From Desulfotalea psychrophila LSv54 (lineage in GTDB: Bacteria > Desulfobacterota > Desulfobulbia > Desulfobulbales > Desulfocapsaceae): DNA of 32,000 nt. Shown here piece after piece: positions 1-32,000 of this stretch. The DNA lies in assembly GCF_000025945.1 (NCBI RefSeq), contig NC_006138.1:2610001-2642000 (forward strand). The letters are read 5' to 3'. The position numbers were made by a program, and so were the translations under genes. The notes under the pieces were generated by a model. It ran no database searches and was not told where the DNA came from. It saw nothing but the letters and a program-made list of their open reading frames with translations. Numbering within the stretch: the first letter of the stretch is position 1; each line of letters begins with the position of its first letter.

Positions 1-487
1 GAATCATGAGGTCTAAGCCATGCTCTCTTATGAACTCTTCGGACTCAATGATAGCATACTGATCCCGCTCCTCCGCCCTGATATCCTCTATGGCCATGCC
101 AATATCTGCCACAGCCATCCGTGTTACCTCGGGAAACCTCTCATTAATATATTGGTGACACTGACGGAAAACTGAATCAGTACTGATGATGATCTTAATC
201 TGGCCAGGTGTTTTGCTAAGGCGCCCAAGGGAGAGATTGATAGGAAGAATAATATTATCGATCCAAGACCCACAGCCCATTTTTTCAACGAGGTGCCTAT
301 TTTTCTTTATCTCTCCTTCCCGGGTATTATAGACAGGAAGAACAATATAGTCGGCATCGCCATTAACAAAGGCCTGCTGAAGAGCCGTTACCTGTTGATA
401 TTCTACTATCCGGGCGCTAGGAGAGTAGAGACTGGCAGCTCGATGGCTGTTGGAAAATATTGGACCGAGGATTGCAATAACAGGCAT
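1..487 (-). CDS. prephenate dehydratase-like protein (N-terminal part; gene continues beyond the window start)
   Basis: Absent from the ORF track because it is open at the window edge. My own reverse-strand translation starts at the ATG that is the complement of 485-487. It gives MPVIAILGPIFSNSHRAA...GDADYIVLPVYNTREGEI...SVFRQCHQYI..., which follows the PDT-domain layout (GPxGxxSH near the N-terminus, hPxENSxxG-like segment, SHPQAxxQC-like segment). Confidence 0.55.
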   Translation of the reverse strand, partial: MPVIAILGPIFSNSHRAASLYSPSARIVEYQQVTALQQAFVNGDADYIVLPVYNTREGEIKKNRHLVEKMGCGSWIDNIILPINLSLGRLSKTPGQIKIIISTDSVFRQCHQYINERFPEVTRMAVADIGMAIEDIRAEERDQYAIIESEEFIREHGLDLMI

Positions 488-780
488 AATCTATCTCTTA
501 CGTTTTTTGTTTGAGCAAGGGGTGAAAACAACAGCGTCAAGATAATCTTTCTCTCCTCTATGCTAGCCTCTAGCATAAAAAGAGATATTTAGACTAGCCC
601 TTCTCCCCGGCTAAAGCAACCATTTAGAAATTTGCCCCCAGGCCATAGCCTATCCCATACACGCCCTCCCCTCTCTTAGGATAGCGCCAAGCCCCCAAGG
701 CTGCATTGAAATTCAGTCCTCAACCGATAACTATTTAAGATAAATGGGCAAACAGCCCTAGACCTGAGTCACCAACAAAA

Positions 781-822
781 AACAAAAAAAAACGCCCTCT
801 GTTCTTTAGAACAGGGGGCGTT
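781..822 (-). terminator. Rho-independent terminator downstream of the SH3b gene
   Basis: A 13-bp GC-rich stem (792-804, acgccctctgttc) pairs with 809-821 (gaacagggggcgt) around a 4-nt loop. On the minus strand it is followed by a T-run (complement of 781-791). It lies 27 bp after the stop at 849. Confidence 0.8.
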
Positions 823-848
823 TCATAACTAGTGAGACAGGGCTGCGA

Positions 849-1319
849 CTATTTTTGAGGCCAAAGAAGGGTCTTATATATCCAACCAACTGATCCCTGA
901 CTATGTTTAACCTTAACCCAACCATCTTTGACTGTAATTCTGGTCAGGACAACACCACGCTCAACTTCGGCAATAACGGGACTGTTCTTACCGGGACCTG
1001 ATCGCATATTGCCAGTTTTTTTAACATTAACAATAACGGTATCATTTTTTCTTACCAGAGGGGCATAAACCCAACCCCGGTCTTTTTCGTAGTCAACAAC
1101 CTCATACCAATCATTTTTTTTATTTACAACCCGCAGAGGCCACCCCTCAAAAAGCTCCATAACAATCTCTTCTTTGGTAGTAGGACCCTTACGGATGTTA
1201 ACCCCATCCTTGGCAATTGTCACAAATTGAGCAGCCTGACAGGAAAGAGAGAACAACAGAAAAAATAGTGCTAACGACAGGATAACAGTACGTTTAGTTT
1301 TAGCTATTGGTCTAGACAT
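849..1319 (-). CDS. secreted SH3b (bacterial SH3) domain protein, two tandem SH3-like repeats
   Basis: 156-aa ORF with an N-terminal signal peptide (LSLALFFLLFSLSCQA/AQ). It has two repeats of the pattern 'VNIRKGPTT...W..V......GWV' and 'GNMRSGPGK...GWVKV..S.GSVGWI', typical of SH3_3 domains. Confidence 0.75.
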   Translation of the reverse strand: MSRPIAKTKRTVILSLALFFLLFSLSCQAAQFVTIAKDGVNIRKGPTTKEEIVMELFEGWPLRVVNKKNDWYEVVDYEKDRGWVYAPLVRKNDTVIVNVKKTGNMRSGPGKNSPVIAEVERGVVLTRITVKDGWVKVKHSQGSVGWIYKTLLWPQK

Positions 1320-1667
1320 ATTTTTTATTTTGTAATAGTAAAATTATTGCTATAAAAGTTGATTGCCATACCATAAAATTGACGATTAAGCATCATATTC
1401 TATTGCAAAGCAACATTCTCTAAGGCCTTGAAACTATAAAAGCTATAGCATTTCTATGACAATAAGTCAAATAGCTCTGTTTTCGACAAATAATCACCCC
1501 GGAATCTCCTCAGCGGACAGTCCACCCCTCTCTTAGCACATGCCAATGAGCTAAGGCATAGGAGAGAAACCATCTACTAAGCCATAAAGACCTCTTACAG
1601 CCTAGCAAAAAAGAAAGGTACTTGTCAAACGGGGAGGAGCACAATCTCTAAAACGGCGCAAGTGACA

Positions 1668-2600
1668 CTATTCAGCAGATGGTGGAGCAACTGACAGTCG
1701 CCTCTCACCAGGGGCAACCCGAACAGTGCTACCCAGCAAAAGGGGGTGATTATCCATGATATGTCCCGAACGAATACCTGCCAGAACAGGGATATTACGC
1801 TTGCCAACAATTTCCAGCAGCCGAGACCATACCATCTCCCTATGGCGCATTTTCTCCATTGAAGACTCATGTCCACTTACAGAAAAATCACCGAGGAGAA
1901 TCCCGGCAACATCTTTGAATTTGCCTGCATAGGCAAGTTGGGTCAACATTCTATCAATCCGATAAATGGGCTCACCCACGTCCTCTAAAAAGACAAACTT
2001 ATCTTTCCAGCTTATGTCAAAGGGAGTGCCCAGGACAGTGCTTAGGGAGGTGAGATTGCCGCCGACAAGTGTACCCGTACCGCCTGCCTCCCCGTGCAGT
2101 AGTTCCAGGTCACGCTCACAGAGCATCTGCTGAAGATCTCCCGTGAGCATTGCCTGAAGAGCTCGCACGGAGCTGCGAGATGCAGTTGCCAGAGAGGTGA
2201 CAACGGGTCCATGAATTGCTGGCAGACCGATCCTGTCGAGGAGGTAGTTTTGCAGAAGACTGATGTCTGAAAAGCCTAAAAGATATTTGGGTGTTTTCTT
2301 TATCTCTTTCAGCTCAAGAAATTCGAGCATGCGAAGTACGCCATAGCCACCCCGCATACAGATAAGCGCCTGCACCTCTTCATCTGCCCACATCTTATGA
2401 AATTCCAGGGCTCGATTCTCGTCGGTATCTGCCAGGTAATCACTACCGGGCCAGAGCTTACGAGGGAAACGGAGACGATAACCAAATCCTTCGAGTATAT
2501 GCAGCCCCTTGTAAAAGGCATCGCTGTTGCTAAGCCGGCCAGAGGGAGCAATGACACCAATGGTATCGCCTGGTTCCAGTGCTTTTGGTTGAAGAAACAT
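1668..2600 (-). CDS. ldcA: LD-carboxypeptidase (peptidase S66, muramoyltetrapeptide carboxypeptidase type)
   Basis: ORF 1668..2657. Motifs GDTIGVIAPSG, GFSDIS (nucleophile Ser) and the C-terminal GH..DN.PL.LG are S66 hallmarks. I place the start at the internal ATG (complement of 2598-2600, MFLQPKALEPGD...), which avoids a 47-nt overlap with coaX. 2657 and 2633 remain alternative starts. Confidence 0.8.
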   Translation of the reverse strand: MFLQPKALEPGDTIGVIAPSGRLSNSDAFYKGLHILEGFGYRLRFPRKLWPGSDYLADTDENRALEFHKMWADEEVQALICMRGGYGVLRMLEFLELKEIKKTPKYLLGFSDISLLQNYLLDRIGLPAIHGPVVTSLATASRSSVRALQAMLTGDLQQMLCERDLELLHGEAGGTGTLVGGNLTSLSTVLGTPFDISWKDKFVFLEDVGEPIYRIDRMLTQLAYAGKFKDVAGILLGDFSVSGHESSMEKMRHREMVWSRLLEIVGKRNIPVLAGIRSGHIMDNHPLLLGSTVRVAPGERRLSVAPPSAE

Positions 2601-2610
2601 TTTGTCCTGT

Positions 2611-3411
2611 TTATTGTTTTTTCTTGAGGGCATGAAGAATAAGCTCCATGGCATCAAGGGTCAGAAGCTTATCTATATGTTCAATTGTGGTGGTAAAGGG
2701 TTCAATAAGATTTGCCATGCCGCCGGTGGCAATGACCTCTGCCCGGCGCTTTCCACCAAGCATCTCCTTCTGAATACCTTCAACAATACCGTCAACCATT
2801 GCCCCATAACCATAGAGAATTCCGCTTTGCATAGCATGAACGGTGTTCTTGCCTATAAGAGAGGAAGGAACGTCGCGCACATCAACCATGGGTAGTTTTG
2901 CCGTTCTTGTGGCCAAGGCATCAAGGGAAATGGCAATGCCAGGAAGAATAACCCCGCCAATATAGACACAATCCGAGGTAACACAGTCAAAGGTGATTGC
3001 AGTGCCAAAATCAATGACAATAAGATCCGTTTTCCTTGTATGCCAGGCACCATAGGCATTAACAAGACGATCAATACCCACCTCATGTGGATTGTCTGTC
3101 TCCACCCGAACCAAGGGGGCAAGTTTTGTCACAGAGAGATCCATTACAGGTTGGTTCAAGTGCTTGCCAAAATGCCTCTCGCAGCAACGAATCCAGGCTG
3201 AAGAGAGGGTGGGTACCACACTTGCCAGAACTATATCTGTGATTTGCCGGGGATCGATGCCCTCCATAATAAATAGGCCATGATAACGAATAGCAAGTTC
3301 ATCAGAAGTTCTGTCCCTGTCCGTTTTCAATCGCCAATGACCAATTAATTTTCCATGGTCGTATAATCCTGTTACTGTATGTGAGTTACCAACATCTATA
3401 ACTAAAATCAT
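2611..3411 (-). CDS. coaX: type III pantothenate kinase
   Basis: ORF 2611..3519. The family-typical N-terminus MILVIDVGNSHTVTGLY begins at the ATG that is the complement of 3409-3411. Other family motifs present are DRLVNA, VIDFGTAITFD and GGVILPG, plus the C-terminal ATGG. Confidence 0.88.
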   Translation of the reverse strand: MILVIDVGNSHTVTGLYDHGKLIGHWRLKTDRDRTSDELAIRYHGLFIMEGIDPRQITDIVLASVVPTLSSAWIRCCERHFGKHLNQPVMDLSVTKLAPLVRVETDNPHEVGIDRLVNAYGAWHTRKTDLIVIDFGTAITFDCVTSDCVYIGGVILPGIAISLDALATRTAKLPMVDVRDVPSSLIGKNTVHAMQSGILYGYGAMVDGIVEGIQKEMLGGKRRAEVIATGGMANLIEPFTTTIEHIDKLLTLDAMELILHALKKKQ

Positions 3412-3920
3412 AAAAAATCCTTCAAAACAAAAAGCTGTCTCCAGGGGAGACGGATAAATAATTACGTGAACAGCTACCAACAGCGTTTTATGTAGATCTT
3501 CTCTTTGCAAACGGAACACGACTGGCGTATAACGTGCATGCTACTTTTTTGCCATACTGATCACGATATGTAAAGCTACTATCCTGTAGAGGACGCGCTA
3601 ACATAGTATAGTATTTTAAAAATGGAAATAGAGGATAGGACAAAAAAGGGTTATTATCATGAGCGAAAGACCGGAGCAGAACAGAAAAAAAGAGTCCACG
3701 CCTGATTTGTTATTAAAAACGCCTTAAAATTACAGCAAACCTTGACGCTGTCCAAAAAAAATCCCGCTCAGACAAGGCCTACTATGGGAAAAGCAATAAA
3801 ACCGATGAGCAAGATCATAGGGTGGTTGAAGATCTGCAAGAAAAGATGCATCATAATGATATATCCAAGAGAGTTGCTTTTAACACTAATAATATTCTGA
3901 TTAAGTAAGCGAGGTCTGTG

Positions 3921-4133
3921 ATGCCTGAAGATAAACCTGTACAAAAAAAAAGCTGGAGGCAGCGGAAGATCGGTGAGTACCAATGTCACTGCTGTAAAGA
4001 AAAGAAACCATTTTGCTGGAGCTGTCCCTGTGGCTTTCAAATTTGCCCGGAATGCTTTGAGGAAAACAAGTGGGGTATGAGCAATGGCCCGACATGGATC
4101 TGCCCGGACTGTGAAAGAATTCGAATGATGTAG
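3921..4133 (+). CDS. small Cys-rich (10 Cys) putative zinc-binding protein, 70 aa
   Basis: ORF 3918..4133. The ATG at 3921 is preceded by gcgagg 6 nt upstream. The Cys pattern is CHCC-x6-CWSCPC-x4-CPEC-x16-CPDC. It sits 98 bp upstream of, and co-directional with, the topoisomerase B-subunit gene. The competing antisense ORF 3768..4217 has no protein-like features. Confidence 0.5.
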   Translation: MPEDKPVQKKSWRQRKIGEYQCHCCKEKKPFCWSCPCGFQICPECFEENKWGMSNGPTWICPDCERIRMM

Positions 4134-4231
4134 AAGCAAAACGGTAGCCAGTGGTTGCGGATTTTTGCTAAATATAATACAATGCCTATCCCGATCGATT
4201 CCCCCATAAAACCTCATGTACTTTATAAACT

Positions 4232-6073
4232 ATGACATCAACACCTTCTAATTACGACGAAAGCAAGATCAAAACACTCAGCTCACTGGAGCATATCAGG
4301 AAGCGCCCTGGGATGTATATTGGCCGCCTTGGTAATGGCTCTCACCAGGACGATGGTATCTATATTCTCCTCAAGGAGGTAGTGGATAACGCTGTTGATG
4401 AGTTCATCATGGGTGCCGGTAAAAAAATTGATGTTGCAGTGAGCGAAGAGGGCCGGGTCCGGGTACGTGATTATGGTCGTGGAATTCCACTTGGTAAACT
4501 TGTAGACTGTGTTTCTGTCATCAATACGGGAGCTAAGTATAATACCGATGTTTTTCAATTTTCAGTAGGTCTCAATGGAGTTGGAACCAAGGCCGTCAAT
4601 GCCCTCTCCGATGAGTTCACCGTAACAGCCTACCGTGATGGCAAGTATGCTTCGGCAACCTTTAGCCAGGGAAAGTTACAGCATAAGGAAGAGGGGGAAA
4701 GCGAGGAGAAGAATGGCACTCTGATTAATTTCTTACCTTCAAGAGATATGTTTCCTGAATTTTCCTATGACTCAGACTTTGTCTCTAGAAGAATGTGGCG
4801 CTATGCCTATCTTAATGCCGGCCTAAAGCTCTATTTTAATAAGTCTCTTTTTTATTCCAAAGAGGGCCTACGGGATCTGCTGGCCAAGGAGCTCAGTGAC
4901 TCCAACCTCTATGAGCCGATCTATTATAAGGATGAGACCCTCGAATTTGCCTTTGCCCATACAGATTCTTTTAACGATAGTTACTATACCTTTGTTAACG
5001 GCACCTATACCAGTGAGGGTGGCACCCATCTCTCTGCCTTTCGCGAGGGTGTACTGAAGGGAGTCAATGAGTTTTCCGGCAAGAAATTCGTTAATACCGA
5101 TGTGCGCGATGGCATTGTCGGCACCCTGGCTGTCAAGGTAAAAGAGCCTGTTTTCGAGTCTCAAACCAAGAACAAACTGGGCAATACCGAGGTCCGCTCC
5201 TGGATCGTAAATAAGGTGCGCGAGGCTGTCTCCAGTGAACTCTATAAACATAGTGACACCGCTGAGATTCTCCTCGATAAAATTCAGCGCAATGAAAAGG
5301 TGCGTAAAGAGCTGCAGAGCGTCCGTAAGGAGGCAAAGGCCCGGGCTAAAAAAGTCTCCCTGAAGATCCCCCAACTTAAGGACTGTAAATACCATCCCGC
5401 CAAAAATGCCCCCTCAGCGGCGGGCAGGGAGAATATGGTCTTTATCACCGAGGGACAATCAGCGGCAGGCTCCATTGTCTCCTCCCGTGACCCCCTGATA
5501 CAGGCAGTATTTTCCATGAAAGGTAAGCCCCTTAACGTCCTGGGACATCAGCTGGCAACGCTCTATAAAAATGAAGAGATGTATGCGCTTATGCGTACCC
5601 TCAATATAGAGCACTCCATCAGTGACCTGCGTTTTGACAAGGTAATTATGGCAACGGATGCCGACGTCGATGGTCTGCATATTCGAAATCTACTCCTGAC
5701 CTTTTTTCTCCATTACTTTGAGCCACTGGTTAAATTGGGCCATGTGTATATTCTTGAGACCCCCATTTTCCGAGTACGGAATAAGGCTGAGACCATCTAC
5801 TGCTATTCGGAAAAAGAAAAAAATGCCGCCCAAAAAAAATTGGGCGGTCAGGGGAAGAAAAAACTCAATGTGGAGATGACCCGCTTTAAGGGACTTGGTG
5901 AGATTTCCCCCAAGGAGTTCAAACAGTTCATCGGTGATGATATTCGCCTGAAGAGTGTGACCTTGGACTCTATCAGTGAGGTTGCCAAGGTTCTCTCCTT
6001 TTATATGGGCAAGAATACCCCGGAGAGAAAGCAGTATATCATGGACAATCTGGTGGTAGATCCGGAGCAGTAG
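4232..6073 (+). CDS. parE: type IIA DNA topoisomerase subunit B, ParE-like (613 aa)
   Basis: GHKL ATPase N-terminus (LEHIRKRPGMYIG, EVVDNAVDE, GLNGVG). TOPRIM motif FITEGQSAAGS, then PLxGKxLNV-like MKGKPLNV, DADVDGLHI, and KGLGE near the C-terminus. The length matches ParE rather than long GyrB. Confidence 0.9.
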   Translation: MTSTPSNYDESKIKTLSSLEHIRKRPGMYIGRLGNGSHQDDGIYILLKEVVDNAVDEFIMGAGKKIDVAVSEEGRVRVRDYGRGIPLGKLVDCVSVINTGAKYNTDVFQFSVGLNGVGTKAVNALSDEFTVTAYRDGKYASATFSQGKLQHKEEGESEEKNGTLINFLPSRDMFPEFSYDSDFVSRRMWRYAYLNAGLKLYFNKSLFYSKEGLRDLLAKELSDSNLYEPIYYKDETLEFAFAHTDSFNDSYYTFVNGTYTSEGGTHLSAFREGVLKGVNEFSGKKFVNTDVRDGIVGTLAVKVKEPVFESQTKNKLGNTEVRSWIVNKVREAVSSELYKHSDTAEILLDKIQRNEKVRKELQSVRKEAKARAKKVSLKIPQLKDCKYHPAKNAPSAAGRENMVFITEGQSAAGSIVSSRDPLIQAVFSMKGKPLNVLGHQLATLYKNEEMYALMRTLNIEHSISDLRFDKVIMATDADVDGLHIRNLLLTFFLHYFEPLVKLGHVYILETPIFRVRNKAETIYCYSEKEKNAAQKKLGGQGKKKLNVEMTRFKGLGEISPKEFKQFIGDDIRLKSVTLDSISEVAKVLSFYMGKNTPERKQYIMDNLVVDPEQ

Positions 6074-6144
6074 GCCATTAAAAAAACAGGTGAACCCGGA
6101 AGAGGGTTCATCATTATGAGAAAATTCAGTAAAAGATAGATAAT

Positions 6145-8136
6145 ATGGATAACGTGCCGGGCAAGTTGCACCAACTATTTGAATATAATTTTCTTGAATA
6201 TACATCCTATGTTATTCGAGAACGTGCCATTCCTGCCATAGATGATGGGTTAAAACCCGTACAGAGACGGATCTTACAGACCCTCTTCAACATGGAGGAC
6301 GGCAGGTTTCACAAGGTCGCCAACCTTGTCGGAGAGACAATGAAGCTGCATCCCCACGGTGATGCCTCTATCTTTTCCGCTCTGGTAAATCTTGCCAACA
6401 AGGGTTTTCTCATTGAGCGACAGGGAAATTTCGGCAACATCTTCACAGGCGATTCTGCATCCGCTCCTCGTTATATCGAGTGTCGGCTCTCACCTCTTGC
6501 CAAAGAGGTGCTCTTCAACAAAGACATTACAGAGTTCATTGACTCCTATGATGGTCGTATGGTTGAGCCGGTAACCCTGCCCGCCAAGCTCCCTCTTCTC
6601 CTCCTCCAGGGTGCTGAGGGTATTGCCGTTGGCATGGCCACCAAGATCATGCCCCATAATTTTTGTGAGCTTCTTCAGGCCCAAAAGGCTGTTTTACTAG
6701 ATGAAGAGTTTACCCTCTATCCAGATTTCCCTCAGGGAGGCCTGGTGGATGTCAGCGGCTACGAAGATGGTAATGGCAAGATCAAATGCCGGGCACGCAT
6801 CCGTGAGCTTAATGAAAAGACCATCATCATTGATGAGATCCCCTATAGCACCACCACCCAGTCCCTCACCGACTCCATTGAAAAAGCGGCTAAGGCAGGG
6901 AAAATAAAAATTATCTCAATCAATGACTATACCGCCGAAAAGGTGGAGATAGAGATCAAGGTGGCCCGAGGAATTTATGCCAAGGACACCATAAAGGCCC
7001 TCTATGCCTTTACCGACTGCGAAGTACCTATTTCGCCTAATCTCACCCTGATTAAAGGCAAAACCCCTGCCACTAGCAGTGTCCGTGAGGTCATCGAGTA
7101 TAATACCCTTAAACTCAAGGCTGATTTAACAAAAGAGCTGGAGATCAATCTGGCCCGCCTTGAAGAAAAACTCCATGCCCGTCTTCTTGAACAGATCTTC
7201 ATAGAGCAGAGACTTTATAAGAACATTGAAGAGGAGACCAGCTATGAATCGATCATGGCCAGTGTTGACACAGCCCTGATTCCCTTCCGTTCAGAACTTT
7301 TCCGCGATGTAACGGAGGAGGATGTTACCAGGCTACTGGAGATACGCATCAAACGAATATCCCGTTTTGACATTAACAAACAGGACAAAGAAATTCGGGC
7401 CATCCGCAAGGATATTAAGGCAATTAAGATCTCTCTTAAGGATATGGTTGCCTTTACCATTGCAAGTATCGATAAGTTGCTCGCTAAGTATGGGGAAAAT
7501 TATCCGAGAAAGACAGAGATTAAACAGTTCAGCGAGGTTGTGGTACGCAAAATTGCCCTCTCTAATCTGACCGTTGGCTATAGTAGGGAAACGGGTTTTC
7601 TCGGTCATAGTGTCAAGGGTGAAGAGGAGGAGGACTTTTCTGTCACCTGTTCCGAATACGATAGGCTCTTTCTTATTTACTCAGACGGTCGTTATAAGGT
7701 TATTCCTGTGACCGATAAGGTCTTTGCCGGCACAGATCTTAAATATATTGGCATTGTTCCAAGCGAACAGGTCTTTAATATTGTCTACCGTGACGGCAAT
7801 GAAAATTTTGCCTATGTGAAACGTTTTAATACCCCTAAGTTCATCCTCGAAAAAGAGTATCACCTCTTCCCCGAGCATAAACGATCAAAAATTCTCCTGA
7901 TGAGTTTTGGTGAAGAAAAATACGCTCGGGTAAACGTGATGCCATCCGCTCGAGCCAAGACCAATACCTTTCATGTTGCCTTTGATGACTATCTAGTTAA
8001 AGGGGCCAGCGCTAAGGGGAAACGAGTTTCTCCTCGTGTTGTCCGCAGGGTTTTAACTGCAGGCCCGCCGACTGAGCCTAAAAAAACTACACAGAACCTC
8101 TCTCTGCTCACCGATGTGGAGAAGAGAGAAGAGTAA
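6145..8136 (+). CDS. parC: type IIA DNA topoisomerase subunit A, ParC-like, short form (663 aa)
   Basis: Motifs RAIPAIDDGLKPVQRRIL and HPHGD, and an active-site Tyr context SAPRYIECRLS. It lies immediately downstream of the B subunit. The C-terminal region after the breakage-reunion domain is only ~180 aa. Confidence 0.88.
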   Translation: MDNVPGKLHQLFEYNFLEYTSYVIRERAIPAIDDGLKPVQRRILQTLFNMEDGRFHKVANLVGETMKLHPHGDASIFSALVNLANKGFLIERQGNFGNIFTGDSASAPRYIECRLSPLAKEVLFNKDITEFIDSYDGRMVEPVTLPAKLPLLLLQGAEGIAVGMATKIMPHNFCELLQAQKAVLLDEEFTLYPDFPQGGLVDVSGYEDGNGKIKCRARIRELNEKTIIIDEIPYSTTTQSLTDSIEKAAKAGKIKIISINDYTAEKVEIEIKVARGIYAKDTIKALYAFTDCEVPISPNLTLIKGKTPATSSVREVIEYNTLKLKADLTKELEINLARLEEKLHARLLEQIFIEQRLYKNIEEETSYESIMASVDTALIPFRSELFRDVTEEDVTRLLEIRIKRISRFDINKQDKEIRAIRKDIKAIKISLKDMVAFTIASIDKLLAKYGENYPRKTEIKQFSEVVVRKIALSNLTVGYSRETGFLGHSVKGEEEEDFSVTCSEYDRLFLIYSDGRYKVIPVTDKVFAGTDLKYIGIVPSEQVFNIVYRDGNENFAYVKRFNTPKFILEKEYHLFPEHKRSKILLMSFGEEKYARVNVMPSARAKTNTFHVAFDDYLVKGASAKGKRVSPRVVRRVLTAGPPTEPKKTTQNLSLLTDVEKREE

Positions 8137-8144
8137 ACGTTCAT

Positions 8145-8182
8145 AAAAAATCCCCTGGATCTTCATCCTGGGGATTTTTTTT
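8145..8182 (+). terminator. Rho-independent terminator after the topoisomerase operon
   Basis: Stem 8151-8160 (tcccctggat) pairs with 8165-8174 (atcctgggga) with one mismatch and loop cttc. It is followed by T8 (8175-8182) and starts 9 bp after the stop at 8136. Confidence 0.8.
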
Positions 8183-8199
8183 ACCTTTAACCAGTGACC

Positions 8200-8805
8200 A
8201 TGCCCCATAATATACAGTTTTATAACGACAATGCCCCTAAGCAGGCGGAGATCTATCAAAAGATTTCCGCTCAACAGGCAAACAGAGCCTGGCAGAAATA
8301 CTGGCCTAGCCGGGGAGAACGGGTTCTGGACGTCGGTGCCGGTTGTGGAAGGGATGCCCGCTGGTATGCTCTTGGTGGTTGCCCTGTTGTAGCCGTTGAA
8401 CCTGCAAAGAAGTTACTCGCTATAGGCAGTCTCTACACAAAAGGATTGGAGGTTGACTGGTTAGAGGATAGTCTGCCCGGTCTAAGCCGGTTAGATTCAA
8501 GGCTTCACTTTGACCTTATTGTCCTGGGAGCCGTATGGATGCATATTCCTCCGCAAGATCGGGCCAAGACATACCATCGCCTCACCTCCCTGCTGACCTG
8601 TACTGGACGAATAGTCATCACACTACGCCACGGGCCCTTTAACGACCAGCGGACAAGCCATGGTGTCTGTGCAAGCGAACTCATTCAATTAGGACAAGGC
8701 AAGGGTATGACCTGCCTGCATAAAACAGAGACGAGCGATCTTCTGGGCCGGGGAGAGGTAAAATGGCAAACCGTAGTACTTGGTTTTGCTAAGAACAACA
8801 CCTAA
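8200..8805 (+). CDS. class I SAM-dependent methyltransferase
   Basis: Motif I VLDVGAGCGRDA, followed by VVAVEP (acidic post-I residue). ORF track start 8194 is GTG. The ATG at 8200 is two codons in and I prefer it, with low certainty. Confidence 0.75.
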   Translation: MPHNIQFYNDNAPKQAEIYQKISAQQANRAWQKYWPSRGERVLDVGAGCGRDARWYALGGCPVVAVEPAKKLLAIGSLYTKGLEVDWLEDSLPGLSRLDSRLHFDLIVLGAVWMHIPPQDRAKTYHRLTSLLTCTGRIVITLRHGPFNDQRTSHGVCASELIQLGQGKGMTCLHKTETSDLLGRGEVKWQTVVLGFAKNNT

Positions 8806-8817
8806 CGCTGCTGGGAG

Positions 8818-9192
8818 TTAGTCCCAGAGCTCCTTAGGTTGGCCATAGAGCCGAACAAAATTTTCGTCGGACATGGTGAGCAAAATAACAAATTCCACCA
8901 ATCCAATAATGGCAGGGATAGCTGTCCAAAAAAAGAGTAGATATAAAAAGCCTAAACCCATCTGTCCCAAATAAAATTTATGGGCTCCGAAGCCACCAAG
9001 AATAAAGGCAAGGAGGGCGGCAACAATTCTATTTTTGCCATTTGGTGCCGTTATCCCGAAGGGATTGGGCGCTGGCATTTGCCGTACCCCGCAATAAGGA
9101 CATATCTCCGCATTAAGCTTGATAATTTCGCCGCAGTCACTGCAAAACTTTTCGTCTGTATTTTTTATTTTACAGCCCATGTTATTTTCCAT
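8818..9192 (-). CDS. zinc-ribbon plus TM2 domain membrane protein
   Basis: CSDCG-x11-CPYCG zinc ribbon, followed by the TM2 signature region AALLAFILGGFGAHKFYLGQ...GFLYLLFFWT.IP. The ATG that is the complement of 9190-9192 has gggaag upstream. The track start 9201 is GTG. Confidence 0.75.
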   Translation of the reverse strand: MENNMGCKIKNTDEKFCSDCGEIIKLNAEICPYCGVRQMPAPNPFGITAPNGKNRIVAALLAFILGGFGAHKFYLGQMGLGFLYLLFFWTAIPAIIGLVEFVILLTMSDENFVRLYGQPKELWD

Positions 9193-9372
9193 AAGCGTCA
9201 CTTCCCGTGTTTTATATATATGGTTGTTTTCTTGTCATTGCCTCTAATAAATATATGATACTGGGGATAAGAAAGACAAGTATTACCTTGAATTATTACT
9301 GAACTTTTATCAGATTTTCTGGCTGAAGAGACAAACTTTAATTCTCACCGAAAAAGCTCTGACACTTTGAAC

Positions 9373-9406
9373 AAAAAAAAGGCTCAATAGCAGAAGCTAT
9401 TGAGCC
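9373..9406 (-). terminator. Rho-independent terminator after mlaA
   Basis: Perfect 11-bp stem: ggctcaatagc (9381-9391) pairs with gctattgagcc (9396-9406), loop agaa. On the minus strand it is followed by T8 (complement of 9373-9380). It lies 28 bp after the stop at 9434. Confidence 0.85.
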
Positions 9407-9433
9407 TGGAGGACACTTAGGGGCAAGGCAGAG

Positions 9434-10189
9434 CTACTCTTTAATCTTTCTCGCCCGTATCTTTTCGTATGCATCTTTCATTGCCGCATAGGGATCAACG
9501 GAAGCATCTTTCAGTGACTCATAGTCACCAAGTCTCAGTGATGTATTATTTACAGTGACAGCACCAGTGATAATAAAGCTTGTGGCAAGATTATCGAGAT
9601 AAAAAGCAGGATAGAGAAATGTATCCCCGACAAGACCAGCAGTATCACGAAGACTTGAAGGGCCAAAAAGTGGCAAAACTATATAAACACCACCACCTAC
9701 CGAGTAGGAGCCCAGGGTCTGGCCAAGATCTTCATTGGAATTTGCCCAACCAAGATCATCCTGAGCAAGTTGGGTAAAGCCAAGTCCACCATAGGTGGTA
9801 TTAAAGAGAAAAATTGCAGTTTCCACCCCTGCCTCTTTAAACTTAAACTGAAGAACATTGCTGACAAAACGAATAGGGAAACCAAGATTGTAAAAGAAAT
9901 TCTTTATGCCAATCCGCGCAGGTTTGGGCATCACATAGGAATAGCCCTTTGACACCGGTTTAAGACACCAAAAATAGAGTTTATCGTTAAAGTAATACAT
10001 GCCCTTATTCATATAGTAGAGAGGATCGGCAATGGCAGTATCCGCCACTTTTGGCCCCGAATACTCTGCGTAAAGATCATCATCGTCTGCAAAAGTATCG
10101 CCTTCTGCAAAAATCTCGTCTGCATAGACAGAAAACGCGGGAAGGGTAAAAAGGAGGAGAATGGTTAAAAGAAGAATTTTCTTATGCAT
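9434..10189 (-). CDS. mlaA: MlaA/VacJ family outer-membrane lipoprotein
   Basis: Signal peptide, then the VacJ core DPLYYMNKGMYYFNDKLY...KNFFYNLGFP...N...G..G. It is the last gene of the mla cluster. Confidence 0.85.
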   Translation of the reverse strand: MHKKILLLTILLLFTLPAFSVYADEIFAEGDTFADDDDLYAEYSGPKVADTAIADPLYYMNKGMYYFNDKLYFWCLKPVSKGYSYVMPKPARIGIKNFFYNLGFPIRFVSNVLQFKFKEAGVETAIFLFNTTYGGLGFTQLAQDDLGWANSNEDLGQTLGSYSVGGGVYIVLPLFGPSSLRDTAGLVGDTFLYPAFYLDNLATSFIITGAVTVNNTSLRLGDYESLKDASVDPYAAMKDAYEKIRARKIKE

Positions 10190-10229
10190 ATTTTCTCATG
10201 ACTTGATGGTGAATAATATCTTGATGGAA

Positions 10230-10853
10230 TTAATCTTCCAAACTGGTAAGTTTTTCTTCCAATTGATTGATCATTTTTTCAGGACTGTCCCTGAACATTT
10301 TTCTATACTGCTCTCTATAGTTTGCGACCATACTTACCCCCTCAATTTTAACATCATAGACCTTCCAGCCTTCACCTGCATTAAACATCCTATAGTCAAC
10401 AAGCGTCTCCACCTCATCGTAATGGATAACTGTCATTACATCTGCCCGTAACTTACCGGATCTGGTTGGTTTAAGGAGATGATTATCGACATAGTCAATT
10501 TTCAGGGTATCCAGAGCCTTCCTGTTAAATTTATCAAGATAAACATGGGAGATGAGTTTCGTGAAAAGTTTGGTGAACCTGATCCTCTCTTCGGCTGAAA
10601 ATCGCCTCCAGTTATGCCCCAGGGCCCCCCGCGAAAAAGAGGCAAAGTCAAACATATGCTCTGCCTCTAAGAGCAGCCTATCATCCTGCTCTTTCTGCAT
10701 TCCCTGGAAATCAAATTGAGGGTCTTTAAGAATATCAAGAATAATATTGATGTTTCCCTTTAATGCATCCTGAGGATCTTTTGCCGCATAGAGGTCTGAA
10801 ACTGAAAAGCACAGTAAAAGGAGAAGTGCTGTAAAAAATTTATTCATTTTCAA
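10230..10853 (-). CDS. mlaC: phospholipid-binding periplasmic protein MlaC (Ttg2D family)
   Basis: Signal peptide. FDFASFSRGALGHNWRRFS..ER..F and WKVYDVKIEGVSMVANYREQY are typical of MlaC/Tol_Tol_Ttg2. Position is between mlaD and mlaA. Confidence 0.85.
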   Translation of the reverse strand: MKMNKFFTALLLLLCFSVSDLYAAKDPQDALKGNINIILDILKDPQFDFQGMQKEQDDRLLLEAEHMFDFASFSRGALGHNWRRFSAEERIRFTKLFTKLISHVYLDKFNRKALDTLKIDYVDNHLLKPTRSGKLRADVMTVIHYDEVETLVDYRMFNAGEGWKVYDVKIEGVSMVANYREQYRKMFRDSPEKMINQLEEKLTSLED

Positions 10854-10859
10854 TATCCG

Positions 10860-11312
10860 TTATTTACTATCTTTTTGGAAAATATACTTACTAATAAGGG
10901 ACTCTATATCAATTGAAGATTCGGTATTGTAGATGATATCTCCCGCGGCCAACATGTCCTCTGAACCTCCTGCTGACAGGTTTATGTATTTATCCCCTAT
11001 AATCCCAGAAGTTTTAACCGAGGCAATGGTGTCGTCGGAGAGTTCAACCTCCTTATTCAGTGAGAGTTCTACCTTGGCAACATATCTTGTTGTATCAAGT
11101 ATAATGCTCTTTACCCGGCCTATTTCAACCCCCGCCATCTCAACCTCAGCGCCAACCTTTAGGCCAGACACAGAGGTAAAAAAACCAAAAATTGGATACT
11201 TATCAGATCTGTTCCAATCTGCACCGCCGAGGGCAGTAAACAACCAAAAAAAGCAGAGACACCCTGCTATAATAAAAACACCAACATAAAACTCTATTTT
11301 TTTCTGAACCAT
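10860..11312 (-). CDS. mlaD: MCE-domain protein MlaD
   Basis: An N-terminal TM helix is followed by an MCE core GLKVGAEVEMAGVEIGRV. I place the start at MVQKKIEFYVG (complement of 11310-11312), 4 nt after the mlaF stop. The track ORF extends to 11381 inside mlaF. Confidence 0.85.
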   Translation of the reverse strand: MVQKKIEFYVGVFIIAGCLCFFWLFTALGGADWNRSDKYPIFGFFTSVSGLKVGAEVEMAGVEIGRVKSIILDTTRYVAKVELSLNKEVELSDDTIASVKTSGIIGDKYINLSAGGSEDMLAAGDIIYNTESSIDIESLISKYIFQKDSK

Positions 11313-11316
11313 AGCT

Positions 11317-12060
11317 TCACCGTAATTTATGTCCCTGTATAAATGACTTAACCAAATCTGAATCGAACTGGACAAGTTCATCTAAAGTTCCCTCGATAAC
11401 TGTCTTCCCCTGATCGATCATAACAATTCTCTGAGATATTTCAAATATATCAGGTATTTCATGGCTAACCACAACACCTGTAAAGCCAAAAACATCCTTA
11501 TAATCCCTGATCATCTGATGGACCTTATTTTTTCGTACAGGGTCAAGTCCCGTGGTTGGTTCATCAAAGAGAATGATCTCCGGTTTGGTTATAAGGGCCC
11601 GAGCGAGGGCAACTCTCTTCTTCATCCCACCTGAAAGCTCAGCTGGATAAGAAGAGGCCGTTTGCTCTATTTCCAAAGTGGTCATAATCTCATTTACCTT
11701 ACCAGCAATGCTCTCTTTACTGAAGAGACCTTTTTCCGAAAGAGGCAGGGCAATATTTTGAAAAATTGTTAATGAATCAAAGAGAGCATTATCCTGAAAC
11801 ATATAGCTGAATTTTTTCCTAAAGGTCCGCTGTTCCGACCTCGTCATATCATCGGTGCATTTACCCTCAAATTTTATAAGGCCGCTATCCTGCTGCATTA
11901 GGCCAATAATATGTTTAAGCAAAACACTTTTTCCACAACCACTTTTACCAATGATAACGGTAATTTCACCCCTATATATGGAAAGCGAAACCCCCCTCAA
12001 CACATGGTTATCACCAAAACTTTTTTCTACATCTATAAATTCAATCAGCGGTTCTGCCAT
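11317..12060 (-). CDS. mlaF: ABC transporter ATP-binding protein MlaF
   Basis: Walker A GKSGCGKS, signature LSGGMKKRVALARAL, Walker B ILFDEPTTGLDP, H-loop VVVSHE. Confidence 0.9.
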   Translation of the reverse strand: MAEPLIEFIDVEKSFGDNHVLRGVSLSIYRGEITVIIGKSGCGKSVLLKHIIGLMQQDSGLIKFEGKCTDDMTRSEQRTFRKKFSYMFQDNALFDSLTIFQNIALPLSEKGLFSKESIAGKVNEIMTTLEIEQTASSYPAELSGGMKKRVALARALITKPEIILFDEPTTGLDPVRKNKVHQMIRDYKDVFGFTGVVVSHEIPDIFEISQRIVMIDQGKTVIEGTLDELVQFDSDLVKSFIQGHKLR

Positions 12061-12114
12061 AATATTTACAATAAATTTATTTTTGTTATTTTATCGGTAA
12101 AAGGTCTTTCTCAG

Positions 12115-12903
12115 CTAAAGAAGAATATATGTGATCAGGTAATCATAAATCAGGATAAGAACACTGGAAGAGACAACGGCGTTGGTTGTTGCCAGGCTAA
12201 CAGCCCGTGAGCCAAAACCACCCTCCTTTTGTATATGCGCATAATACCCTTTAAAACAACATGTTGAGACAACAACAACGGCAAAAACAAGTGATTTAAT
12301 TATCCCGCTTCTAATATCCTCCATAACCACACTCTCGTGGACCCGGTACATATAGATATAACCGTTGACCTTTAGGGTTGTCGCTATGAAAAGACCACCA
12401 AATATACCAACAACATCAAAAATTGAGGTCAAAAGAGGAAAGCAAATTATAGAGGCAATGAGTCTCGGACTAAAGACAAATTTCACCGGATTAATATCCA
12501 TTGTCTGCAGGGCATCAAGTTGCTCAGATATCCTCATAGTACCTATCTCGGCGGCCATGGCAGAACCTGCTCTCGCCGTAATCATGATGGCGGTAAGTAC
12601 CGGTCCAAGCTCGCGGATAAGGGTGAGGGCAACAGCAGAGCCAAGCATGCCGGCAGAGCCAAATTTAGCCAGGGCGTAATAGCCCTGAAGGGCTAGGACC
12701 ATCCCTGTAAAAAATCCCGTTAAAATAACTACGGCCATGGACTTGGTACCAATAAACCAAATATTTTCAACTATTCTAAAAATTTGAAACGGCTTCTGAA
12801 AAATTTGACCTATACCTGTCAGTAAAAACAGACAAAAGCGCCCCAAATTTGTGACTCTGTCAATTGCCCAGGAACCAATTTCTTCAACTTTAAATGTTAA
12901 CAT
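12115..12903 (-). CDS. mlaE: ABC transporter permease MlaE
   Basis: 262-aa polytopic membrane protein. The MlaE-family segment is LIRELGPVLTAIMITARAGSAMAAEIGTMRISEQLDAL. It is the first gene of the cluster. Confidence 0.88.
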   Translation of the reverse strand: MLTFKVEEIGSWAIDRVTNLGRFCLFLLTGIGQIFQKPFQIFRIVENIWFIGTKSMAVVILTGFFTGMVLALQGYYALAKFGSAGMLGSAVALTLIRELGPVLTAIMITARAGSAMAAEIGTMRISEQLDALQTMDINPVKFVFSPRLIASIICFPLLTSIFDVVGIFGGLFIATTLKVNGYIYMYRVHESVVMEDIRSGIIKSLVFAVVVVSTCCFKGYYAHIQKEGGFGSRAVSLATTNAVVSSSVLILIYDYLITYILL

Positions 12904-13168
12904 GAATTATTACTTATATTTATATTATTGCGAGCACCAATGCCATCAATGCCGTTCGGCAAATGCTCCAAGGGATGGGAGCACCCTGGATACATTAAGC
13001 CCAACTCAAAACCATGAACCAAAAAAAGCACGAAGTCATTATGATCAAAAAACAACTATCTAATTTGTTTTAAAATTCTTAACAAGAAAAATCTTTAAAA
13101 AAATATTGCTCAGGCCTTTTCATGCATTTGCCAGTCAGAGTTTTTCGGCCACGCCCCTCAATAAAAAC

Positions 13169-14473
13169 TTACTCTGGCCAAAGTTCATCAAGCCAATCAA
13201 AAACCAGCTCAGCCATAAGGCTCCGATTTTCCCCTATACAATGCGAGGAGGCCCCTTCATCTTCCGGAGTAACGATAAGGGTTTTGTTCTTGCTTCCTAG
13301 CTTAGCCATAAACTCCTGTTGCTGCCGCTCAGTTTCCCGATTTACATACTCACCGGCACCGACAAGATCCAAAACGGGACAGGTAATAAGGGCTGGATTA
13401 AATTGAAATCCTCTGGTCTGCTCCGTCTGGCCCTTAATGTTTTCCGGCTCGAGCCCCCAACGCCAGGTCACTCCGGAGGTAACAGCCTTTTTGAAGGCCG
13501 GCCAGGAATCAATCTGCTCCTGACTCTCCTTTGAAAAAGGCATCTCTTTAAACATCAAGTAGTTATCAACGACAGCACTGCTGACAACAATGGCCTTTAT
13601 TCTCTTTTCAAGCGTGGCGGCCCGGGGGACAAAATAACCACCATTGCTGATGCCATAAACGGCAAGCCTTTCAGGATCAATCTCGGCAAAATCCAAGATG
13701 ACATCAAGGATGGCCTTCATCTCTATCTCTGTATCCTTTTTAAAGAACAGGCCTTCAGAGGGCAACATCCCCTGACCGGGAATATCGACGGTAACAAAGT
13801 TATAGCCACGAAGGATAGCCTGTGGCTCAATATAAAAAATATTATCCTCAACAAAGGTCTCCCCCCCACCAATCATCAGGAGTGTCTTCCGGGCTGTACC
13901 ATTCTGCTGGACAGGGCGGTAATAACCAGGAAGAACGGTTCCCGCAAAGGGCACCTCAAAATAGATCATGGCCGGGGAAAAGAGGGGGGCTGCCGCCTGC
14001 ATGCAACTGCGAACTTTTTTAGAAATAGTATTGAATTTGCCATCACTTACTGAGCGTGAAACCAGAGCTGTTCTATAATAGTTGGATGCCTTGAGAAGGC
14101 ATTGGCGAGCCGTTATCAAATGTCCTGCATCTAAAGCCCTTCGGGCCCGAAGCTCTTTTCGCAGGGCCATCCTTTCCCACTCATCCTGCCAGCTCTTAGG
14201 ATTACCGTCCTCTATATGAGCCGCCACATAAAATGCTTCGCCTATCTCGGCGCCGCCGTTGACAATACTGCCCAGAAGCCACTGAAAGGCAAAATCCATC
14301 TCATTATCGGTAAAGTGAAATCTGGTATAGGAACGATGAGCATCATAGACCTCTTTTTGCGCAGACTTCATTTGCGAAAGTCCTCTCTCTTCTGCCGCAG
14401 ATATTCTCAGCAGGGGAAGAAGAGGAGTGTTTATCAGACTAATAAATAGAGTGCAGATAATTATGACTTTCAT
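13169..14473 (-). CDS. secreted alpha/beta-fold hydrolase
   Basis: 434 aa with an N-terminal signal/TM segment. It has the nucleophile elbow GISNGG (GxSxG) in an alternating beta-alpha context, with a helical cap-like N-terminal half. Confidence 0.7.
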   Translation of the reverse strand: MKVIIICTLFISLINTPLLPLLRISAAEERGLSQMKSAQKEVYDAHRSYTRFHFTDNEMDFAFQWLLGSIVNGGAEIGEAFYVAAHIEDGNPKSWQDEWERMALRKELRARRALDAGHLITARQCLLKASNYYRTALVSRSVSDGKFNTISKKVRSCMQAAAPLFSPAMIYFEVPFAGTVLPGYYRPVQQNGTARKTLLMIGGGETFVEDNIFYIEPQAILRGYNFVTVDIPGQGMLPSEGLFFKKDTEIEMKAILDVILDFAEIDPERLAVYGISNGGYFVPRAATLEKRIKAIVVSSAVVDNYLMFKEMPFSKESQEQIDSWPAFKKAVTSGVTWRWGLEPENIKGQTEQTRGFQFNPALITCPVLDLVGAGEYVNRETERQQQEFMAKLGSKNKTLIVTPEDEGASSHCIGENRSLMAELVFDWLDELWPE

Positions 14474-14501
14474 AGATATCCTCTGGGTAAAATGAACCAG
14501 G

Positions 14502-14729
14502 ATGCCCGCGGCCAGGAAATTTTCTCTAATGATTTCAATATTAGTAATGGTTTCAGTATTGGTAATGATTATAGACTACCCATACCCCATAAAGCAAAAA
14601 ATAGATGGAGAGGAACAGGGTCTTTCTCTCAGCACATTCCCCGAAAAAAAACAGGCCTATTCTATTAAACAACTGATCGACATCTATAAACAAACCAATA
14701 AGCCCCCTCCTACAACACAAACTGACTAG
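14502..14729 (+). CDS. hypothetical small membrane protein (75 aa)
   Basis: The only support is one clear hydrophobic helix (LMISILVMVSVLVMII) and a position divergent from the hydrolase gene. There is no convincing RBS. Confidence 0.25.
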   Translation: MPAARKFSLMISILVMVSVLVMIIDYPYPIKQKIDGEEQGLSLSTFPEKKQAYSIKQLIDIYKQTNKPPPTTQTD

Positions 14730-15434
14730 TCAGGTAATAGCAAGAACTAGACTGAATGAGTAAAGCCAGCCAGCATTGAAATTTGCATTCAAGAGATAGG
14801 CTTGAATAGAGCTAGAGATAATTCCAGCCAAGAAAGCAAAGCTTATTGTGAAGGGAAGATTGATCTACAGACAGGGGCCTTGATAACATCGCTCCCCTGC
14901 CCGACCTACTGCTGAGCGAAGAGCTCTTTGCCCCGTTTACAGAGACGAAAGAAACCGCCATTTGCCGGATCGGAGCGAGAGGACAAATGTGACAGTGATG
15001 TGGACAGAAAATGGACAAGGGCAACCTTAATTACTATCCAATGTGAGACCACAAAATATTTTTTCCCTCTCCTTTAACAAATATGGAGTCCAGTTCCGGA
15101 ACAACCCTCTGCTGTAATTCCTGAAATGTCTCAGCTCCTGCCTGATTGAATAGATCCGGTTTCTGTCAATCTAACACCTCTCAACTCTACGGGCAGGGAG
15201 AGCAAACAGGACGGCTGAGATCAGCCACCATAGGTTCTGGTTAACATTTTAACCAATAACAACTAGTTAAACTATATTAAATCATCGTAAATACGATATT
15301 CATCCCAAAGGCTTTTGAGACTGGTTCTAGAGATATAAAGAGATTTTTCCTTGCAGCTTCATTCTTCAGCGCCCTCTACCTGTTAATAGATTTAGCTGAA
15401 AGTTGGCTGATCTCCTCAGAGGAAAACACACCTG

Positions 15435-16526
15435 TTAGGCTGTCTCTCTGTCATACTCACCGATCATAGAAATTCGCCTATCCAGATCCTCGGGAGAGAG
15501 ATGAGAGAAGTTATTGAAGGGGACAGGACTGTCATTGGGAAAGGCCCTTTCGACAGCCATGATTTGCCTCCACAGGGCAAATACGGCATCTATGATTTTC
15601 CCCGGCAATTTACCCCCTCTATCCATGGCAAGAAGTTCCCGTACCTTCTCTTCGGGTATCGCCCCTTGGCGATATGGCCGGGTGGGATCAAGCATGGCAT
15701 CGATCATATCGGCGACCGAGGTAATCAATGCCTCAAAGGGAATATCATCCCCCTTCAGTCCATCCGGATAGCCCGATCCATCAAGCTTTTCGTGATGGAA
15801 GCGGGCTACATTATAGGCCATTATCATCACAGGTGACTGGATACCTTCGCCAATAATGTCGGCGCCGTGTAGGGTATGGGCCTGCATCTCTTGCCACATC
15901 TCCGGATTCTCCCTCAAATTGCCCGGAAAGAGCAGGATCTCATCCCGGACCCCTATCTTGCCAATATCGTGCAAAGGCGCCACGAGGAAGAGCCGGTAGG
16001 CCAGAAGCAGATCATACCCCAGATGTCTGGCGAGCAAATGGGTGATCACCGCTACCCGCAGGGTATGGTTTGCCGTCTCATTATCCTTGAGTTTGGCCGC
16101 TCTCATAAGGGACAGAAGTCCCTCAATAACGGCCGTATCTCTATCGATGAGCCTTAAATGGGTCGCCACCCGTGCCAGTAAAATAGGAGGCTCAATAGGC
16201 TTGGTAACATAGTCTACCGCCCCCAGATCGAATCCCCTCTTCTTGTCAGCAATTTCTCCCTTTGCCGTGACGAAGATTACCGGGATATTTACCGTGAGAG
16301 GATCTTTTTTTAAGAGCCGGCAAACCTCATAGCCATCCATCTCCGGCATCATAATATCAAGGAGGATGAGATCAGGCATATGTTTTACCGCCCCGGCCAG
16401 GGCGCTTTTCCCGCTATTGGCAAATTTAAGGTTGTAAGAATCTGCCAAAACCTGTTGCAACAGGCTTAGGTTATTGGGTTCATCATCAACAAGTAATATT
16501 GTGAAACCTTGTCTGTACATATTCAT
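15435..16526 (-). CDS. response regulator with HD-GYP domain (putative c-di-GMP phosphodiesterase, RpfG-like)
   Basis: REC domain (ILLVDDEP, DLILLDIMMPEMDG, phospho-acceptor Asp context, VTKP). HD-GYP domain (HDIGKIGV, HHEKLDGSGYPDGL). Its start codon overlaps the kinase stop (ATGA, 16523-16526). Confidence 0.9.
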   Translation of the reverse strand: MNMYRQGFTILLVDDEPNNLSLLQQVLADSYNLKFANSGKSALAGAVKHMPDLILLDIMMPEMDGYEVCRLLKKDPLTVNIPVIFVTAKGEIADKKRGFDLGAVDYVTKPIEPPILLARVATHLRLIDRDTAVIEGLLSLMRAAKLKDNETANHTLRVAVITHLLARHLGYDLLLAYRLFLVAPLHDIGKIGVRDEILLFPGNLRENPEMWQEMQAHTLHGADIIGEGIQSPVMIMAYNVARFHHEKLDGSGYPDGLKGDDIPFEALITSVADMIDAMLDPTRPYRQGAIPEEKVRELLAMDRGGKLPGKIIDAVFALWRQIMAVERAFPNDSPVPFNNFSHLSPEDLDRRISMIGEYDRETA

Positions 16527-19500
16527 CCCTCCAGCTGGATACCGAGTCTTTCGGCCAGGATTCGGGTTTGGGATTTGGCCCGGGCAAAATCAAACGCATC
16601 AATAGCCCTCCTGATATTGATCATATCATCCTGGGTAAGGTATTCGCCAAGTTTACTGAGTCCAGGTTCGGCGACGACCGGGTCGTCTTGATCAAGCATG
16701 ATCAGCAGTTCCTGAAGCAGGCTGCTAACAGCCTTAGAGTCAAACTCCGGGGTGGCAATCCTTGCCACAGGCATCTTCAGCTTTCTGATCACTACCGCCG
16801 CATTTTTCAGTGCCGCCTGCAGGCTGGGGAGCAGCGTTGCCGCTGGCTCATGACTGCCTGCCTTCAGTGCGGCGTTGATCTCTGTTGCCAGGCGGGCAAC
16901 TTCAGGCAGAGAGAGATTTCCGGCCAGACCCTTAAGGGTATGGGAAATCATCCTGGCCTCCTTACTATTCTCGTCCAGTAACTGCTGAATTTTTTCGGCA
17001 TCGGCTGAATGTCTATCGGCAAAGCTGGCAAGAGACTTGGCAAAGACCAGCGGATCCCGCCAGGAGGCAAGTCCCCTGTCAATGTCGACTACATCGGCCA
17101 GCGGGGTGAGGTCGATATCCTGCCGTGCCTGGTCGCCAGGGAAGGTCTCCTCATTTAGGCTGCCAATACCTTTAGGTACCACCCTCTCCATGGTGGCAAA
17201 AAGTCCTTCCAGTATAATGGGCTTACCGACAACCGCATCCATACCGGCTCTCATATATCTTTGCCGATCCTCCTTCATTATACTGGCCGTTAAGGCAATG
17301 ATTGTAATGTGCCCCTTTGATTCCCTTTCAAGGGCGCGAATTTTACGGGTTGCCTCTATCCCGTCCATTTCAGGCATCATCACATCCATAAGGATAAGAT
17401 CAAATGTGCCCCCCTTGTACATCTCTACTGCCTGACTACCGTTCCAGACATGTCTGACCCTATGCCCCTGCTGTTCCAGGCGCAACTGGGCCAGGGTGGC
17501 ATTTCCCGGCACATCTTCAGCCAGGAGAATTTGAAAACGGCGGGGCGACTCGGGCGAGGACGCTTCGCCTGTTAAGGCATGATCAACGCCGGTAGCCCTG
17601 CAGGGGCTTATTACCGGCAGCTGAGCCGTAAAATGGAATGTTACCCCCCTTCCCAGTTCACTCTCCACCCATATCCGTCCTCCCATAAGTTCGACAAGCT
17701 GTTTGCTAATGGTCAATCCCAGGCCGGTACCGCCGTAACAGCGGGCAGTGGAGATATCGGCCTGGGTAAAGGGATTGAAAATATTTGCTGCCTGCTCGGC
17801 TGTCATGCCAATTCCCCTATCTGCCACCGAGAAGTGGAGGGAGGCATCTCCCTGGTCCGAGGCCCTGACCCCTATGGTGATCTTGCCAGTTTTTGTGAAC
17901 TTGATCGCATTGCCGACTAAATTTATGATTACCTGACCTAGTCGGGTCGGATCTCCGAGATAACAGTGGGGAAGATCGGCGTCGAAATGAAAATCAAGGC
18001 CAATCCCCTTTTCCTCAGCCTGGGACTCCACTGTTTTTAAGGCCTCTTGGACTATCCTTGGCATATCGAGACAGGTAGCCTCAAGTGCGAACTCCCCGCT
18101 CTCCAGCTTACTGACATCCAAAATGTCGTTAATAATTATCAGTAAACCTTTGGCCGAACTGTACGCCGTCTCCAGATGTCTGCGCAGCTCTGCGCAGAGC
18201 AACCTGCTCTCCAGAGTGATCTGGATAAAGCCAAGCACCGAGTTCATCGGTGTACGAATTTCATGACTCATATTGGCAAGAAAGGCTGACTTGGCGATAT
18301 TGGCCGTTTCAGCAGCCTCTTTGGCTATTTTGAGTTCGTATGTTCTCTCTTCCACCAGCCGGGCAAGGTTGTCCCGATGTTTGCGGAGTGCCTCTTCGGC
18401 CCGGTTTATTTCGCTGAGATCCACTACCATGCCAACAAAAATCCGTTTTTCCAGCCTCACCTCACTGACGGAAAGATGCATTGGGAATTCCACCCCATCC
18501 TTTCTTACCCCTGTAAGCTTGTTACCTACTCCAATAGCCTTCATCCTGCCGGTCTTAAGATAATGATCGACATATTTATTATGACTTGAACGGTGGGGCT
18601 CAGGCATAAGCATCCGCACGTTTCGGCCAATAATTTCTTCTGGCCCATAGCCAAACATCTTTTCGGCTGACCGATTAAAGGACTGGACTATCCCTGTCTC
18701 ATCTATTGTGATGATGGGGATGACTGCCTTGTCAATAATTGCCTCTGCCCGAAGCTCACTTTTTCTCAGCTGAGCCGTCTTTTCTGCCACCTGCCATTCG
18801 ATCTCTGAGGTTCGTAGCGCATTATTTCGGAACTGCAGGGCAAGCAAGACTGTCAGGACAATACCAACAATAAAAACGGCCATTGCGCTGGGCGGAAAGC
18901 CCTGAATCTGCCCAGCCTCTGATGGGGACAGACATACCCTCCACTGCCGCCCTGCCACAGCGATCTCCCTGATGACATGAAGACCAGATGTCCGTATGCC
19001 CTCCTTGAAATATTGCTCACCGGGGCACTTTCCCCCAGCAGGGTAAATAAGTTCTGCACCATCATGGATATGCATCATAATATGAAACTGGCCGGGATCG
19101 ATTTGGGCAAGAGCCCTCTCGCCGATGGTATCGACGGCAAAAGCTGCCACCACAAAACCTCGCAGCGTCTCCCGCCGTTCGGCAATAGTGCTTGCGAGGC
19201 CTTGATAGACCGGTGCTACCACCAAAAAAGAAAAGCGCTTTTTCTTATGCTGCACCAAATGGATTACCTGCGATGCCGTGACCTTGCCACTATCACGGGC
19301 CTGCATAAGCATGGTTCGACGCTTTGGCTCAGAGCTAAGGTCAAAGCCAAAGGCGGCTCCGTTAACCCCTGTTGGCTCGATATAGAAAACGGGAAAATAC
19401 TTTTCTCTTACCCCTGCTCTGACCAGTTTTCCATTTTGCAGTTCACTAAAGCGAAAGCCGGACAGGCCGACGGCCCTTGCCTCGTCCACAAATTTAGCCC

Positions 19501-19831
19501 GCTGGGAGTTGGCAACCCTGGGAATCCATCCAAGCACATCCAGGCTGTTATCGACAACTTTTACGCTTTGAAACCAGAGACGAAATTCATATCGCTCAAC
19601 AAGATGCGAGGCATCGAAGAATGCCACCGCCGGTGTAAGGATGGAGAGATCAACCTCTATATCTCTCCTAATGGCGGCGGCCTGCCTGTCCGCCTCCCTC
19701 TGAAATTGGGCAATGGTGTTTTCGCTTACCTGCTGGTAATTGATATAGGCCATGATGCCTGACAGCAGCAGGCCCAGTATGATCGTTAACCATACGGACG
19801 CTCTGTTCCAGCCGTTTCTAAATTCTTTCAT
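16523..19831 (-). CDS. hybrid sensor histidine kinase: CHASE-TM-PAS-HisKA-HATPase-REC-Hpt
   Basis: 1102 aa. Periplasmic CHASE-like segment (YFPVFYIEP...[13 protein letters not shown]...ARDSG). A second TM helix, then PAS ([18 protein letters not shown]). H-box [14 protein letters not shown], then the N/G boxes ([24 protein letters not shown]). REC ([14 protein letters not shown]) and a C-terminal Hpt ([12 protein letters not shown]). Confidence 0.92.
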
Positions 19832-20306
19832 AGCCTTCTTCTCCCTCTGAAAGCTTCATATGCACAAGTCTTGCTACAGTTCAGGTCTACTGTAAACAGT
19901 AGGATCGTATTCAAAATCAGGACGTTCTCAAGATATCGTGCAAGGCCTACGATGCCAATCCACCTGTGCCAAGGTCTGCTCAGGCAGATGGTCACGAAAA
20001 ATAGCCCAAAGCCACCTTCACCTTACGGAGGGGGAATTTCGCAGCCCGGACAACCGCAAAGCCGCCTCTGCCATATTGCTTCATGGTAACCAGATACCGG
20101 GGAAGCCCCCCTTCTCCATGCCTGACAGGATTGTATCATAAAAAAGAGGCTCGCCGCAAATCATTGCACTCTTGTCAGTGGCTAAGGGGGCCGGAGGAGA
20201 TGATGGGGCAGGACTGAATCGTGCCACCAACCGGTGCGGGCACGGCACAGGCCTTCTCCTGTTTCTACCGTTTGATATAAAAATGGAAGGTGTGAGCTGG
20301 GCGGGG

Positions 20307-20666
20307 AGGATGGAGTGGGGTTAATGTCTATTAGTGATTAGCTCCACTCCAGGGTGAAGGAGGCATCTCTGTTTAATTTTACCCGGCTGCCATACTTCTT
20401 CCCCTCTCTGTTGAGAATATCCCTGAGCCAGAGGGTATCGGCCTTCGTTGCCCTGTTTACCCTGAAATGTTTAATCCGGGTGGGGGTCATCTGCAGGTGA
20501 AGCAGTTTTCCCGATACGGGTTCCACTGTGACATTATACATCAGGCCCAGGTCATCTCTACAAGACTTACTGACACTTATTCCCTCGTAATCATTCAGAA
20601 AATCGCCACTACCATGGATGAGGAGCCTGTCCCTGCAGGCCTCCACTCCCTGGACATGATGTGATG
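20307..20666. repeat. direct repeat copy A (~360 bp; CapA 3' end plus ~30 bp downstream)
   Basis: Nucleotide-level alignment by eye to 21831-22192. Long identical runs include ccactccagggtgaagga, gccctgtttaccctgaaatgtttaatcc, gtgaagcagttttcccgatacggg and cttattccctcgtaatcatt. Similarity also covers the non-coding gttaatgtctattag just beyond the stop. Confidence 0.85.
20338..20666 (-). pseudogene. 5'-truncated duplicate of the 3' end of the CapA-family gene
   Basis: The 102-aa reading frame (track ORF 20338..20646, GTG-initiated) aligns without gaps to the last 102 aa of ORF 21862..23007, with 13 mismatches by my count. Homology continues in frame to 20666 (..TSHHVQGVE..) and stops exactly at the LysE stop codon. 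The fragment lacks the whole metallophosphatase N-terminal part. Confidence 0.8.
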
Positions 20667-21317
20667 TTAGCTATTGGTTGTTGCAGCAACTTTCAAACCG
20701 AACCCAATTAAAACACCCCCAACAACCCTTTCGATGTTTTTTTTAGATTTTTTAAACAGTTGTAATAGCGCTGGCTGACTAAGAAAAATAGCCACAACAC
20801 TAAACCAGACTAGATGAGAAAGAGAAATGATCAGCCCATAAATAAGTTGCATCCACAGTGGCGTCTGAGGATTTACAACCTGGGTAAATATACTTAAGAA
20901 GAAAATAGTTGTCTTAGGATTTAGGGCATTAGTAACGAAACCCACTTTAAATGCAGACCATTGAGATAGTACATTTACTGTAGAAGATTCATCTATATCA
21001 ATGAGGCTTTTTGATCTGAGTGTCTTCCAACCAATATAGATTAAATAAGCCGCACCTAAATACTTAATGACTGAAAACAGCACAATTGATTTTGAAATAA
21101 TAAGGGCTAATCCGGCAATCGAATATGCCACATGAATCCAAATGGCAAAACTGACACCCAGTGCAGAGAAGATACCAGCAGAACGACTATAAAAAACACT
21201 ATTTCTTGTTACCATAACAAAATCAGCTCCCGGGCTTATTGCCATCAATACTGCAATAACACTGACAGAGATCAGTTCCGGTAGGTACGGAAAACTTTGA
21301 AAAATTTCAATATGCAT
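20667..21317 (-). CDS. LysE/RhtB family amino-acid exporter
   Basis: 216 aa with about six hydrophobic helices. It has the family-typical N-terminus (...ISPGADFVMV..NS...) and overall LysE-type architecture. Confidence 0.8.
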   Translation of the reverse strand: MHIEIFQSFPYLPELISVSVIAVLMAISPGADFVMVTRNSVFYSRSAGIFSALGVSFAIWIHVAYSIAGLALIISKSIVLFSVIKYLGAAYLIYIGWKTLRSKSLIDIDESSTVNVLSQWSAFKVGFVTNALNPKTTIFFLSIFTQVVNPQTPLWMQLIYGLIISLSHLVWFSVVAIFLSQPALLQLFKKSKKNIERVVGGVLIGFGLKVAATTNS

Positions 21318-21830
21318 CTTTAATCCTCATACATAGTTTGATTACTAACAATCGGCTAGAGCAAATGCTTTTCTGCCTCTTGCCCCCAAAACCAAATGAC
21401 AGTTTCCCTTCATACGGCCCAAGCGTTCAGCAAAAGACAACCTTGTGGGACGATACTCTCTGACTGTTAGTGCTGAAATTAATCGAATTTACTTTCGATT
21501 GCGATATTGCCAAAATAGTTAGCGTATTCGGGCTCATAAGAATCCGCAACTGCTTTAACAGATCATATTATACCGAGCGACCTTAATCGTACCACCTCAT
21601 AGAGCAAGGCCTTTTAAAATCTTGCTCCTGGCTATGAACACCCATCGACGTTTTGAACAGATCTTATATAACCACTCTTTATACTTTTTTAAATGACTTC
21701 GGCTGATTATGCGACACAATCGTTTGTAACCAAAGATATCAATAAGAGAAAAGAGTTCCAATGATACTACATGCCAGAGAGGCACGGAGACTCCCTTCTG
21801 TATCTATTGTTTAATATCAGGATATGTGAA

Positions 21831-22192
21831 AGGTTGGAGCTAAGTTAATGTCTATTAGGGATTAACCCCACTCCAGGGTGAAGGAGCGATCTCTGTTTAG
21901 CTTTACCCGGCTGCCATACTTCTTTCCCTCTCTATTCAAAATATCCCTGAGCCACAGAATATCAGCCTTCGCTGCCCTGTTTACCCTGAAATGTTTAATC
22001 CTGGTTGGGATCATCTGTAGGTGAAGCAGTTTTCCCGATACGGGTGCCACGGTGACATTATACATTAAACCCAGGTCATCTCTAAAAGACTTGTTTATAC
22101 TTATTCCCTCGTAATCATTTAGAAAATCTCCACTACCATGGATGATCAGCCTGTCCTTATATACCTCCACTCCCTGAACATGATGGGATGAG
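21831..22192. repeat. direct repeat copy B (within and just downstream of the intact CapA-family gene)
   Basis: See copy A. Same orientation, ~1.5 kb apart. Confidence 0.85.
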
Positions 22193-23007
22193 TGTCCATG
22201 GATGAGATCAACACCCGCCTCATCAATCAGCCGGTGGGCAAATTTTATCTGCTGGGGAGGTATCTCATATCCCCAGTTGCCGCCCCAATGAATAGAGATA
22301 AGAGCTATATCCCCCGGCTCCTTGCTCTCTGCCACCTTTTCTTTGATAGAGTTCAGGCTCCTGTCCGACAGATCTTCCAGGAAATTTATTCCCGGCTGCT
22401 CATCTGTTGCGGCCCAACTGGGGGGAATCCCGCTTGTCCTGACCCCGTAGGAAAAGATAATAACCCTGCCCTTTCCCTTCACCTCCATTATGGCAGGTTT
22501 TTCCGCCTCGGCAATATTTCTACCCGCGCCGGCGCTCTTCACCCGCGCTCTGTTCAGTGTTTCCAGGGTCTCCACAAGTCCGGAACGTCCCCAATCAAGA
22601 ACATGGTTGTTTGCCAGAGCACAAAAATCGATTTTAGCCGCCGTCAGACAGGCGATATTTTCCGGATTCATCCTGTAGTTGATGCCCTTACCCTTCCAGG
22701 GATTATTACTCTTGGTTACGCTTGTCTCCAGGTTAATAATCCTTAAATCGGGCGATAGCCGGTCAAGTTCAGCAAGGGCATCGCCCCAGATATAGGGCCA
22801 GCTGACAGGATAGGGAAAGGGGCCATTGGCCTGCTCTGCAATCTCTATATAACCTTTAGCAGATTTCATAGACTGCTCATGGATTACAGGATTACCGGGG
22901 TGGGGTAGCACCTGATCAATGCCCCTACCTAACATAACATCGCCGCACATGAAGATGCTAATAGCCCGTGGATCTCTTTGCCGATCAATGCTTGTTTCTG
23001 CAGACAT
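21862..23007 (-). CDS. CapA family protein (PGA_cap, metallophosphatase-fold; poly-gamma-glutamate capsule synthesis-like)
   Basis: 381 aa. The N-terminal FMCGDVMLGRGIDQ is typical of CapA/YwtB. Later motifs are ANNH..D.G and IHWG.N, and the His-rich HGHSSHH. Confidence 0.8.
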   Translation of the reverse strand: MSAETSIDRQRDPRAISIFMCGDVMLGRGIDQVLPHPGNPVIHEQSMKSAKGYIEIAEQANGPFPYPVSWPYIWGDALAELDRLSPDLRIINLETSVTKSNNPWKGKGINYRMNPENIACLTAAKIDFCALANNHVLDWGRSGLVETLETLNRARVKSAGAGRNIAEAEKPAIMEVKGKGRVIIFSYGVRTSGIPPSWAATDEQPGINFLEDLSDRSLNSIKEKVAESKEPGDIALISIHWGGNWGYEIPPQQIKFAHRLIDEAGVDLIHGHSSHHVQGVEVYKDRLIIHGSGDFLNDYEGISINKSFRDDLGLMYNVTVAPVSGKLLHLQMIPTRIKHFRVNRAAKADILWLRDILNREGKKYGSRVKLNRDRSFTLEWG

Positions 23008-23202
23008 TTTTTTGTCCCTGGGGTTGATGGATGGGGAGGCCCCCCGATCTTATTGCATATAGAATGATATCACAGGAAGAGGCTACGGCAAATTAAGCAG
23101 AGACTGTTCCTCCGCCTCCTCATGCTGCCTCTTATGCACAAACCTTGACGCAGGGACGCAACACCTGTCATAGAGGTACTCAATTCAATGACTGTCCTCC
23201 AC

Positions 23203-24345
23203 TCATTTAGGAAGGACATCTCCTGTTTTCTTTAACCCCTGAGACAAACCGGACTGGCCAAGAGGACGTGTTTCGCCAATTTTCATAATCCAAAGCCTCT
23301 CCTCAGAAAGGCCATTATCAAGCCCGGCCCTGCTAAACCGTTTTGGCGGTTCCCAGGTCGGCTCATCCGACAAACCAATTGTTCCCCAGTGTGAGGCTAT
23401 CAGGGTGAATGCCCGAATTTCATTGCCGACGGTAACTGCCTCTTCGGGGTTGATATGTGACATCCTCATCAGTTTTCTGGGTGCATAGGCACCGATGGGC
23501 AGAATGGCGTAGTCAAGTGGACCATACTGCCTGCCGATCAGTTTGAATATTGTCTCGGAATATCCGGTGTCACCGACAAAGAGCATTTTTTTGGTAGAAC
23601 TCTCTATCAGCCACGATGCCCACAGGGTTTGATTGCGATTTTTTATACTTCGTCCTGAATTGTGAATGGCAGGTAGGGCAGTTAATGTCAGCTCGCCAAG
23701 TGCGATTGATTCGTTCCAGTCTAACTCTGTTACCCTCCCATATCCCCGTTCACTGAAAAACGATTTTAAGCCCAGGGGGACTACAACCTCAATTTTATCT
23801 TTATCTAAACAGCGAACGGATTCATCGTCCAGGTGGTCATAGTGATCATGTGAAACAATAATAATATCTATCGGCGGCAGCCTATCCATGGGGATTCCCG
23901 CTCCTGCAAACCGCCTGGGGCCCGCCCAGGAAAGAGGGCTGGCAAATTCCGTCAAAAACGGATCTGTCAGTATCGTTTTACCTGAAACCCTGATAAGAAA
24001 GCTTGCATGCCCCAGCCAGGTTATCCGATCGCCACCAATGGAACTGAGCGATTTCATCGCCTCTGCTTCAGGTACCCAATGTCCATTCGGGATGGAAGGA
24101 AGAAAGATAGAGCTCCAAAGTCTGCGCAGGTAGAACGGCAGACCTTTAGGAGCGGCTGTCTGCACAGGGGGATAATTTTGAAATCCGTAGGTGGTGTGAT
24201 GTGGGGCCCTTCCCATAGTTTCGTCATTGCTTTCTGCAGGCATGACAGAATATCCTAAGGTGAGAATTAAAAAGAGTGCTGCGCCAATGATAGTCAATAA
24301 ATTTTTCATAGTTCGATGCGCTACCCCTAAGAGCCGGGCCGACAT
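23203..24345 (-). CDS. MBL-fold metallo-hydrolase, NAPE-PLD-like (Lactamase_B_2 type), membrane-anchored
   Basis: ITWLGHASFLI...ILTDPF...PPIDIIIVSHDHYDHLD matches the NAPE-PLD-like MBL pattern. There is an N-terminal TM helix. The alternative start MKNLL is at the complement of 24307-24309. Confidence 0.8.
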   Translation of the reverse strand: MSARLLGVAHRTMKNLLTIIGAALFLILTLGYSVMPAESNDETMGRAPHHTTYGFQNYPPVQTAAPKGLPFYLRRLWSSIFLPSIPNGHWVPEAEAMKSLSSIGGDRITWLGHASFLIRVSGKTILTDPFLTEFASPLSWAGPRRFAGAGIPMDRLPPIDIIIVSHDHYDHLDDESVRCLDKDKIEVVVPLGLKSFFSERGYGRVTELDWNESIALGELTLTALPAIHNSGRSIKNRNQTLWASWLIESSTKKMLFVGDTGYSETIFKLIGRQYGPLDYAILPIGAYAPRKLMRMSHINPEEAVTVGNEIRAFTLIASHWGTIGLSDEPTWEPPKRFSRAGLDNGLSEERLWIMKIGETRPLGQSGLSQGLKKTGDVLPK

Positions 24346-24359
24346 TTCTCTGAGCTGTT

Positions 24360-24788
24360 TTATCCCTCATAGTACCGCGCTTCGATGAGGTTGCCCTCCG
24401 GGTCTCGAAAATAGATCGACGTTCCAACGCCGTGTGCCCCCCAGCGTGGAACAGGGCCCTCTTCTATGGTGACCTTGCCGTCCTTAAGTCGCTGGCAAAG
24501 GTTCTGCCAGCTTCCCTTAGTCAGGGCCAGACAGAAATGGTTCAGATTCTCACCCCCCTGCCCCGCCCCGGCACTATTCTCCCACATCTCTTGCGGAAAG
24601 AGGTCGATAATTGTATTTGAATTCAGGCGCAGAGAGGGAAATGGCACTTTCCCGGTCCGGTACTCCTGCAAACGTTCAGGGGCAAACATGAGTACCTTTA
24701 AGTAGAAATCAATCATCTTCTTCTCATCTGTCATATTCAAAACGATGTGATCCAGTAAACACTCCATCAATCCCTCCAGGATAGTCAT
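24360..24788 (-). CDS. VOC family protein (glyoxalase/bleomycin-resistance/dioxygenase fold)
   Basis: 142 aa. It contains LDHIVLNMTD, HFCLAL and SIYFRDPEGNLIE, which are classic VOC beta-alpha-beta-beta-beta module motifs. Confidence 0.8.
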   Translation of the reverse strand: MTILEGLMECLLDHIVLNMTDEKKMIDFYLKVLMFAPERLQEYRTGKVPFPSLRLNSNTIIDLFPQEMWENSAGAGQGGENLNHFCLALTKGSWQNLCQRLKDGKVTIEEGPVPRWGAHGVGTSIYFRDPEGNLIEARYYEG

Positions 24789-24841
24789 AGACTGCTAATC
24801 AGTTTTTTCCTCGGCTCTATTTATATGACTCTTTCATAACT

Positions 24842-25174
24842 TCACTCAATAAATTTCCCAATCACACTATGCTCTATCTTGATTTCATGAATGAGGCGAT
24901 CATAATTTTTCATTCGAATTATTGACTTTATTATCAGGTAAGTACCAAAAACAATTAAGGCAAAATTAAGTACTGCCAACGGGATAAGAAAATATAAAAC
25001 ATGGAGGACATTATAAAATCTTGAAGTAGCTATAAGCATACTGATAGCGGCCAGCGGCAAAGCTAAAACAGCTATACCAGTCCGCAGCACAGCTAAAGAT
25101 GTGCGCTTTTCTGCTAAAAGAAGTTGCACCTCATTGATAATGATTGAATCAATTTTGTCTGTATCGTTGCTCAA
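24842..25174 (-). CDS. DUF202 (YidH-like) small membrane protein
   Basis: 110 aa with a TTG start in the track. LAEKRTSLAVLRTGIAVLALPL resembles the DUF202 'ANERTFLAWIRT' segment. Two to three TM helices follow. Confidence 0.55.
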   Translation of the reverse strand: MSNDTDKIDSIIINEVQLLLAEKRTSLAVLRTGIAVLALPLAAISMLIATSRFYNVLHVLYFLIPLAVLNFALIVFGTYLIIKSIIRMKNYDRLIHEIKIEHSVIGKFIE

Positions 25175-25223
25175 CTTTTATACCTTTTGTCTAAATTTCC
25201 TTCTCCATTACGCTTGCCAGCAA

Positions 25224-25919
25224 CTAAGCACCAAGGAAAATGACTTGAGATCTCTCCAGTAGCGCTTTTGCAGTCAGCTCCGATGAGGCAGGGTTTTGCC
25301 CCGTGATCAGGTTGCCGTCCGTAATAACATGGGCCTGCCAATCATCGGCCTTTGAGTAATTTGCCCCCTTTGACTTCAAATCTGTTTCAACCAGAAATGG
25401 TACAATCTCCGAGAGTTGCCCGGCGTTCTCTTCCGAGTTGCTGAAACCCGTCACAGACTTTCCCTTGACCAGAGGTTCCCCGGCAGGAGTACGAGCATGA
25501 CGGAGCACAGCAGGCCCATGACATACCGCAGCAACGGGTTTGCCGGCAGCATAGATGGACTCAATCAGGGCAATGGAGTGACGATCTTCGGCCAGGTCCC
25601 AAAGTGGCCCATGGCCACCGGGATAAAAGACTGCATCGAAATTATCAGGATCAATATCAGAGAGCTTCAAGGTATTTGCCAATGCCGTCTGGGCGTCAAT
25701 ATCGGCCCTGAACCTTCCTGCCGCCTCTGTTTGTCGGCTCGGTTTATCACTCTTTGGATCCAGAGGTGGTTGTCCCCCCCTTGGTGAAGCCAGGGTGATC
25801 TCTACACCTGCGTCCTTAAAAAGGTAGTAAGGGGCAACGAATTCCTCCAGCCAAAACCCGGTTTTTCCACCTGTATCTCCAAGCCTATCGTGTGATGTCA
25901 GCACCATGAGAAATTTCAT
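25224..25919 (-). CDS. DJ-1/PfpI family (class I glutamine amidotransferase-like) protein
   Basis: 231 aa. It contains DAVFYPGGHGP and the nucleophile-elbow AAVCHGPAVL, matching the Hsp31/DJ-1-like layout. Confidence 0.85.
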   Translation of the reverse strand: MKFLMVLTSHDRLGDTGGKTGFWLEEFVAPYYLFKDAGVEITLASPRGGQPPLDPKSDKPSRQTEAAGRFRADIDAQTALANTLKLSDIDPDNFDAVFYPGGHGPLWDLAEDRHSIALIESIYAAGKPVAAVCHGPAVLRHARTPAGEPLVKGKSVTGFSNSEENAGQLSEIVPFLVETDLKSKGANYSKADDWQAHVITDGNLITGQNPASSELTAKALLERSQVIFLGA

Positions 25920-26509
25920 CTGCGCTCCCCCCTGTTTTTTTAGTTATAAATAATCTACTTAAGGTTTGGTAAGCTACAGCAGGGCAGCTGCCACCGGCAG
26001 TCTATCCTCGCACACATCCTGCCCACGGGATCGTTAATCCTATCATGGCAGACAGGCCCACAGCAAATCGTAAGTACCCTGACTAAGCATATGAAACTTC
26101 GACCTACGATTGCTAGGCCCCCCGCCAGTGATGGGGCTCTTTTAAGGACCGCTATGGGCGTGATGGTTGGGGGAGACATCCTGGAATGATTATTTGATGG
26201 AACTAAGGGCAAGCTAGGGGTATAGTCGGATATGCCCTGTCATTATAATGGGTTGTCTTGGCTGAATGGCCTGCTCTATCCCATGGATGACACGGAGACT
26301 CTGTTCTATGTCTGTTGCTTGATATTGGGATATATGGGAATGGGTAGCATGGAACAAAACTGTTATATCCGAAGACATATTCTTCTATATAGACACTGGA
26401 AAATAACAATAACCAGAATGAATGACAGCACAGTTATCTTATTTTTTAAGGGAAGGCATTCCCGTTCCAATTCTTGTGTTGGTGTTATCTATATTAATAA
26501 AATAATTAC

Positions 26510-27580
26510 ATGGAAGATACTTATAATATGATTGTTAAAATTCAAAAAGATAGCTCAAGACTTTCAAACAAAATAATCATTTATGCAATTGATGCAGGAG
26601 AAGGAGACTGTATACTGCTACATCAGCTAGATACTGACGTTAAAATATTAATCGATTCTGGGCCAAGTAAAGGAGAAGGAAGATTAAGTGTATATAATGC
26701 CCTATCTGAAATATTAGAAGGCGATAATTTCATTAATTTAGCGCTGGTAACCCATAATGATGATGACCATATAGGTGGTTTTATAGATTTGATTGATCAT
26801 AATATTATTGAGGTCGATACTTTCATATTCAATGATTCGTCTTATATAAAAAAACTCTTTCCCGTAAATGATGGTAAATACTCTTTAAGACAAGATGGAA
26901 ATCTACAACATGATATACTAAAGAATAAAATTAAACATTTACATAATCAAACTGACAGTGAAAGATTGAGCAGTTACTCTTACAGAGATTTCAAGTTTGA
27001 TTTTTTATCTCCAAACTATGAAAAACTTAAAATATACAATAGAGAAATAGGTAAACAGGAAACAAAACTTGAAAAAAAGAAGAAGTTTTCAAAACAAAAA
27101 AATATCGTCCCTCCCACTAAAGAACAACTCCAAGAACTAATCAGTGAACTAAAAGAGAACGATATTTTTGTTGAAGATAATAGACCAGCAAATGGCACTA
27201 GCTTAGCCTTTAGATTAAAAATTGGAACCAAGAGATTTCTTTTCTTAGGTGATTCGCATCCATCTTTAGTTACAACTCAACTGAAAAAATTGGAGGACAC
27301 TGTTTTTGATCTATGTAAATTATCACATCATGGAAGTGAAAAAAATACAAGCCCAGATTTACTTTCTAATATTAAATGTAAAGATTTCTTAATTTGTAGC
27401 AATGGTTGCAGGCATGGACATCCATCGCTAAAAACCATTGCAAGAGTTTTAATATCAGAGCCAAAATCTAAATTTTACTTTAGCTCAGACAGCGTCGAAA
27501 TTAAAAATTTAACAAATTCTATACCAATTATTAAGGAGTTTGCAAAATCTGGTTATTTAAAGGTTGAGTATGTGTATTAA
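26510..27580 (+). CDS. ComEC/Rec2-type MBL-fold hydrolase (candidate effector 1)
   Basis: 356 aa. IYAIDAGEGDCILLH...ILIDSGPS, then LALVTHNDDDHIGG (an HxDxDH variant of HxHxDH), FLGDSHP and KLSHHGSEKN are the ordered motifs of ComEC-like metallo-beta-lactamase domains. The alternative start is the ATG at 26528. Confidence 0.8.
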   Translation: MEDTYNMIVKIQKDSSRLSNKIIIYAIDAGEGDCILLHQLDTDVKILIDSGPSKGEGRLSVYNALSEILEGDNFINLALVTHNDDDHIGGFIDLIDHNIIEVDTFIFNDSSYIKKLFPVNDGKYSLRQDGNLQHDILKNKIKHLHNQTDSERLSSYSYRDFKFDFLSPNYEKLKIYNREIGKQETKLEKKKKFSKQKNIVPPTKEQLQELISELKENDIFVEDNRPANGTSLAFRLKIGTKRFLFLGDSHPSLVTTQLKKLEDTVFDLCKLSHHGSEKNTSPDLLSNIKCKDFLICSNGCRHGHPSLKTIARVLISEPKSKFYFSSDSVEIKNLTNSIPIIKEFAKSGYLKVEYVY

Positions 27581-28733
27581 TAACTATGCTGTGAGCGTAG
27601 AAGTTGCTGGACAGCAACCTCATGAAAGTAGTGGTTTTATTTTGAAAACTTTATGTAATTCAAAAAGTTTAATATTAACTTCAAAACATTCAGTTTGTAT
27701 AGAAAGAAACTTGTGCACAGACATTACCATTGATAAAAATAGTTGTAGAAAATGCAAAGCAAAACTTGATCACACCAAAATTTCTATTATCTTCAAAAAA
27801 ATTAAAATAACGCCACAAAACGTGTATGCCTCTGCAAGAACTGATGTTGCATTACTCGAGGTTGAATATGTAGAGGATGCTCCATTTCTTTCGCTAACAA
27901 ATGAAAATGAAAACAAGTATGTAGCTTGGTATAATTTGGGAAATGATCGATTTCTATTCGACAATCCAGAGATTCCAAATGATGGCCTTATCAAATTTAA
28001 CATTGCATCTAATGTAAATGCAGACTTAAAACCCAAAAAAAGAATGTTCGTGGGAGTTTCAGGTAGTCTAATCTTCAAAAAGATCAAAGAAACTTATTAC
28101 CCTGAAGCTATTCTTACAGAAGATGGGGGTGGTAATGACATTGGAGCAGAACAACTGGACAGAACACTTGTAAAGGAACTTGAAGAATTATCAGGTACAA
28201 TACTGTTCAATACTATAACTGATATAATTAACAAACAACCAGACAAAATACCCTCAACAAACAATGGCTCTTTATTTAATTTATTAGAAAAATCTAAGCA
28301 GTTATCTAGGTCAGACCAAGATTATAAATACATGATTGAAGAACTCACAGAGTTTTGCTCTGCCAGACCAGGAAGACCAATTATTGGACTCAAAAATAAG
28401 TTAATTGAAGGTCAAAGACAAGATTTGTTCTCAGATGCTGAATATTTGTCGAATAAATTTGCTAGACGTGTTTCAGCAGGACAGTTCTCCGCTACCGATG
28501 AAGTGATTTTCTTTCATTGTTTAAGTATGATTAATTCTGTTTTCACACAGTCTATTTCATCTTCAATAAAAAACGGAGCTAATGACAAGGAAATAGACAA
28601 AAAAATACTGGACGAAATAGTACTTCCACTATATTTAGAAGTAAGTAAGTTTGCACTTTCAATTTCTACAGAAATGATCACAGGAATGCTGTACTTTCTC
28701 ACAGGTAAATGCCATATAAGGTGGAATAAATGA
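27570..28733 (+). CDS. trypsin-like serine protease fused to a helical C-terminal domain (LmuA-like / ABC-3C effector component)
   Basis: Track ORF 27564..28733 has a TTG start. The ATG at 27570 follows aaagg. Triad-like motifs occur in the canonical order: LILTSKHSV (His), TDVALLEV (Asp), GVSGSLIF (Ser). A ~190-aa helix-rich C-terminal half follows. The start overlaps the upstream stop by 11 nt. Confidence 0.75.
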   Translation: MCINNYAVSVEVAGQQPHESSGFILKTLCNSKSLILTSKHSVCIERNLCTDITIDKNSCRKCKAKLDHTKISIIFKKIKITPQNVYASARTDVALLEVEYVEDAPFLSLTNENENKYVAWYNLGNDRFLFDNPEIPNDGLIKFNIASNVNADLKPKKRMFVGVSGSLIFKKIKETYYPEAILTEDGGGNDIGAEQLDRTLVKELEELSGTILFNTITDIINKQPDKIPSTNNGSLFNLLEKSKQLSRSDQDYKYMIEELTEFCSARPGRPIIGLKNKLIEGQRQDLFSDAEYLSNKFARRVSAGQFSATDEVIFFHCLSMINSVFTQSISSSIKNGANDKEIDKKILDEIVLPLYLEVSKFALSISTEMITGMLYFLTGKCHIRWNK

Positions 28734-29233
28734 TTATATACCATCCATATAAAGACGCCAACCATTGTGCATATCGTTTAATAAGCATTATGTATGGTAC
28801 AAACAATGCAGTTTCAAGAGATTTTCTCAATATAGCTGACTTCTATTATTTATTTCCAAGTAAATTAAAGGAAATCAACAATTGGCCTCGAAAAAATTCT
28901 AATGATTACAGAGCCGTTAAAGCAATTGAAAATTGCCATGAGAATCTTGATAATGCCAAAATGATATTTTATGAAATAAAGGAAATAAGACATAACACTT
29001 TCCTTAATTTAATATCAAGAGGAATCGTAATTGAAAGAAACAAGCACAATCAATTATATACCATGGAGCAATCTCTCCTGCCTGACTCTCTTATAGAATT
29101 GTTAAAAAAAGATGAATTTAGAGAATCTGAAGCTTACAGGATTATAACACAAAAAATGTCAAAAATACCATTGAATGGCGATACTGGATTAAAAGCTAAA
29201 ACAAGCTTGCTGGAGCATAGATATGACAATTAG
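28730..29233 (+). CDS. 167-aa helical protein, positional equivalent of LmuC / ABC-3C middle component
   Basis: ATGA overlap with the upstream gene (28730-28733) and an 11-nt overlap with the ATPase gene. I can recognise no catalytic motif. The assignment rests on size, position and operon context only. Confidence 0.6.
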   Translation: MIIYHPYKDANHCAYRLISIMYGTNNAVSRDFLNIADFYYLFPSKLKEINNWPRKNSNDYRAVKAIENCHENLDNAKMIFYEIKEIRHNTFLNLISRGIVIERNKHNQLYTMEQSLLPDSLIELLKKDEFRESEAYRIITQKMSKIPLNGDTGLKAKTSLLEHRYDN

Positions 29234-31124
29234 TAGATTAAAATTAAATCGTTTTTTGGTTATTCATGAGCAGCAGGCTATATATGATGAAACTTTCCAT
29301 GAAGGCATTAATGTCATCAGAGGAGAACACTCTGTTGGTAAATCAACACTTTTCGATTTAATTTATTATGTTTTGGGAGGTGATCTTAAAAAAGAAGAAT
29401 GGAGATATCCTACCAATGAGTGCACTGAGGTTCGCGCAGAAATCGAAATAAATAAAAAAACAATCACTCTCGCAAGAGAAATTTTAGCAGGTAAAAAACC
29501 AAAAATCAGGATGTTTGACGGTTGCTACGGAAAAGCTTTAAAAAACTATGGCAACTGGTTAAATTTTGGATCAGTACGATCTGATAATAAAGCTAGCTTT
29601 TCAGAAATGATGTTTGATTTATTTGGATGGGGACAACATAAGACAGAATCATTTAATAATTTAACAATGCACCAAATTTTAAGACTTTCCTACCTTAGTC
29701 AGTCATCAAAAACGACAAGCATATTCAGGGAGGAAATTGATAAACGCGGAGATAGCGGAAGTACTCGTAAAGCTATTGCAGAGTTTCTTTTAGGATTAGA
29801 TGACTTAACATCATATGATAAACGTCAAACAAAGGGTAAAAAACAGATAGAACTTGCAATATTTGAGGCAAACCGAGATAGTATCAAAAAAATTCTTGGT
29901 GATGACAGTGCCACTACTTTTAAAGATATAGAAACATTAATTAACTCAAAAAAATATATAATTTTTGATTTGATAGAAGAGAAAAACAACAAGTTGTCAC
30001 ATACTGATTCAAACAGCAACCATGCTATTGTTTTAAAAAGAGAAGAAATAATAACTACTATATCATATTATACAAAACTTATCAGTTTATCATTTAACAA
30101 AATTGAATTGATCCAAAGAGAAATTTCAGATTGTGATCTTTTCTCAAAAAGTCTTGAATTTAGAATAAAATCACTTGATGAATCTGAAAAAACATATAAA
30201 TCTCTAGGGAATATCTCTTTTAATTACTGTCCCTCTTGTTTCAGCCAACTCGACACAGTAGTTGCACATAACCAATGTAAACTTTGCAAAAAAATATTAC
30301 CTGATTATGATTTAACTGAAAAATACACAGAAACTCTTGCGGAGTTAAAATACCAGCAAAAGCAGAACACCAATACTATAAATAAGCTTCAAGTAGAATT
30401 GCAAAATAATGAAAATGAATACATAAAAAACAATGAAAAAGTAATGCTGCTACAAAATGAACTCAGCAATATCAGTACTCACTCAAACGAGAGAGAACTT
30501 ATAATCTCAAATTATACAAAAAGGATATCAAATGTTGAGTCAGGAATAATAGAATTGAATAAGAAAATCCCACTTATTCGGAATTTAGAAAAGTACAATA
30601 GAAGTATTTCTATAATTACAAAAGAGATATCTAAACTTGTGGAAGAAATAGATTCATTATCTGAACTCAGCAAAATTAGAAATAGGTCTGTTCTAAATAG
30701 TTTAGGTGAAACAGCTAGTGGGTTTTTAGAAAATGGGACTGGCAATGAAGAAGATTTCAAAATTGCTACTCAGAAAACAGTTGAAATTGATTTTGAAAAG
30801 GACAGATGGCTTCTTGGAGGCCGTATTAGTTTCTCAGAAAGCTCAAATGCTGAAAAAAAAAGTGCATTACATATTAGTTTTTTACTCCAGTCTCTTAAAG
30901 ATAAGCAAACACGTTATCCTCTTTTTTCGATTATGGACTTTGAATGTGCTGACTTAAACGAAGAGAGAAGCAAAAAAATACAAAATAATATCCTAAACTT
31001 ATTAAAAGATAAAGAAGGTTTCCAACTCTTAATAACATCATCCAAAATATCTCAGGAGCTTAATATTGAAGAATATGGGGTTGGACGTTATTACGGCAAA
31101 AATGATTACTTATTCAAAATCTAA
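29223..31124 (+). CDS. SMC/Rad50-like ABC ATPase with central coiled coil and four-Cys knuckle (LmuB-like / ABC-3C ATPase)
   Basis: 633 aa. The N-terminus is MTISRLKLNRF...INVIRGEHSVGKSTLFDLI (Walker A, Lys40), with a Q-loop-like YLSQ. About 300 aa of K/E/N/I/L-rich heptad-like sequence follow, with CPSC-x12-CKLC at aa 336-355. The C-terminus has a signature-like SESSNAEKKSAL, a Walker-B-like PLFSIMDFE and a D-loop-like ADL. Confidence 0.8.
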   Translation: MTISRLKLNRFLVIHEQQAIYDETFHEGINVIRGEHSVGKSTLFDLIYYVLGGDLKKEEWRYPTNECTEVRAEIEINKKTITLAREILAGKKPKIRMFDGCYGKALKNYGNWLNFGSVRSDNKASFSEMMFDLFGWGQHKTESFNNLTMHQILRLSYLSQSSKTTSIFREEIDKRGDSGSTRKAIAEFLLGLDDLTSYDKRQTKGKKQIELAIFEANRDSIKKILGDDSATTFKDIETLINSKKYIIFDLIEEKNNKLSHTDSNSNHAIVLKREEIITTISYYTKLISLSFNKIELIQREISDCDLFSKSLEFRIKSLDESEKTYKSLGNISFNYCPSCFSQLDTVVAHNQCKLCKKILPDYDLTEKYTETLAELKYQQKQNTNTINKLQVELQNNENEYIKNNEKVMLLQNELSNISTHSNERELIISNYTKRISNVESGIIELNKKIPLIRNLEKYNRSISIITKEISKLVEEIDSLSELSKIRNRSVLNSLGETASGFLENGTGNEEDFKIATQKTVEIDFEKDRWLLGGRISFSESSNAEKKSALHISFLLQSLKDKQTRYPLFSIMDFECADLNEERSKKIQNNILNLLKDKEGFQLLITSSKISQELNIEEYGVGRYYGKNDYLFKI

Positions 31125-31258
31125 ACAGCAAAAAAATAATTAGCCCAGATAACAAACACAGGCAGAAGAGTATAAAGAGCCGCTTCTGAAGTACAAAAGT
31201 TTTCGGGAGCGGCAATGTTGCAAAGATCAAATAAGTTAAAGAGGACACAGAAAAAGCA

Positions 31259-31285
31259 AGCTAATACCTTGCATTAGCTATTTTT
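31259..31285 (+). terminator. weak candidate terminator downstream of the island operon
   Basis: A 7-bp AT-rich stem agctaat (31259-31265) pairs with attagct (31273-31279) around a 7-nt loop, then aTTTTT. It lies 135 bp after the ATPase stop. The stem is short and weak. Confidence 0.3.
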
Positions 31286-31328
31286 CAGTACGGCTAGGCT
31301 TAGTGATATACCTTATTCTAACCATTAC

Positions 31329-31350
31329 CCCCCTCCTCCTCCATAATCAT
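31329..31350. repeat. 22-nt direct repeat, copy 1 (cccccctcctcctccataatcat)
   Basis: Near-identical to 31949-31970 (ccccctcttcctccataatcat). The two copies are 620 bp apart and bracket thpR. Confidence 0.7.
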
Positions 31351-31401
31351 GGATAGGCAGCAACTCAAAGAGGAACCTTAGATAATTCGGGGATTTTAAC
31401 C

Positions 31402-31920
31402 ATGAGACTGTTTTTAGCCATAGCCCTGCCCAGAGATGTAGAGAAGGTACTGCGGTCCTATCAACCCACTTCCGAAGCGTATATTAGAATCGTTAGTCAA
31501 CTCCATTTGACCCTGCATTTCCTGGGGGATGTGAAGCTGGCAGAGCTTGAGACGGCAATGTCTGATATCCGCTTTAAGGAGTTCAAGCTCAGCCTGGATG
31601 GCCTTGGCTGTTTTAAGGCAAATGGTAAATGCAGGACTCTGTGGGCCGGGGTGAGGCCAAATGAGGCCCTTCGACAGCTGTATGTCAGGATTGGTAAACG
31701 GCTTGAGGAGGCGGATTTTGAGCTGTATTCCCATCATTATTCTCCCCATATAAGCCTGGCCCGCTGCCAACGGAAGTACTCGGAGGAAAAAATCCAGCAT
31801 TTCCTGCAAATAAGGACCGAACCTTTAGAATTCAGGGTGGATCATTTCCTCTTATATGGTAGCGAGATTATAAATAATGTGCCCTTCTACAGGGCCTTGG
31901 CTAAATATGGGGCAAAATAG
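31402..31920 (+). CDS. thpR: RNA 2',3'-cyclic phosphodiesterase (2H phosphoesterase, LigT/ThpR family)
   Basis: 172 aa. MRLFLAI..P, then two HxT/S motifs at the expected spacing (HLTLHFLG and HISLAR), are the 2H superfamily signature. Confidence 0.85.
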   Translation: MRLFLAIALPRDVEKVLRSYQPTSEAYIRIVSQLHLTLHFLGDVKLAELETAMSDIRFKEFKLSLDGLGCFKANGKCRTLWAGVRPNEALRQLYVRIGKRLEEADFELYSHHYSPHISLARCQRKYSEEKIQHFLQIRTEPLEFRVDHFLLYGSEIINNVPFYRALAKYGAK

Positions 31921-31948
31921 CAAACCTCTCCCACCCCCTTGCCTTTGT

Positions 31949-31970
31949 CCCCCTCTTCCTCCATAATCAT
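31949..31970. repeat. 22-nt direct repeat, copy 2
   Basis: See copy 1. Confidence 0.7.
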
Positions 31971-32000
31971 AGGTAAACTTAGAAATCAATGAAATGAAGA

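Follow-up and report, generated by a model that had tools for sequence, protein, structure and literature searches.

Four overlapping genes on the plus strand of Desulfotalea psychrophila LSv54, here called A to D, form one cassette in the open reading frame list (26510/26528-31124 of the window, which is the whole stretch of 32,000 nucleotides that was analysed). The end of gene A (stop codon 27578-27580) overlaps the start of gene B (ATG at 27570), genes B and C meet in an ATGA junction (28730-28733), and the ATG of gene D at 29223 overlaps the end of gene C (stop codon 29231-29233). By sequence check, the four open reading frames and the overlaps quoted in an earlier note on this DNA proved exact. 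A Shine-Dalgarno-like purine run lies 7-10 nt 5' of every downstream start (genes B, C, and D), none of the four reading frames is disrupted, and translational coupling is kept. The GC content of each of the four genes is 0.30-0.33, compared with 0.46-0.47 in the flanks. Because of this low GC content and the recurrence of the four-gene order in five independent relatives, the cassette is clearly not a product of chance.

According to GC steps, the low-GC island begins at ~26,250-26,300. The AT-rich leader of the cassette (26231-26527, plus strand, GC 0.36) presumably contains the native promoter; promoter-like matches do not exceed the number in shuffled sequence (23 versus 22.6 expected), and no specific promoter is claimed. 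At the right island border (31125-31401, unstranded), the GC content climbs from 0.32 to 0.47. This region includes a terminator-like hairpin on the minus strand (31279-31259), and the next gene beyond it is a housekeeping member of the LigT-like 2',5' RNA ligase family (31402-31920). A search of the window for att-like direct repeats, a tRNA gene, or an integrase found none.

Gene products of the cassette

Gene A (26528-27580, plus strand) encodes a ComEC-type MBL-fold putative pro-nuclease, as assigned by profiles, an AF2 model, and a fold match. The reading frame extends back to an ATG at 26510 (26510-27580, 356 aa), but ATG 26528, which gives 350 aa, is the more likely start because it has a ribosome-binding site (GGAAGA) and is identical to the NCBI start. 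The metal-site motifs are H82-x-D84-x-D86-H87, D248/H250, H273-H274, and H304 (numbered from 26510), and the MBL metal ligands are invariant among orthologues. The protein matches Pfam Lactamase_B (5e-08), the PADLOC LmuA model PDLC03854 (1.9e-63), PADLOC Avs1a (7e-35), and the NCBIfam Avs1a-like model (1.8e-44, with a score under the cut-off of that model). The AF2 model has a pLDDT of 86.4, and its low-confidence loops are residues 111-130 and 171-195. The ComEC MBL domain 9ic4 is its top PDB fold match and the best PDB sequence match is likewise a ComEC domain, with ~67 additional residues in gene A between the two aligned blocks.

Gene B (ATG 27570-28733, plus strand; 387 aa) is, by profiles, an LmuA in which a trypsin-like serine protease is fused to CTD9; the program that listed the reading frames had placed its start at TTG 27564. 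The protease occupies approximately residues 1-215 and is followed by a variable linker and the ABC-3C CTD9 domain at approximately residues 273-385. The catalytic triad H40/D92/S164 and a Cys cluster (C43, C49, C59, and C62; ATG numbering) are invariant in orthologues and in all fusion contexts. Profile matches are to Pfam CTD9 (2.1e-31), Trypsin_2 (0.006), and the PADLOC LmuA model PDLC03855 (3e-10), and the protease profile reaches the solved protease-HamA structure 9wh1 (E = 2.6e-07).

Gene C (28730-29233, plus strand; 167 aa) encodes LmuC, the ABC-3C middle component MC5, on the evidence of Pfam, an AF2 model, and a fold match. The Pfam MC5 match (2e-31) spans the full length, and the modeled fold (pLDDT 91.8) is winged-helix-like. 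The model has only two high-probability PDB matches, 9ny5_C (TM 0.53, prob 1.00) and 9uxh_D (TM 0.48, prob 0.97), both of which are LmuC chains, although the structural similarity is moderate, with E = 0.02 and a TM of about 0.5.

Gene D (29223-31124, plus strand; 633 aa) encodes LmuB, a short SMC/Rad50-like ABC ATPase identified by profiles and motifs. Three PADLOC LmuB models match it over nearly its full length (PDLC03863, 5e-30; PDLC03859, 1e-29; PDLC03862, 9e-28), and its N-terminus has weak SMC_N, Rad50, and RecN matches. Walker A is G34-x4-G39-K40-S41, and the Q-loop region lies near Q151. The coiled-coil arms (approximately residues 200-335 and 360-500) are nearly devoid of Pro and Gly at 211-330 and 361-480, and the apex between them carries two CxxC motifs, C336/C339 and C352/C355. 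A signature-like motif, FSESSN (537-542), precedes Walker B, FSIMD572, which is followed by F573-E574. Walker A, the Walker B Asp, and the other motifs listed are invariant among orthologues. The Phe in D572-F-E574 deviates from the pattern hhhhD[Q/S/T/E] published for short Lamassu; however, the D-F-E variant is common to all close orthologues and is therefore a trait of the clade, not a lesion.

The four domain calls made earlier from the letters are thus borne out by Pfam, PADLOC, and NCBIfam profiles, and the residue numbers given for the ATPase (K40) and the MBL site (H82/H87, from 26510) are correct. The catalytic serine, given as S167, is in fact S164 from the ATG or S166 from the TTG start, and the 167-aa protein that had been thought to lack recognisable motifs belongs to Pfam MC5.

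Family membership and distribution

These assignments support a Lamassu / ABC-3C operon composed of an MBL hydrolase, a protease-CTD fusion, a middle component, and an SMC/Rad50-like ATPase. The class proposed in the earlier note is upheld by the Pfam CTD9 and MC5 matches together with the PADLOC matches to LmuA (MBL and protease) and LmuB (ATPase), and its LmuC-like middle component is recognised in gene C by the match of the MC5 model to solved LmuC chains. The sequence profiles of MC5 and LmuB fail to reach the solved Lamassu chains. LmuACB has been equated with ABC-3C, and one sub-family was defined by CTD6-12, MC2-8, and an LmuB length of ~600 aa (Li et al., bioRxiv 10.1101/2025.03.14.643221). 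A protease plus hydrolase effector is listed for both short and long Lamassu (Haudiquet et al., PMC12663957), and both DefenseFinder and PADLOC already include this subtype. The cassette is a short Lamassu of this catalogued subtype, and MC5 and CTD9 proteins are already named by NCBI (gene C as ABC-3C middle component 5). Locally distinct are the rare protease-CTD9 fusion and the predicted cut-site residue, which is aromatic instead of isoleucine.

The neighbourhood check suggested earlier gave a positive answer: five independent relatives (L001/L004, L002, L003, L010, and L038) share the order MBL, protease-CTD9, MC5, LmuB, with 38-66% protein identity. Among the neighbours of related cassettes are integrases, RM systems, and AbiH. 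The homologous cassette in L010 adjoins an integrase, and that in L001 adjoins a methylase, an MvaI/BcnI restriction enzyme, and a resolvase. The protease-CTD9 fusion together with an MBL gene is rare, at 3/146 strong representatives. Other CTD9/MC5 loci encode either a lipase or a protein consisting of CTD9 alone (175-215 aa); in the latter case, a small ORF without annotation often lies upstream.

Predicted mechanism and its alternatives

Both low-confidence loops of gene A carry a [K/Q]-X-S motif, K-Y118-S and K-F187-S (numbered from 26528), 69 residues apart. Across homologues, the K/Q and X residues match between the two loops far above permutations (at 60% redundancy, P1 p < 0.0001 and P2 p = 0.011; at 50% redundancy, P1 p = 0.006), in a test that is confounded by shared ancestry and uses a crude motif picker. 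The agreement between the loops was seen again in an independent metagenomic set. Wherever a fetched locus contained a close relative of the MBL protein and extended downstream of it, the next gene encoded this protease domain, fused to CTD9, HamA, NACHT, or STAND. The MBL and protease pair occurs under four unrelated sensors. HamM is cleaved after Ile in two gating loops, defence by Avs1a depends on cleavage, and the same protease-gated model has been proposed for Lamassu (Tuck et al., Science 2025, PMC12799240). The published cut sites in PflHamM and EpiAvs1a are I118/I218 and I134/I234, 100 residues apart. The predicted P1 residue of gene A is Tyr/Phe, not the conserved Ile, and the equivalence of its second motif to the second published site is only inferred because of the different spacing (69 versus 100).

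With a probability of about 0.75, we consider the locus a Lamassu / ABC-3C system of the short (type II-like) form that defends against phages and plasmids, was acquired horizontally by D. psychrophila as a low-GC insertion, and works by a cascade in which a protease acts on the MBL protein. Judging from the sequences, the protease is probably the activator in two steps and not a second parallel effector. At rest, an LmuB dimer and one LmuC would hold LmuA in monomeric form via CTD9, by homology to solved LmuA1B2C1 complexes. By the same homology, LmuB and LmuC may detect an invader by its DNA ends or its replication intermediates, after which ATP turnover may free LmuA. The free CTD9 domains would oligomerise, bringing the protease domains together and switching them on, as suggested by the CTD-driven tetramer of Lamassu and the oligomerisation requirement of protease-HamA. 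The protease would then cut the MBL protein in both disordered gating loops, with Tyr118 of G-K-Y-S and Phe187 of K-K-F-S (from ATG 26528) as the most likely P1 residues; this is supported by the same motif in both loops, which co-varies across the family. As in Hachiman HamM and AVAST Avs1a, the ungated ComEC-type nuclease is expected to degrade DNA indiscriminately, so that the infected cell would die or arrest (abortive infection). Defence, DNA sensing, CTD9 oligomerisation, and MBL cleavage at this locus are thus predictions by homology.

The system of ATPase, MBL hydrolase, and protease described in the earlier note stands, but its two separately licensed effectors do not fit as well, since the loop motifs, their co-variation, and the published work (PMC12799240) favour a cascade. 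In that alternative, the ATPase would license the protease to attack host or phage proteins and the MBL protein to attack nucleic acid or another substrate. Active sites are intact in both enzymes, other Lamassu LmuA effectors hit cellular targets directly (PMC12663957), and additional protease substrates are compatible with all results. However, neither a CTD nor another module for docking to LmuB/LmuC is present in the MBL protein, its two disordered insertions carry the matching, co-varying motifs, and it travels paired with the protease under the four sensors. In Hachiman, moreover, the protease left other proteins uncleaved and the nuclease gained activity only through cleavage (PMC12799240). 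We regard parallel effectors as unlikely. The same study supersedes the impression that the subtype lacked mechanistic work, since it worked out the mechanism of the nuclease-protease pair in Hachiman and AVAST and put forward a model for Lamassu.

Slightly less probable again is that a genuine Lamassu cassette persists as a silent or decaying relic of horizontal acquisition, without current function. The strongly atypical GC content, the absence of a promoter that stands out, and the non-canonical residue after the Walker B Asp could all be read in this way. The strain carries plasmids, which would argue against strong anti-plasmid activity. Against decay speak the four intact, translationally coupled reading frames, the retention of every orthologue-invariant catalytic and structural motif, and the sharing of D-F-E by all close orthologues. 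A housekeeping module for DNA uptake or repair, with gene A as a ComEC/Rec2 competence nuclease and gene D as an SbcC/Rad50-like repair ATPase, appears very improbable. It would accord with the NCBI name of gene A ("ComEC/Rec2 family competence protein"), with its ComEC matches in the PDB, and with the weak Rad50, RecN, and SMC matches of LmuB. However, neither the membrane channel nor the OB domains of ComEC are part of gene A, whose product is much shorter (350 aa versus ~800) and scores 33.9 bits in the ComEC model, far under its cut-off of 190 bits. No SbcD/Mre11 nuclease partner is present at the locus, CTD9 and MC5 are conflict-system-specific families, and the low-GC insertion has relatives beside mobile and defence genes.

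Comparison with known systems

The long Lamassu of Bacillus cereus B4077, with hydrolase-protease effectors, is cited as having been shown to defend (Millman et al. 2022, cited in PMC12663957) and is the Lamassu hydrolase/protease subtype of DefenseFinder and PADLOC. As that system is described there, it shares with the present cassette a separate MBL hydrolase gene followed by a protease-LmuA fusion, LmuC, and LmuB, and the PADLOC LmuA models for this subtype match the MBL protein and the protease here. According to the same description, it has an LmuB of ~800 aa with Walker B hhhhDD and one CxxC, and an MC1-type Mre11-like LmuC, whereas the present short system has an LmuB of 633 aa with D-F-E and two CxxC motifs, MC5, CTD9, and a predicted role in defence.

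Pseudomonas fluorescens HamMAB and Erwinia piriflorinigrans Avs1a/Avs1b (AVAST type 1) have a homologous MBL pro-nuclease, encoded immediately upstream of a homologous trypsin-like protease, and two disordered insertions with a repeated cut-site motif, which here is predicted (PMC12799240). The sensor is an SMC-like LmuB/LmuC instead of the helicase HamB (Hachiman) or a STAND NTPase (AVAST), and cleavage is predicted at sites with the shorter spacing, where Tyr and Phe take the place of Ile at P1.

The solved short Lamassu systems, Vibrio cholerae DdmABC and Salmonella enterica LmuACB (PDB 9ny5, 9uxh; PMC12663957; bioRxiv 10.1101/2025.03.14.643221), share the order LmuA, LmuC, LmuB, an LmuB of ~600 aa with Walker A K40, an effector-CTD fusion in LmuA, and the LmuC fold, although profiles do not detect the relationship at this low level of sequence similarity. 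Their effector is a Cap4 nuclease that is directly active as a tetramer, whereas here it is a protease predicted to act on a fourth protein; V. cholerae LmuB has no zinc hook, unlike gene D with its two CxxC motifs. The CTD9-MC5-LmuB core is shared with the lipase-CTD9 LmuAs (Li et al.) and the effector-less "clade O" short Lamassu (Haudiquet et al.), and CTD9/MC5 systems with other or no N-terminal modules show 30-50% identity in MC5 and LmuB. Unlike the lipase-CTD9 and "clade O" systems, the D. psychrophila cassette combines this core with a protease fusion and an MBL gene.

Operon structure and classification of the cassette

Four co-directional open reading frames on the + strand fill the interval 26510-31124. 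The stop/start overlaps from which the earlier note had deduced a single operon are exact at all three junctions on re-reading: the stop codon of gene A (27578-27580) overlaps gene B, which starts at ATG 27570; genes B and C share an ATGA at 28730-28733; and the ATG of gene D at 29223 overlaps the end of gene C, whose stop codon lies at 29231-29233. A purine-rich Shine-Dalgarno-like run is found 7-10 nt 5' of every downstream start (B, C, and D). For gene A, the ATG at 26528 (350 aa) is more likely to be the start than that at 26510, because GGAAGA precedes it and the same start is used at NCBI. Gene B is taken to begin at ATG 27570 and not at the TTG proposed by the ORF lister, since the orthologues all align there.

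LmuACB, DdmABC, and ABC-3C are names for the same kind of system, in which the C-terminal domains of LmuA are classed as CTD1-12 and the LmuC proteins as MC1-8 (Li et al., bioRxiv 10.1101/2025.03.14.643221). A diverged sub-family combines CTD6-12 and MC2-8 with a LmuB of ~600 aa (Li et al., bioRxiv 10.1101/2025.03.14.643221) and corresponds to the "short Lamassu" of Haudiquet et al. (PMC12663957), which is characterized by a LmuB of ~600 aa instead of ~800 aa, zero to two CxxC motifs, and a Walker B of the form hhhhD[Q/S/T/E]. The Lamassu/ABC-3C classification made in the earlier note holds for all three core proteins (CTD9 for LmuA, MC5 for LmuC, PADLOC LmuB), and the profile searches that it had proposed gave PADLOC matches for three of the four proteins, together with Pfam CTD9 on B and MC5 on C.

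Gene B (27570-28733) has the architecture that defines LmuA, an N-terminal effector fused to one of CTD1-CTD12: a trypsin-like protease domain (residues 1-215) is followed by Pfam CTD9 of ABC-3C systems (residues 275-387, 2.1e-31). Gene C (28730-29233) matches Pfam MC5 across its full length (2e-31) and, as is required of LmuC, lies between B and D, overlapping each of them at the stop/start codons. None of the PADLOC LmuC models matched gene C, and PDB searches with the MC5 and LmuB sequence profiles failed to recover the solved Lamassu chains, so that a comparison of folds was needed and gene C was modelled. The AF2 model, built with 55 homologues, has a pLDDT of 91.8. Its only high-probability fold matches in the PDB are 9ny5_C (TM 0.53) and 9uxh_D (TM 0.48), which are LmuC chains of solved Lamassu complexes; all remaining matches have a probability below 0.3.

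Gene D (29223-31124) matches three PADLOC LmuB models (~1e-30) over residues 1-620. Its Walker A (G34-EHSV-G39-K40-S41) is invariant, residues 211-330 and 361-480 are nearly devoid of Pro and Gly, and two invariant CxxC motifs (C336/C339 and C352/C355) lie midway in this Pro/Gly-poor region. A signature-like motif, FSESSN, is also present. The N-terminal Walker A and a head that appears to be split around a coiled coil are those of LmuB. Gene D fits the definition of short Lamassu in its length (633 aa) and its two CxxC motifs. On the other hand, its Walker B at 30936-30944 (FSIMD572, then F573 and E574) differs from hhhhD[Q/S/T/E]: the Asp is conserved, as is a Glu close by, whereas the residue right after the Asp is Phe, which stands in the usual catalytic-base position with the conserved Glu one residue later. 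The more distant LmuBs linked to CTD9/MC5 have hhhhD-[A/T/N]-I-E, and the subclade of gene D is one residue shorter there; its D-F-E form is due to a one-residue deletion. An exact-match lookup with the gene D ATPase found nothing.

As judged from sequence, the combination of a 633-aa LmuB, CTD9, MC5, and two CxxC motifs identifies the locus as a short Lamassu of the protease + hydrolase subtype. This subtype is already catalogued, and the MC5 and CTD9 proteins carry these names at NCBI; the earlier remark that mechanistic work on the subtype was lacking no longer holds. Among hydrolase-protease Lamassu systems, only a long one, that of B. cereus B4077, has been validated experimentally (PMC12663957), and our literature search found no experiment on the Desulfotalea locus or a close relative.

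The putative pro-nuclease and its paired protease

Tuck et al. (Science 2025; PMC12799240) showed that Hachiman, AVAST, Lamassu, and DRT systems have repeatedly gained gene pairs for an MBL nuclease and a trypsin-like protease. In that work the nuclease of the pair is a gated proenzyme: two disordered insertions block the active site, and each of them is cleaved behind a conserved Ile by the partner protease, which needs oligomerization of the fused defence domain for its activity. For Lamassu, the authors proposed this gating model but without a test.

Gene A (26528-27580) encodes a ComEC-type hydrolase of the MBL fold. It matches Pfam Lactamase_B and the PADLOC "LmuA" model PDLC03854 (1.9e-63), and it scores 1.8e-44 against the NCBIfam Avs1a model, which is under the equivalog cut-off of that model. 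The metal ligands H-x-D-x-D-H, D248, H273/H274, and H304 (numbered from ATG 26510) are invariant among homologues. In fold, its AF2 model (pLDDT 86.4) comes closest to the ComEC nuclease domain 9ic4, relative to which gene A is ~67 residues longer between two conserved blocks. The model is confident except for two loops, 111-130 and 171-195, and these fall exactly in the extra interval.

Both loops contain a [K/Q]-X-S motif, K-Y118-S in one and K-F187-S in the other (numbered from ATG 26528). The consensus of the MBL family is [K/Q]-I-S in both loops; in enterobacterial members both read Q-I-S, in agreement with the published Ile sites. The closest relatives of gene A keep the motif position but have Y, F, or L at P1 and not Ile. 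Among 120 MBL homologues, the X residue and the K/Q residue agree between the two loops far above permutations, and the agreement at P1 persists after reduction to 50% identity (p = 0.006), by a statistic that ignores phylogeny and with a motif picker that makes some errors. Clade-specific P1 pairs include V/V, R/R, S/S, A/A, and Y/F, and the agreement between loops was repeated in an independent set of 45 metagenomic loci. The predicted cut sites of gene A, putatively equivalent to those of HamM and Avs1a, are 69 residues apart, versus 100 in the published case. The gene A product is shorter (350 aa versus roughly 370-390), so the difference in spacing may be located between the two sites.

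The protease of gene B has the triad H40/D92/S164 (ATG numbering), invariant in all fusion contexts, and its profile matches the solved protease-HamA fusion 9wh1 (2.6e-07). Several protease columns track the P1 class, among them D185 in "TEDGG" and the position that follows the catalytic His; they are inseparable from shared ancestry and were therefore not used as evidence. A C-x5-C-x9-C-x2-C cluster (C43, C49, C59, C62) occurs just after the catalytic His. It is kept in every family member, including those of loci L012-L038, whether fused to CTD9, HamA, NACHT, or STAND domains. The cluster resembles a knuckle, either zinc-binding or disulfide-linked, that is inserted into the first beta-barrel; no mention of it was noticed in the main text of PMC12799240.

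In all retrieved loci that contain a close relative of the MBL protein together with downstream sequence, a gene with this protease domain directly follows the MBL gene. These partners are fused to CTD9, HamA (PADLOC 1e-18), a NACHT NTPase, or a giant STAND protein. The MBL protein closest to gene A outside the Lamassu orthologues, at 55% identity and with K-F-S and K-Y-S loops, is encoded in locus L012 (3428-7565), where its partner is a 1,027-aa protease-NACHT STAND protein instead of a Lamassu core. This pairing mirrors the published finding that sensor systems exchange the pair, and it suggests that a pair with aromatic P1 residues may have been exchanged recently between Avs-like and Lamassu sensors.

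Elsewhere, protease fusions of ~490-510 aa follow the MBL genes, for example at 1317-2777 in L015, 7938-9428 in L019, 7235-8698 in L022, and 7917-9434 in L027. Many of them have a C-terminal half with no Pfam or PADLOC match, and only that of L013 scored as HamA. These halves may be degenerate HamA domains of the kind discussed by Tuck et al., or something else.

Distribution and genomic setting

The neighbourhood conservation that the earlier note had put up for checking is found: the order MBL, protease-CTD9, MC5, LmuB recurs in five independent relatives, with protein identities of 38-66% to the window. These are an Arcobacteraceae MAG (L001/L004), the short metagenomic contigs L002 and L003, Vibrio fluvialis (L010), and another metagenomic contig (L038). 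In V. fluvialis the cassette lies directly downstream of a phage-type integrase (2372-3691), and in the Arcobacteraceae MAG (L001) it is adjoined by a cytosine methylase, an MvaI/BcnI-type restriction enzyme, and a resolvase (11591-14948). Homologous cassettes also lie beside an integrase and an MmeI-type RM system (L011, 8438-12498) and beside AbiH (L007, 8590-9501).

The CTD9-MC5-LmuB core is also found without protease or MBL protein, with a CTD9-only protein of 185-209 aa, in Pantoea, Pectobacterium, Marinobacter, Sinorhizobium, and V. parahaemolyticus. Such CTD9-only systems adjoin AbiH, an MmeI-type RM system, integrases, and Y1 transposases. CTD9/MC5/LmuB systems were located at 3699-6728 in L005, 5372-8404 in L006, 5444-8434 in L007/L008, 5420-8407 in L009, and 5399-8377 in L011. 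In most systems of this kind the "LmuA" is CTD9 alone (175-215 aa), with no recognizable effector. Just upstream in L005, L006, and L009 there is an ORF of 114-124 aa without a Pfam family, perhaps a detached effector.

Among 1.84 billion representatives, searched exhaustively, there are 146 strong matches (E <= 1e-10), of which three are full-length matches to protease-CTD9 and more than 100 are CTD9-only proteins. The protease-CTD9 fusion is the rare form in a CTD9/MC5 clade whose members mostly have no effector. When genomes were scanned with the LmuA alignment, two loci only were found; a scan of viral contigs found none, and tblastn of LmuA against plasmid and phage collections gave no full-length match.

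In Desulfotalea, GC is 0.30-0.33 in each of the four genes versus 0.46-0.47 in both flanks. The neighbours are of housekeeping type: DJ-1/PfpI, a glyoxalase, an unrelated MBL-fold protein, a LigT-like phosphoesterase, a CHASE histidine kinase, the Mla system, and topoisomerase subunits. The low GC and these neighbours together indicate, from composition and context, that the cassette is a compact, horizontally acquired insertion. No tRNA gene, Rfam family, or att-like flanking repeats were found at the borders of this island and no integrase in the window, and promoter-like matches around it occur at chance frequency. Unlike the homologous cassettes, it has no defence or mobile-element neighbours within the window.

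An ORF of 99 aa (26232-26531) was treated as spurious, since it spans the GC boundary and nothing supports it. From the DJ-1 gene to the island there is a 280-nt GC-rich (0.52) intergenic stretch (25955-26235), in which a terminator-like hairpin is found at 26120-26136. To the eye this stretch seemed structured, but no Rfam family matches it, and as an RNA element it was rejected, as its folding is no better than that of shuffled sequence on either strand (z = 0.86 and 0.18); the stretch is probably ordinary. A second MBL-fold gene on the minus strand (23203-24345; Lactamase_B_2, 6.5e-38), 2 kb upstream of the island, encodes a protein with a hydrophobic N-terminus; it is a housekeeping-type hydrolase outside the defence cassette.

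The proposed cascade and its relation to known systems

In the solved Lamassu system, LmuB2-LmuC holds LmuA as a monomer via its CTD; when DNA ends are sensed, LmuA is released and oligomerizes via the CTD (bioRxiv 10.1101/2025.03.14.643221). For LmuAs of the CTD9 type, cyclic oligomers are predicted (Li et al., bioRxiv 10.1101/2025.03.14.643221). The earlier note had pictured an ATPase that licenses two effectors, a hydrolase and a protease. When the loop and pairing evidence is taken together with the solved Lamassu mechanism, this picture is best replaced by a cascade in which the protease activates the MBL pro-nuclease, and we consider such a cascade the most likely reading. By homology, sensing of invader DNA would let go the LmuA encoded by gene B, and the free CTD9 would oligomerize and switch on the protease. 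The protease would then cut both gating loops of gene A at the sites predicted by homology, and the opened MBL nuclease would act as an indiscriminate DNase, leading to abortive infection. The defence activity of the locus, the sequestration of LmuA, and the DNase specificity are likewise proposed by homology.

More tentatively, and with the odds somewhat against it, the partner protease might have switched its specificity from Ile to aromatic or large hydrophobic residues, both nuclease loops changing in step (K-Y-S and K-F-S). If so, nuclease-protease pairs would evolve into mutually orthogonal lock-and-key sets, which would prevent cross-activation between defence systems sharing a cell. 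This would be the first such case in short Lamassu, with CTD9-driven oligomerization as the trigger.

The understanding of the family is unchanged, and the value of the analysis is in annotation and in the picking of experimental candidates. The aromatic P1 residues in both loops, the rare protease-CTD9 fusion, and the D-F-E Walker B variant are of modest interest. The locus adds a well-defined, intact example of a short-Lamassu protease + MBL system from a psychrophilic sulfate reducer of the Thermodesulfobacteriota, a lineage distant from the enterobacterial and Vibrio model systems. The co-varying motifs provide a precise prediction, cuts after Y118 and F187, and hint at between-clade diversification of cleavage specificity.

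The locus supports an extension to Lamassu of the protease-gated pro-nuclease mechanism of Hachiman and AVAST. As in the pair of Tuck et al., the MBL gene lies directly upstream of an N-terminal protease fusion, the protease triad and the metal ligands of the nuclease are intact, and two extra loops are predicted on a ComEC-like fold. One difference lies in the putative cut sites, where the conserved Ile of the published pair is replaced by Tyr and Phe in the K-Y-S and K-F-S motifs of the Desulfotalea protein.

What the first reader, a model, noticed from the sequence alone, without database searches (positions are those of the whole stretch)
29223..31124. SMC/Rad50-like ATPase with an intramolecular four-Cys knuckle at the coiled-coil midpoint and non-canonical C-terminal motifs
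Cys336, Cys339, Cys352 and Cys355 (CPSC-x12-CKLC, nt 30228-30290) sit almost exactly halfway through the 633-aa protein, inside the heptad-rich region. This is where Rad50 carries its CxxC zinc hook. Here one chain supplies all four ligands, so the element may be a zinc-stabilised apex or hinge rather than a dimerising hook.

The C-terminal ATPase half also looks unusual:
- The signature is SESSNAEKK instead of LSGG-type.
- Walker B reads SIMDFE, with Asp and Glu separated by Phe.
- The strand where an H-loop His is expected reads QLLITSSK, with no His.

This could mean slow or regulated hydrolysis, acting as a switch rather than a motor.
Basis: partly seen in the sequence, partly recalled or inferred. 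Interest (0 to 1): 0.65.

Follow-up and report, generated by a model that had tools for sequence, protein, structure and literature searches.

The report
Lamassu sensor ATPase, four-cysteine arm tip
The gene encodes LmuB, the DNA-sensing SMC/Rad50-like ATPase of a four-gene Lamassu anti-phage system; its four-cysteine arm tip and odd ATPase motifs are real and strongly conserved, but this variation in LmuB is already broadly described in print.

Summary
The ORF (29223-31124, 633 aa) is the LmuB ATPase of a short-type Lamassu (ABC-3C) defence operon on a low-GC island. Its partners are an MBL-fold hydrolase, a trypsin-fold protease fused to a CTD9 domain (LmuA), and an MC5 protein (LmuC).

Solved Lamassu LmuB structures are the best fold matches. 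AlphaFold2 places the CPSC-x12-CKLC cluster in a 36-residue non-helical mini-domain at the tip of a 134/139-residue antiparallel arm.

The four Cys are present in 143-144 of 144 representatives (median 26% identity). F-S-x-S-S, D-h-E and the His-less Q-x-I-x-T-T-S are fixed in the same set. The Salmonella-type LmuB differs: one CPxCG hook, D-Q, and a retained H-loop His.

Published work already reports 0, 1 or 2 CxxC copies and deviant Walker B motifs in short LmuB, plus slow ATP hydrolysis. This is therefore a new member of a known kind. What remains untested is whether the two CxxC form one intramolecular zinc ribbon, which I favour at about 0.65.

Side observation: most relatives lack an effector domain but carry a conserved small membrane-protein gene upstream.

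The parts
26510..27580 (+). MBL-fold hydrolase, the accessory effector of the Lamassu hydrolase-protease subtype; motif H-N-D-D-D-H at nt 26753-26770
   Evidence: Pfam Lactamase_B 5e-8. PADLOC LmuA model PDLC03854 1.9e-63. NCBIfam Avs1a-like 1.8e-44, below its cut-off. The same gene sits in the same position in Vibrio vulnificus, Arcobacteraceae and Photobacterium loci.
27564..28733 (+). LmuA: trypsin-fold serine protease domain (res 1-~218; His42, Asp94, Ser166) fused to the CTD9 adaptor domain (res ~275-387). The real start is probably the ATG at 27570.
   Evidence: Pfam CTD9 PF20285 2e-31. PADLOC LmuA PDLC03855 3e-10. AF2 N-domain pLDDT 70-90, and Foldseek hits V8/Esp/DegQ proteases at E~1e-9, TMt ~0.6. 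H42, D94, S166 and M3 are invariant in alignment A4.
28730..29233 (+). LmuC, the ABC-3C middle component MC5
   Evidence: Pfam MC5 PF20291 2e-31. Its start overlaps the LmuA stop and its stop overlaps the LmuB start. An MC5 gene lies directly upstream of the LmuB homologue in 79 of 80 genome loci.
29223..31124 (+). LmuB, the SMC/Rad50-like ABC ATPase and sensor subunit (the finding)
   Evidence: PADLOC LmuB 5e-30 over the full length. AF2 pLDDT 87. Foldseek top hits are solved LmuB chains, E 1e-17 to 4e-13.
29322..29348 (+). Walker A / P-loop, GEHSVGKST (res 34-42, Lys40)
   Evidence: G39 and K40 are invariant.
29673..29675 (+). Candidate Q-loop Gln151
   Evidence: Invariant in alignment A1 and 138/144 in representatives. 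The Q-loop assignment is inferred from its position in the ABC head.
29805..30206 (+). Ascending coiled-coil arm (res 195-328), with helix breaks at 231-232 and 261-266
   Evidence: DSSP on the AF2 model. The 261-266 / 420-422 breaks match folding point FP1 (aa 266-276 and 416-432) described for Salmonella LmuB.
30207..30314 (+). Apex mini-domain (res 329-364): two Cys knuckles, C336-P-S-C339 and C352-K-L-C355, each flanked by beta-bridges (335/342 and 351/358). Predicted Cys4 zinc ribbon.
   Evidence: AF2 secondary structure, local pLDDT 66-77. Cys invariance. Sub-threshold hits only to zinc-ribbon/RING families, DZR in 15/32 members. 11/200,000 shuffles.
30315..30731 (+). Descending coiled-coil arm (res 365-503), with a break at 420-422
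   Evidence: DSSP on the AF2 model.
30831..30845 (+). Degenerate ABC signature, F537-S538-E-S540-S541, at the N-cap of helix 539-559
   Evidence: S540 is invariant; S538 and S541 are at least 86% conserved. The motif aligns with the S536-G-S-N signature of Salmonella LmuB.
30924..30944 (+). Walker B strand F-S-I-M-D572, then F573 and E574 (a D-h-E variant)
   Evidence: The AF2 strand 568-572 ends at D572. D572 is 144/144, position 573 is always I/V/M/T/L/F, and E574 is 142/144. D572 aligns with the Asp of FLILDQ in Salmonella LmuB.
31023..31046 (+). H-loop-equivalent strand Q601-L-L-I-T-S-S607-K, with Ser where the switch His is expected
   Evidence: AF2 strand 601-606. Family consensus is Q-x-I-x-T-T-S-[MK] with no His. 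Salmonella-type LmuB has Q-L-I-V-L-D-H at the same place.

Best explanation
The ORF is LmuB, the sensor ATPase of a short-type Lamassu (ABC-3C) abortive-infection system. The operon is MBL hydrolase - protease::CTD9 (LmuA) - MC5 (LmuC) - LmuB.

Mechanism, by analogy with solved Lamassu complexes (inferred, not shown here): an LmuB dimer with LmuC holds an LmuA monomer inactive near the arm tip. DNA ends or replication intermediates bind the ATP-engaged LmuB heads. LmuA is then released and self-associates, which switches on the protease and, with it or through it, the MBL hydrolase. The infected cell dies.

The four Cys most likely bind one Zn within a single chain, forming a small zinc-ribbon cap that closes the antiparallel arm. 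In this clade that cap would replace the Rad50-style two-chain hook and provide part of the surface where MC5 and CTD9 dock.

The head keeps what is needed for ATP binding and head engagement: Walker A Lys40, Gln151, signature Ser538 and Walker B Asp572. The catalytic Glu is shifted one residue (D-F-E) and the H-loop His is replaced by Ser. I predict slow, DNA-gated hydrolysis that resets a switch rather than drives a motor.
For: - Operon identity: Pfam CTD9 and MC5 (2e-31 each); PADLOC LmuA and LmuB models.
- Translational coupling: the genes overlap each other.
- Horizontal acquisition: low-GC island, 31% against ~47%.
- Fold: AF2 pLDDT 87; Foldseek top hits are the LmuB chains 9hqu/9hqx/9uxh/9nyg/9ux7, then Rad50.
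- Apex position and beta-bridge pattern of the Cys segment.
- Near-absolute Cys conservation, with a spacer of 11-20 residues.
- Conserved hydrophobic positions F333, L/F340, I/V/L343 and L354 around the knuckles.
- Only zinc-binding families hit the apex fragments.
- MC5 in 79/80 and CTD9 in 78/80 loci directly upstream of four-Cys LmuB genes.
- In Salmonella LmuACB, LmuC and the LmuA CTD sit at the hook region.
- V. cholerae LmuB has no hook yet still forms the B2 dimer.
- Published LmuB turnover is ~1 ATP/min, and defence needs Walker A and the signature Ser.
- Protease fold and catalytic triad of LmuA.
Against: - No metal, oligomer or activity data exist for this clade.
- The AF2 run was a monomer, so it could only return an intramolecular arrangement. 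Local pLDDT is moderate (66-77).
- No coordinates were available, so Cys-Cys distances and the reach of Glu574 to the gamma-phosphate could not be measured.
- The zinc-ribbon profile hits are all below the Pfam thresholds.
- The invariant Glu574 could restore normal catalysis, so 'slow hydrolysis' is not assured.
- According to PMC12663957, no short-type hydrolase-protease Lamassu has been experimentally validated. The validated hydrolase-protease system (B. cereus B4077) is long-type.
Confidence: 0.72

Rival explanations
1. Double intermolecular hook. Each CxxC pairs with a CxxC of the second LmuB protomer, giving two Rad50-like zinc bridges per dimer and a reinforced dimerisation hook.
For: LmuB descends from Rad50/SbcC-like hook proteins, and single-hook LmuBs juxtapose their hooks in the dimer. 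hhalign maps the Salmonella hook onto the second CxxC, so at least that knuckle is homologous to a dimerising hook. The hook is needed for defence in Salmonella LmuACB.
Against: CPxC...CxxC with an 11-20 residue spacer and flanking beta-bridges is the standard one-chain zinc-ribbon layout. The segment is a 36-residue mini-domain with its own conserved hydrophobic positions, not a bare turn. Hook-less LmuB still dimerises.
Confidence: 0.2
2. Rubredoxin-like iron or redox-sensing site. The Cys4 centre binds Fe, or forms reversible disulfides, and couples Lamassu activation to redox state or metal availability.
For: CxxC...CPxC pairs also define rubredoxins. One weak rubredoxin-type hit appears among the apex fragments (RUBY_RBDX in 2/32; PDB rubredoxin 2pya at E 0.21).
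Against: The hits are weaker and rarer than the zinc-ribbon hits. The homologous element in relatives is a zinc hook. Nothing redox-related sits in the operon.
Confidence: 0.05
3. A housekeeping DNA-repair ATPase (Rad50/SbcC/RecN-type) rather than an immune sensor.
For: Weak N-terminal matches to Rad50, RecN and SMC models.
Against: All of these are far below the curated cut-offs. There is no Mre11/SbcD partner. The gene is embedded with CTD9 and MC5 genes on a low-GC island. Homologues sit beside CBASS, restriction-modification, BREX-like and prophage genes. The best fold matches are Lamassu LmuB.
Confidence: 0.02

Closest known systems
Salmonella enterica LmuB (DUF3732 type; PDB 9hqu/9hqx, LmuACB cryo-EM)
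   Same: Best sequence-profile and fold match. Same length class (~630-660 aa). Same head-arm-tip architecture, with a helix break at the same place as folding point FP1. Ser-rich signature (S-G-S-N against S-x-S-S-N). Walker B Asp in the same P-x-F-h-h-h-D context. Partnered by LmuC and a CTD-bearing LmuA.
   Different: Only ~14% identity. The Salmonella type has a single CP[MV]CG hook, Walker B D-Q-P-S-Q, and keeps the H-loop His (Q-L-I-V-L-D-H). The window protein has two CxxC motifs, D-F-E and T-S-S in place of the His. The partner families differ (MC5/CTD9 here), and the effector is a protease plus MBL hydrolase rather than a nuclease.
Vibrio cholerae DdmC (LmuB of Lamassu Vc-Cap4; PDB 9nyg, 9uxh)
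   Same: Short Lamassu LmuB and a top fold match. It shows that an LmuB dimer can form without an intermolecular zinc hook.
   Different: It has no CxxC at all, and its effector is a Cap4 nuclease.
Rad50 / SbcC zinc hook
   Same: ABC head, antiparallel coiled coil and a Cys motif at the tip. This is the proposed evolutionary ancestor of LmuB (PMC12663957).
   Different: Rad50 contributes one CxxC per chain, so that two chains share one Zn. It also has much longer arms, a canonical D-E Walker B with an H-loop His, and an Mre11/SbcD partner. None of these holds here.
[quoted passage not shown]
   Same: That survey reports short LmuBs with 0, 1 or 2 CxxC copies, variable Walker B motifs and this effector combination. 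The window system fits those descriptions.
   Different: The paper gives Walker B of short LmuB as hhhhD[Q/S/T/E]; here it is hhhhD-[I/V/M/F]-E. The paper draws no structural conclusion about the two-copy form and does not mention loss of the H-loop His. I could not view its figures, so I cannot assign the window protein to one of its lettered clades.
'Effector-less' short Lamassu (Clade O of PMC12663957)
   Same: Most relatives of the window LmuB have a ~190-aa LmuA that is CTD9 only (64 of 78 loci). This matches the published description of a clade that 'seemingly lost the effector domain'.
   Different: The window system has a full protease effector plus the MBL gene. The identity with Clade O is inferred from the description, not checked against the paper's table.

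Membership tests
Lamassu / ABC-3C LmuB (short type) | ABC/SMC-type head with Walker A Gx4GK[ST] | tested here: met
   GEHSVGKST, with G39 and K40 invariant.
Lamassu / ABC-3C LmuB (short type) | Coiled-coil insertion between the head halves; total length ~600 aa (short type) | tested here: met
   633 aa; helical arms 195-328 and 365-503 in the AF2 model. Short LmuB average ~600 aa.
Lamassu / ABC-3C LmuB (short type) | Sequence match to curated LmuB models | tested here: met
   PADLOC LmuB PDLC03863 at 5e-30 and PDLC03859 at 1e-29, both near full length.
Lamassu / ABC-3C LmuB (short type) | Structural similarity to solved LmuB | tested here: met
   Foldseek ranks 1 and 3-8 are LmuB chains, E 1e-17 to 4e-13, probability 1.0.
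Lamassu / ABC-3C LmuB (short type) | Adjacent middle component (LmuC) and an effector with an ABC-3C C-terminal domain (LmuA) | tested here: met
   MC5 PF20291 and CTD9 PF20285, each 2e-31, in overlapping upstream genes. Conserved in 79/80 and 78/80 related loci.
Lamassu / ABC-3C LmuB (short type) | Published short-type Walker B consensus hhhhD[Q/S/T/E] | tested here: not met
   Here it is S-I-M-D-F-E; the clade consensus is hhhhD-[I/V/M/F/T/L]-E. This is a descriptive consensus of a survey rather than a defining trait. It marks the clade as a variant and does not exclude membership.
Lamassu / ABC-3C LmuB (short type) | Confers anti-phage or anti-plasmid defence that depends on the ATPase and the effector | not testable with these tools
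   Needs plaque assays. The defence context of homologues (CBASS, RM, BREX-like, prophage neighbours) is supportive only.
Rad50 / SbcC | Single CxxC hook per chain that shares one Zn between two chains | tested here: not met
   Two CxxC motifs 12 residues apart, conserved as a pair. Metal sharing itself is not testable here.
Rad50 / SbcC | Mre11/SbcD nuclease partner gene | tested here: not met
   The neighbours are MBL, protease-CTD9 and MC5; no calcineurin-like phosphoesterase is present.
Rad50 / SbcC | Canonical Walker B D-E and H-loop His; curated model score | tested here: not met
   D-F-E and no His. NCBIfam Rad50 models score 16-18 bits against a cut-off of 1000.
Cys4 zinc ribbon | Two Cys knuckles (CPxC / CxxC), each on a beta-hairpin, within one chain | tested here: inconclusive
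   The motif and the predicted beta-bridges fit. Pfam zinc-ribbon models hit only below threshold (DZR best 1.2e-3, 15/32 members). No coordinates were available and no metal data exist.
Chymotrypsin/trypsin-fold serine protease (for LmuA) | Two-barrel fold with a His-Asp-Ser triad | tested here: met
   Foldseek hits V8/Esp/DegQ at E~1e-9. H42, D94 and S166 (in G-x-S-G-S) are invariant. Pfam Trypsin_2 scores only 0.006, below threshold.

The most novel reading that the evidence does not exclude
In this large LmuB clade the ancestral two-chain Rad50-type zinc hook has been rebuilt into a one-chain Cys4 zinc-ribbon cap. That cap no longer dimerises the arms and instead serves as the docking or release platform for MC5 and CTD9. 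The same clade has also rewired catalysis: the Glu is moved to Walker B +2 and the H-loop His is lost. Together these would define a mechanistically distinct Lamassu sensor whose partners include a protease/MBL pair or, in most relatives, a small trans-encoded membrane protein as the killing effector.
Probability: 0.4. Interest if true: 0.5.

Novelty: new member of a known kind. Interest (0 to 1): 0.3.

Why it matters
Lamassu is one of the most widespread bacterial defence families. How its SMC-like sensor holds and releases very different effectors is only now being solved, and only for nuclease-bearing systems with zero or one hook motif.

This window gives a clean example of the two-CxxC, MC5/CTD9-linked clade, with a protease plus MBL effector pair. 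At least 626 clusters at 50% identity score E<=1e-30 against its profile, and at least 417 species genomes carry a relative.

If the four Cys form a one-chain zinc ribbon, a dimerisation device inherited from a DNA-repair ancestor has been converted into a structural or docking module. The fixed D-h-E / His-less active site would be a natural experiment on how much ATP hydrolysis a Lamassu switch needs.

None of this overturns current understanding. It refines a published survey-level observation and points to specific mutants to test.

Tried and rejected
- Single-sequence search against PDB sequences gave only marginal Rad50 P-loop hits. The profile search and the fold search were needed to reach LmuB.
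- The Krishnan et al. 2020 ABC-3C paper could not be read. No supplementary text of PMC12663957 is held. I therefore could not check which lettered clade carries two CxxC, or whether small membrane effectors were described there.
- Exact look-up of the window's LmuB in the assembly index found nothing. The genome scan's best hit was only 53% identical, so the source organism stays unidentified.
- No tRNA gene is in the window. Repeats flanking the low-GC island look like chance AT-rich matches. Promoter-like and terminator-like sites are not enriched over shuffles. The island boundaries are therefore defined by composition only.
- Searching with the Salmonella LmuB fragment returned only C-terminal fragments of 403 aa or less. 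That was enough for motif comparison. It was not enough to align the ascending arm and decide firmly which of the two CxxC is ancestral.
- My regular expression for Walker B in the 80 genome loci failed in 64 cases. I rely on the alignment-based counts instead.
- The housekeeping Rad50/RecN reading was rejected (see rivals).
- Disulfide-only and Fe-S cluster readings were considered. I judged them unlikely for a cytoplasmic CPxC...CxxC pair whose homologue is a zinc hook.
Full report
**1. The observation**

The ORF at 29223-31124 (+) is real and translates to 633 aa.
- Cys336, Cys339, Cys352 and Cys355 (CPSC-x12-CKLC, nt 30228-30287)
- SESSNAEKK at 538-546
- SIMDFE at 569-574
- QLLITSSK at 601-608

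No His lies beyond residue 550. A CxxC-x8-22-CxxC pattern arose in only 11 of 200,000 shuffles of this protein.

**2. Genomic setting**

The gene is the last of four co-directional, overlapping genes (26510-31124). They sit on a 31% GC island in a ~47% GC background. The four products are:
- An MBL-fold hydrolase: PADLOC LmuA model PDLC03854 at 1.9e-63, Avs1a-like.
- A 389-aa protein with a C-terminal CTD9 domain (PF20285, 2e-31).
- An MC5 'middle component' (PF20291, 2e-31).
- The ATPase, which matches PADLOC LmuB models over its full length (5e-30).

The 389-aa protein has an N-terminal domain that folds as a V8/Esp/DegQ-like serine protease. Its His42, Asp94 and Ser166 are invariant.

This is the ABC-3C / Lamassu architecture. 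[quoted passage not shown] The flanking genes are ordinary: DJ-1/PfpI, glyoxalase, an MBL, and a LigT-like 2',5'-RNA ligase family protein. No tRNA gene, integrase gene or convincing flanking repeat was found.

**3. The protein itself**

AlphaFold2 on a 72-sequence alignment gave mean pLDDT 87. The model has these parts:
- An N-terminal head half.
- An ascending arm, helices 195-230, 233-260 and 267-328.
- A 36-residue non-helical segment, 329-364, with isolated beta-bridges at 335, 342, 351 and 358. These bracket the two CxxC knuckles. Local pLDDT is 66-77.
- A descending arm, helices 365-419 and 423-503.
- The C-terminal head half.

The arms are 134 and 139 residues long, so the Cys cluster is at the tip. 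Helix breaks at 261-266 and 420-422 coincide with folding point FP1 (aa 266-276 and 416-432) seen in the Salmonella LmuACB cryo-EM structure.

Foldseek against the PDB returns LmuB chains as the best matches: 9hqu, 9hqx, 9uxh, 9nyg and 9ux7, at E 1e-17 to 4e-13. One YydD model ranks among them, followed by Rad50, SMC and JetC. A profile search of PDB sequences also puts 9hqu first.

**4. Conservation**

In 115 full-length homologues (25-66% identity), C336, P337, C339 and C352 are invariant and C355 is 113/115.

A full HMMER scan of 1.84 billion representatives found 3,973 proteins at E<=1e-3 and 626 at E<=1e-30. Among the best 144 full-length ones (median 26% identity):
- The four Cys are 143-144/144.
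- The spacer between the two CxxC is 11-20 residues (mode 12).
- L354 is conserved as L or V.

The 'odd' catalytic motifs are fixed in the same set:
- The signature is [F/Y]-S-x-S-S, with S540 144/144.
- Walker B is hhhhD572 (144/144), then I/V/M/T/L/F, then E574 (142/144).
- The H-loop strand is Q601 (144/144)-x-I-x-T-T-S-[M/K], with no His.

So no better alignment rescues canonical motifs. They are clade characters.

**5. Clade-specific or general to LmuB?**

The Salmonella-type LmuBs (DUF3732) retrieved with the 9hqu fragment differ. They have a single CP[MV]CG hook, signature G-S-G-S-N-W, Walker B hhhhD-Q-P-S-Q-V-Y-F-P, and a retained His in Q-L-I-V-L-D-H-A.

Profile-profile alignment (96% probability) gave these equivalences:
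- The single Salmonella hook maps onto the second CxxC here (C352/C355).
- Their S-G-S-N maps onto S538-x-S-S.
- Their Walker B Asp maps onto D572. Beyond that point the families diverge.

Three conclusions follow:
- The Ser-rich signature is the normal LmuB form. The Ser equivalent to S538 is essential for defence in Salmonella (S536R).
- The shifted Glu and the lost His are specific to this clade.
- The upstream CPxC knuckle looks like the addition. This last point is tentative, because only C-terminal fragments were available for the comparison.

**6. Partners across the clade**

A scan of species-representative genomes found 417 with a relative, spread over many phyla. In the 80 loci kept, HMMs that I built from the window and seven earlier loci gave these counts:
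- MC5 directly upstream in 79/80.
- CTD9 upstream of MC5 in 78/80. The two exceptions (L042, L088) are truncated by contig ends.
- The four-Cys motif in 78 of 79 LmuBs.
- The MBL + protease pair of the window in only 3 loci (an Arcobacteraceae MAG and two Photobacterium).
- A CTD9 protein of only 175-225 aa in 64 of 78.

The four-Cys LmuB is therefore tightly coupled to MC5 and CTD9 but not to any one effector. This fits the idea that the tip domain co-evolves with the subunits that dock there in the solved complexes.

**7. What is already known**

- PMC12663957 states that short LmuBs carry zero, one or two CxxC copies. It suggests 'divergent dimerization strategies' and gives Walker B as hhhhD[Q/S/T/E] in short systems.
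- The 2023 review notes that many but not all LmuBs have a CPxCG hook, and that Walker B usually carries E-to-Q.
- Two cryo-EM preprints show juxtaposed hooks with unresolved Zn. They also report hook-dependent defence and ~1 ATP/min DNA-stimulated hydrolysis.
- V. cholerae LmuB has no hook yet still dimerises.

I did not find three things in these texts:
- An explicit proposal that the two-copy form is a one-chain Cys4 ribbon.
- The D-h-E arrangement.
- The loss of the H-loop His.

**8. Mechanism: shown and inferred**

Shown here:
- Identity as LmuB.
- Operon composition.
- Apex position of the Cys cluster in a confident model.
- Deep conservation of the Cys cluster and the motifs.
- Coupling to MC5 and CTD9.
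- The protease fold of LmuA.

Inferred from solved homologues:
- Sequestration of LmuA by LmuB2-LmuC.
- DNA-end sensing by ATP-engaged heads.
- Release and oligomerisation of the effector.
- Abortive infection.

Inferred from motif logic:
- ATP binding and head engagement are retained (K40, Q151, S538, D572).
- Hydrolysis is slow or gated because the Glu is displaced and the His is absent.
- The invariant E574 may still act as the base.

Intramolecular against intermolecular zinc remains open. I put about 0.65 on the one-chain ribbon. The reasons are the knuckle spacing, the beta-bridge pattern, the mini-domain with its own hydrophobic positions, hits only to zinc ribbons, and the precedent of hook-less dimers. 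The monomer-only prediction cannot exclude a double intermolecular hook.

**9. Verdict**

The object is a new member of a known kind: a short Lamassu of the hydrolase-protease subtype with a two-CxxC LmuB. Interest is modest. It offers concrete, testable refinements (Cys4 ribbon, D-h-E / His-less active site) rather than a surprise.

**10. Side finding**

One observation in related loci may deserve more attention than the finding itself. The 'effector-less' relatives almost always (64 of 67) carry a conserved small ORF directly upstream of the short CTD9 gene. It encodes a membrane protein of one of two types:
- ~95-125 aa, with 1-2 hydrophobic helices and a beta-helix-like tail.
- ~55-65 aa, with one helix and a G-G-D-x-x-G-R-D-type tail.

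The published text describing that clade mentions no membrane protein.

Noticed in passing
Related loci, e.g. L016 4544-4900, L001 4583-4915 (P. aeruginosa), L009 3584-3946, L053 4739-4915: Relatives with a CTD9-only ('effector-less') LmuA carry a conserved small ORF directly upstream in 64 of 67 loci, in two sequence clusters of 32. One type is ~95-125 aa with 1-2 hydrophobic helices and an Asn/Gly-rich beta-helix-like tail. The other is ~55-65 aa with one hydrophobic helix and a GGDxxGRDxxK-type tail. It may be a trans-encoded membrane effector. The paper describing an effector-less clade never uses the word 'membrane'.
   Followed up: partly
window 27696-27755 (LmuA residues Cys45, Cys51, Cys61, Cys64): The protease domain of LmuA has its own invariant four-Cys insert (C-x5-C-x9-C-x2-C) between the catalytic His42 and Asp94. 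It is kept in all protease-bearing homologues, with a shorter spacer in the Vibrio type. It could be a second metal site or a disulfide pair. The AF2 model is poorly confident there (residues 53-59 have pLDDT <50).
   Followed up: partly
window 26753-26770: The MBL-fold hydrolase has H-N-D-D-D-H where the classical metallo-beta-lactamase motif is HxHxDH. Its best named relatives are Avs1a and ComEC-type MBL domains. From memory this resembles the nuclease-type MBL branch; I did not test that.
   Followed up: no
window 27564-27572: The listed TTG start of LmuA is probably wrong. Homologues begin at the ATG two codons downstream (27570), where Met3 is invariant. That start still overlaps the MBL gene's stop at 27580.
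   Followed up: yes
window ~26200-31150: The whole Lamassu block is a 29-37% GC island in a 43-54% GC neighbourhood. It is inserted between a DJ-1/PfpI gene and a LigT-like gene. No integrase, tRNA or convincing flanking repeat is present, so how it was acquired is not visible.
   Followed up: partly
L001 8900-13920; L005 759-2469; L007 7974-10563; L003 1-3433: Homologous systems sit in typical defence or mobile contexts: next to a Pf-like filamentous prophage (Zot, coat B) in P. aeruginosa, next to a CBASS (CD-NTase + Cap15) in V. vulnificus, next to a restriction-modification pair in an Arcobacteraceae MAG, and next to BrxC/helicase and Tn7-like genes in Leisingera.
   Followed up: no
window 30003-30020 and 30480-30488 (LmuB residues 261-266 and 420-422): Paired helix breaks in the two arms of the AF2 model coincide with the 'folding point 1' elbow reported for Salmonella LmuB (aa 266-276 and 416-432). 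This suggests the folded-back arm conformation is conserved in this distant clade.
   Followed up: partly
window 15435-19831 (- strand): A CHASE-PAS hybrid histidine kinase with an Hpt domain (1102 aa) lies beside a response regulator with an HD-type output domain (363 aa). This is an ordinary two-component pair unrelated to the finding.
   Followed up: no
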